This document shows positions 1-64,000 of a DNA stretch of 64,000 nucleotides, in pieces; positions within the stretch are counted from its first letter, which is position 1, and each line of letters opens with the position of its first letter. The notes below the pieces were generated by a model that was not told the origin of the DNA, ran no database searches, and saw nothing but the letters and a program-made list of their open reading frames with translations. This stretch comes from Leucoraja ocellata (taxonomy: Eukaryota), in assembly GCA_036785375.1 (NCBI GenBank), contig JAWMAR010000612.1:1-64000 (forward strand), written 5' to 3'. A program made the position numbers and the translations under genes.

Positions 1-39
1 GTCAGGAACGAGCAAGATCACTAAATCAATACTTCTCAT

Positions 40-1200
40 TGGTATTCACCAGGGAAAAGGAGACTGGGGAATTAAGGAAGCGGTATTCTTGAGGAAGAAG
101 AAAGTTTTAGAAGTATTGAAGCATTTTGGATTGGATACATCTACAGGCCTGATGGGATCTATCCCAGGCTTTTAATAGAAGCAAGGAGATTGCTGGGGGT
201 CTGATAAGATTTTTTTTTGTATCTTCATTGAGCATGGAATAAAACTAATGTCTCCTTGTTCAAAAACGAAAGTAGGGATAGGCCTGGAAATTACAAGGCA
301 GTGAGCCTTACATCTGTGATTGAGAAGTTGTTGGAAAGTTTCTGAGGAGCAGAATTTATTTTCACTTGCAAAGACAGGGACTGATTAGGAGACAGCATGG
401 TTTTGTGCCAGGGAAACCATGTCTCACAAATTGAGCATATTTGAGAGGGTGACGAAGAAAATTGACAAAGGCAGAGAGGTGAATGTAGTTCACAAGAGCT
501 TTAAGCTCTTGGTAGGCTGGTCCAGAAGGTTAAGGCACACAGGATGGAGGTATGTTGGTGGACTTGATCCAAAATTGTCTGGGTGATGGGAGGCAGAAGG
601 TAGTGGCGTGATTAGTGAGTTTGTTGATGATTGGAAAATTAGTGGAGTCATAAATTGTGTCATTAAGTATGTAAGCTATGTCGCTCTTCCAGGAGCTATG
701 TCGCTCTTCCAGGGAGATGCTAAATGCATTTTGTTGTCTCTGTACTGTACATTGACAATGACAATTAAAATTGAATCTGAATCTGAATCGGTATATACAG
801 CTGGACATAGATCAGCTGGAAAATTGGGTGAGTGGTAGCAGATAGAATTTAATCCAGATAAGTGTGAGGTCAATTGTAGGATGTATAAAATAAATGGTAG
901 GGCTCTTAGGAACATAGATTTACAGAGATCTTGAGGCTCATGTTCATAGCTCCCTGAAAATGGTAGCATAAGTGGATAGGGTAGTTTGGTATGCTTTCTT
1001 TCATAGGCTGAGGCATGAAGAGTTGGGATGTCATGTTGTAATTGTATAAAGCACCAGTTAGACCATAAATTGGGTATTGTGTACAGTTCTGGATGCTACA
1101 CTACAGGAAGGATGGGGTAGAAATAAACATACTGGTGAAGGGATGCATTAGTAATTAACCTAGAATAGAGAGCTGTAATTGCAAGGGAAGATTGGATAAG
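40..1200 (+). mobile_element. Decayed CR1 LINE ORF2 (RT) fragment
   Basis: Frameshifted CR1 RT motifs: PLFK..GNY..VSLTSV, cagcatggttttgtg (QHGF), aatccagataagtgtgaggt (NP.KCEV), RP.L.YCVQFW. Confidence 0.8.
630..789 (+). mobile_element. Rex1/Babar-type LINE 3' end nested in the CR1
   Basis: tgtactgtacattgacaatgacaattaaaa followed by a (tgaatc)n tail; contains a 20-bp tandem duplication agctatgtcgctcttccagg. Confidence 0.6.
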
Positions 1201-1309
1201 CTGGTTTTATTCACATGCGATAAACACATAAGGAAATAAGCAGATGACCAAATGCTCACACACTTGTAAAATCAGATTTTAAGTAGCATGTTAAAAGAGA
1301 AAAGTAAAA

Positions 1310-1560
1310 ACTGGTGAGGCAGACACATTTAGAGAGAATATTCCAGAGCTGACAGTTCAAGTATCTGGAGGTGTTGGTGGAGAGAGACAATAGGCCAATT
1401 AAGGGGCTGGAATTGGAGGAGTGCAAAGATTTAGGGGGTTGCAAGACTGTGGGACATTACAAAAAAGTGAGCAATGAGCTCATGGAGAGTTGGAACTGTG
1501 AGCAAGAATTTTGAAATGAAGGCATTGCTCAACTAGGAGCCAAGGTCGGTCAGTGTGAAT
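1310..1560 (-). mobile_element. Old L2-like LINE fragment
   Basis: Antisense L2-like pattern (gagagaatattccagagct...ttttgaaatgaaggcattg...ggagccaa); similar stretches at ~30950-31230 and ~51300-51600. Confidence 0.4.
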
Positions 1561-2479
1561 AAGGAGGTAGTTGGCTTGATAAATGACCTAAACTTACCCA
1601 CGCAACAGTCACGACTATATGGTGCCAATTGCTGTGCGTGCAAAACTGTTTGGGAGGTTTCCCAAGAAATGTTACCGTAAGTCAAGTCCTTTCAGAGTAG
1701 GACACAAATGGAACTAAAACAAGGCACACAGCAATGAAACAGAAATGTGTTTCAATAGAAAAGTATATCACAGTGTAACAGAGTTTTATTGGCATTAAAA
1801 CTTCACTGGCATCAAACATGTATTTACATTGTTGGCAACAACATTTTACTGGCACCAAAACTTAATTGCCTGTAAAAGAAGGTAATTGAAAAGCTAAAAA
1901 ATGTAACCAATTTTCCAGTGTTTAGAAGATTCCAATAAAAATGGGATAACATCAGGTTCCATCTAATATCATACCAGATGCCATAAATTACTTGTCAAGG
2001 CAGAGCCAGAAAGAAAGTAATTTATGTGGAAAACCATCCCAAGTGGTTTCGCAGAAGTGTATGCAAAAAAAAAGACATCGATAAAGGAGATCCTTTACCC
2101 ATTGTTCTGTCATTGAGAAATAGATGCTAGACTCCAGTCTGTATGGTGAACCTGCTGTTTTGGATATCATCATATAAAAGAAGTATTTCTGATGGGCAGA
2201 TAAATGTAAGAAACAATCTCCTATATACGATTTTGGAAAACCATCAAGGATGCCAATAGGAAATTCTGGACCAATCCCGAGTCCTTGGACAACCATGCAT
2301 TGATGGTGACGAAGTGTACATGCTTAATGGGTTACAAATTGAAGTGGAGCGGTATATCGCAGGCAACAATGTGTTCCATGTCTCACCCTGATGAGTTCTG
2401 CATTCTATGCTTGCTTTGAACAGAAGGTCAGTGGAATGACGTTATCTACCCCGACAGCCTCAGCTGCAAAGTATACCAA

Positions 2480-3220
2480 CAGTTGGTGTCGCAGATGTCA
2501 GATCGGCCTACCTGGGAGTGAACTCAGTCAGCAATTGGCCCAGATGGAATTCCCTGCTGTATCGCCAAAACCTATGCTGAGCAGCTGGCAGGAGTTTACA
2601 CTGGCATCTTTAATCTCACCATGCTCTATTCTGAATTTCCCACCTGCTTTATGAAGTAACATCCTGGTGCCAAAGAAAAGCAAGGTAGAATGCCTTAATG
2701 ATTACCGTGGCTCTGACATCCACCATCATGAAGTGCATCAAGGTCATATAATAAGCCCTACCAGATATCCTTGATCCATTGCAGTTTGCCTAGTGGAACA
2801 GGTTCATACAGATGGCATCTACCTGGCACCCACACTCATTGCTGGAACATCTGGATAATAAGGAAGAAACGTCGCCCTTCCTTCTCTCCAGAGATGCTAC
2901 CTCACCCGCTGAGTTACTCCAGCATTTTGTGTCTAGCTTGCGTAAGATTATTGATTGATATAGCTTCACCTTCATCACCATAATTCCAATCAAACTCATC
3001 TCCAAACTTTTGGACCTAGGGGTCATCCCCCTCTGCATTCCTCAATCTGACCCGCAGACCACAATCGGTGAGGAAATACAACAAAACATCCTCCATGATA
3101 ATTCCCAACCCTAGTGCCCGCAAGGATGCATTCTCAGTCTCATGCAATATTCCATTTACACTCATAACTATGTGGCTGATTTCTGCAAATATCACCAGCA
3201 TATTCTTTTGAATTGCAGAT
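2480..3220 (+). mobile_element. Rex1/Babar LINE RT fragment, interrupted by a Penelope-type piece at ~2870-2937
   Basis: Encodes GPDGIP..KT.AEQLAGV...IFNL, PKK.KV.CLNDY, LLIDYS..F.TIIP.KL and ends at K(F)AD. Confidence 0.8.
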
Positions 3221-4207
3221 GTCGGCTACTGCTCGTGAGGAGGAGTGGAGTCTGTGGCAACAGCATGATGGACAGCGGGCGAGTCTCGGCTTCTGGACAA
3301 AGACATTGCCTGATCTCCCCCGCCGCGCGATATTCACCCTTTGAACGACAGTTATTTGCATGTTACTTGGCACTTCTTGCTACCGAACACCTTATGGCGG
3401 GTGGGATAGTGGTTATGCGCCCTCTCTTACCTATTATTACCTGGGTTAAGTCCGCCAATATCTCCCATAAGGAGGAACACGCACAGCTCTCCTCTATTGT
3501 AAAATGGAAATGGTACATCTCTGATAGGGCTGAGAGAGGCCCTGACAGTGTTAGCCGTCTGCATGAGGAGGTCATGGCTCCACCTTTGTCCGATGATAAT
3601 ACTCCAGTCCAACTATACACCGAATCCTGGGCAGTTGCCAACGGTATGGCTGTGTGGATGACACAGTGTCAGTCCCAGGGGTGGGGAATACATGGTCTGC
3701 ACCAGCTAATGACCGTGTATGGCACCACATGGGAGATTCAGTCTGAAAACAGGTCCCACTTCACCGGTCACAAAGTATAACAGTGGGCAGTTGATGATGA
3801 GGTGCAGTGAACCCTCCACATCTCGTATTACCCGCAAGCAGCAGGGCTGGTGGAGCGTATGAATGGTCTACTTAAAAAGCAGATATGTACACTAACCTCC
3901 TCCCATACACTCAAGGGGTGGGCCCTAGTGTTGCAGCAAGCAGTAAACAACTTGAACCAACGGCCTTTGGCAGGGTGAAACACCCATGAGCCGACACCTG
4001 GCTGTTGCAATCGAGCCAGATGACGCCACACCGACGAAAGAACATCAGGAAGACGCCCGGAAGCTGTGAGTTTCGTTCCCCGTTGGGGGACTCCCTCGCA
4101 AGGGGGAAGTTATTGCTGCAGCACAGGGCAATACGCAGTGGCTTTTGGTGACCGGGGAGGATAAACCTAGATGTCTACCTTTACAGCACTTAACCAGGCG
4201 AGAGTAA
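3220..4207 (+). pseudogene. pol: Class III (ERV-L/ERV-S-like) endogenous retrovirus pol remnant (connection, RNase H, integrase) with internal deletions
   Basis: WSLWQ..LGFWTK.LP, YSPFERQLFACYLAL..TEHL, MRP.LPI..WV, AQ.SSIVKWKWYI.DRA..GP, LHEEV, LYTESWAVANG, PQAAGLVERMNGLLK, GW..VLQQAV..LNQRP, EV.A..QGNTQW; these match HERV-L Pol blocks as I recall them. Confidence 0.88.
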
Positions 4208-4238
4208 GCCAGCTCCGTCTTCTCTTTACAGAACAATC

Positions 4239-4620
4239 ATGAGGCACATCATGTGTATCGGACGATGGCATGGGCTGATACTTCTGGCAGTGCTGGCTGC
4301 CGCATCACTTGTCTGCACGGAATCAAACGCCTATCTCTCGCTCCTGCATGCGTACCTACGTAAACTGAGTTTGTGCACATGTCCCACATCACAGACAACA
4401 GGACCACTCTCAGGCTAGTAGTTGCAGGGCAGGCTATCCAAGCCCTGAGTGCTGAAATGGTGGCAATACGAACTGATCTTGGGAGTTTGGAGCTTGTGGG
4501 CATATGCCATGGCTGGTGACTGGGCTTGTTTTGGTGGTGGCATAATATTCTGGAATTGTGTGCTTCCTTACTGCCGTGTGAGGAGTGCCAAGAGAGTGAA
4601 GGGATGGTATTGAGCCTGTG
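4239..4620 (+). pseudogene. env: Retroviral env remnant (signal peptide, SU start, TM heptad and hydrophobic anchor fragments)
   Basis: Acceptor tcttctctttacag (AG 4230-4231), ATG 4239, MRHIMCIGRWHGLILLAVLAAASLVCTESNAYLSLL; in another frame AGQAIQALSAEMVAIRT, then a hydrophobic WLVTGLVLVVA stretch. Confidence 0.6.
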
Positions 4621-4651
4621 GGCCGAATGTAATGGGATTTGGGGTGTATGT

Positions 4652-5539
4652 TGTTACGGTGAAATTGTGTTCAAAACACAACTTTGCATGCTTGGGCTGA
4701 TTAAAAGGGGCCAGTAAATCATGGGGATGCTTGCAAGGCCATTGAGATAATATTTGCTTTCACAGAGACATCTGAAACTAGCTCAGTGTCTGATAGAACA
4801 CATAACTCATGCCTTTATGGCATGGATAGGTAGTTTGACATAATCTCACATTCATAGAGATATAATAATTATACTTTACTTGTGATTATTATTGTTTGTA
4901 TAATCATTAACATGTAGTTAGATGGACGCTAATGTAGACGGATGACTCCAAGAGTTGGAGTGCAGTGTGAGGGTTGAACTAACAATTTCAGCTAAAATGT
5001 GAAATGGAGTTATCAGCCTAATTAGCAGCCATACATCCCACGGTCTACGAAAACAAGTTTATCTCCTCGCACCTGCGATCAGTGCATGGGAAAGGCTGCG
5101 TTGGCGAACAAAACACAGCAATGTTTGAGTAGATGTTCCCAAACAATGTCTAGTTGAGCTGAGCAAAACAACAGCAATAGTTGGGTAGATCACCTGTGCC
5201 CCCTGCCGCAAGTAGCGCAGAAACGTTGCAGACAAGGGGGGCTTATGATTGGGTCGGGGAGGGGGCAGTGGCGCGGTCTGCTCTGATAAGAAATGCCATA
5301 AAGATTGGTGTTGGGTGCCCTTTTGGGGAGAGAACCTCAGCCTTGGACTGTGTCGCGAACAGTGCCAGGTGATCTTGAACGAAACATCCCGTGGCGTGCT
5401 TTGCTGTGTACTCGGGGTTTGCGAGTGTGTTCAGGGATATTCGGGGATACGCGAGTGTATGTGCCTTATTTAGGAGTGTAATAAAATACTGAGTGAAACA
5501 AAATTGTTATCTGAATCCAGTGATTTATCAAACGCAACG
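4652..5539 (+). mobile_element. Putative 3' LTR of the ERV
   Basis: Preceded by a G-rich PPT-like gggatttggggtg; starts TGTTACG and ends CGCAACG (imperfect inverted ends); AATAAA at 5480-5485. Confidence 0.6.
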
Positions 5540-5769
5540 TGTGTCAGGGAGGACCAGTGTGATGGATTGATATGACATTGGTTAGGCAAAGCGTATTGGA
5601 TTGTGGAGAGTCCAATTGGCAAAGGAATAAAAGAGTCCTGTAAGTGGTTACAAGACTAAACCCCCAAATTGTTGTTTCATAGTCCAGCTGAGACTTGAGA
5701 AATACTGTGATCTCAAGAAGATCTGACTTTTTAAATATTAGTTTACATGATTTGAATGTAGCCGACAAG

Positions 5770-6865
5770 GTTAGCATTTATAGTCCAACCCTAATTGCCG
5801 TTCAGGAGGTGGTATTGAGCCATCTTCTTTGACTGCTGCAGTCTTCCTAGTAAATGTACACTTGTAGTGCGGGTGGGGAGAACGTTTCGGGATATCGATA
5901 CAGTGATGCTTTCCCCAATTAATCTTAATAACTTCTACAGATGCACTGTAGAAAACATCCTATTGGGTGCTTCCCAACTTGTTTTAGCAAATGCTCTGCC
6001 CAAGACCGCAAGAAACTGCAGAGAGTTGTCAAGAGTGTTTTATTGTCACATGTCCCAGATAGTACAATGAAATGAGAAAAAAAATCAATGTATACACATA
6101 ACAAACAAACAATAATAGTGTGTGTTGTTCAGAGCTTATGAGGTTGTAGTGTTTAATAGCCCAATGGCTGTAGGGAAGAAGCTGTTCCTGAACCTGGACG
6201 TTACAGTTTTCAGGTTCCTGTACCTTCTTCCAGATGGCAGGGGTGAAATGAGTGTGTGGCCAGGGTGGTGTGAGGGTCTTTGATGATGCAGTCCAGTTGA
6301 TTTCGCAAACCAGTCTCCCCTACATTGACTCCATCTATACTTGATGCTGCCTGGGCAAAGTGGCCAACATAATCAAGGACTTCAGTCATTTCCTCTTCTC
6401 CCTTTGTTTGTCCAGCAGAGAATACAAAATCTTAAAAGCAAGTACCATCAGATTCAGGAACAGCTTCTTCCCCACTGTTATCAGACTATCACCAACCTCT
6501 CATAAGCTTGCCCCGAGCTCTCAACTTATCTAATTGCAACCCTTGCACCTTTTCTTTTGTCTGCATTCTCACTGTAGCTGTGGCTATATTCTACACTCTG
6601 GTTATTATCCTCTTCGGACTACTTGTAACCAAAGATCTTAGAGCAGAGCTCTAAGATCTTTGCTTGTAACTGTACAGATTGATTGTACTCCATGTAATGT
6701 TTTGACTGGATAGCACACAAACTGGGTTTTTCCACTGTGTCTTGGTTTACATGACAATAATAATCCAATACCAAGATTAATGATGAAGGAATGGTAATAT
6801 GTTTCCAAGTCAGAATTATGTACGACTTGGAGTGGATCCTGCATGTTGCAGTGTTTTCCGGTACT
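5770..6865 (-). mobile_element. Old CR1-group 3' fragment (5770-5905 plus 6780-6865) split by Rex1 insertions
   Basis: gcatttatagtccaaccctaattgcc...gagccatcttc resumes at tgaaggaatggtaatatgtttccaagtcag. Confidence 0.5.
5906..6775 (+). mobile_element. Rex1/Babar 3' portion containing a nested antisense Rex1 3' end (~6028-6290)
   Basis: NFYRCTVENIL, QDRKKLQRV, RFRNSFFPTVIRL; 3' UTR ttttccactgt..tacatgacaataa. Confidence 0.8.
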
Positions 6866-7124
6866 TGTGGCACTGTTGAGCATGACAGTTCCGTTTGGTG
6901 CACGCATTATTTTTGTACCCAAAAATATTTGTTACAGCTTTGTGTTTTGTCCTCTCTTCTTGCTGCCTCTGACAGATTTCTCACCCTCCTTTTGAAACGG
7001 ATGGCTCCTTGCAGGATTTTGTTGACACTGCTCTGCAACTTTTCAAATTATTCCTTCATTAATCAGCTCTGACATTGGTTGTAGGTAACTTGACCAAAGT
7101 CACAGACAAGGTCAATATCTCTTC

Positions 7125-7305
7125 AGCAAAAGAAAAGCCACCAGAAAAACTCAGTAGGTCAGATAGTATGTGCCAGACCTAATGCAAGGTCTAAACGTGA
7201 AAGACGATTATCCCTTAGCCTCCACAAATGTTGGATGACCTGCTGAGTTCTTCTAGCAACTTGATTTTTTACTCTTGAGTTACAACATCTGCCACCTCTA
7301 GTGTC
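7125..7305. mobile_element. Degenerate Penelope-derived hairpin element
   Basis: aactcagtaggtcaga ... tgacctgctgagttc inverted arms, as in the younger copies at 31258 and 38258. Confidence 0.55.
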
Positions 7306-7334
7306 TCAATTTATCGTCTTTCACCACTATGCCC

Positions 7335-7640
7335 ATGTTATGCAAACACATGCCACGGATGTACCATTCATAAACATACACAGAGGAAAACACAAAATGC
7401 AATATTTGCATTCACACCATATACACACATATAAACGCAAAACACATATAGACACAAAACACAAACATATCGCTCAATTCAGAAACAAGTTACATAGAAA
7501 AGGACATATACACAAACCGCACATATACAAATGTACATAAAATAATCACAATTATGCAGAGAAGAACACAAATACACAAGCCACTTACAAGCACAAATGC
7601 ACAAAACATGCACAGAAAATGCACAAACACACACTTCCTA
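7335..7640. repeat. Degenerate CA/ACAT-rich low-complexity tract
   Basis: Runs of acac, acat and aaac. Confidence 0.7.
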
Positions 7641-8589
7641 CATGAGCCACTGGTTATTGATCAACAGCCAACACATTGACCAATATTTCACCTCCCGAGC
7701 TCAAGGCCGCTGAGGCCAATTATAAGTTTTATCTCAGGTTGTAGCTATGCAAAGCAGGCACGCATCTGATTAATGGCTGCTTTACAAATGCTGATCTGCT
7801 AATTGGTTGTTTAAATAGGTCAGCTGAACACCTCATTACCTCCCAGCTGCTAGAGTCACAAGGTCTGTAAACGTTCACCCATCTGCTCCACACTATCCTA
7901 TTACTGCAAAGGCTTCAGAATACATTAGTTTGTGAACGACATCATGCTTTGCAGAAGATGACTGTTTATTGACAAGTGATTTGCGTGGAATTTTGGATTG
8001 AAGGGCCGTTTTGATTTATATTCCCAAATTGCAGCCCCTGCATTCAAGGGAGTAATGACCCAAGACTCTGCCAATGTGATAAGAAAGCAGAACCAGGCCA
8101 ACGAGAAAAGACTTAATCGCCTTTCCCATGATCCAAAGTTGAACCAGTGTAATTCCAAAAATGTAGAAAACCTTTCCTGATCATCTACTCGAATGCAGAA
8201 GTATTTTAACCACAATTATGGAAATCTTTTTATCACTTTAAGGGTAAGGTACCGTATCTCCTTCAATAAAGTATCATTATTGTTCCTGGTGAAAGTCAGG
8301 CTTTACAGAAAGGAATGTTTACTGCATTTAGGCTCTAATGACATGGCTGTGCCACTGAACTTAATGACAATCAGATGCTTGCAAGAGAGCTGGAGTTGCC
8401 CTCATTAAAAGCACATGAGTAGCTTAACCCTTTCACTGACTAACCACATAGACACAGGCTAAGTGTTTGGATAAAATAATTATGTTCAAGGTTATGTAAG
8501 TTGTTAACAGTGGTGTGTGATAAGGCTGAAGAAGGTGACAAGAAGGTGATTGATGGATGACCATCTTCTTAAGTAGTCCTTTGGGTTGA

Positions 8590-9935
8590 TGGTGACTTAC
8601 TTCCACAAGGATTCAGTGGACAGGTGAGGCTGGCTGGTGCAACGATGGGAGGCTTTGCCACAGGTGGGGATATTTGTGAATATCATCCACACTTTTGTTT
8701 CAGAGTCAAGAAATGCCCAATGATTCCTCGATTCTGTTTTTATTGTGAGCAACATGGGACAGACTGCAACAAGTCGCTGGAAATGTTACATCTTTTTAAG
8801 GAGATTTTGTGAACACTCTTGAAGCATTTTCTTTAACTGCCTGCCAAACTCTTTTTGCAATGGAGCTCTGAATACAGTTCCTGATTTCCGAGTTGGGCAT
8901 GTAGACGATGTGACACCCCCACCAGACTGGTTGATGATGGCTTGGGGGAGGTTACTGATGTTAGTTCACATATTGTTCCAATTAGACAATGGGTGCAGGA
9001 GTAGGCCATTCGGCCCTTCGAGCCAGCACCGCCATTCAATATGATCATGGCTGATCATCCACAATCAGTACCCCGTTCCTGCCTTCATGCCATTTCCCTT
9101 GGCTCCGCTATTTTTAAGAGCTCTATCTAACTCTCTCTTGAAAACATCCAGAGAATTGTCCTCCACTGCCTTCTGAGGCAGAGAATTCCCCAGATTCACA
9201 ACTCTCTGCGAAAGTTTTTCCTCATCGTTCTCAATGGCCTACCCCTTTTTCTTATCTGTGGCCCCGGTTCTGGTCTCCCCCAACATCCGGAACCTATTTC
9301 CTTCCTCTAGCATGTCCAAACCCTTAACGTTTCAATAAGATGCCCTCTCATCCTTCTAAATTCCAGCGTATACAAGCCCAGCTGCTCCATTCTATCAACA
9401 TATGACAGTCCTCATCCCAGGAACTAACCTACGTTGCACTCCCTCAATAGCAAGAATTACCTTCCTCAAATTTGGAGACCAATACTGCACACAATACTCC
9501 AGATGTGGTCTCACTAGGGCCCTGTACAACTGCAGAAGGACCTCTTTGCTCCTATACTCAACTCATCTTGTTATGAAGGCCAACATGCCATTCGCTTTCT
9601 TCACTGCCTGCTGTACCTGCATGAGTTGATGGGTTTTATTTGGCAAGGTTGTTCGAGTTTCTTAATGATTTGAGGTGCTTGCTTCAGAATGTTCATATCT
9701 CTGGACCTCCTAAAAGCACTGAGAGAGTTTGAAAATCTCTGCTGCTTGGCAGACCGTGAGCTTGGTGCATTTGTAATCTTAATTGTCAAGCACCTGTCTC
9801 CCCAGTTGACTGAAGGCCACGTTGCTGAGGTGGACGTTAATTTATTCATCAATGTCAACTCGTGCAAGAAATGGCCGTCAAGATATGGAAATTTGTTTTC
9901 CGTAATCTAGTCATGGATGTTGACAATTGGAGTCA
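8590..9935 (-). mobile_element. RTE-clade LINE fragment (8590-8980 plus 9625-9935) split by a CR1
   Basis: Minus strand gives FPYL.GH, AFG.L..RV and LYSEL..K...K.FK-like blocks typical of the RTE C-terminus. Confidence 0.6.
8983..9622 (-). mobile_element. HER1-type CR1 LINE 3' portion
   Basis: MQVQQAVKKANGMLAFI, RPHLEYCVQYWSP; 3' end ggctcgaagggccgaatggcctactcctgcacc with ttgtcta tail. Confidence 0.92.
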
Positions 9936-10505
9936 TACATCACGGAAACGGGCCCTTCGGTCCAAATTTGCCCATGCTGACCAAGATGCCCTATCTACGC
10001 ATGCCATCTGCCTGCATTTGGTCCATCTATACATACATAACTAAATCTCTGATCTTGTCCTCTTCCGGTTTTGCTTTTTTTTCTATTTGCGCAAGAACGG
10101 TGCACAATAGCACTACGATTTTTCGCTCACCATTCTCCTGTGCTACAAGGGCAACAAGTTCTGTTCCGATCGATGGTGTATTTTAAAAGTTATTAAGGTT
10201 TAAAAATCTTAAAATCAGCACATGCGCAGATTGGTCTCCTCTCCTAACAGTCGCCGTCACGCAGGTTGGTCTCCCATGAAGAGGAGGAGGAGGGAGTGCT
10301 GGGGGATGAGAGGAAATGAGCTGCGCCTGCGCAGTTGGGGGCTATGTGTGAGTGGTGGAATATTGCGTTGGGGGAACGGGTTGCGTTTGGGGAATGGGTG
10401 AGTGGTGGAATATTGCGTAGGGGGAGCAGACCCAACGGTTCTGCACTTAGTCTATCATCCCTCTAAACCTATGCATGTGCCTGTCCAAAAGGTTTTTAAA
10501 TGTTC
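9930..10505 (-). mobile_element. CR1 3' end split by a Helitron-like insertion
   Basis: ggaaacgggcccttcggtccaa...catttggtcca resumes at tccctctaaacc...gtccaaaaggtttttaaatg. Confidence 0.65.
10026..10454 (+). mobile_element. Non-autonomous Helitron-like element
   Basis: 5' TC after a host A; subterminal hairpin gcagaccc-aac-ggttctgc at 10426-10444; 3' CTA (CTAG lacking G) before T; no TSD. Confidence 0.65.
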
Positions 10506-10694
10506 TAGTGGGGCAACGGGAAGGCATGGTGAGAACCTATGTTTTCTGGATATTTGGTGTATGGCCCATTCCTTTGTACTGTTCAGTAGAGGAGTTAATG
10601 ATGACTTAGAGCTCAGTCTATGAGTGCTTGTGTATGCAGATGTCTGTACATTGTGATAAATGGTTGGTAGATCTTGACTCGATACCTAAAGTTG

Positions 10695-10835
10695 GAGATT
10701 TCAATATTCATATTGTTGTGTTGTAAGCTACCGAACTAGGAACTGTCGTGATTGTACTAGAGATTAAGGACTGAAGAAGGGTCTCGACCAGCACTGTCAC
10801 TTATCCATGTTCTCCAGAGTTGCTGCCTGACTGGC
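10695..10835. mobile_element. Penelope remnant: antisense C-terminus plus pLTR piece
   Basis: Minus strand GSLQHNNMNIEISNFR*; plus strand ctgaagaagggtctcgacc...tctccagagttgctgcctgac. Confidence 0.65.
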
Positions 10836-11427
10836 TGTGGATAGGAGTGCACTGCAGTGGTGACAAAGTGGGCCGGTTGGAGGCCCTGCAACAGCTTGGG
10901 GTTTGACCAGACACGGCTTACAACGGTGGAGCAGCAGCGGCAGAGGACACCACAGCTATGCTTGCCAGGCATATACTGCAACATTGCCCGGACAATGGGC
11001 CTTCATGGTAATTTGGGAGTTGCAATTCTGGTGGTATCGTATAGCCAGTTAAAAAGGCTGATAAGAAACGAGGAGCAATGAAACAGCCTCTCTTGACCTC
11101 AGTCTGCACTGAGACCTGACATCAGCATATTCTTTATGAACATGACTTGCATGTCATCCCATAGCAGATCAGGATGGAAACAAATTTCCAAAGGCAGCTC
11201 CATTAGTGAAGTTTTCTTTATGAACCGATGATGTCAATAACATTTTTTTTGCATGATGAGAAAAGACCATTTACAGTGTTGTATTACTGCAAATCTGAGT
11301 TAGATAACTATTGTCATCATATCTCAACTGGGATAAGTACCATTCGAAGATAAAAGGGTAAATCTACTAACATTTTCACCCTTTGCTATCCTGCTAGTAG
11401 ATGCGCAGGTAGGGGAAGGAAATGAGA

Positions 11428-11850
11428 GGTCAATAGTCAGATTTATTCGTCACATACACAATAAAGTGCAGTGAAACGAACTTGCCAGCAGCGGTACAAT
11501 AAAAAAGAACACACAATACACAATAAAAATTTAACACAAACATCCACCACAGCATTCATCACTGTGGTGGAAGGCACAAGGTTTAGTCAGTCCTCCATTT
11601 TCCCCCGTGGTCGGGACCGCCACCCTCCACAGTCGCCGCTGCGGGCGACCAAATGTGCAGACAAGGTAAGTCCTGATTCGGTGCTTCCCTACCGGAAACC
11701 GCAACTTCAAGATGGCCACAGGCCGGCGGTCGAAGATCTAAGACCCCGCTGCGCCCTGGTTAGAAGCACAGCAGACCGCGGCTTCAAAAGATGTTGTAGG
11801 CCGCGGGCCGGCAGTCAGAGCTCTTCTCCAGAGATTCCCAGAGAGGCAGT
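11428..11850 (-). mobile_element. GC-rich non-autonomous retroposon with a Rex1-like 3' tail
   Basis: tttattcgtcacatacac tail; same layout (ccaccacag..ccc.cg.ggtcggg) at 57715-58510. Confidence 0.5.
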
Positions 11851-12009
11851 TTAGAAATTGCAGTCTGTGACAGGTGATATTAGATATGCTGTCCATTAAT
11901 TGCAGGTTTCCCTATTTTCAATTGAAGTAAAAAACAGTTCAAAGTATAACCCTCCTTGTGTGCAAGTGTCAGATGAACCTGGAATTAGAATTGGCAGTGA
12001 TATCTTGTA

Positions 12010-12168
12010 AAACATTTATTTCCACAATACCTTTGTTCTCAGGACATCCCAGAGCTGTTAACAGCATGTCATGTTTTTTCCCCAAGTGTAGTCTCATTGG
12101 TAATGTAGAAACAAGGCTACCAATTTCTGCACAACGGGCTTCCACAAGCAGCAGTATTACAGTATAAT
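12010..12168 (-). mobile_element. SacSINE1/Deu-type SINE 3' fragment
   Basis: caggacatcccagagc...gtgtagtc...gtaatgtagaaac...tgcacaac..ttccacaagcagca. Confidence 0.55.
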
Positions 12169-12171
12169 ATT

Positions 12172-12405
12172 CAAAAAGCAAAGTGCTGGATGAACTCAGC
12201 AGGCTGGGCAGCATTTATGGAGGGAAATGAGCAGACAGTGTTTTGGGTTGGGGCTTCAGCCTGATGGAATAGAGAGGAGAACACTTGAGGTGGAGGGGTG
12301 GGGCAAGAACATATCTGTCCATATTCACATGTGCAGCCTGGCCTCTGAGGTCTCCCAACACTGTTTTTGGCTCAAAATTCTAGTATCTGCAGTCATTTGT
12401 GTCCC
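12172..12405. mobile_element. Penelope-derived hairpin element
   Basis: gtgctggatgaactcagcaggctgggcagcat ... gcagcctggcctctgag..tcccaacact inverted arms. Confidence 0.6.
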
Positions 12406-12489
12406 TAATGTTATTATGATGTGCTATTTTATTTGTCACTGCTGTTTTCAGATTAATGTTGTCAAGTGTACTTCAAAGAACTCATGTGA

Positions 12490-12880
12490 AATTCCTATAG
12501 ATATGACTGCCTTTCAGATTAGATGTTTGACATCTCAGATGGATGTAAAGATTACAAAGAATTATTTTAAAGAGCAAGGACATTATCCATAGTGGTGTGG
12601 CCAATACTTGCAGGCAACATCACTGAAAAACAAATTAGCTGTTGTCAAATTCTGATGAAGGGTCTTTGTAATGAATTTTTTTCTCTGTTTCTCCATTGAA
12701 GCTAGCATTTTGTGATCCTATTTCAAATTTCCAGCATCTGCATTTATATGAGGCTTGCTTTGTTAAACTACCATCCATGAGGTCTTGTTGGTTGGTTGTC
12801 ACATTTCTTATTTAACAAGATTGACTGCGCTTCAAATATATTAATGCTTGTGAAAGACGCGGTAGAAATGCAAAACTTTG
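12490..12880 (+). mobile_element. Deu-domain SINE remnant with a nested Penelope piece (~12650-12745)
   Basis: gcctttcagattagatg...gatggatgtaaagat...agagcaagga...tggccaata...aacatcactgaaaaaca. Confidence 0.55.
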
Positions 12881-13934
12881 TTACAATTAACTGCAACTTT
12901 CATGAGAGTCGTCATGACACTTGGATTCTCAAGCCTGCATTAAGTGGTCACACTTTTTTCTTGGACAAATGTCCTTTTGGATAATGAATATCATTAGGAT
13001 CTCGCAACATAAATTCGCTAATGGAAAACAAATGAGCTTCTCCATTGTGTAAACCTTAACACCAATAACCCATAAAATTCCATCACATCATACTATCCTT
13101 TTTACCTGCAATGATTTTGGATAAGCAGTTGAATAAATCCCTGCTTCATTTACTTTGATGGCTTGCTTCAACATTTCTGCATTTTCTGATGAATGGTAAC
13201 TTGCTAAAGGAACATAAACCACGTTAAATACACTTCCCCGTGGGGGGCTCTACTCAGCAGTTATAAAGGGTGTGGAGACCACCTTGAAATTTCTTGCAGT
13301 GTCATGATATTTCTTTCAGCATTGTTCCAGCCTGCCAGCCTCCTCTTTTGGTAAGCTTGCTTTCCTGAATCAAATGACCTAACTCCTGAATTAATTGGAA
13401 CTCTCTTTCCACGGCAGCTATAAAGTGTATATTCGCTAGTTGGTCTCCCTGAGGACTGTGCCTTTAAAACATCATGAATCCTTCTCTTACTGCTGTGCAG
13501 TAAATTTTTTGAGAGATGTGCAAAATTGGATGAAATCCCACTTTGGTGTTTGTTTCTGAGCATAAACCACCCAAACACTGTTTCAAATTGGATTTAGGCC
13601 AATTTTGTGATTTAAAAAAAAATGTTTTTTGTTTCTTTTACATGGGACCCAATTGGGAGTTAGTATGAAATGTAACCATGTTTAAAGAACCAAAAATGGA
13701 TGCTCTCCAGATTTTAGGCATGTGTGCTTCAGCATTTATAGACATTATTTTTGTGGCCTGTATTGATTGCATGTCCTTTCTTTGAGATGCTTTTTTTGGA
13801 GAAGGATGGGGGATTCCAGTCATGCTGTGCCTTGAAATCAATGGTGCTGAATATCAAAGCAGTGTCTATTCAGCAGCAAACCTGACTTCACCTGTTTTGT
13901 GATACTGCCCAAGTCAAATCTCATCCCATTATTT

Positions 13935-14290
13935 CAGGGAGGATTGCCAGTATTGGCTGGTCATTTACCAGGAACATCCATCACATGACCTCCCATCTTA
14001 AATCATCCCGCTCTTAACGCTATTGGTTTAATCATCTTCTCAAAGCCAATAGGAATGCAGGCTGACTTTATTAGCCAATTGGATTCCCCTTGATTGTTAA
14101 TGAGTTGCCCATCGCCAGCAACCTTCGAACCAAATAGAAGTTTTCAAAGAAAATGAAAACAACACAGTTTTTGTTCAATAATCCTGTTTTTTTTTTTTTT
14201 TTGCCCGTTTTTTGCTTCTGGCAATGTTCATCTGTTTAATCTTCAATTCTTGGAAACTCCAGGATAATCTTGGAGTATTGGCAACTTAAT
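13935..14290. mobile_element. Old hAT-like MITE
   Basis: Degenerate inverted ends aggattgcca / tggcaactt; TSD not resolved. Confidence 0.3.
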
Positions 14291-14714
14291 TCAGAGGTGT
14301 GCCAATTTTTCCATCAGTCTCCACTTTGCAGAAAATGACTTGCAGTTCACTGACGCATGCCAAAGAAAAAATTGAATTTGTAGACCCCATTATGCCACGG
14401 TCAAATCCAAATTTCTTCAAATTAATTATTTCATTTTTTTCCACCCCCTAATTGCTTTTGATCTGGGTATTTGATCGGATGTTTCATAGGGCATTTAAGA
14501 GCCAACCGCATCATTATCTCTTTGCCAATTCCAAGCTATGTGCCATTAAGCAAGGACTAAATTAGCACAAACCCCAGACTCACTAAAACTATTGCATGAT
14601 GAACTTAATGGCCTGGCATTGCTGCTGATCCTAATGCATCCACTGGTATGTACAGTTTGATTACTGATGAACAAATACAATTTGTTAAATCAGCAGTGCA
14701 GTTGATGCACAAGA

Positions 14715-15285
14715 GCAACTTCGAGTGGTGCCACTTGTAGATAGGGTGGTGAGGAAGACTTTTGGTATGCTGACCTTCCTCAGTCAGGAAACCCAGTATT
14801 AAAATTGGGAAGTTATGTTTACAAGATGTTGATGAGACCATACTTAGGATATTTGGATAAAGTTTTTGGCACCCTGCTACAGGAAAGATGCCATTACGCT
14901 GAAAAAAGGTGCAGAAAAATTAATGAGGATGGTTCTGGGATTTGAGAGTGAGCTATAGGGAGAGGCAGGCTAAGATTTAATTCCGTGGAGCTGAAGGCTG
15001 AGCAGTGATCTTATGGAGATGTGTGAAAACATGAGGTGAATAGATGAGGTGAATGCACAGAGTATTTTTACAAGGTTGAGGGAATCAATAAGTAGAGGGT
15101 ATATGTTTGAGGTGAGAGGGGAAAGCTTTAATAGGAAACCGGAGTGGCAGTTTTTTTAACACAGACAGTTTTGGATTATGGATCAAGCTGCTAGTTGAAG
15201 CAGGTACAACAACGACATTGAAAAGACCATTTGTGAAGGTACATGGGCAGGAATGATTTATAACTGTGCTGAATGGCCAGTTTCT
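14715..15285 (+). mobile_element. CR1 LINE 3' fragment
   Basis: K.FGML.F, RP.L, PCYRKD.I.L.K, gggaaagctttaatagga. Confidence 0.75.
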
Positions 15286-16364
15286 CTGCTGTATTACTAT
15301 CAGTGCGATGGGGACCATTGCCCAAGCCGCAATGAGATGGGCAGAGCATTGCATACATTGAATATAAGTGAAAAAACATTGCAAAGCAAGTTCAAGTGTC
15401 TGGAGTGTCTGGTGTCTATTATGCAGAAAGCTGCTGAGGTAAACTCTGGGGAGATGTGGTGCCAAGTTGGACTGGGGAGTTGCCACTCTAGCCGTTCCAA
15501 TTACAACCACACCCAGGCTGGGACTGCCAGGGACACGGCTCTTCAGCAGACACTGCTATTGAACAGACGTTTGGGCTATGTTCATTGTAGTGTTTGCCTT
15601 AAATGATCCATTACAGTAGACTTAATGAAGATGCTTCCACTTTGGATGGTGTGTGGGGAGTGGTGGAATATTCCAATGAGGATGGTGCAGGAGGTGAATA
15701 AAAATAAACAAACATAAATTTTAATAATATAAATTTTAATAATTTTGCAATAATGCATGATTTGCGCTCTAGATATGTTCTGAGAAAATTGAGTGCTAAA
15801 TGTGACAGTGTTACATGGGTCATTGTAACATAGCATAAATGGAGATGTGACCCTGGGAAGTTAATTTTAACTTCCTTACTGTTTGCTGCTGCTAACTCTA
15901 TACGCTTTTCCACAATGTTTACTGCTGATGTTTACCCGTTTATTCCATCTCCATTCATGGCTCCAGAATAAAATGTGTTGTGAACCAAAGGACACCCGAT
16001 TCCCCGACCGGAGCTTTGATTTCCCCCCCACCCCTGCAGAGTTATTGCGTTAGATTTAGAATCCAATGTCACATGAATGTGATTCCAGCATGACTGGAGT
16101 CTTTTTACAAGTCAAGGTTGCTTTTGGCTAGGTCTACCCACTTCTTACAGGCAGACGGATTCTGGGAGCAAGTTGGATTGAACTTTTTCTCTGCTTTGTT
16201 GTAGTGTGAGTGAGAGATAGAAAGGGGGAACAGGAGGGAGTCAACTGGATTCAAGGATGAGTTCCAGAGAAAGGTTGCAGTCTTTCTTGGGCTCTTTACA
16301 CTCCTTGTTAGACAAACGAAGAAGAAGTCCTCGAGATCAACTGTCACCTATATTAAAGTGTTGA

Positions 16365-16500
16365 CATCTGAAGGAAGGTTGAGCAGATTAGGCCTATATT
16401 CAAGTTTAGAAGAATGAGAGATGATCATATTGAAACATACAAGATTTTGAAGAGAATTGACAGGGTGAATGTTGAGAAGTTGTATTCTATTTCTGAGTCT
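16365..16500 (+). mobile_element. CR1 fragment
   Basis: E.RLSRLGLY..FRRMR.D.IETYKILK. Confidence 0.65.
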
Positions 16501-17309
16501 TGTATGTGTTACCAATCCTGTGATTCTGACTCCCACTTTGTCAATATTGCCTTTCTTTAGGTATCTCGGCACATTTGCTATCTTTGCCGTCCTTATACTC
16601 CCATCGAAGATCGAAAACAATAAAGTCATTCGGGTACAAAGGTAATGATACATTAATTGCTTTGTTATGCTGAAACCAATGGCACAGTCTGGCATAGTGT
16701 GGTATTTAACAAGAAGATGACCATTTAAATCTAGAGAAACTGAAATCGCATGCATTCTTTAAAGCTCCTCTTAACACCCATATACAGTATCTCCATGGTT
16801 TTATTGAATATGAGATGTTAACCGAGGAGTCAGTCAATGTTCAATGTTGTACGTTGTTAAATAAACTAAACTGAACTGCTTGAATCTCTCAAGCAATGGC
16901 TATGTGAATTGTATTCCGTTGCTGAACTCTAGTTCTGGTATTCCAAGCATTTCAAAGATGCACGATAATTCTTCAAATAATGTCATACAAATACGCATAT
17001 GTCTGGCTTCGATCCAATTTAAATATGCATTGAAAAGGATGAGGAAATTGTCATTTTCTGTTTGACAAAAGTTTACATGGCTTCATTGGAATGTTGAATT
17101 GACCACTTTCATGGTGATATTGTGTTTTGGGTGGTACACAAAAATGCTGGAGAAACTCAGCGGGTGCAGCAGCATCTATGGAGTGAAGTTTTGGGTGATT
17201 TGGTCTGCAATGCTGGCAAATTCTGCACATGGAGCCATTTCTTCCAAATTCTTAGCAATATTTGGCCACAGTCACAATTGGTTGGTTTCATGTTGATGAT
17301 TAATTGAAT

Positions 17310-17556
17310 GCAAGATACAACAAGGAAACGGGCCATTCCACACCACCCATCAATCGCCAATTCACACTAATTCTATGTTTCCCACTTGCTCATCCACTCC
17401 CGACACACCAGGGGCAATTTACAGAGAGGCCAATTAACTTACAAGTCCAAAGGTCTTTAGGATGTGGAAGAAAACCACATGGTCACACAGACAGCACCCA
17501 AGGTCAAGATCAAACCTGAGGCTTTGGCAACGTGAGGCAGCAGCCGAGCCACCGTG
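17310..17556 (-). mobile_element. HE1-type tRNA/V-SINE
   Basis: Antisense B-box (ggtcaagatcaaacc), V-like ggatgtggaagaaaacc, CR1-type tail. Confidence 0.7.
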
Positions 17557-17789
17557 AGGCCAGTATATCTTGCATGTATTTTGGTCATCATCAGTCTTTT
17601 GACGATTTTTCAAAACTACAATTTGTTCATTTCAAATAACTTGTTTCCTTGATAATTCAAAACTTCCGTTGCAGAATGGTTGCAAACCTTTATTTGGACA
17701 TCACACTGCTTTACTCTGAGCGTGAGTGCGTAGGCTTGCTTCAGGATAAAGCAATTATTGATAATAAGTTTCGACAAGGTGGAATTTAT

Positions 17790-18745
17790 TAAATGTTTCC
17801 AAGAAAACTTCCTTAATCAATATGTCAAGGGGACGCAACACTACCTCCTGTTTGGGAACGAGGTTGGGCAAGTGACTCAGTAAAGAAACACTTTGGGACC
17901 AGTGACCATAATTCTGCAAGTTTTAAAGCAGTTACAAAGGGGGGATCTCATTGAAACCTACAGAATAATGAAGGGCTGAGAAGTGGATGTACAGAGGATG
18001 TTTCCAGTAGTGGGGGAGTCTAGGACCAGAGGGCACAGCTTCAGAATAAAAGGATATACTTATTCTTATCATCTTGTGTTGGTATTTGGCAAATTGTTAG
18101 AGGGGATTCTTGGGATAAGATTCACCAGCAGTTGGAAAGGCAAGGACTAATTGGGGAAAGTCACCATGGGTTTCTGCATGGAAAATCCTATCTCATAAAT
18201 TGGGTCGTTTTTCGAAGAGGTCACCAAGAAGATTGCAGAGGGCAAGGTAATAGATGTTGTGTACATGGACTTTAGTAAGGCCTTTGAATAACTCCCACAT
18301 GGTAGGCTAGGTAGGAAGATTAGAGCACACGGAATGGAATGGAAGGTGAGGTAGCTAATTGGATTCAAAATTGGCTTGGAGGAACCAGTGAAAAGTAGTG
18401 GAGGGTTTTGAGGCTTGTGACCAATGGAGTGCCAATGGGATTGGTACTGGGTCCATCGTTGCTTGTTATCTGCAGTAACAATTTGGATGAATGTAGTTAA
18501 CATTGTTATTAAGTTTGCAGGTGACATCAAATTTGCTGATATTATGGATAGTGAAGAAGGATATCTAAATTTACAACATAATCAAGTTCATTTGGGCAGG
18601 TGGACAAAGGAATGGCATATTAAGTTTAACACTGGCAAGTGTGAGGTGTTGCACTTTGGTTTGCCAATCCAAGGCAGGACTCGCACAGTAAATGGTAGAG
18701 TCCTGGAGAGTGCTGCAGGACAGAGATCTGGGAGTACAGGTTTCA
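17790..18745 (+). mobile_element. CR1 LINE ORF2 fragments
   Basis: LGTSDHNS, HGF, DVVYMDFSKAF, KFAGDIK, KFNTGKCEVLHFG, QRDLGV. Confidence 0.85.
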
Positions 18746-18962
18746 GTTAAACAAGACATGTTAATATTCCTCCCTTTGATTGCTGACTACTTACACTGTG
18801 TTTCGGTTAAACAAGGCCTCATTTTAATATTCTCAGCCGGTCTTAAAATCCCTCTTATCACCCCTCCCTCTACCTGTAGTTTTTATCAGCCTTGCAACAC
18901 CCTGAGACATTTGTGCTTCTCCAATACTGGCTTCTGATCATCCGTAAGTTTAAACGCTCCAC

Positions 18963-19260
18963 CGCGGGACTTGAATTGGCCCATTCGCGGGGTCTTTCAT
19001 AGCCCAGTGTGGCATAAAATCGAAACAGCTGCATCGAGGCGATCGAGGCTCCTGATGTTGAAGCTGCCGCCGGCCGATTTTAAGCTGCACCGGGCGGTGA
19101 AAGGCCCCGCGAACGGGCCGATTCAAGTCCCACGATTCAGGGCGGAAGAAGCTGCTGTTGCTGGAGTTCGGAGTCGGTCACCATCCAGTTCAGCTCCCGA
19201 TGTTACCGTCCACAGGGCCCAAGGCCAAAGCCTTGCGTGGTTGTGTATGCGCGTGCACAC
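18963..19260. repeat. GC-rich repeat fragment with a 60-bp inverted repeat (18963-19022 / 19075-19134)
   Basis: Arms match at 50 of 60 positions by manual alignment. Confidence 0.7.
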
Positions 19261-19378
19261 GGCCACCAAGAAACTGTGGCCCCCCCCCCCCAATTGTGTC
19301 CCACCCATATTTTGATAGCGATTTCCACCCCTGTGGACAGGAGAGGTGCCGGAAGACTGTGGGGCGGCAAATGTTGTA

Positions 19379-21025
19379 CAGGTGCACAACCTTTTTATCC
19401 GAAGATCCAAATAACGAAAACCTCCGAATAGCGACATTTTTTCAGTCCTTGAAGAAAGGTCCTTGAAAATGTTCACCGAGGGCGGCCCGCAGAGGTGACA
19501 GCGGAACCTCCGGTCGGTCCTCGAAGAAAGGGGAACTAAAGCCCCATTCATGAAAGAGAAGGTGAGGGTATATTGCGCGGGAGGGTTAATAATTGACAAT
19601 CTGCTGCTGCCTGCCCGCTGAGGTTAAAAAGTTCCCACGGTAGACTCACGATACACAGTGTATCGTGAGTCTTGCGTGGGAACTTTTTTAACTCAGCGGG
19701 CAGCAGCAAATTGTCGCTCCCTTCAGTTTCACCCCACCTACACCCCTCTGCTTCCCGGCCATGTGTGTGACCTCTTCCCTCCCCTCTCCAGCTCCCCGCG
19801 CATTGCACCGGCGCGGGGGCTTTGCACTGTCTTCACGTCGGAGCTAGTGCCAGTCACCAGAGACGTCAGGACCAACGGGACACCGACCCCCAGGCCCACT
19901 GCAAGCACGGAGATCCCAGAGACCCACAGCCAGCAGCAGCCCAGCCCCGTTCCAATTCCAGAGGAACACGCTCTCCGCTGTCCCCGTAGGGACAGAAGCT
20001 GATGGCTCGGGCTGTGACGTCTCTGGCCACCCCCCTGTACAGGAGCTGAGACTGGGAACTGTGGGGTTGTTTGCAGTTGCAGAGGGAGGGGGCAAGGGCG
20101 GTACAGTTCCCAGTCTCAGCTCCATTCTAGGGGGTGACCGGAGACGTCAGGACCAACGGGACACCGACTGCAAGCACGGAGATCCCAGAGACTCACAGCC
20201 AGCAGCAACTCTAGCCCAGCCCCGCTCCAACTCCAGAGGAACCCGGGTTGCGGATGAGGGGGCGCAGCTCGGGCTGTGGGCGAACTGCTACTTGGCGCTG
20301 TAGCGGCGCATTGGGGAGCGGGTTCCTGTTGGTCCTGACGTCTCCGGCCGTCCCCCTGGACAGGAGCTGAGAGACGTCAGGACCACCAGAAGCCGCTCCC
20401 CGACGCGCCGCTACAGCGACAAGTGGCAGTTCGCCCACAGCCCGAGCTGCGCCCCCTCATCGGGACACCGACCCCCAGGCCCACTGCAAGCACGGAGATC
20501 CCAGAGACTCACAGCCAGCAACAACTCTAGCCCAGCCCCGCTCCAACTCCAGAGGAACCCGGGTTGCGGATGAGGGGCCGCAGCTCGGGCTGTGGGCGAA
20601 CTGCCACTTGTCGCCGTAGCGGCCCATCGGGGAGCGGATTCCTCTGGAGTTGGAGGGACAGGAAGACACAGCGGCTTTTGAGAATGGTGGGCAATCACTT
20701 CCAAAGTTCTGCCCACACACTCAGTACACCTCTCCTACACTTGTCTCCCGCACTAAGATCATCTCGCAGAGAAGGATCCCAGCCTAACCCTCCCTATTCT
20801 CTCCTATTCTGCAAGAAAAACCTACATTGAAGACTCAAACTCGCGATCGAGTAACTGCCGGGATCGAGGCGCAAACTCGCATCCTTACGGATACGAGCCG
20901 AGCACTCTACCACTGAGCCAGCCGTTAAAATCTACGCTAAAAATCTTCCATTCCGAAAACCGAAAAATTCTGAATTACGAAAAGTGTCTGGTCCCAAGGC
21001 TTTCGGATAAAAGGTTGTGCACCTG
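19379..21025. mobile_element. Non-autonomous Tc1/mariner (pogo/Tigger-like) DNA transposon, 1647 bp
   Basis: TIRs caggtgcacaacctttttatccgaa / ttcggataaaaggttgtgcacctg; TA TSD at 19377-19378 and 21026-21027; no transposase ORF. Confidence 0.9.
20855..20923 (-). other. tRNA-derived sequence inside the MITE
   Basis: Minus strand GGCTGGCTCAGTGGTAGAGTGCTCGGCTCGTATCCG...TCGATCCCGG: A box, anticodon-like arm and a disrupted B box. Confidence 0.55.
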
Positions 21026-21284
21026 TACCTCTTTTCAAGAAGGGCTGCAGGAAAAATGCTGGGAACTATAAGCTGGTGAGCCTAATATCTGTAGTTGGTA
21101 AGTTACTGTAGAGTGTTCTGAGTGATAGGATATACAGGCATTTGGATGGGCAAAGGCTGATTAGGGATAGTCAGCATAAGACGGGCAATGGGAATTGCTG
21201 GTGACAATCATTTCCAACAATAATAAACCAACATGTCCTTATGCCTGCTTTCTCTCCCTGCTGGATCCTACTGGAATAGAACAT

Positions 21285-21503
21285 TGAACATAGGAAATAG
21301 ATGCAGAAGTAGGCCATTCGGCCCTTCAAGCCTGCACAGCCACTCAATATGATCATGGCTGATCATCCGAAATCAGTACCCTGTTACTGCTTACTCCCCA
21401 TATCCCTTGATTCCATTAGCCCTAAGAGCTAAATCTAACTATTTCCGTTAGCCCTAAGCGCTAAATCTAACTCATTCTGTAACCCTAAGAGCAAAATCTA
21501 ACT
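21285..21503 (-). mobile_element. HER1-type CR1 3' end with 3 tandem ~31-bp copies at its 5' junction
   Basis: aggccattcggcccttcaagcctgcac; (ttagccctaagagctaaatctaact) x3. Confidence 0.85.
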
Positions 21504-22359
21504 CAGAATGCTTGTCTGTGAGTCGGGCAATGAAATAACTAGACCCTGCAGAGAGGGAGAAAGTGCAGCAAAATTAATTATCAAGAAATATAAACATTAG
21601 AAATCTTAAACGACTGACAGGAAACATTGTGTAAATTAAAAATGGTATTGCGTGTTAAAGCAATGTTGTTTGCTTCACAAAGCACAGGATGGAACTTACT
21701 ATTTTTTCCTGATTTTATAATGGAGGTCCGTTGCTTCTGGAAGTGGTATAGTGACGCAATTAAATATTTTCTGCATCAACTGTGCAGCAAACAATTCCTG
21801 ACCTCTGATATGCCTTTCCTTGTTTTCCTACAACTTTGCAATATTAAAGAGATGGGTGTCTGAAACTGGGAACTGGAGCTGGTGGAGAGGGAGTTTAGGG
21901 TTAAGGAAAAAGGAGGCAGAACATGAATCCATGAAAATGAGCTTGAGGGTAAAAAGGGGGCGAAGGAGACAGAAGGAATAGGAGAGGGAGAGTATTGGGG
22001 GGGGGGGGAGGAATAGAAAAGAAGAGAGGGAGGGAAACATGGGAATAAGGAAAAGAGGTTGTTTTTCCTTGACATTACTTTCTCTTGTTCTACTTGGAGC
22101 TTGGTGCAGTCATTGTATTCAATATTAAACTGCGTCTCCAATGAGATAACTCAGGTATTTCATAGAAACAACTATCACATAACCAAGTTACAAAAGGGAA
22201 TATTGCGGCTAGGTAGGCAGAAGTTAAGGAGCTTTTTAAAATAGGGGAGAACATTTCCCTATAACCCTACAATTAATTTAATGTTCAATATGATCTAATT
22301 TCCTCTAGATTCAATCTGCATTAACTGTCTCCAAACATTAGACAGAATGTCAAATCTTT

Positions 22360-22452
22360 GTCTGAAGGGTCTCGACCCAAAATGTTACCCATTCCTTCTC
22401 TCCAGAGATGCTGTCTGACCTGCTGAGTTACTCCAGCATTTTGTGTCTACCT
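22360..22452 (+). mobile_element. Penelope pLTR fragment
   Basis: ctgaagggtctcgacccaaaatg...tctccagagatgctg...gagttactccagcattttgtgtctacc. Confidence 0.7.
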
Positions 22453-22894
22453 ATGTCAAATCCTTGGGTTTATACAGCTGGAGGGTGAACACAGAGATTA
22501 TTCAGAAATAAAAGGCAAATATCTAGGAATGGAATTGGACTGGATGATATTGGTAGTCAACATAAAGCCAAAACTAAAAATTTGAAGAAACGAGAAATGT
22601 TATTGCAATGGTTCTAAGAAAGACGGATTTCAGTCATTGGATTAAACTGTTAATAGCTGGAACTGTTCTTGGAGGAATGTAGATTGACAGAGATGTACAA
22701 GACCTTGATGATTGTTGATAAGGTCAGAGGAATGAAAGCTGATCCCATTAGCGGATAGTTCAATGACCAGGGAGTGCAGAATTAAATTGACAGGCAAACA
22801 ATTCAGTGGTGAGGTGTGGAAAATCTTTGATGTCTGGAGGTACGGTGACACAGGTTTAACCTGGTATTCCATAGGGAATTTGCAGGAAAGTAGA

Positions 22895-23645
22895 CTATTA
22901 TCTGAATGGTGGCTGATTAGGAAAAGGGGAGATGCAACGAGACCTGGGTGTCATGGTACACCAGTCATTGAAAGTAGGAATGCAGGTGCAGCAGGCAGTG
23001 AAGAAAGCAAATGGTATGTTAGCATTCATAGCAAAAGGATTTGAGTATAAGAGCAGGGAGGTTCTACTGCAGTTGTACAGGATCTTGGTGAGACCACACC
23101 TGGAGTATTGCGTACAGTTTTGGTCTCCTAATCTGAGGAAAGACATTCTTGCCATTGAGGGAGTACAGAGAAGGTTCACCAGACTGATTCCTGGGATGGC
23201 AGGACTTTCATATGAAGAAAGATTGGATAGACTCGGCTTGTACACGCTAGAATTTAGAAGATTGAGGAGGGATCTTATAGAAACTTACAAAATTCTTAAG
23301 GACAGGCTAGATGCAGGAAGATTATTCCTGATGTTGGGGAAGTCCAGAACTAGGGGGTCACAGTTTAAGGATAAGAGGGAAGTCTTTTAGGACCGAGTTG
23401 AGAAAATCATTTTTTACACAGAGAGTGGTGAATCTTTGGAATTCTCTGCCACAGAAGGTCGTTGAGGCCAGTTCATTGGCTATATTTAAGAGGGAGTTAG
23501 ATGTGGCTAAAGGGATCAGGGGGTATGGAGAGAAGGCAGGGATGGGATACTGAGTTGGATGATCAGCCATGATCATATCGAATGGCGGTGCAGGCTCGAA
23601 GGGCTGAATGGCCTACTCCTGCACCTATCTTCTATGTTTCTATGT
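22895..23645 (+). mobile_element. Young 5'-truncated HER1-type CR1 LINE (ORF2 C-terminus, ORF 22932-23390)
   Basis: QRDLGV..HQSLK..QVQQAVKKANGMLAFI..RPHLEYCVQFWSP..PGMAGLSYEERL; (tttctatg)n tail. Confidence 0.95.
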
Positions 23646-24264
23646 TGAAGGTAAAATAATTGTAGAGTTATGGGGAAAGAGTGGGCCAATGTGACTGACT
23701 GGATTATGTTATGAGAAACCAACATAAATTCAAAAGGCACATGCCTTCATTCTACAGTCATGATTCTAAGACAGTTAATGCTGTTAACTGGTCAAAAAAT
23801 GCTCCTTCTCGTCTGGTTGGAATAAGAATAAACAGGACATTCCTGTTGACAAATACAAATACGTCCGGAACTGGTTATGGATGCAACAACCTGTTTATCT
23901 CAACAGTGAAAATCAAGACTGATAAGTGAACAGTCAGCGGTTGTAAAAAATAAACATCCTCTAAAACAGGCTGAATAATAGCAACACATGATCTTGAGGA
24001 TAGTGGATGACGCAACAGATTAGACATTGAGTCTCTCTCTTTTGGGGCTTGGGTTCAAATACTCCCCAGACACAGGATGGGAGACCTCTTATCTTTTATG
24101 TGATTTGGGTTCCTAGTTCTCCCAATAGGTCTGGACCAGATTAGGTTCTGAACATTAGTATGAAGTAAGAAAGCAAGGTTCAGGATACTCAGTGTTCTGT
24201 CCAACCAGTGAAACAACATTTTGAAATATAGTCACAGCTGTGGTGTTGGAAACGTGGTAAACAA

Positions 24265-24355
24265 TTGAAGCACAGCAAGATCCCATAACCAGTGATATAA
24301 CGAATGGCCAATAAACCTTTTAAAGTGATGTTGATAAAGGGTTAAAATTTGGCCC
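24265..24355 (-). mobile_element. Deu-domain SINE fragment
   Basis: gcacagcaagatcccataac...gtgatgttgataaagggttaaaatttggcc. Confidence 0.55.
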
Positions 24356-24559
24356 TCTAATTCTCACCTTTTGGTCAACCCTCATTTTAATAATTCTATC
24401 ATGATCATGAGTAACTATGTCATCAGCTGCCTGGATCACAAGCTCTGGAATGATATCCCTAAGCACCTTATCTCCCATGACACCAGTTGTTGGAGGATTC
24501 ATTTTTATATAAGATCCATTCAAAAATAAGTAGGACTAGTGTTAGGTTATTTGCATATT

Positions 24560-24880
24560 TGAGCTTACCCCACCATTCATGAAGATCATAACTCATCTAT
24601 ATGATTATTTTCTTTACCCATTCCATTATGCTTTGATTTTCTGAACAACAAGAAGTCTATCGGCCTGTGTTGAATGAACTCAGTGATTGAGCCTCCACAG
24701 ACCCCTGGGATACAGAATTCCAAAGACTCACCAGCCATTGAATGAAGACATATTTATTTCCCTCAACCGTAAACAGCTTTCCCCATATCTAAGATATGCT
24801 CTTTGCTTCTACGTTCCCCAGCCAAGTGAAACATCTTTCCTGAAGGTAGCTTGTCAAGCACTGATGAAAATCTAATGAAG
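24560..24880 (-). mobile_element. Old CR1 3' fragment
   Basis: gagcctccacagacccctggga.acagaattccaaagactcacca. Confidence 0.6.
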
Positions 24881-25051
24881 ACCCAATGAAGCAGCTCAGC
24901 AATGGAGTGCCCTGCAGAAAGAATTAATCAGTGACTCACTAGAGATCAAGAAAGAGAAAGAAATAATAGTTTTGATTACCAGGCTTTTCTGTTGGAGGAA
25001 AATGTCGCAGCTACAAATCTTTGTTCTCTTAATGAAATACCTTATTGGCAC

Positions 25052-25745
25052 AGTTTGGTATTGGTTTATTATTGTCACATGAACTAAGATACACTGAAAG
25101 GCCATATAGTGTGCTTTCCAGGTAAATGATCCATACATGATTACAACCAAACCATGCAGTATATAATGTTATAGCTACAGAGGATGTGCAGATAAATAAA
25201 AAGATACAAGGGCTGTATCGAGGTAGATTGGGGAATCGGGAATGCACCTGAGATCAATTCACGAGTCTTATAACAACAGGGACGGAGCTGTCGTTGAATC
25301 TAGTGGTACATGCGTATGAGCTTTTTAAAATCTTCTGTCCAATGGAAGAAGAAGGAATGACTGGGGTATGAGTGATCCTTGATTATCTTGGTTCCTTTCC
25401 TGAGGCAGTGCAATTTGTAAAGTCATGGGGGAGAGAGGGGGAGGGAGGCTGACGTGTGATGTACTGGTCTGATTCACAATTCAGTTGTCAAACTAATCTG
25501 TGCTAGATCCCGATAGTATGCTTTCTATGGTGCATCTGTGGAAATTGGTAAGAGTTATTTGAAACATGTTTCTTTCATCTTCTGAGAAAGTAGAGACTTT
25601 GGGATGATATCTTGGCCTTAACATCCATTTGGTTGAACCAGGACATATTGTTGGTGATATTTATGCCTAGGAACCTGAAGCTCTCGACTATCTCTATTTC
25701 AGCACCATTGATATAGCCTAGAGCGTGTACTCCATCCCACTTATA
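25052..25745 (-). mobile_element. Rex1/Babar 3' portion
   Basis: 3' UTR tttattattgtcacatg; minus strand VESFRFLGINIT, NFHRCTIESIL. Confidence 0.8.
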
Positions 25746-25749
25746 TTAG

Positions 25750-27040
25750 TGTGGATCAGCTGGCGGAGGTGTTCATAGACATCTTTAATCTCTCACTACA
25801 TTCTGTGATCCTCACCTGCTTCATAATGACCACTATCATCCTGGTGCCAAAGAAAGGTAAGCTAACGTGCCTTATTGACCCTACCCTCCAATGGCTCTGA
25901 CATTCGCCATCATTGTGGTTTTGAGAGACCAGTGATGGCATACATTAACGCCATCCTTGACCGACTGCAGTTCGCTTACTGTCACAACAGGTCCACAGCA
26001 ACCGTCATCTCCCTGGCACCATACTCATCTCTGGAGCACCTAGACAACAAGGACTCTTACATTGGACTCCTAATTATTGACTATCACTTTGCCTTCAACA
26101 CTATAATCTTATCCAAACTCATCTCCGTACTCAACCTAGGAATTAGCTCTCCAAATTCCGCGTATGTTGCTAAACATACTTGGCTAATAAAGTATGATTA
26201 TGATAATGATCACTTTAGCCACTGGATCCTCAACTTTATGACTCAGACCTCAATCACTGAGGATAGGTGACATTACCTCCTCCACAATAATTCTCAATAC
26301 TGGTGATCCATAAGGATGTGTTTTCAGTTCCCTTATACACTGCTTATATATTCACGACTGTACGTCAAATTCATATCTAATTCCATCTATAAGTTTGCAA
26401 ATAACACCAGTGGCAGGTCAAATCACGAACAATGATGAGATTGAGTACAGGAAGGGGATGAAGATATGAATTACATGGCAGCAGGCCATTAACCTCTCCA
26501 TCTATGTCAGCAAGATGAAGCAACTAGTTATTGGCTTCAGGAAGCATGGTGGAGTACATGGCCCTATTAGCCTCAGCGGTGTGGAAATGGTTAAGAGCGT
26601 CAAATTCCTCTGCGTTAATATTACCAATGATCTGTCGTAGACCAACCACGTAGGTGTGATAGCCAAGAAGGCATACCAATGCCTCTACTTCGAGAAACTG
26701 AAGAAATTTGCCATATCTCCAGTGACTCTTACAGACTTTTATAGATGCACTATAGAAAGCATACTGTAGGGTTGTCTCACAGCTTGGTTTGGGAATAGTT
26801 CTGACCAAGACTGCAGGAAAGTGCAGAGAGTTGTAGTTGTAGCCCCGTCCATTGCACAGATGAGATTTTCCACCATTGACTCCATCTACACTTCATGCTG
26901 CCTTGAAAAAGCAGCTAACATAACAAACAAATCATTCCTTCTTTTCCTGCGCCATCCAGCAGAAGGTACAGAAGCTTGAAAACACTCGCCATCAGACTCG
27001 AGAACAACTTCTTCCCTCATGTTATCAGATTTATGAACTT
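25750..27040 (+). mobile_element. Rex1/Babar RT through C-terminus
   Basis: DQLAEVFIDIFNLSL, LD.LQFAY..NRST, LEHLDNK, IDY..AFNTII.SKL, KFA, FYRCTIESIL. Confidence 0.88.
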
Positions 27041-28469
27041 CAAATTGTCTTCAATATTCAAAATGGTTAATCCTGAATCGATATGTAGCACCTTTCCTGT
27101 CATGGATGGAATCTCCAGAATACTCATCAATGGAAAATAATATTTGGGTAGGATGTGATGTCAGTCTTCCACCTGAACCTGTGAAATTTACAGACCTCCA
27201 AAAACCATTTCCCAAGCATTTCTGTGGGTGTCCAACAGCTATAAAGCCAGTGTCCCATTTGATCCTGTTGGATTCCAATACCTGTATAACTATTGTTCCT
27301 TCTGACATTGTGGGATTTCCACTCCTATAAACTCACTGTCGTTCCTGATCCTGTAGGATTTCAACATTGTGAGTCGGCTGTCCCTCTGCATGCAGTGGCC
27401 CTTTTAGTTAATGCACTGAGTATTTTAGTTGTATGCGTTAATCCGCAGGTGGATTAATTTTCGGCTGTAAAAGGGCTGATATGCTGCTGTCTACACATCC
27501 ACCTCCCCAATCATTTCCCATTTTCCAGTGAGGTCTTTAGAGAGGTCTGCTGAAATCGCTGGCGTCAGTCTGGCCCTGTTCACTCCCTTTTTCTTATTTT
27601 CACACGGGTGGATATATGCATATCAGTGGAAGTGTCTGTATAGATTGCTGAGCCATTCCTGCTTAATCAGAGAGTGGCAGGGAAACAGCAAAGCAAGCTC
27701 CGAGCAACAGCTCGGTCTCCAGAATGCAAAGCAGACAAAGAAATAAATTCCAGGAGTGCGAGAAGCATTCTCGGGAATGAACTGTCATCATAGTCATTCC
27801 TCTTAATCGATGTGACAGGAACATGGCAGGCATTGCATCCCACAAATAAAACAGGGCGCCAGACTCTCTGTTAGACTTCCCTGGCAGTGTCCAGATCAGT
27901 ACTGGCAAACCAATCCAGAGAAGCCCTCTCGAGATAACAAGGGTTGTTTGGCTCGAACATGCGAGCTGTAAGCCTCCACCCCTCTGAACAGAGAGACCCA
28001 GGCATTTTATAGATAAACATTTTTTTTTAAGGTGGCTGAACTAGCCAAGGAGGCTGCTATAAGAAATGCAGCACAGGGAATCCTATGCTTTGTAAACCAA
28101 AGTGCTGAGCAGAGGCCTTGCTTCTGATAGTATGTCATTGGAAAAAGCTGTAGGGCCAGAGGTCTGACAGATAGCCAACGTAATGTTTAAGGGGAATAGA
28201 ACATGGCCAGGGAATTATAAATCAGTCAACCTAAGATTGGATGAAGGATGGTGGAAAACCAAAGGAGAGAGCTAAAGGACATCTTGAAATGGAAAAAAGA
28301 ATGTTTGAAACTTAATGAACCTTTTGAAGAGGTAACAGCGAGAATAGACAATGATAATACAGTAATTGTAAATTATCTAGATTTCAAGAAACCTTCAATA
28401 AGATACCCCATATAGAATATTGAAACAGCTCAAAAAAGTCACCAAATGGATTTTGAAAGCAAGGAACAG

Positions 28470-28585
28470 CAGATCTGGGTTGTCCCGAAGTTGGAGTAAC
28501 TCAGCGGATGAGGTAGCATCTTTGGAGAGAATGGATAGGTGATGTTTCGTGTCGGGACCCTTCTTCAGCATTTTGTGTCTCGCCA
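28470..28585 (-). mobile_element. Penelope pLTR fragment with a hammerhead-like core
   Basis: Minus strand CTGAAGAA GGGTC CC GACAC GAAA CATC at 28541-28568. Confidence 0.65.
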
Positions 28586-28989
28586 AATAGATTGCTGGCT
28601 GACCTCAGGACAAAAGCAGACAGGTGGAATTAAGAATAGCTATTTATAGTGGAAGACGGTCAATAGTGGGGTACCCTATAGTAAACGGCTGCTGCTCACA
28701 GTTCACATAAATGAATCGGGAACAATTTATAAATGTGTTGATGATGCTACATTGGAGGATGGATAGACAATATTCAAGGTGCAACACATTTCAAGGAAGA
28801 TGTTAGTAAACTTGCAGGAAGAGTAAATAATTGGCAAATGAAGTCCAATACAGATGTTTGTGAGGCTGTATGTTTGTAAGGATCAATAGGGAAGAGGAAG
28901 AGGTCAGGTAGAAGATCAAATAGATCTTGGAATACAAATACACCAATCATTTAAGATTGTGCAGTGGGTTGGCAAGCCCATAAAAATGT

Positions 28990-29795
28990 TATCTGGTCAT
29001 CTGGAGCTCCTGGTTGCAAGCTATTTGAATTCCTCCTTCATTTTCAGTTCCTCTTCTCATTCCCAACCTGAAGAAGAAGGATCTTGGTCTGAAAAACGGT
29101 GGAAGGAACTCTATTTTGAAATTGCTCTCCACAGATGTTGCCTGGCCCGCTGAGATCCTCCAGCACTTTGTTTTTTTGCTCAAGATCCCATCCAGTGCAG
29201 TCTCTTGCGTCTTTGACCTGTCTGTTCCCAGCCAAGGTGAGGCCACATGCAAACTAGAGGAACAGCGCCTCATATTCTACCTTGGAGATCTGCAAACCAG
29301 TAACATAAGGATTGAATTCTCTAATTTCAAGAAACCTTCAACTGCTCTTGTGTCTTTCTTTCTCATTCTACCCAGCACCCCCGCACACTTTTTTTCCATT
29401 TCCCCAGCCACTCCATATGTCTATCACCCACGTACTCCTCCCACAGTTTCCATCTGCCAAAAACCTACTACCTTTATTTGGTTCTATACTTCACCTTTGT
29501 TACCTATCAGATTTCACATCTGCCGCCCATGTTGCCTCCTATCACCTCCCAGCTTTTGTCACTTCACCATTCCCTCCCACCTGGGATCCATCTGCCAGTC
29601 AATCCAACTTTATCTCGATCTACCTATAACTTGCCAGCTGTTGCTCACTTGCCCCCCCTCCCCTCCCCCCCCCCCCACAAACTATTTATACTGGCTATCT
29701 CCCCTCTTTCAGTACAGACGAAGGATCCTGACTTGAGACGTCAAGTGTCCAGTTCCCTCCACAGCTGCTGCTTGACTTTCTGTTTCTCCAGCTGA
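28990..29795 (+). mobile_element. Penelope-like retroelement 3' portion (endonuclease C-terminus between pLTR pieces)
   Basis: QGEATCKLEEQRLIFYLG.LQ...I.IEFSNFK, then a pyrimidine-rich spacer and pLTR. Confidence 0.8.
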
Positions 29796-30664
29796 CTGTT
29801 GTATCAAGCCCTGGCAAGACCACACTTGGAGCACTGTGTACATTTCTGATTGTCATGTTATAATGATATTGAACCACTAGAGAGGGTTCAGAGAAGATTT
29901 CCAAAGTTGATTCCAAAGATGAATAGACAATGTATCTTATTCTTCTTGAGAAAGAAAGGCCTTGAAAACTATCTTTAAAATTATGCAAGCTTTTGATAAA
30001 GTGCATACAAAAATAATGTTTCTACTTGTAGGAACGAGCATACCTGAGACTGTCAATTTAAGATTCTCACCAATAAATCAAATGGGAATTAAGAAGAAAT
30101 GTCTTTACTGAGGGAATGGTAAGAATGTGTAACTTCTTTCCTAAGAAAGTTGTTGAGATGAATAGTATAGATGTATTAAAGGGGTGGATAGTATGGAGCA
30201 TAAACACCTGTATGAAGCTGAGTGATAAAGTGACTCACTTCTACTTTGTCACATGTTCTGATCTGCCTAGGAAACATTGCCCAGTTGTAACTAATTCTCC
30301 ATCCAATGGCCCCATAGAAAAATATCAATGGTTCAAAATAAGATCAGTATGTAGGTGAGGCTGTTTTGTCACTGTACGTTAGTATGAGACAATGGAAATC
30401 CACCTTCTGTTGCTTGTGATAAACGTCTGGTGTATAGGCATGAAACTGCAATTCTGAGGTCTGTGCCCTATGCATGGAACAACATTTGAAAGCTGAGTTT
30501 CCTTAACTCATGTTATTATGACATACTTAATGCAAACAATTAAAGAAGAATATCTGTTGTGTTGGCCCTTAAAACTAAATAAGAGAAACAACAATTGTAA
30601 CTCTTTGCGTTTATGGCATCTTTTAAGTTGCAAAATTTCTCTAGGCAGCATTACATAAAGAAAG

Positions 30665-30882
30665 ATGGACACAAAAAGTTGGAGTAACTTAAGTGGGACG
30701 AGCAGCATCTCTGGAAAGAAGGAATGGGTGGCGTTTTGGGTCGAGACCCTTCTTCAGACTGGAAGTCGACCTGAAACGTCACCTATTCCTTCTCTCCAGA
30801 GATGCTGCCTGTCCCGCTGAGTTACTCCAGCTTTTTGTCCCTTTCTTTGGTTTAAACCAGCATCTGTAGTTCCTTCCTACAC
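30665..30882. mobile_element. Penelope-derived hairpin element
   Basis: ~70-bp imperfect inverted arms; antisense ctgaagaagggtctcgacccaaaac core. Confidence 0.8.
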
Positions 30883-31257
30883 ATAACCCAAAGAAAAATT
30901 GTTACTGAGCCACAATAGGATATATTAGGGCAGTGAACAGGTGGTCAAAATGGTGAGTTTTAAGGGGCAAATTAAAAGAGGTGGAAGATTTATTGAGGGA
31001 ATTCCACTCCTTGGCAGAAAAGCAAGGGCTGTCAGTGGTGGGAGTGATAGAAACTGGGAATAAGCAAAAGGCCAAATAGAAAGAAATGCAGAGATTTTAC
31101 AGTGCATAGGGCTGGAGGAGGTCACAGATTTAGGAAAGATGGAGACAATGGAGGGGTGTGAAAATGGGGTAATGGATATTAAAATCAGCTCAAGGAGCAA
31201 GTATCGGTCAGCATTCGATGGGCATTTATTCTGAATTATTCTGGGTGGCAGTAGACT

Positions 31258-31482
31258 AGGTAGACAAAAGTGCTGGAGAAACTCAGCGGGTGCGGCAGCA
31301 TCTATGGAGTGATGGCCTGAAGAAGGGTTTTGGCCCGAAACGTTGCCTATTTCAGTCTGAAGAAGGGTTTCGGCTAGAAACGTTGCCTATTTCCGTCGCT
31401 CCATAGATGCTGCCGCACCCGCTGAGTTTCTCCAGCACTTTTGTCTACCTTCGATTTTCCAGCATCTGCAGTTCCTTCTTGA
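31258..31482 (+). mobile_element. Young Penelope-derived hairpin element with two tandem hammerhead motifs
   Basis: Perfect 52-bp IR at 31258-31309 / 31399-31450; imperfect TSD gcagt(a/g)gact. Confidence 0.85.
31314..31347 (+). ncRNA. Minimal type I hammerhead ribozyme motif
   Basis: ggc CTGAAGA A gggt-tttg-gccc GAAA CG TT gcc. Confidence 0.65.
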
Positions 31483-31511
31483 GCAGTGGACTGGTGTGTC
31501 AACTAATCAAA

Positions 31512-31795
31512 TGGCAAAAGGACACAAAGTGCTGGAGTAACTTTATTCGAGTTTTTCCCTTTTTCATGTATTTGTGCACTGTGGATGGCTCAATTGTAAT
31601 CATGTATTGTCTTTCCGCTGACTGGTTAGCATGCAACAAAAGCTTTTCACTGTATGTAGGTACATGTGACAATAAACTAAACCTGTACTCAAAAGGTCTT
31701 GACCCGAAACATTACCTACCCATGTTCTCCAGAGATGCTGCTTACTCCAGTACTTTTTGTGTATTAACCAGCATCTGCAGTTCTTTGTTTCTACA
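31512..31795. mobile_element. Penelope hairpin element with a nested Rex1 3' UTR (~31548-31685)
   Basis: ggacacaaagtgctggagtaact ... aaaagcttttcactgta..tgtgacaataaactaaac ... gacccgaaac..ccagagatgctg. Confidence 0.65.
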
Positions 31796-33084
31796 AGTAA
31801 ACAAGTGATTTGAGCTAATCCAAAATATTTTAATTCCATTGTTTCTAAAACTGCACTGTTCATATAATTTTGCTGACCTCTTAGTGATGCCGAAGGTGTG
31901 GGGCATCCTCAGCCAACTGCCTAACCCATTCAAAGTCCCAGTCACTGTGATTAAAAAAACAAGCTTATCTTTTTGAAATCGTCAAAACAGAGGGTACTTG
32001 TGGCTTATAAAATCCCAGTAAGATTTACCTTCCCACAGGCACAGCAAATTACCCCAAGTATCAAGGTGGCAGATTCAATGTTAGCAAGTTTGCTGGGTGG
32101 ACTGACACTGTGTTGAGGAGATTGAACCTTCACCATTGTTTTCCTTTAGGGAGGAGTGATGTAAACTTGCGAGAAACAAGTCCAAGGGTTGCCCAAGTGT
32201 ACCTCTTGTGACATTGACATTGCTGAATCATGCACATGCATTCGTGAGAATGAGACATGCTTTGATAATTGGTTAGACCTATTGGCACCACATTCAGTCT
32301 GTGGACTGATTAGCTATCAAATACTATTCTAATTATGAAGTACAGCATCCACCTATCCATTTATTTTCAACAACAGGTTAAGGTTCCAAATTATTATGCA
32401 GTCTGGCATTACATTTAAATACAAAGGTCATTCAGCCTTACAGGCTTATGTTTCACATAAAACTACACCCACCCCTTCTCATGCCTGCCCATCAACTTGT
32501 CCAATCCTTTCTCCATCCTGTGTTTATTTAATTTCTCCTGAAATGCATGCGAGTTCTATATGTTTTTTTTGAAATCTTTATTGAAATTGATAGCAACTGT
32601 TATCTATTGATAACCACCAAATTGTAGAGAGCGCAGCATGAAACTCTTTGGCCCACTAAATTCATACCGACCATAGCTGACACATTTTCACTGATCCTAT
32701 ATTCATCATTTCTTTCATTCTCCATATACTGTCATCAACTGCCTGCAAATTCCATCACCTATGCACTGGGAACAACTTACAGTGGCAACTTAACCCTATG
32801 GGTTGTGCATAACCATTTTATCACATTGATTAAATGAATGCCACTCGAATCCTTGCCAAAATGGTGCATCAAGTAAAGAAAACGTTAACACAGTGTTCGG
32901 CGAATCTGGCAACACAAATCTTCATTGATATCGAACCTCTGCTGTCTAATGAAGCTCTCCAGAAAAATACCCCATCTGCTATTTCAGATGAAAGGGAGAA
33001 ATTGGGGAAATGAGCTGAGAGGAGGTTGGAAGGGTGTGTATAAGGAACTTGAGGGCAGGAGGGTTGCATTTGTAACATGGGTTA

Positions 33085-33550
33085 TGCTAAGCTGAACTAA
33101 ATCATACAGTTCTGATCGTCACATTACAGGAAAGATGTGATCACACAAAGAGAAGTGTGATTTATGAACGGTTGCCAGGATTGGAAAATTGTAGCTAAGG
33201 GAAATATTTGATAATCCTTGATAAGTTGGTGTTGTTTTCTTTGGAACAGTGAAGGCTGAGGAAAGAATTAACAGAGGTGCAAAAAATTATGAAGGCCTAA
33301 ATAGAGTAAAGAGGAAGGATCTATTTCCATTAAAATGGTCAGAAATACAGGGAGCATTCATTTCATGAAATAGGTAAAAAATAAAATAGAGTGGCACGGA
33401 GGAAAATAAAACTACAACAAAAGAGTGGAGAGAAGGTCTGGTATGGAATACATAAAAGGACTATGTGCCCTGCAGGATTATAGACAGAGTGCTGGATTTC
33501 AAGATAGGCTCAATAACTTTTTATCAACCCGCACCATGAAATGGTCTCTA
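33085..33550 (+). mobile_element. Old CR1 3' fragment
   Basis: ttacaggaaagatgtga, ccaggattggaaaattgtagct, gaaggctgagg. Confidence 0.6.
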
Positions 33551-33829
33551 TAGTGTTATACACTTTCTATGATCCATTCTTTGAACAAATGCATCCAGGC
33601 AGAGATGGTAGTTAGTCAACCATTTGTTTGGTAGAGAATCAAGGGAACAAGATGTGGTTCCCTTGTACAAGGGTTCAGAAAGAAAGGGACACGAAGAGGA
33701 AAAATAACTTCTAGACCTAGGCAATGGGAGCACAAAGGGAATAGAGAACCATTTGAAACAACTACCTCCATCTTAGCCAGAGAAACGTCCACCAACACAA
33801 TGTCGAGACCAGAAGAAGGGAATAGTTGC

Positions 33830-34570
33830 AACAACCTAGCCCTTAATGTTAGTGAGTCGATAAAGTTGGTTGTTGACCGAGGAAAGTGGGGGTGAGTGAA
33901 TACAATTCTGTTCTCGTCAACAGAGCTGCTGCAAAGATAGTCGACAGCTTCAAGTTTCTTGGCATCCTGCTAAAGAGAGGGTTGACAGCTTCAGGTTCCT
34001 TGTCGTTCATATCACCAGCAACCTAACCTAGTCCCTTCAAACTGAAGCAGTGATCAAGAAAGTTCATCAGTGTATTTACTTTCTTCGGCGTCTTTGAGGA
34101 TTCAGCATGTCCACAAGGATTCTCTCGAACGTCTACAGATGCAATTCTGATGAGAAGTATCTCAGTCGGCTCTGCTCTGCTCTTGACTGCCTGAATCTGC
34201 AGAAAGGACTGAACTCAGCCATCACAGGCTCACCACTTTGTTGCACCCAGTACATCTTCATGGTGCTTTGCATCAGTACGGCTGGATGTTCCGTCAAAGA
34301 TGCCGTCACTTGCCCACTGTATGTCTTGTGTAAAACCCAGTTGTGACTAGCACAATAAAGAGACGTCCGGCAACGATGCGATCTGCAAGTCATTTAATGA
34401 AAGCCTCCCCTTCAGAGGGTGCATGTTGATGATGTGTATAAATGTTGCATACATTACACCTACTGTCTTTTCTCTCTTAAACTTTCTGGGAGAAGATAGA
34501 AGAAAGTTTGGATGTCCAGACATAAGGACAGTTTCTTCCCCACTGCTATCAGATTCCTAAACCAATCTCC
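33830..34570 (+). mobile_element. Old Rex1/Babar fragment
   Basis: VDSFKFLG (duplicated), YFLRRL..F.MS..ILSN.YRC, SFFPTAIRFLN. Confidence 0.7.
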
Positions 34571-35680
34571 TCTTTCACATCCTCGTGGTGAAGGTGTTGC
34601 CATGAACTCTTACTGTCCAAATAAATAAATTCTTCAGTCTGTCGCTATCATGACTCGCCATAGGTTTAAAAATAGCCAAGTGCTTCAGTTTCCAGCAGCC
34701 TGCAAATCCAAGTCTAAGATGAGCAACAACTGCAACTTCACTGGCACTTGAAGTGATAACAGAGCGTTTGGAAGTTTGTTCAGAGATTGAGGAACTAAAA
34801 TGGATAAGTACAATATCTATGCCATGAACAATAACTCAGATTTATAGACTTTTTATAGATAAATGTTAAAACTGAAACCTATAATGTCAGTGCTGTGGGA
34901 AATAGAATGCACACGGCAATACAACAGAATTGATACTAATGCTGACTGCTTGGTAATCAAGCAGGGCATTTACTCCAGCAATTTAAGCATTATCATGTTG
35001 GTAACCAGAACTGATGAGGTTTGCAGACATTAGCATAAATGGAGTCTTTCTTCTTAAGCAGTTCCTCAAGGTAAGTTGAGTTAATGTCACCTCATTATTG
35101 TGTATTCTGAAATGAACAAGGAGGTGAATGTGAAACTCTCATATTTTGCCGTAGATGGGGCAGTGAATGGTAGTTTGTGTGGTACCACCACTTAAGCTGA
35201 ACCGCTGTGTGCTCCTGGTGCCTGGTGCCAACCTAAACGCTTCTCTGGTTATGGGCCAGAGATTTGTAGGAAGCTGTGGGGATGTTGTAATTTTCTTTTC
35301 CTCTGTCCGCCTGATAACCTCTTACCACGGTAGAGTCAGGAATAGTTTGTTTTGGGAATTTAGTGTCGGATGTGACCAGTAGAGCAAGTGCCATTGGGGC
35401 AGGAATACTAACATTTGTTCACTTATCATTTGGATGATATTGCTGATTTTTCTATTTTTCCTTTCCAGTCCCTTGAGTTGCCTGCTGCAGGTTGTCCTGG
35501 TCTCAGAGCATATGGATCATGAGCTTTGCACCAATTTGAGAAATTCATTCTGAAACATTATTTTCTTCAGATCACCAAGAGCTGTGTTGGTGATTTTCCG
35601 TCCCTCAGATGGTCAAAGAATGTGCTGGTGAATTTCCAGAGTGTGATTGCACACGTTTATTGTTGGAGAACAATGTTATA

Positions 35681-35998
35681 TAGACAATAGGTGCAGGCGT
35701 AGGCCATTCGGCCCTTCGAGTAGCACCGACATTCAATGTGATCATGGCTGAACATCCCCAGTCAGTACCCTGTTCCTGCCTTCTCCCCATATCCCCTGAC
35801 TCTGCTATTTTTAAGAGCCCTATCTAGCTCTCTCTTGAAAGCATCCAGAGAACCTGCCTCCATCGCCTTCTGAGGCAGAGAATTCCACAGACTCACCACT
35901 CTCTGTGAGAAAAAGTGTTTCCTTGTCTCTGTTCTAAATGGCTTACTCCTTATTCTTAAACTGTGGCCCCTGGTTCTGGACTCTCCCAACATCGGGAA
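35681..35998 (-). mobile_element. HER1-type CR1 3' end
   Basis: GESRTRGHSLRI..FFSQRVVSLWNSLPQ; canonical 3' end. Confidence 0.92.
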
Positions 35999-37734
35999 CT
36001 CCATGTATAGTGGAGGCTGGTTGATAGAGGAGCTTTATTTGCATATATGGACTGTAAGATCCTTCCTCTCATATGCCTTGGTGAATGAGTGCATAACGAT
36101 TCTGAGCTTGGCCCTCGAACATGACATAATAAATCCCGTATGCATTTTGTAACTTGTCTTTGGTTGCAGTGGAGAATATCTCACAGGGACCAACAACTTC
36201 ATTGTAGTGTTGCATTGGGAATCTAACAACATTGTGCCAATCGGAATGTATAGAGCAACATCAGCCAAACGGGTACAGCTACCCATTATTGTAACAACAT
36301 TTGGAAACAGGCCAACTTTGATAGGGTACATATTTTGGAAGGTAATGGCAAGGTAGGTTAAAGTAGACAAACCTGTGCAGCAGTTTGGAGACTAAAGTTG
36401 CACTTAATCAGCTGGATACAGAAATCTCTGCTACCCACCTTGCAAGACTCGTATACAAGGTGCTTTTGCCCACTCAACCAGACTGTCTATATCCCTTTCT
36501 GTCCCTTTCACACATTGAACTGTCATCTACAACATTAATATTGATTGTAAATAGATATTCAAGAATTAATTCTTGCAATGCTCATCTTATTAGACCATGC
36601 CACTTTGGCACTTTATTAGACACATGGCACTTTGATTTCCATTATTTCCTGGCGGCTAACCAATCCTCACTGTGCCGATATACCACACCCTTATGCCGTA
36701 TCTCCTAGTTTCTCTATTTCTTGACTGGTAACCAATTCTCAATCCATGCCATTGTACCATTACTTCATTCTGTGTCCTGGTTTTATGTAGCAGCATGTAT
36801 TTCCGAGTGTCTAATTGAATGCCATGTGAAAATCCAACTTCACGCAACCAGTGTTTCCCCTTTATGTCCTCTTAGTTATATCCTTGTAATATTCTACTCC
36901 CCCCCCCCCCCCCCCAATTAAATAAAACCTTCAAAGCTCTTGATCATATTATGATCTTCCAAGTGTCCTGCCAATAGGGTCCTGATCATTTTGAATAAAA
37001 AATTCGGAAGATAAATTAAATTATTTGCTTACTTCATCGTCTCCATTACTTGCTCGTTTTTTAACTTGTTGCTCAAGCAACAGTGTAAATAATTTGTTAG
37101 GTTGGAAACACTGTTCAAATAATCAGTCTGCAAAGCATAATTTATGAGTATGGCACTCTGAAATCCTTCGTCATTAATAGAAAGGTTTCTTGTTGCAGAG
37201 TTAGACTTCAAGGAAATGAATAATTAATCTTGCTGTTGGAGTCTGACTCTGTTTGTTTACGCCCAAAAAACTGCAATGGTAAACATTCATTACCTCTGCC
37301 AAGTGTAAAGTGTTAATGATTTGTTGCATTGTCAATATTTCTGATTCCCTTAAATTAATCATTGTAGTAAGCCTGTTTTTTTTATTTTATTTTAAAAAAG
37401 TAGACCTTTTCTACCTAATGTCTGAGAAATGCTTACATTGTGTAAACCAGAACTGGAAAAGTATATCCGGAGACCTTCAGAAGCAGTCCATTCACTTTAA
37501 AATGGTTTATTTTCTTCATACCAGGCAGAAAAACTGCTTTATTTACTGTGTCTTTAGCAACCACAGGATGCCCCCTGCACTATTTTAAAGTGAATGGAGA
37601 TCAGATTTTTGGAGATCAGTCAGTCACCTTTGTAATTTAGATAATACAGCTGCAAACGGTGATGTGATCATGACTAGTTATACTGTTCTAATGATATAGT
37701 TTTGTGGGCGGAATATTTGATAATTGATTGATAA

Positions 37735-37900
37735 AAATACATCTATTGATGCTCCTGAACGCATCATCAGTGATGTAACCTGGGGTCATTGGGTGTTTCG
37801 GGTCTTTCAACATCAGACACCCTCACCCAGGCGACCCAGCCGTGGTTGATCAGACCACGACTTGTGTTCAGGTGGCATTCGCTCCTCCCTATGGACCTTC
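37735..37900 (-). mobile_element. Probable HERO-clade (R2-group) non-LTR retrotransposon 3' end
   Basis: Minus strand ggctgggtcgcctgggtgagggtgtctgatgttgaaagacccgaaacacccaatgaccccagg..tcactgatgatg resembles the HERO 3' UTR as I recall it. Confidence 0.55.
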
Positions 37901-37939
37901 TCTGGCGCTCTTTAAAATGAATTAGAAAGGGCCAGATGA

Positions 37940-38070
37940 GATCTTGGTTTGACATTCAAAAATAATTTTGGCAGTGCAGCACTCTTTCAGTACGGCACTG
38001 ACTTTCAACTGGAATTAATGGACTCATCTTTAGAGAAAGATTTAAATCTTCACACTCCAGGGCTCGTGAG
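37940..38070 (-). mobile_element. SacSINE1/Deu SINE 5' fragment
   Basis: cagtgcagcactctttcagtacggcactga. Confidence 0.55.
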
Positions 38071-38257
38071 AAGCACAGCTGTCAAATTTGCATGGGTCTA
38101 ATACTAAACCATAAGGGCTGAACTAGGCTAATAATCCAGGCAACCAAAACTCGGATTACACTGGAACAATTTGAGAATTTGAATAGAGGTGACCAATAAA
38201 ACGGGCATCAGATCATGAATGGATTGGATTGTTGTAAACGCCCAAATATATCACTGA

Positions 38258-38466
38258 GGTAGACAAAAGTGCTGGAGAAACTCAGCGGGTGCAGCAGCAT
38301 CTATGGAGCGAAGGAAATAGGCAACGTTTCGGCCCAAAACCCTTTGTGTTTCGGCCCGAAACGTCGCCTATTTCCTTCGCTCCATAGATGCTGCTGCATC
38401 CGCTGAGTTTCTCCAGCACTTTTGTCTACCTTCGATTTTCCAGCATCTGCAGTTCCTTCTTAAACA
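38258..38466 (+). mobile_element. Young Penelope-derived hairpin element with a 15-bp TSD
   Basis: ~78-bp near-perfect IR; caaatatatcactga at 38243-38257 and 38467-38481. Confidence 0.9.
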
Positions 38467-39734
38467 CAAATATATCACTGATGTCTTTCACGGTAGGAAA
38501 TCTGACTATTCTACCCCATCCAGCGCTTCAGGTGATTCCTGTCCTGCGCTGCAGTGAATGGTACTCAGCTGCCCTCACTGGCTTTAACAAATCGTTTCAT
38601 TAAAATAGGCCATTTCCCAATTACAAACGCCTGACTTATAGATACCCTACAAATGAATGATCCCACAGTATTATTAAATTCAAATGTCTGACATAAACAA
38701 TTGCTCATTTCTAAAACTAGTTTCCTCTTTTACTCACTCTCCTTTCTGTAATTGTATTTTTTTGTCAGCCTTATGTGCATTTGATGCCATTCATTAAAAT
38801 ACTGTGGCTATATGGTTACAAATCGATTGATTTTTATGTAATTTCTGACACAAACAAATCAACAAGGACATTTGTAAAAACCCAACCCGTTTATTACCAG
38901 GCGATGGCGTTCATTGCCACCATCACCTCTTCACAGAAGTTCAGGAGTGGGTAATAAATGTTGGCCTCACTAGCAACATTACATCCCTGTAATGAACTAA
39001 AGAAACAGATACTGCCTTTGTTGCTTTTGTTGAGTCAACTGTGGCAACTGTTATGCTGGTGTAATAGGCTGTAGTTTGTCTGAGCTGGAAATGGCATTGT
39101 CCCATTTTTCCTATTTGGTTCTCAAGAAACATTGGTTGCTGCAGTTCACATTCACATTAGAAAAGTGAATGTACCTCATTAAGCAGTTAAGTGACTAAAG
39201 AATCTGGGAGTAGTGGCCGATTTTAATCATCGTATTGATGAGGTGGCACATTGCTACCATAGAGTGCAATGAGGAACAAATTGCTGGAGGCCAGGACTGG
39301 AGTGACTGATAAGGACATCAGATCGCTTGCCCCATACAACAGCAGGGAATCATTTGGATTTTCATTACAATGCAGTGGACTCATGGAATTCAAGGCCACA
39401 AGGCACTGATGAGGAATATCAAATCCGGTTTTGTTGCCTTTTTAATATTAATATTTCTTCCCTTCACTCCTAAATCGTTCATTCCTTTGGTTTTCATCAA
39501 TGCCAAAACGTTGCCCTCACTCAACATCCATCTTCTAGGAAGAGCCACTGAAGCGTCTTGCCTCTTCAAATTCCATACAGAAAGATTTTCCATTTCCATA
39601 GCTGCTTGTATCATCTCAGTATGATGCAATTATTTATTTTTCATTTTTAAGACAGCCCCTGCAGCAGTTCAGTTGTCTCTCTCTGCTGGGTTTGAGTGTC
39701 CGCCTTGTATTTCTGGAGTGAAACAAAGAAGTAG

Positions 39735-39975
39735 TTACTTCTGCTAACTCACAACTCCAGTGACCTGTGTTCACTTCTGACCTAGGGTGATTGTGGAATT
39801 TGTTCATTCTTCCTGTGAGCGCAAGGATTTCTGCTGTGAGCTTTGGTTTCCTGCCTTATCCTAAAGATTGCCAATAGGATACTTGACCAATGTAACTTGG
39901 AAATTGGATCTGATGGGAATGCTCTGCTGGGAGCTAGCATGGACCTGAATGGATGAATGGCCTCCTGTTTGGTAG
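39735..39975 (+). mobile_element. HE1-type V-SINE
   Basis: tcacaactccagtgacctgtgttca head; ggtttcctgcc..atcctaaaga V domain; gaatggcctcctg tail. Confidence 0.65.
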
Positions 39976-40079
39976 TAAGTAAATAAGAAGCTGAAACTGT
40001 TTGAGTAAGTGGCGAGTAGGAATGCAACTTGAACTGGAACACAAGCTTATCAGGGTCTCTGGTTTACATCTGCTCTCGG

Positions 40080-40215
40080 CAGTGACTCAGCGCACAACAC
40101 TCTCGACTCTGAGTCGGCATGTTATGAGTTTATCTCACTACGAAGACTTCAAGCACAAAAACCTATCATGGTATTCCTGTAATGAAGGGGCACTGCTTTG
40201 TCAGAGGTGCCCACT
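40080..40215 (+). mobile_element. SacSINE1/Deu SINE head
   Basis: cactctcgactctgagtc...gacttcaagcacaaaaac...gcactgctttgtcagaggtgcc. Confidence 0.55.
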
Positions 40216-40559
40216 ACATCAAAGGGGAAATATCTGAGAAGAAAATAAACCACCTTCTTGAAATCATTACAGTCACATCACAAAGGAAGGAGCTGATTGG
40301 TGCGAACTAAGGTATGGAAGGATGTAACGTCGTACTTTTGCAAATCACTGGCTCGAGGACTATGTCGAGATGAGAGCCCTTCTTGTTCTTGGAAGGATGG
40401 TCAGGCTTCAGGAAAGCGTGCATAGGACATTTATTCCAATATCACAGACCATGTGGATAGATTAGAGAAGTTGGCTATTTTTCCCTTAAAGCATAATTCA
40501 GTAGACATATTCAAAATGTTGTGGTTTCAACAGTATAGATGGGGAGAAACTATTCTCTA

Positions 40560-41260
40560 AATTACGCTAAGCCAAAATGCTGGTGAAACAGTTAGATAGG
40601 TAATTGGAACGTAAGCTTTTGTGGTATGAGGGTTTGAATACAAAAGTAAAAATGTACAATTAACTTGGACTTTGACAAGACAATACCGCAATATTGTGTA
40701 CAGATTTGGTCTCCATTCACAATAAATGCTTGCTTTGGAGGAAGTAATCTCTTATTTTTCTCTTAAAGAATAAAAGTCGAGACAATCTCTTCTCATATGA
40801 TAGGCCTGTCTTCCCAGGATGATGAATGCCCAGCATTCATCATCCTGGGAAGACAGGCCTATCATATGAGAAGAGATTGTCTCGACTTTTATTCTTTAAG
40901 AGAAAAATAAGAGATTTCTTTGAGGCATGCAAAATTCTTTCAGAAATGTGGATATGGGGAGGTTCTTTCCTCGTGCTGTGGAGTCAAGGGCCAGGGGGTC
41001 ATAGATTCAAAAGAAGGGGCACGATATCAGGACTAGCTTGCAGGGAATATTCTTCAATCATAGGGTAATGTCCATTTGGAATTCTTGATCCCCGAAAGCT
41101 TTGGAGGCTTGGCCATTGAATTCATCGGAAATAAAAAACAATAGATTTCAAGGAATGTGCGGTGTGAATGAGGGAATGATAAAGTGATCAGCCATAATTT
41201 GGTTGAGTGGAGGAGTAGGCTCAAAGGGCCTGCTCCTATTTCTTATCTGTTTATGCTTTA
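40560..41260 (+). mobile_element. Old CR1 3' portion containing a perfect palindrome
   Basis: GFEYKS, YCVQIWSP, PG..GLSYEKRL, GHRFK, W(N)S. Confidence 0.7.
40746..40916. repeat. Perfect inverted repeat with 84-bp arms and a 3-nt spacer
   Basis: 40746-40829 is the exact reverse complement of 40833-40916. Confidence 0.95.
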
Positions 41261-43074
41261 AGGTTTTCATGAAAAATTCCGTTACAACTGTGTAATAAAT
41301 TTGACAACATCACCAATGCCACAGCCTCAGTCTCTAATTCCAGGGCATGGATGATCCTCCAGTTGGACTGTTCTACAACTTTTCTCCTTTGCAACAAAGA
41401 CAGTTGTCTTTATCAGCATTTGCTTTCTGTGGAGTCCTGCTCATGCGGGCAGTAAGTTGGTTATATTTGGTTGCAATTAAAGAATTGTTCTGTACTGAAA
41501 GGCCACTTAGAGGACAGGTGGCTTCCATACTAGCCTCAGCAAGGTCTCATTCCTTTCCACCCATGTGACAATTCTGCAGGCTTCCTTAGTGGCAGATAAT
41601 TTTACTTAACTCCTCTTATATGCCAGCCTGTACAGCAAATAAACCCAGAGTGATTCATTGAAAAATGTTTGAATGTTTCAGCTTTTAGCCAACGTCAATA
41701 GCCTGATGACATATTTGTTGACTGTCTCTTCTGATTCTTGGCTGCCTATACCAAATATGTAATTCTCAAAGGTCTATGTAGGGGTTGGATTGCAATATCC
41801 CTTTGGAACACAAATAAATGACCTATTTCTGTTGTCTCTACAGTTACAACAGGCTTTTGCCTTTTTCTTTCCACATTGTTCAATATCCATCCCAGGATAT
41901 TCGTGGTATTGTTTGCTCTCAGGAATATCTCCACCTGATCTGTGGATAGGGAAAATCCAGGGGACAAGGCTGCCATACCTTGTTCATATCCAAACTAATC
42001 CACAGAACCTACCATTGTTACAATTCTCCCGTGACAACCTTGTTCAATTTTCCAAGACACGGCTCCTGCCAGGCTTCTTCCTCAGCCCTAACATCTCTAA
42101 CCTATCATCCATACAGTGCCCTCGGATTATTTTCTATTGATGTTCAGTACAGCCAACAGTAGTGGTTAAACAGCGATGTGTAAGAGGTCATATCATATGG
42201 TTTCCTCACTTCCTAAAGGTATTGTAAAATACCACTGTCATGCATTCCAAGTACTACTGCCTGAAAGGATGGTGGAAGTAGTTTCATTAATAATATTCCA
42301 TTGAATAAATATGTAGTGGAAAAATAATACTTTTCAGGATTGAGTGAAAGAACAGGCGAGTGGGACTAGTTGAAGTGTACTTTCAAAGAGCTGGCACGGA
42401 TAGAATGGGCCGAATGGTTTCCTCCTGTGCTGAATAAATTCCACATCTATCATTGACTTCTCTCGCCATATGTGAATCCAGTGCTCGAGGGGAATTCTGA
42501 GCTTGCCAATTTTCAAATTTGGCAGGGTGGAGAATGGCAGTTTTAAAATGCTTTGCAAAGTGTTCTCTGTGAGCAGTGAGGTGCAATTACACATTGGCAA
42601 TACACCACAGCGATTTCTCTCCCCTCTACCTGAGGCGGGCACACAAACTGTGCCCCAGATGGTGCCTGCATCCCATCCATGACTTTGAAGTGGTACAGAG
42701 GTCAAAGAATGGGAGATGTTCCTTGGGAGAGGAAATTTGAGCCAGTTGGTGGAGAAGTCGCCTTTGCTGCTTGTTGCCTGCGCCTTGATGAGCAAGAAGC
42801 AAAGGAAATAAAGAAAGTAAAAGAAAGGATTGAATAAGGAACGAGAGCTGAAGCAATAAACACGTGTTTTCTTTGCGAATCAAAAAAATCCTTGTAACCT
42901 TTTCCCCATATTTGAGAGATAATTGAGTGAAAGAATCGACAGGCCAAGGCAAGATTTAGAATCCAATTAATCGGGAGGTTTCTCTGCTGATAGCATTCTG
43001 CTGAGATATTCAAGTCGTTTTACTGAGCATTCATCCAACTATCTCTGGCTCTGCTCCAAGACAATAATTATCTG

Positions 43075-43400
43075 CTGTGGTTCAGTTAGATGCGCTTTGC
43101 CTCTGAGTCAGAGGGTGGGTGGGTCCCCCCCTCGTAACATTTAAACATGTAGCTCTCATTGTAAAGCCATCTCTCAAATAAGGTGTGGGACTCTCGGTCT
43201 GCCAGCTGGTGTGTGTGGTGTCAAGGATCACACAGTTCTGCGCAAGGAGGAGCAGCTAATCATCTTGGCCAAAGACCTTCCTTCAATGGATATCATTCAC
43301 TTAGAGTGAGGATCTTGTTGAATTGTTGAAAACAGTCGAAGTATTTCAACTGTGTGTGAAACATTTAGGGATATTTTGGAGAAAAATTAAGACATCCTGC
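43075..43400 (+). mobile_element. Deu-type SINE remnant
   Basis: gtggttcagt..gcctctgagtcagagggt head; aaggatc..gagcag..ttggccaa body. Confidence 0.45.
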
Positions 43401-43639
43401 AGTGGCATAAATAATAGGCAGATCATTTCTTAGCCTTGTGAACTGAAGTCGGGTACACTAATGCTGAAAGGTCCTATAAAAGAGTCCACTTCTCGGGTAC
43501 CATGACATTTTATGGCCAAAAATGCCTGCTTCAACCTTGACAGGACAAACAATTGCAGGAGGGTTATCTGTGCTGCTAGAAACATGAAACCGAGGAGTCA
43601 CAGATTTTTGAAAGGGTTGGGGGATGTTGAGAAAGAAGA

Positions 43640-43890
43640 GCTACCATTTCTGTAGCACCTTTTACATCCTGTCCCCAAAATCCTTTCCAGTCAATGGAGT
43701 ACTTGAAACATACTGTTGTAATGTAGAAGATACAGCAACTTGCACATAGCAAGCTCACATACGTAAACACGAATGTGATAATTATAGTGTCTAGGCCCTT
43801 TTGTATTGCTGCTTGAATATGATAAATAATAGTGGAGAGCCAGTGGCAAAACACTCTTTATTAGTGTCAGTCAACTCCCAACTAACAGCA
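43640..43890 (-). mobile_element. Deu-type SINE remnant
   Basis: catttctgtagcacc...caatggagtactt...gttgtaatgtagaa...gcacatagcaagctc. Confidence 0.55.
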
Positions 43891-45814
43891 GTGGCTGGTG
43901 CAGCAATGTACCAAAAGCAACATTTGATGTTGTGCATACTTCTTAAAGACACTTAACCTTTCATATATATTCCGTAATGGATAACTTCATCCCTAATATC
44001 TCTTTTCCATCATCATGAATTGTATATTTCACTTGCTGACGTGTTCATCTGGCTCCTGATTGGCATGCAGCTCTGGTCAGCACTGCAAATCGTTAACCTT
44101 TGAAGAATGCTCTTATTGTTCACTTTATGTCTTGAATCGTGTGTGTTATTTTAAGGTTAAATAACGGAAAAGGTGAGGGAGGGAGGGATCGGAAAAAGGG
44201 AATATCTGATAAGGTTATTGGGACAGTTGGAGGGTGATTATGCCTCATCATCTTATTATCATGTGCCCCTAATTGCAGGGCTATGGTACATCCCCTGCAA
44301 GCCAGGATGCACTATTGGAGAGAGAAAACACTGAGCCAAGAATACATTTGGATGACTGACATGAGTAGATATGGCCAGTTCTGATGCAAACAGAAACAGG
44401 AAAATTTGATGTTGGGCTGTGGAGGCTCTTATGTGTCCAAATGGAAAATGATGTATTGTCCCAGAAACTTGCATTGGGTTTTGTTGATGCTGAATGAGCT
44501 GGCATAGGCTCCAAGGACTATATGTCCTATGTTTCAGCGATCATTTTCTTCAAAAACTTGCACATTTGGGACTATGTAGAATTGAACCATCCGAAACAAA
44601 CGTTCTGAAGATGGATAAGTCCATCATCATCCACGACAAGGACGTAGCTTTTGGCGCCGGCGAGACCGATTGATTTCAAACGCACTTATTGTATCTGTGT
44701 GACTCAACCATGAAGCTGAAAACCATACAAATTGTGTGGCCTTAGTCTTTGCTTCAATTTCAGAATTATGCCATACGCAAAAATGCTTCATATTTTTGTC
44801 CCATCTCCAGACTGATTCTCTGTTCTGCACTCCAATGAATATCAATTTCTTTTTATTTGTTTTTTTAAATGCGAGTGTTGCCAGAAAGACTATTATTTAT
44901 TGAACATACCCAATTGGCCTTGAGGAAGTCATATCGTTAGTGGTTCAACATCATGTCTATTAGGATATAATTGAATATGCTGCAAAGTCTTTTCAAAATT
45001 CATTTTACGAGTCCAAAACTTTACTGTGGGTTTGGAGTCGTAAAGGCCTGTTCCAGTAAGAATGGTAGAATTCCCTCCCTGGGGGTCAATCATGAACGAG
45101 ATGCACTTTTATGACATTTCAAAGTTTCATGGTATCCACCACAAAGGATTTTGGGTTTTAACGCCCAGATTATTTTATTAAATTAAATTTTATGGTTGCC
45201 ACAGTGGATATTCCACTCACATCTGTAGACCATCAGCCCCTTGCTGCTGTGTTACTTGAACACCAATTTAAGCACCACGTCCATTCAGTTTCACCAGATT
45301 CCTCTCATTTGATAAAATTATACTCTTTTGCCTGTGCATATTGTTTGATTGTGTATTCACTGATTGTCTCCTCTAATCTCTGCTTGCATGTTTCATCCTT
45401 GCAATTCTTCAATATCTCTGAATGTGTTGGATTAAAGACCCATCAAAAACTTTACATTATGTTCTTAGGATATCTATGGTTTGCCAGACTGATCAAAGTC
45501 TCAAATGTCTCCAACAATAAAAAACATTGGCCTGCTCTTTTTATACATGGTGCTATTTCTCTATTCTGTTCCATTTCCATAGTTCAGTGTTATTGTTTGA
45601 TCTCAAGAGCACTTCAGTTTGTTCCATATATAGGATAAATGGCTGAGACTCACTGTACTTCTCAAATTCAACAACATTTCCAGAATGGTTTGCCATTGTT
45701 TTATGTAGAGAATCTAGTTCTGTAATAATTTAACGTTCCAGCGAGTGTCCTGGCCATATAATGTTCAATGCGGTAGATAACAAAGGTGGAACTACCACCG
45801 AAAATCAATTATTG

Positions 45815-46072
45815 AAGCCATTTAGAACGGAGATGAGGAAACACTTTTTCTCACAGAGAGTGGTGAGTCTGTGGAATTCTCTGCCTCAGAGAGCGGTGGA
45901 GGCAGGTTCCCTGGATGTTTCAAGAGAGAGCTAGATAGGGCTCTTAATAATAGGGGAGAAGGCAGGAACAGGGTACTGATTGGGGATGATCAGCCATGAT
46001 CACATTAAATGGCGATGCTGGCTCGAAGGGCCGAATGGCCTACTCCTACACCTATTGTCTATTGTCTATTGT
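45815..46072 (+). mobile_element. HER1-type CR1 3' end
   Basis: FRTEMRKHFFSQRVVSLWNSLPQ; (ttgtcta)n tail. Confidence 0.9.
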
Positions 46073-46369
46073 AATCATTTTCCGACTAACAGCAGTGGCT
46101 GGCACCACATATTGGAAATCGTAGCTTTTGTGATATTCTCAGTTCATAAAATGACACTAACTCGCACATGTTCTACAAAGTACCTTCCAAGTATAGGCAC
46201 TATTACCATGTAAGATACACAGCAGACAGATTTGATAATTACATAAATGGAAATAGAGCCTCTATTGAATGCAGTAATCCTCAACCAAACAATAGTGCCT
46301 GATACAAACATGTAGCAGCATTTGGTTACATGTTAAATTTCACACATGTACACATATTTACATGCATCA

Positions 46370-46740
46370 CAATAATAAGCAGATTATTGGTTTTTGTGAT
46401 GTTGGTTGGACTGGACACAGGTTAACATGATTGTGTAGGTAGGAAGGAACTGCAGATGCAGGTTTAAACCAAAGATAGACACAAAAATCTGGAGCAATTC
46501 AGCAGGACAGGCAGCATCTCTGGAGAGAAGGAATGGGTGACATTTCGGGGTCAAGATCCTTTTTGTGTTTAACTCCACCACCGCTTTGAAATAGTGCCTG
46601 GGAATTGTTTTGCATCGATGGGGGTAGAAGATATGATTCTCATTGTAAGATGGTACTCTCTCTCTCTGCTAGCATAAATTTATGATTGAGTTTCTGGAGT
46701 GAGGTTTGATGCCAAGATTTTCTGTTGCGGAGCTAAGCCG
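46370..46740 (-). mobile_element. Deu SINE remnant with a nested Penelope piece (46435-46562)
   Basis: tttttgtgatgttggttgga...tgaaatagtgcctgggaat; ggaactgcagatgc...gcagcatctctggag. Confidence 0.55.
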
Positions 46741-47407
46741 GACAGCCACAAAAGGCAGCGGGAGAGTGAAGGGTAAATTAATTGCAGACATACAGACACA
46801 TTGTCAGTGTCACATTGCTGTGGGGTATATTTTTGTATGAATCGATGCTGTTGTGAGGAATTGGAGCTTTCTTCTCTCTCTTGCCTGTTGTGTTTGTGTA
46901 TCCTGAATGTAGGGAGTTGGTGGGCTGTGGGTGTACAAGGCTCATTGTTGAGCCTTCTCTCTGCATATGATTATTTATTTGACTAAATGAGTAAATGTTT
47001 AGACTCGCATCAGCTGGGAGAAAATCTCTAAGAAAACAAGGAAGGAAGTTTATGAGGAAAGAAAATAACAAAAGGAAAGGAAAGAGACTCGTTCTGATGT
47101 TGCATTAGGCTGCTGAGTTTCTGATTAAAGTCAAGATTTTTTCCATTTGGCGCCATAGACTTTGGCTCCAGGAGCTGATATGGTGGCAGACACTCAGACA
47201 TCAAGATACTGGACAAAGATTCCATGTCTTAATCTGCAAAATTATACTGAGACAGTCAAACAAATGTGTGCTGCAAATGAACTCAGTGACCCTAGAATAA
47301 CTGTATTAGTGGCAACTCAGACTCCGTTCCCACAGCCAACAATTGCTTTATGCAATCGATCACTGAGCTTAAATCCTAAAAATTTAAGTCCAAAGCCTGG
47401 ACTGTGT

Positions 47408-47930
47408 AGTCAAGTCAAGTCAAGAGAGTTTATTGTCATGTGTCCCAGATAGGACAATGAAATTCTTGCTTGCTGCAGCACCACTGAATATTGTAGGCAT
47501 AAATACAGAACAGATCAGTGTGTCTATATACCATAGACCATATATATACACATAAATAAACAGATAAAGTGCAATAGGCTGTTAGAGTTCAGAGTTTGTT
47601 TGAAGTTGTGTTTAATAGTCTGATGACTGTGGGGAAGAAGCTGTTCCTGAACCTGGATGTTGCAGATTTCAGGCTCCTGTACCTTCTACCTGATGGCAGT
47701 GGAGAGATGAGTGTGGGTCCTTGATGATGTTGCAGCCTTCTTGAGGTAGAGACTGCAATAGATCCCCTCGATGGTAGGGAGGTCAGAGCCGGTGTTGGCC
47801 TGGGCAGTGTTGACAACTTTTTGCAGCTTTTTTCGCTCCTGGACGCACAAGTTGCCGAACCAAGGCACGATGCAACCGGTCAACATGCTCTCCACTGTGC
47901 ACCTGTGGACGTTTGAGAGAGTCCTCCTGT
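47408..47930 (-). mobile_element. Rex1/Babar 3' portion
   Basis: RCTVESMLTGCI..WFGN, LPSGRRYRSLK...SRFRNSFFP; (gactt)n tail. Confidence 0.9.
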
Positions 47931-48214
47931 TACTGACTGGATAAGGGTCTTGTAATAAGCCTAGCACCCTGCATGTTTGGGGAGCAGAAATAAAATGTCA
48001 CATCCTTAAATATAGATAAAGTGGGAGAGAATTGAAACTGAATTATTGTGCTGTTCGCAGGTGGTGTTCAGAGTCTCTGATCCATATCACTCACAACAGC
48101 ACATGGGTCCAAGACTCATGTTAAAGCAGTCACCAGCCAAAACTCAGTATACAAAACCTATAATGGAGGAGTCTCCATGCAGGGCCAATACAGGAGTTAC
48201 CAGACAGAAGTCAG

Positions 48215-48795
48215 AGCATTGAGTAGAGAAATTGGGAGGTCATGTTGCAGTTATAAAAGACGTTGATGAGGCTGCATTTAGAGTATATTTTTGGGTACCA
48301 TGTTATAGGAAAGATGGTGTCAAGCTGGAAAGGGTGCAGAGAAGATTTACGAGGATGTTGCCAGGACTCGAAGGCCTGAGGTATAGAAAGAGATTGAGCA
48401 AGCAAGGATTCTATTCCTTGGACCGCAGGAGGATAAGGGGTAATCTTATAGAGGTGTACAAATTCATGAGGGGAATAGATCAGATAGACACACAGCTTCT
48501 TGCCCAGTGTTGGGGAATCGAGAACCAGAGGACATAGGTGAGGGAGGAAAGATTTAATAGGAACCTGAGGGGTAACTTTTTCATGCGAAGGGTGAAAAGG
48601 GTATGGAAAAAACTGCTGGAAGAGGTAGTTGAGGCAGGTACTATCGCAATGTTTAAGAAACATTTAGACAGGTACAAGGATCGGACAGGTTTAGAGGGAT
48701 ATTTAGCAGGTGGGTGAGACTAGTATAGATGTAACATGTTGGTTGGTGTGGGCAAGTTGGGCCGAAGGGCCTGTTTCCACTCTGTAAGACTCTAA
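48215..48795 (+). mobile_element. CR1 3' portion
   Basis: PCYRKD.VKLERVQRRFTRMLPGLEGL.Y; 3' gggccgaagggcctgtttcc. Confidence 0.9.
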
Positions 48796-48957
48796 GTCAT
48801 AATGCAAGAATCACCTGATAGAAGTCATTCTGCACGACTTATGATACAGGAGTTAAGGTGTAAGAATGGCTTTACGAGAATTGGAACTTTTTGGAGAGAA
48901 TGGGAGAGCAAGGGAAAATAATGGGTTAAAGAAAGCTAATGCTCAACTACTAAGTAA

Positions 48958-49140
48958 CCTGGAGGCAGGTTCGATTTTACAATTTAAAAATAAATTGGAT
49001 AGGTATATGGACGGGAAAGGAATGGAGGGTTATAATTTGAGTGCAGGTAGATGGGACTAGGGGAGAATAAGTGTTCGGCACGGACTAGAAAGGCCGAGAT
49101 GGCCTGTTTCCCTGCTGTAATTGTTATATGGTTATATGAA
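48958..49140 (+). mobile_element. CR1 3' end of a different subfamily
   Basis: FKNKLDRYM; ggccgagatggcctgtttcc; (gttatatg)n tail. Confidence 0.8.
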
Positions 49141-49704
49141 TGTTAAAGGTGAGCCTGAAGATGGGTCCAATAAACTGCACTCAAACTGAGACTATGTGAA
49201 GAGTATAATAGAGTGGTTGCCCTGAATGGAATTTTTTTGTGCTGTTGCTTCTGTTGCCACTCTGATGCACATAAGAAGATAAGAAATAGGAAGATGTGTA
49301 GGTCAATTAGGCCCTTGTGCATGTTCTGCCATTCAATTAAATCAGACCTTGTCTTTTATCTCAGGACCACTTTCCTCTACTAACCCCTTATCACACACTT
49401 TCCCTTAATATCTAAAAATCGAATGATCTTTTGAGACTATACTTAACAACTGCACCCCCGCGGTTTCCTTGGACGAAGAATTCTAAGTTATTTTGAACTC
49501 TTAAATTTCCTGGTAAACAGTTATCCCAAAAGACCACTTACAAATAAATGATCAAGATATTTACCTCTCTATGGTTTGTAGAATCTTCCTGTCTTGCCTC
49601 CATTTGCGAACTGCACAGTTGTAAAGGGCCAACAGGATATATTTCTGTGCTAATCCAAGTGAAACAATGACGTACCTGCAGCTCACTTTAGACCTTATAA
49701 TTTA

Positions 49705-50003
49705 GGCAAGAGATGCAGTATGGAAACAGACCCTTCAACCCACCAAGTCGACCTACCAGTGATCATCCCACATACTAACACTATCCTACACACTAGGGAC
49801 ATTTTACAATTTACAGAAGCCAATTAACCTACAAACCTTGTACGCCTTTGGAGTTTGGGAGGAAACCGGAGCACCTGGAGAAAACCCATGCAGTCACAGG
49901 GAGAATCTACAAACTCCATACAGCCAGCACCTGCAGTCAGGATCAAACCCAGGTCACTGGTGCTGTAAGGCAGCAACACCACAGTTGTGTCACTGTGCTG
50001 CCC
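49705..50003 (-). mobile_element. HE1-type tRNA/V-SINE, near full length
   Basis: tRNA head (caggatcaaacccagg antisense B box), V domain gggaggaaaccggagcacc, CR1 tail. Confidence 0.85.
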
Positions 50004-50374
50004 CTAATCACCTTGGATAAAATCAGCCAAGTCAACATAGCTCCTGCCTCTCACTTCACCCCTACCTTTCCATTAATAGCTGTGCCCAATTGTTACACAG
50101 TAAAACTGCCAATGGTTTTTAAATGGCTTTTGTGCTTGCAAATAGGAATTGAACATAAAAAAATGACTTGGAATGACAAGTCTATTAAATTAATTGAAGC
50201 TTGGTTGTAGTCAATGTTGTAATGTAAGAAAGATGTAAGTCAAATAACTCACATATGCGATGCTGACCAGATTATTTGAGAAATAAATTGAGACTTATAC
50301 ACTGCGGAGATGGCTCACTGATAAATTTATATAATAATACCTTTTCTCCTCTTCACTCTACTTGTTGTACTTGT

Positions 50375-50490
50375 GCACAGCGAGATGGTATTCATGTAGA
50401 GAATTATCTGATTTGACCGGATAACAGGCAAACAAACGTCATCACTGTATCTCGGTATACGTGACAATGATAAACAAGTACCAATACCAG
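50375..50490 (+). mobile_element. Rex1 3' UTR
   Basis: tcactgtatctcggtatacgtgacaatgataaac..taccaatacc. Confidence 0.6.
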
Positions 50491-51984
50491 AGAGGGAATT
50501 AGATAAATAGTTGAAAAACAGAGCCTGGGTGAAATAGAACTGAATAGCAATATCCACAATATAATTCAACATGGGCTTGATGGGCCAGTTGATTTCCTTC
50601 CTCGCTACAATGGATCTAAAATACTGTAAGAATATGAGAGAAATATAAATGTAGAAATACTTTGAGATTAAATAGGTGGAAGGGGAGGGGATCTGTGTGA
50701 ATGCCAGTACTGATTAGTTGGGCTGAATTATCTGTTTCTGTGGGGTAACGTTTAGTGTAGTTTCGTATGTAATTTAAAATGGCTTGAGGAGGAATCTTTC
50801 CACAGTCCATAAGCTAATGTGTTATTTTCAAATGACACATATTTTCTGTTTGTATTTCCAATTTCAACAATAGGTTGCTTTTTTTTGTAATCTCAAGAAG
50901 TCACAATGACTTCATAGTCGACTTGAATAAAACAATATAGAAGTTGCCACGACAAGGAACTAAGAAATTAATCACAAAGCAGGAGTTTTGCTTTTGGCAC
51001 AAGCTTGGACCAAAATTCAAATAGCAAACATCTCCTTTTATGAGGTCCTCTTTCAAAAACAAAATCTAATTGACAAACTATTTTGCAGGGGATAGGATGC
51101 ACCATTTCCCACACAGTCCCAGTGTTGGGATGTCTTGCCAGAAAAATTCACATAGAATTTTATCAAAATACTGTAGTGCAAAGTATAATGGGAATGTTAG
51201 CTGACCATAAGGTATGGGCTGATCAATGAATAACATCAATCTATGGCAACTTTGAGATACAGCACGTATTATAATATAAAATTACTAAAGAGGTTCAGAG
51301 GAGCTGAATCAAACAAAATTTGGATCTAAGCCAAATAAGGAAAGCTGACTAAAACCAAGATGAAATAATTTGATTTTGAAAACCATTTGGAAGAAGCAGA
51401 ATGAGGTGGAGAGACACAAAGATTTTAAGAGGAATTTCCAGAGTTTGGGTCCCTGGTAGCCAAAGGGGTCATTACCAGTGTTGTACTGATAGAAATTGTA
51501 AAAAAGGTTGATCCCAGGAATGGAGGAGTTCAGACATCTCAGAGGGAATTATTACAATGATAGGGGTGAGACCAGAGAGATATTTGAAAACTCACAGAAC
51601 CATAGTAAAATATTACACTGCCGGATGTCATTTAGGTCATTGTACTTTATGCTAGTGTTGTTTGGGAGAACTATCCAATACGGATAAGAATGTTTAACTG
51701 TAACAGAACAGCAATCAAATAATAGGTCCCTTGCAGTACCTCAATATACTCACCATTGCTAAACATTAGACTTTTAATTGCATTTTATTTGAATTGACTC
51801 ATGAAAGCTTCGTGCTATTTAAAGTGCACTGTAGCCTGTTAATCTGGGCTGTGTGGTGCAAATGTTCATTTTATATGTTACATTATTCCCATTAATGAAA
51901 TTTCTTCTCCCTGGTCTAACTCACCCTATTTTTCTCAATATTAAGCGTTTGTATGAAGCACATGTCTGTGGTGAGCTCTAGCCT

Positions 51985-52420
51985 GTGATAGAACACTCCT
52001 ACCCCTGAGTTAGATAGCTGTGGGTTCAAGTCCCACATTGGTGACTTGAGTGTGGAAATTTAGGCTGTGAGGATTGCATACTGTCATTGTTGACACAAGA
52101 GACTGCAGATGCTGCAACCTGGAGCAAAAAAAAAACTGCTGGAGGAACTCAGCATGTTGAGCAAACTCTGTGGAGGCAAAGAGATAGTCAACATGTTGGG
52201 TCAAGACCCTGCTTCAGGAATAAGAGTGGTGCTGCTTTTAGAGTGACATGTTAAAATTTTGTCCCAGGCTGCTCTTACAAAGATCCCATTGCTTTGATGG
52301 AGAGGAATTATTCACTTGCCATTATTTAATCATATCACAAAAAAAAGCTGATAGCCTGGATGTATTACCAACATTACTGCTCTGAGAGTAATGAGCATAA
52401 TTTTTCTGCTTAAGCTTTGG
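51985..52420 (+). mobile_element. SacSINE1/Deu SINE with a nested Penelope piece (52095-52218)
   Basis: B box gggttcaagtccc, gacttgagtg, aaagatcccat. Confidence 0.65.
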
Positions 52421-52608
52421 AATGGAACCAGAACATTCTGATATAGGGGGTGTGGTAAACAATGAGGCACGGCTAGGACAAGAGATGGAGCACGTAAACA
52501 TTTGTGATGATAAATGCACAGTCACGTCTTTCAATATAGTATATGCTAAAGGTGATTGAGGGTGAATGCAGGACTTATTTGCACAAGTTAATAAGGATGA
52601 TATACTTA

Positions 52609-53023
52609 AGGGCCTGTCCCACTTTCACAACTTAATTCAAAACCTCTGCCGAGTTTAAAGGACCTAAAAAAAATCAAGATCGTGGTAATCTACGAACTCC
52701 TACGACCTTGTTCACAAACTCCTACAAACTCCTACGAGTATGTATACGAATTCCCACGACTATTTCGATGCCCTCCTTACGAGTAAAAAGTTGCAATTTC
52801 TTTCATCCCGACCATTTCTTTACTCGTGGACATTTTTTATCGGGCTGGAAAAAACGTCCCGACTTACCTGATGCCACGAGTACCTATGGCTAGCATAACG
52901 AACCGATATATCTCCGAATTCCTGCGACCTCCTACGGACTCGTTACGAACATTCTGCGAGTTTGAATCAAGGGGAAAACTCGGGAGAATTTGTGAATTAC
53001 CTCGTGAAAGTGGGACAGGCCCT
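52609..53023. mobile_element. PIF/Harbinger-type MITE, 415 bp
   Basis: Perfect 20-bp TIR agggcctgtcccactttcac; TTA TSD at 52606-52608 and 53024-53026. Confidence 0.9.
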
Positions 53024-53199
53024 TTACTCAATATGAGCTGTGCTGCTACACCTTCAACCTTAGCTGAGCCACCAGCTCAACATCACGGCATTGCCCGATT
53101 CATTTTTGCAGGATTCTACAAATGCACAACATGAAATTCATTTGTACTTAGTTAAGCTCTTTTGTGTCTCAGGATAAATTTATGAGTATTGGGAGAATT

Positions 53200-53765
53200 T
53201 AGAATCTTTTTACACAGAGCGTAGTGCATTCGTGGAATGCATTGCCTGGGATGGTGATGGAGGCAGATACGATCATGGTATTTAAAAGAGGCTTTTAATT
53301 AGGCACATGGATTTTCAGGGAATGCAGGGATATAGATCACTTGCAGGCTGAGGAGTTTAATTTAACGGTTACATTTTCAGCATGAAAAATGTGGCCCATA
53401 GGGCCTGTTCATGTGCTACACTGTTCTACAATCTGGAACTTCAGGTCACTGATTAGAAGTAAGGTGCCACCTATTAAAACGTTCTCAGGGGATTGAGAAC
53501 TTTTGGAATCTTTTTTTAGAGGGCACTGGAAGCAGAGTCTTTGAATAATTTTAAGGCCGAGCTAGATGGATTCTTGATAAGCAAGGGCGTGAAAGATTAC
53601 TGGAAATGGAGGAGAATGCAGAGTTGATCTTGTTAAATGGCAGAGAAGGCCTGAGGGGCTGAATGGTCGGCTGCTAATTTTATTGCTTATTTGAATTTGA
53701 ATTAAATGGTAGAGCAGGTCTGAGCAGAGATTTGGTCCACTCCAGCTCCTAGTTGTAATGTTCTT
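53200..53765 (+). mobile_element. Adjacent CR1 3' fragments
   Basis: FTQSVV..WNALP, gggcctgtt; FKAELD.FL. Confidence 0.65.
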
Positions 53766-54371
53766 GGGAAGAGCAAAGCAAACTCAGGAGTTTACAGAGC
53801 TGGGAAAGATAGAAACGTCTGAGCAACAATAAACATCAGAGCAGTACATAATAGAGAATAGAGACGGCACTGCCAAAACTGAATGTGAATACTTGGCTTT
53901 TATTGGGAGGGTGGGTGATGCTCAAGTTCTTGCATTCAATAATAAACATGCTCTGTGTTCAAGCATTTCAACTCAAATCTTGGACCATTACAAAAGCTCA
54001 ATAATTGCTTATATTAAGTATATATTTTTTGCAAGTGTTCCAGCATAATTGGAAACAGCCATGTCCCACAGCTTGGAGCAGAACACTTGGTCTGCTATGG
54101 AGTTCTGTGATACTTGCTGCTGAAAATTTAGAAGAGGATCAACCTTATTTATCACAGTTATCAGCCTACGTGTCATTTGCAATGGATTTAGGATTGACGA
54201 CTTGTTGCTCTTGGGGCCCTTGTTGAAAGGCTACCTGTACCTTAGACAAAATGGCCAGCAATGCCATGCTAATTTGAGGCAGTGAATGACATTGAGTATT
54301 GGACTATAGAGACATCACAATGGTGATCTTAACCTTCCTGACAATGAACGCATGTGGTTCTCAATCAGAAT

Positions 54372-54550
54372 TAAGAAAACTGGAGATGCTGGAAATCTAA
54401 AAATAACATTATGTCGAAAAAACACAGTGGCATCTGACAAAAGCGTAACAGTGGTCAAAAGCCCCTCAATTTCAACCTGAAACATTAACTGTGTTTCACT
54501 TTCTACAAATATTGCAAACTCTTGAGTGTTTCCAACATTTTCTGTTTTGC
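54372..54550. mobile_element. Degenerate Penelope hairpin element
   Basis: aactggagatgctggaaatc ... cctgaaacattaactgtgtttc..tgagtgtttcca. Confidence 0.55.
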
Positions 54551-56096
54551 TTCCCACGAAGAGATGGTCTAGGACCCTTTTCACCAAATAAATAATCAAT
54601 GGAACAACTTTGTAATTCGTCCTTTAATTTGTAGATGGTGAAGGACTCTGTGGGAAAACCTGGGAAACTAATTTTTAATGATGTTTTCTCAAACCAGTTG
54701 CATGCGATAGTCGGGAACAGAAGAGAAAAATCTGCATCAGTAGACGGCCCCTACATCTAATCTATAAAGAAAAGCTTGCAGGCACCAGGGAGCTCATCTC
54801 CACCATGACAAAGTCTAGTGCTGTTGAAAGGAAAAAAAGAAACTGTAAAGAAAAATCAGCAAATGACTTTAAACAGGAAAAGCATGGAGACAGGAGAGGC
54901 ATGAGATAACAGGCTGTGGTACAGAACACACACACAGACCAGCCGAGGCAGAAGCAATATCTTTCCCCGCTGCAGCCTCAGTGACGCTAGGTCTGTGTGA
55001 GGATGGCAGTTAAAAAGGAGCTATTCCAAAACAACATCATTTAAAGTTCACTGAACATTTCTCAGACTTTTAAAAGTCGTCTTTCAGAAAAGATAAGCAA
55101 GGCCCAGGAGATTTCCACCAGCCAGTGGCTAATGTACAGTCAATCACTTTTGCTGCTATTTCCTGAAATGCTGACTTTCTTAAGTGCTAATTAAACCTTA
55201 TTTGGTGCAGTCACCAGCCAGCCATCAGTTGTGAATGTTCAGACCCTGTCGTGTTAAAAACTCTCCGTAAACGAGACCCCTTCCCAAGCCTCATGCACAT
55301 TAAAGAGGCTGAGAATTTTTTGGCAACCTTGTCCAGTTTTGTTGTCCCACCTGCGCTACAATTGATGTCACTCGTGTGCATTTAGAACTGTACCTCACTG
55401 TCCCACAGCATCGCATTCTTTAGCAGGTGTTTCATTCTGTGGACCAGGATTGTCAATGTCCACAGATCAAATTTCTCAGCCCCTTTAATGTAAACCAACA
55501 CAAGGATTGGAAGGGCTCTCATTTACAGGGGATTTTTGACCCAGCAACGTCTAAACACTCATCACTTATGACTGGTTACTGCATCCATTAAGGTTATTAT
55601 TGAAGTAAAACAGAAGCTATAAATGCACCCAGATCCATTGACATCTGGCAGAGGGATTGGCAGGTTCATGTTCTGGTGAAAGCTCCTCACTTAAACTCTA
55701 GCACCTCTGACCATAACGCTATCTATTGATGTTTATGACCATCTATATTCTCATAATTGTATTTGTTTTAAGTATATTGTGAAATTTCTTATGCAATCTC
55801 TAGGTCATCTTTTAGGTTTGAGTTGTCTCTGTTAATATTCATGGAACATCTCTGATTGAGGACCATGTGATCTGAGCAAAACTCACTAGACTAATCTGAT
55901 GCTGAAATCTTGGCTAATTACTTTCTTGTTTAGGATATCTGTACACTCCTGACCCGCTCAACAGTTGCATTTGTAAAGTAACATTAAGTGGTAAAACCTC
56001 CCAAGTTGCTTTGCATGTTGACCTATCAGGCACGTTTTGCTAGAACTTCATATGGAGATATTAGGATTAGTGATCAAAAACTTGCTCAGAAGATTT

Positions 56097-56558
56097 AACA
56101 TGGAAAATAGGTGGAGGAGGAGGCCATTCGGCCCTTCGAGCCAGCGCCGCCATTCATTGTGATCATGGCTGATCATCCATAATCAGTAACCCGTGCCAGC
56201 CTTCTCCCCACACCCCTTGATTCCGCTAGCCCCAAGAACTCTATCCCATTCTCTTTTAAATTCATCTAGTGAATTGGCCCCCACTGCCTTCTGCGGCAGA
56301 GAATTCCACAAATTTACAACTCTCTGGGTGAAAAGGTTTTTTCTCATCTCAGTTTTAAATGGCCTCCCCTTTATTCTGAGACTGTGGCCCCCTAGTCTGG
56401 ACTCCCCCGACGTTGGGAACATTTTTCCAGCATCTAGTTTGTCCAGTCCTTTTATAATTTTATATGTTTCTATAAGATCCCGTCTCATCCTTCTAAATTC
56501 CAGTGACAACAAGCCCAGTCTTTACAATCTTTTCCTCATATGACAGTTCCGCCATCCC
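56097..56558 (-). mobile_element. Young HER1-type CR1 3' portion with a 5' foldback
   Basis: LEFRRMRRDLIETYKIIKGLD..FTQRVVNLWNSLPQ. Confidence 0.92.
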
Positions 56559-57224
56559 GGAACTGTCATATGAGGAAATGTTTACAGGGATATGGGCCGA
56601 ATGTGGGCAAGTGGGATTTGCGTACGTAGATGGGGCATATGGTCGACCTCAATAAAATGGGCCAAAGGGCTTGTTTCTGTGCTGAATGACTATGACAATC
56701 TTTTACCAATTATCTTAAATATATGGCCTATGATTATTAAACTAGTATAAAGGAAAATAGGACCTCATTTTCTACTCAAACCAACTCTTCAGTTAAATCT
56801 CCATTCAGCCAGCTCTACTCTAAGTCAGGCCAGCCATTTCTTGGTACTAAAGTTTTCCTCTTTCTTGTTCTTACTGGGCATGTCAGAGGTAAAGTCGCAG
56901 CAAAGCTTAGGGTGAGAATTCCAGATCTCAGACCACGTTCATCTGATGACATTTCTGCCAACAGTCGAGTAATGGAAGTGAGAAAGAAGTTAGTACAGTT
57001 CTACAAATGGAGGGTTGGAGGAGGTTGTGGATAGTAGGGAGAGAGACATTTGAAAATCAGGATGGGTATTACAAATAGAGGATGTATATATTTGACAAGT
57101 ACAGGTAATGGAGCGCAGATCTGAGTATAAGCCTGATTTCTTTTTAATATAGAACCACTTCACATTATAACGCATGCAGTCTGAGTTGTAAAGGAAAATC
57201 TCATCTACCCCTCAAAGAAATAAG

Positions 57225-57495
57225 CACTCGTATTTCCATAGTGTACTTCATGATTTTGGGACATCTACAACTATTACAACTTAATGAGTAGTTTTGAAGG
57301 ATAGTCATTGAAAACACTACAACCATTGTTTTCCAAGCAAGCGCCACACGGCAAATTTGTAGTAACTAAATAGTCTGTGTTGGTGCACAAGATTGATTAA
57401 AAGACTAATATTGGCCAAGACACAGGAGCTAATCCCCTGCTCTTCTTCAGCATATTCCTGTGGGGCCTTTAACATCCCTGACAGAGTAGGCTGAA
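57225..57495 (-). mobile_element. SacSINE1/Deu SINE remnant
   Basis: aatattggccaagacacagg..tcccctgctcttcttc is the antisense Deu domain. Confidence 0.7.
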
Positions 57496-57714
57496 GAAGC
57501 CAAAGAGCAACTATTCTATATTAAAGATATTCTTGGAAAGGGTGTGTTTGCTGAGCAATTGTTTCCAAGAACTAAAATGAGTCAGAGACTGCCCAATGAG
57601 ATTGGGATGTGTATTTATAATAATAATCGGCCTGTTCAGAAATATCTCGCTTTCAAGGACCAACTGTTAATCTTAACTTTGATTGACCAGAGCAAACTCT
57701 GGATAATGAAAGCT

Positions 57715-58510
57715 TTCAAAGGTATTTTATTGTCACGTTTACCAATTAAGGTACAGTGATAAGCGAATTACCATACAGCCATACGAAAAAAAAAGCAATA
57801 AGACACACAACTTAAAAACCACCACAGTGGATTCCCCACATTCCTCATGGAAGTCAAAATATACAGAATATATCAATATATCAACCAAGTTGTGAGATTC
57901 AAAAATCACAAATGCTCTTGAGACAAATTCAGACAAAGAAGTGTTTTTATTAATTTCATATTCTGCAGAATAGGTGCCTCTCCTCTGATGTCCCCTAGAG
58001 GCACAAAGAAAATGGAGATGCTTTCTATCTTTATACTTTTCTTCACTATGGTCACTACCTCATGTCTCCCCATTGAGTTTCGTCCAATCATAACATAAAG
58101 CCCACATTCCCACGAGAAAGTCCAGGAATGTCTCGGACCATCTCCTGACGTCAAAGACTCCCAAGGCCTTCTGCTGAAGTTTCTATCTGTTTGCTACTTT
58201 TTATCTAGAATTTCTCTCTGTTCTGTATATTGTTCTTCAATCTTCTTCCTCTATTCTCCCGCGGTCGGGGTAGTCAAACCATCCAGAATCAGGGCGATCG
58301 AAGCTCCCAAAGCCAGCGGTCGAAGCCCCCCGTCGGGGCAATCGAAGCTTCCTCGATCGGGGCGGTTGAAGCTCCTGCGGCTTGGAGTTCCCCGAAATCA
58401 GTCTCTAACCAGAGCTCCACGATGTTAAAGGCCGCAGGCACCCATGGTGGAGCTCCCGGTCGATCTCCAGCAAAGGCCGCCAACCCCTCGATGTTTGGCC
58501 GCAGTGCCAA
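57715..58510 (-). mobile_element. GC-rich non-autonomous retroposon with a Rex1-like tail, interrupted at ~57855-58225
   Basis: tttattgtcacg tail; repeated tcgaagc units; related to 11428-11850. Confidence 0.5.
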
Positions 58511-58719
58511 TAGTAATAGGTGGGGAAGTTCGCAATTAGGTTCATAATGCAAGACCATCGGCACCCAGCCCTGGATGTGCTCCTATTGCAAACACAAAGT
58601 CTAACCACTTGTCATTTGATCTGACTTGATGACTTGTAAGGGCCTGGTCATCAGGTGCAAAGTGCTCTTGGTGTTGCTGTACTTGGTGCAGGTGTGAAAC
58701 TTTCTATTTCATCTGTGAG

Positions 58720-59660
58720 TCCAAGACGGAAGAAATATGAAGGGTAACTGCTCTTCCCCAGACAGCAGGAAGAAAAGCGTGCCGGATGTTACCTTGTCTT
58801 GATAGCCCCCTTTGTGTGTGGTTGTTTCAAGTGACGTGGAGAACCAAAGTACACAAGCACCAAGTGTTATTATCTTTTGACATTTTACCTGTCCCCAGTG
58901 TGACAAAAGGGCTCCTATCTTTGTTTCCAAGCATTCCATTCCATTGGACATTGCCGCACTTCCAGTCCTTCATTGAAAAATTATTTCTAGAAGATCCTTT
59001 GACCACAAGTCCGCCAGGCAATGGTCAGCATGTAACCTTATAGGCCCTGCAGGAGCAGAAGGTAATGGATCCTGTGGGATGATTGTCTGAGCAGAATCCC
59101 TCATCACCAAAAATTACCAACAAGCACCAAAACCTTGCCTGGCTGGCAACTGGGAAATGTCCTTCCCTGTCAGATCCATCGTACATGGTGAGCATCTTAC
59201 TGCCAATGCCCGCTATCCTCAAGAAGTCTAATGCGTGACGGCCATCTACCTATTTGTGGACTACACTTGTAAAGAAGGCCTGCAAGAGGATGCAAGGTGC
59301 ATTGTCGAGATTCATCCCACCCCAATCAACTGCGTAAAACAGAGCAGGTTCTGATCCATGGACTGTTTTTGGGATGCATACCAATACATGAACTGCTGCT
59401 CAAAGATCATTCAACTTGGTAAAAAATGCACTTTGGTCTGCCTGAAAATGCACTTTTCAGTACAACGAGATGTTCGTGAGGGAAGGTTGCTGACTAATAC
59501 GTTCCAAGCTGCTGATGTCCTGAAGTTTGATGCAGCCAATACAAAAACGTTGTGGGGAAAGACTGCATTTTAAGGTTCTTCTGCCACAAGACATGGAGTG
59601 GCTGTCTTGTCTAATACTTTCTCAAATACTTGAGGTTTGTATTGTCCCAGGAAACCACTT
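58720..59660 (+). mobile_element. L1-Tx1 clade ORF2 C-terminal fragment
   Basis: FVCGC, TKCYY.L.FYLSP, FDHKS.RQWSA, TNKHQ.LAWL, LPVRS, WGKT. Confidence 0.75.
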
Positions 59661-60464
59661 TGTTGGCAATAGTGCTCTGTACATACACTGTGCTACAAAT
59701 GCATAGAACCAATAATGCTATGAATATATAGATGTAACAACACTAAGAATGTAAAGAAAACCAGTTACTGTATTATATTGGTATTTTCGAATGAATTTAA
59801 GAGGCAGAGAGCATTGTGTTCACAATATGATGTAGGATTGAAAAGCAAATTAAAAAAACTGCAGATAAACAAATGGTAGAGAAACTCAGCAGGCCAGGTA
59901 GCATCTGTGGATAAAAAAAACTGTCAATAAGCATTAAAACACTCTTTAAAAAGAAGACTGTTATTAGACTGAAATGCATATGTGGTGTCTTATTCTAACA
60001 TCTGCAGTAACTGGAATTTATTGAAACAATAAGAAATATGGGAGTTTGCTAAAAACATGTGTATCTTGTTTACTCCTCTGTCTCTAACTATTCTCTTCCT
60101 GTGAGAAAACAATATCCATATGTCACACATTCATGTGCACCACAAAGCTTTCTCTTATTTGAAAAGACGTATTCACATATTCATGCCATTTATAAATGTA
60201 ATCTGAAATGTTAACAATGTTTTTTCTCAACGAATGCTGCCTACCCTGCTGAGTATATCCAGCATTTTCTACTTCTGCAATATTTAACATGTTTCGCTTG
60301 AATTTTGAGGCAAGTGTATTTACATTAAGCACTGAAAGATTATCTTGTTCCCAAACTCATGGCTTTGTGACATTGGCCGGTGGAGCTGTGAATCATTCTT
60401 GTGGATGGCACTTATAACGGTACAATACTGTACCAGAGCCATTCTGCTTTCTCTGATTCAAAGG

Positions 60465-60965
60465 GAAGCTAGCAGGTCAGGCAGCATCTGTGGGGACATG
60501 GGAGTAGTTGACATTCTGAGTCAAAACTCTGCATCAGGACTGCGAGTATAGAGTGGAGAGGCCAATATGAAAAGGTGAGAGTGAGGGTTGAGGCAGGAGC
60601 TGCAGGCGCTTGGTTGAACCAAGTGAGGAGAGACATAATGGGCAGATGGAACCAGATAGGACAGGAGATGGTGTAGGTAGTGTTGCACCCCTATGGATGT
60701 AGTCAGTGGCAGACTGGCCAGGGTGTCAGCTTGCCCAATGGCAAGTGGGCCCATGATGAAGTGGGCCCCCTATATCAAGGGGGCCCCTGATGAAGTGGGC
60801 CCCCTTTGTCTCCTGGCAACCAATATTTTTAGACCCAGCCCACCACTGGATGTAGTGTCTGGGATGGGGGGTGGTGGGCGGTGAAGGATGAGTAATCCAA
60901 GGTGTCAGAGAGAGAGAGAGTGGCCCCTGCAAAAAACCAGAACAGGATGGGAGGGGAAAATGTGA
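60465..60965 (-). mobile_element. Penelope remnant hosting a hAT MITE
   Basis: gcaggtcaggcagcatctgtgg followed by a purine-rich spacer. Confidence 0.55.
60704..60848. mobile_element. hAT-type MITE, 145 bp
   Basis: 8-bp TSD gatgtagt at 60696-60703 and 60849-60856; TIRs cagtggcagactgg / ccagcccaccactg (11 of 14 match). Confidence 0.8.
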
Positions 60966-61412
60966 CAAGTGGTGGGACCCAGAGCTTTCTCTGCTTTCAA
61001 TGTTGTTTCACAGCAGGCCTAATAACATAGGATTTTATAGGATGGGTGTTGCAAAAAAATGATCTTTGGTGCCCCATAAATATGAGGAACTATGTATTTA
61101 AACAAGGAAGACATCATTATTCAAATGCTTAGTCCCATTTACTATAATCGGAAGCATACACTGCTTTTCTTTCACTATGTTCTTGCGGAACAAATAAATT
61201 GCATCAGATCATTAAATGCAGGCGCAAATAACCCACCATATGTACAATTTACATTGAATCCAGAAAAATCCGTCTGAGGATTCAAGGCCTCATCAGCCCA
61301 CTCAGCTGGATGTTAGATGGTCAGGAGGTGTGAGGGAAGATGACAAATGTTTGAAGATTTTCCACTTTAATAACAGTGAGGATAATCTGGAGCAAAGGAA
61401 CTTGCAATCGTT

Positions 61413-61752
61413 GTTCTTGGTTCTTGGTTCTTGGTTACTTGGTCCTCCAAAATATTCCAACTGGAATTTAAACTGGAGGTGGTGAAGGGAGGGATTAAAC
61501 CAGAATTGGGTTATTCGGAAGAAAGTGCTACTTTAAATTTAGTTGCATCTGGTTGGGTAACTATAGTTTGGTGGAGATTATTCCATGCTTTAATTGTGCG
61601 GGGGAAGAACGAATTGCTGTACACATCTGTCTTTGTAGCTGGGATCACAAATTGGATTGAATGCCCTCGTCTGCTCCTAATTGGTTTGGGTTTGGTGTAG
61701 GTCTTGTAATCTATGTCTAGTTGACCATTTAACATTTTGTAAAAACAGGTAA
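61413..61752 (-). mobile_element. CR1-group LINE 3' end unlike HER1, with an (AACCAAG)n tail
   Basis: Open frame CFYKMLNG..RSRRGH...TDVYSNSFFPRTIKAWNNL...FK. Confidence 0.8.
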
Positions 61753-61756
61753 AACG

Positions 61757-61945
61757 ATAGAAACATAGAAAATAGGTGCAGGAGTAGGCCATTCGGCCCT
61801 TCGAGCCTGCACTGCCATTCAATATGATCATGGCTGATCATCCAAATCAATATCCCATACCTGCCTTCTCTCCATACCCCCTGATCCCTTTAGCCACAAG
61901 GGCCACATCTAACTCCCTCTTAAATATAGCCAATGAACTGGCCTC
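61757..61945 (-). mobile_element. HER1-type CR1 3' end
   Basis: Canonical 3' end with (tttctatg) tail. Confidence 0.9.
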
Positions 61946-61951
61946 ACAAAG

Positions 61952-62122
61952 GGAAATGCTGAAATACTGGTGATGCTCGGCAGGTCAGGCAGCAGCTGTG
62001 GAGAGAGGAACAGAATCAACATTGCTGGTTGATTAACTTTCTTCAGAACTGTTTCCCCTCCACAGATACAGTCTGACCTGCTGAGCATCTCCTGTTTTCG
62101 TTTTCAGCATTTAGCACCTGCT
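61952..62122. mobile_element. Penelope hairpin element
   Basis: ctcggcaggtcaggcagcagctgtggag / ctccacagat..ctgacctgctgag. Confidence 0.65.
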
Positions 62123-62972
62123 GGACCTTCAGGAGAGCAGGGAAGAAACTGAGCCGAGAATGTAAGCTGCGAAAGAACATGTGGGGGATGAAGCAATATC
62201 TCAGCAAAATGTGCTCCTTAAATGAACATTCTTATTAAGAGAGGCCCTGGTAATAAGTAGCTGGTGCGTACTGTAGGACTGAGTCCTCAAGGCCCCATAA
62301 AAGCTTAAAAATAGCTATCGACAAGGCTGTACAGACTTGAGAATCACAGAGGAGCCTGTACCATGTGTATAATCAGTCTCCTGGTTACAGGATTAGTGTA
62401 GAGTACTGTGGCAGTAACATGAGGGAGGCGTAATTATAGCTCATTCAATGAGAAGGCCCCATATTTTTTACTACTGTATAACTAAGGATTTACACGTTCC
62501 GGCAGAGGTCACAACTACTAATCTTTAGGTGTGTGTCAAAAGTAAATGGCTTATATTTTTGGCATATTTTGTTTTGCTGAACAAATATTCTTAATGGCTG
62601 AAAGAGACTGGAAAAAAAAATCTGGAAATGACTTGCCCTTCTGTTGTGATGTGAATGTTTAATCAATATTCCCAAGTCTGCTTTTTAATCACTCGTATTG
62701 ATCCCTTCAAAATAAAGTGGATGGTTTTAAATCTCAGATTTATTTTGTGCAGATTATTGAATTGTACATGAAAGAATGTATCGTGTTCTTATTTGTCAGG
62801 CTCTTTCCAATTCCTTTGTTTCTTTTTTAGTATCTTCTGCCATGTTCTCACCTGCTCACCCGGCTGTTTATATCCCCTTGATGCTTCTTTACATCCCCCT
62901 TCCTCATCATAATCCCAACTACCTTTGTCTCGTTAGTTAACTAGCAAAAAAAAATATTTAGTACCCTCAGCT

Positions 62973-63109
62973 TCTTCTTCTTTCGTGTGGCGTGCACAGC
63001 CTAAATTTGTTGGACAACTTGTTCTATTTGATCTTCCGTTTGTGCACGTCGAGTTGATTGCATTAGTCGAAACAGGGCAGACCACGTGAAGGTTTCAATC
63101 TTCCACCCC
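62973..63109 (-). mobile_element. ~137-bp ribozyme-headed non-autonomous retroposon with a (GAA)n tail (Vingi/Ingi- or RTE-like)
   Basis: TSD agtaccctcagct at 62960-62972 and 63110-63122; minus-strand 3' end CACACGAAAGAAGAAG. Confidence 0.85.
63056..63109 (-). ncRNA. Minimal HDV-like (CPEB3-type) self-cleaving ribozyme, 54 nt
   Basis: GGGGTGG AA GATTGAA ACC TTCACGT GGT CTGCCCT G TTTCGA CTAA TGCAATC = P1, J1/2, P2, P3, L3, P3', P1', G, mini-P4, J4/2, P2'. Confidence 0.8.
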
Positions 63110-63599
63110 AGTACCCTCAGCTAAACTATTGACATCAATTAGAATATCTGGGGCCAAACACTGATCACTGTGTGTCACAAAAAACTTGTATTCTCTGGCC
63201 TTGCTTTCTGTCCAGTAAGCAATTCCTGATCCATGTCAGTGTACTCCCCTCAATTCTGTTTGCTTTTACCTTCTGAAAATCCAAACACATCACAATGACT
63301 AGTTTCCCTTGCTACTCACATACTGAAATAACCCAGTGGATCAGTCAAACATGATGTCACCAGCTAGCATTTTATCATTCAATTTCTCCTGTTCCCACCT
63401 ATCCCTTGTGTGTCTTCTAACCTACCATGACTTTCTCTGCACCATTTTATCTCTAACTATTTCCCGTCTTGACCTGAAACATTCACTGTTTCCAGCTCCA
63501 TAGATGCTGTTTGACCTTCTGGATGTTTTATTGGCAGCAATGCGATGATTTGTGATGGGATCATTCCCTGCCTTGATCCTACTGTTATTGGCCCTTGCC

Positions 63600-63850
63600 T
63601 TCCACAAGATCTGTACTACTCTAATCTTGGCTCCATCATATCAACCTATATGACCTTCCCACTGATATCTGGCGGCTGTGCCTTCAGCTGCCAATCTCTG
63701 AAATTCCCCCTCCAAACCTCTTTACCTCCCTTTCCTTTGAGGTGCTAATACAACTTCTATGTCCTCCTGATATCTCCTGAGATACCCTTGTTCAAATGAA
63801 AGTGCTTGGGTTGCTTTACTCCACATTAATGCAGGGGAATGTTATGTATG
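63600..63850 (+). mobile_element. L2 LINE 3' fragment
   Basis: ggcggctgtgccttcagctgcc...aattcccc; aaagtgcttggg tail. Confidence 0.55.
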
Positions 63851-64000
63851 TCCAGCTGCATTTATGAGGGATTTGAACAAAAAAAACCTTCAACAAAGAG
63901 GGTAAATTAAAAAGAAATGCAATGTATAAGAATAGGCTCCATTCAGAATGGAACACATACGATTGTTTCTTTGTATAGCCCAGTGTGGCCAATTTGGTCT

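Follow-up and report, generated by a model that had tools for sequence, protein, structure and literature searches.

Organisation of the locus

The window, which is the whole 64,000-nucleotide stretch of Leucoraja ocellata DNA analysed here, carries on its forward strand the dead 3' part of a class III endogenous retrovirus (ERV; 3197..5539), composed of a pol remnant, an env remnant, a polypurine tract and a long terminal repeat (LTR), and this copy would now be inert. The first-pass annotation had placed the start of the feature at 3220 and had missed the env, the polypurine tract and the LTR; homology to the sister copies of the ERV begins at about 3197-3205 and the element runs on to 5539.

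The pol remnant consists of the RT tether/connection region with one frameshift near 3315-3330 (3197..3590, forward strand), a short middle piece of RNase H (3591..3696, forward) flanked by deletion 1 (about 3580-3590) on one side and by deletion 2 (about 3693-3697) on the other, and the C-terminal half of the integrase core together with the integrase C-terminal domain (3697..4207, forward), with no dUTPase between the two and a stop codon that ends at 4207. The remnant as a whole has two frameshifts and its integrase frame two stops. Searches of the window's own frames against Pfam gave a sole match, rve_3 in the integrase part (E 0.0034, below the curated cut-off), and none for env or LINE domains. 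All the ERV-L-like motifs quoted in the first-pass annotation were found and are colinear, and the tblastn comparison with retroviral Pol that had been proposed there aligned two blocks with P0039, one at 55% identity (103 aa, E 1.4e-30) and the other at 45% (97 aa, E 4.4e-17); P0039 is a protein whose cluster includes Mus musculus and Mus spicilegus members and which, judged by its host, its dUTPase and its domain layout, is probably MuERV-L. Higher identities were obtained with the stingray protein P0001 (56-64%) and with P0004 (62%). The best PDB matches of the pol fragment are foamy and delta integrases, which are weak (E about 1e-4) and uninformative for the class, as is the fact that P0001 scores MLV and foamy RT about equally. 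Relative to P0039, the remnant lacks about 90 aa at one in-frame gap and about 172 aa at another, which together take out most of RNase H, the integrase zinc finger and the first catalytic Asp. The internal deletions in RNase H and integrase had thus been recognised correctly in the earlier annotation, but they are common to unlinked copies and are not a decay private to the window copy.

The env remnant (4239..4613, forward) retains a signal-peptide-like start, the start of the TM heptad and the membrane anchor with its tail. Most of SU is missing, as in the sister copies, while a deletion of about 200-220 bp at 4474/4475, which takes out the immunosuppressive domain and CX6C, is present only in the window copy and its duplicate. 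The env of the sister copy L031 retains an immunosuppressive-domain-like stretch and a CX6C-like motif and matches PF00429 (TLV_coat) with 33.7 bits against a cut-off of 22.5; the window's own env remnant has no Pfam match. The polypurine tract (4948..4960, forward) stands directly before the LTR and is found at the same position, with similar sequence, in L026, L031 and L061. The 3' LTR (4961..5539, forward; 579 bp) begins with TG, has a mutated terminal CA and an AATAAA at 5480, and matches both LTRs of L026 and of L061 as well as many solo LTRs.

Upstream, and outside the ERV, lies a degraded non-LTR (LINE) reverse-transcriptase fragment (2450..3190, forward), detected by tblastn with open-frame LINE ORF2 pieces of the same genome (E 3e-16), which bear RVT_1 and PF09004 in Pfam. 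It is interrupted at 2866-2939 by a short, extremely abundant repeat and breaks off just before the FADD motif, where the ERV is fused to it. Neither the window nor the upstream stretch retrieved for its 99% duplicate L027 contains, ahead of the pol remnant, a 5' LTR, gag or RT of the ERV family. The 5' half is therefore absent and what is left is joined directly to a LINE fragment, as had been noted earlier; the name Rex1 given to that fragment is taken here as an assumption. Fragments of LINE 3' ends in both orientations are present just past the LTR (5885-6036, forward; 6149-6294, reverse; 6291-6488, forward). Insertion of the ERV into a single LINE, of which the fragment at 5885-6036 would be the other part, was not adopted as 345 bp of other sequence intervenes.

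Copies of the element and their shared deletions

At least 59 matches to the pol fragment and at least 56 to the LTR (with 40 of 712 candidates scored) were identified in the same genome. Many of these are near-identical pairs: positions 2000-6794 of the window and L027 (G000:C79) are 99% duplicates, flanks included, and similar pairs on the contigs C312, C52, C435, C394 and C111 suggest uncollapsed haplotypes that inflate the copy counts. All the copies seen in the genome are degraded. The recovery of full-length copies, which the first-pass annotation had suggested as a check, yielded elements with two LTRs and near-perfect target-site duplications (TSDs), namely L026 (3.62 kb) and L061 (3.55 kb), both of them internally deleted; L026 has only about 1.1 kb upstream of the point at which the window copy starts.

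Twenty-two loci were examined for the pol deletions. Deletion 1 occurs at the window's spacing in five of the eight non-duplicate copies with both anchors mapped and deletion 2 in six of nine non-duplicate copies, and the junctions are base-for-base identical in L026, L008, L034 and L035. Both pol junctions and the shortened env occur together in L006/L061 and in L026, and the short env also in L031. As the matches to other copies stop at the LTR boundary, the flanks are unrelated. That unlinked copies, the 3.6-kb elements with two LTRs among them, carry both pol deletions with identical junctions makes a non-autonomous subfamily likely, and the window copy is likely to belong to it. A strict first look at the genome, which sets a lower bound, revealed no helper copy with intact gag-pol.

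The same observations could also be explained by independent deletions, arising after insertion at recombination-prone microhomologies in copies of one virus family, with no mobile deleted subfamily. The junction of deletion 2 has a 5-bp overlap, so that recurrent deletion at a microhomology is possible there; several deletion states exist among the copies; and the DNA trees of the copies are star-like, the deleted copies forming no supported clade, although the tests do not reject one (p-AU 0.34 and 0.18). Independent origin is nevertheless quite unlikely given that the two pol junctions and the short env co-occur in elements with unrelated flanks, that the pol junctions recur in further copies and that the two-LTR mini-elements carry target duplications of their own.

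Features of the family

The RT, gag, primer binding site (PBS) and TSD are missing from the window copy and their states were taken from the sister copies and from ray proteins. A PBS matching the 3' end of the host tRNA-Ser(AGA) at 16-17 of 18 nt, each time 2 nt after the LTR end, was found in 4 of the 24 sequences scanned, two of which (L024 and L025) are duplicates of each other. The primer of HERV-S is likewise Ser, whereas that of ERV-L is tRNA-Leu. Exact TSDs of 5 bp flank 4 of 18 LTR loci and four more have one mismatch, whereas no locus has an exact one of 4 or 6 bp; the remaining loci are mostly LTRs still joined to internal sequence or those whose ends were not located. L026, L061 and L062, in which both ends are present, each have a TSD matching at 4 of 5 positions. 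Although L062 (4955-6741), which is 1.8 kb long, retains no more than about 60 bp of the 5' LTR and 150 bp of the 3' LTR, it has a near-perfect 5-bp TSD.

No dUTPase was matched in the window and 43 loci, nor in any of 28 ray proteins, some of which are partial, while three of six non-ray comparison proteins matched. The HYIDD motif of RT is present in all seven ray proteins checked and the CCHC motif (Cys-His box) in none of the seven, two of which may lack gag. The P0001 cluster has 13 members, five of which bear the name 'Friend virus susceptibility protein 1-like', and the gag of P0001 matches the upstream parts of L023, L024, L025, L034 and L037 in tblastn. The TM of env is of the gamma type. 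The family thus shows LTRs, a tRNA-Ser PBS, ERV-L-type gag and pol, a gamma-type env TM, a 5-bp TSD and no dUTPase. Compared with the feature set of XtERV-S, the Ser PBS and the env type agree and the dUTPase after integrase is absent. Since the family has env, lacks dUTPase and primes on tRNA-Ser, the term 'ERV-S-like' fits it better than ERV-L; the label describes gene content and primer site and not a branch of a tree.

Phylogenetic placement

Pol trees were inferred as a quick tree of 70 rows and a careful tree of 34 rows (LG+G4, no mixture model), in which the row for the window fills 26% of the columns. No named HERV-S, XtERV-S, snakehead retrovirus or foamy rows are included in them, and a group consisting of L057 and its kin (hereafter group B) serves as a stand-in for Pol of the snakehead retrovirus (SnRV) type. 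The window pol falls inside the class III group in both trees. In the careful tree it belongs to a clade of seven rows (support 100/99) made up of rays alone: the window, three copies from its own genome, Hypanus, Hemitrygon and Narcine. This ray clade is one of five branches, joined in a polytomy, of a 25-row clade (95/99) that also holds mouse ERV-L, elements of amphibians, lungfish, bichir and killifish, a single bird row and five unnamed rows; further bird lineages branch deeper. The Pol is thus that of class III, the ERV-L/ERV-S group. The earlier assignment to an ERV-L-like class III element stands as far as the class and the close Pol kinship with mammalian ERV-L are concerned, and gives way on ERV-L itself in view of the env, the lack of dUTPase and the Ser primer. 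Of the groups suggested there for a phylogeny, mouse ERV-L joins the window in the 25-row clade, SnRV is represented through group B, and named HERV-S and spumavirus rows are not part of the trees; to ERV-S the resemblance is one of gene content and primer site.

A true ERV-L, that is, a ray member of the env-less, dUTPase-bearing mammalian lineage and sister to mammalian ERV-L, would agree with the identity of the window Pol to mouse ERV-L (51% over 212 columns), which is the highest outside the rays but barely above that to the amphibian rows (50%), and with the result that a clade of the rays and mouse ERV-L is not rejected (p-AU 0.42, 23-row subset). The env, the Ser PBS and the missing dUTPase of the family, together with the five-way polytomy of the careful tree, make it very unlikely. 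Still less credit is due to an affinity with snakehead retrovirus or foamy viruses, both of which have counterparts reported in the elephant shark. In its favour, cartilaginous fish do harbour such lineages (PMC4422223), foamy and delta integrases head the weak PDB matches, and the tree included no named row of either kind; the window Pol is, however, only 16-26% identical to the stand-in group B, in comparison with its identity to mouse ERV-L, grouping with group B is rejected by the AU test (p 0.002, 23-row subset), and the gamma-type TM and Fv1-like gag also speak against it. The same 23-row subset rejects groupings with Gypsy (p 1e-6) and with class I (p 3e-7), so that the Gypsy or epsilon-type affinity named in the first-pass annotation as a refuting outcome did not occur.

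Tests on a 22-row subset were directed at the deeper relationships. Placing all the bony-vertebrate class III rows together is rejected (p-AU 0.004), as is placing tetrapods and lungfish together (2e-7), while rays as sister to the inner bony-vertebrate set are not rejected (0.17). The two stingray proteins are not sisters within the ray clade, so the virus tree does not simply follow that of the hosts, and with this departure it does not date the clade.

Authenticity and age of the locus

The junction of the LTR with its flank is bridged by contigs in four of four runs carrying organism labels A-D, with 0, 7, 9 and 19 differences over 436-458 bases, and the junction of the LINE fragment with pol is bridged likewise in four of four runs under these labels, which come from four studies. 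With label A set aside, three other labels from three studies still bridge the junctions. The locus is therefore real and was already truncated before the lineages A-D split. As the junctions are bridged under four organism labels, the sequence is not a contaminant, which was the other refuting outcome considered in the first-pass annotation. There remains a vanishingly small chance of contamination, misassembly or a Gypsy or epsilon-type element, against which stand the matches in its own genome, the bridged junctions and the AU tests. The host was supposed to be an elasmobranch, and this is borne out by a class I ERV of the genome that is 94-96% identical to an Amblyraja radiata protein and by an acetylcholinesterase exon, which scores 968 bits against the 1gqr/1acj group, taken to be from Torpedo, and 783 against the next group. 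These two markers point to a batoid, probably a skate; two further cholinesterase-family exons were uninformative, one having no match at the cut-off and the other matching best an entry named Cholinesterase. One low-depth contig with organism label E matches 3000-3204 and continues with about 100 unlike letters, which is a hint only.

The distances between paired LTRs are 0.061 and 0.148. With the two rates used in PMC4422223 they convert to 14-34 or 139-336 million years, so that we draw no date from them.

Proposed history of the element

Taken together, we hold with good confidence that the stretch 3197-5539 is the 3' part of a class III ERV of a ray-specific, ERV-S-like lineage, and likely a member of a subfamily of internally deleted elements, about 3.6 kb long, for whose copying more complete relatives likely supplied the enzymes in trans. 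A possible course of events can be outlined on the basis of established retrovirology, namely tRNA-primed reverse transcription, priming at the polypurine tract and integrase-made target duplications. A retrovirus would have entered the batoid germ line, and some of its genomes may have shed the greater part of gag, RT, RNase H, integrase and SU during reverse transcription, probably by template switching at short homologies. The deleted genomes would have retained the signals required in cis (LTR, primer site, leader and polypurine tract), and Gag-Pol from a helper could have packaged, reverse-transcribed and integrated them. The window copy would then have lost its 5' end (about 1.1 kb, if L026 is taken as a guide) in a genomic deletion that fused the ERV to the LINE fragment, and a further 200 bp or so of env; both these losses would predate the separation of the lineages labelled A-D.

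Comparison with known elements

Several published elements share a part of the features of the ray family. According to PMC8278194, ERV-L elements are env-less and carry dUTPase, whereas ERV-S elements are associated with env and have no identifiable dUTPase. MuERV-L and HERV-L resemble the ray element in Pol (45-55% identity in the matched blocks), in the HYIDD motif of its ray relatives, in the Fv1-like gag and in their position within the same clade, and differ from it in the lack of env and the presence of dUTPase (PMC8278194). ERV-S and HERV-S share with it class III gag-pol, an associated env and the lack of an identifiable dUTPase (PMC8278194); they are a tetrapod lineage and are likened to it by gene content, with no HERV-S in the tree. 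XtERV-S of Xenopus tropicalis shares the tRNA-Ser PBS, an ERV-L-type gag without a Cys-His box, the YIDD motif of RT and the gamma-type env TM, but it is intact and young and has a dUTPase after integrase (PMC8278194), whereas the ray family has none and all the copies seen in the genome of the window are degraded. The element thus works like, and by gene content resembles, ERV-S and XtERV-S.

The suffix in the name of a further element, ERV-SA.a-Ppe, may presumably be read as the sawfish Pristis pectinata, which is a guess on our part. This element combines class III Pol with a gamma-type Env, was compared with XtERV-S by its authors (bioRxiv 10.1101/2021.11.23.469661), whose screen included six cartilaginous fish, and is termed SnRV-related there; it is known here by its description, the main text of that source not giving the host.

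The deleted subfamily has an analogue in the MaLR elements of mammals, which are non-autonomous. These are gene-poor LTR elements tied to ERV-L with a 5-bp TSD, as opposed to 4 bp for ERV1 (PMC2836564). The ray subfamily retains recognisable scraps of pol and env and arose independently in rays, so the likeness is one of analogy and not of membership.

The premise of the first-pass annotation, that ERV-L and ERV-S-like viruses are best known from tetrapods, is in agreement with PMC4977317, where HERVS/L-like elements are assigned to tetrapods and the elephant shark has only SnRV-like and epsilon-like lineages, after PMC4422223. It contrasts with PMC6001957 (Xu et al. 2018), in which class III lies within a clade Huo present in all the major vertebrate lineages and the cartilaginous-fish retroviruses are stated not to be basal in any clade. 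In S2 Fig of that paper, the label of the whale-shark element Rh_ty_ERV3 stands beside those of No_fu_ERV1, HERVL, Murine_ERVL and HERVS at one end of clade Huo, which is an order of labels and not of branches. Rh_ty_ERV3 is a cartilaginous-fish ERV, from a shark and not a ray, that can be compared with the present element through this label order; the start of its Gag resembles the P0001 Gag by eye, a likeness that was not computed, and the figure-label text and data passages of PMC6001957 describe no env, PBS, TSD or deleted subfamilies for it. A shark relative thus appears to have been published already, the ray element being a new example and not a new kind. The literature searched gave no description of the ray clade, though subscription papers and bioRxiv supplements, which lay outside the search, may hold one; the passages seen of PMC12287698, PMC12690878 and PMC9004415 had nothing specific to it. 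No relatives were found among the viral contigs scanned.

Significance of the ray lineage

A lineage of the ERV-L/ERV-S group is hereby documented in rays, in the skate-type host studied here and in Narcine, Hemitrygon and Hypanus, which we take to span three ray orders. The states of the primer, env, dUTPase and TSD in this lineage help to order the gains and losses of env and dUTPase within class III, and the deleted subfamily would provide a case from fish in which a deleted class III genome spread in trans. The hope that a cartilaginous-fish member would inform the age of the clade, which was expressed in the first-pass annotation, is weakened since the host-like topologies are partly rejected and a whale-shark element already stands, by label order, beside HERV-L and HERV-S in PMC6001957; the element alone does not date the clade, and class III in cartilaginous fish has a precedent. 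It is conceivable but unlikely that an ERV-L/ERV-S lineage has been inherited ever since the jawed vertebrates split and that the ray clade is its branch in cartilaginous fish, in which case the ancestor of mammalian ERV-L would have been env-bearing, Ser-primed and more than 400 million years old, and rays would have evolved a MaLR-like non-autonomous offshoot independently.

Other endogenous retroviruses in rays

At 90% identity, the P0001 cluster (Hemitrygon akajei) holds 13 proteins, including Gag-only members annotated as Fv1-like, and the P0002 cluster (Narcine bancroftii) 14, and the ray clade looks younger in these two genera. The genome of the window also harbours a second degraded class III lineage (L042-L044, L046, L048-L051, L053-L055, L064 and L066), of which L042 sits within the ray clade; related remnants of the env TM are present at several of these loci. 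An RT fragment of class III that is more divergent (L041/L063, G000:C64) forms a long branch of its own. The retroviral Pol of L057 (G000:C37) resembles MLV and foamy RT to about the same degree, groups with coelacanth, Xenopus and unnamed elements and is possibly snakehead-retrovirus-like. Class I ERV families (L058-L060 and others), among them the one close to the Amblyraja radiata protein, have many near-identical copies and long open pol frames, which suggests that they were recently active in skates.
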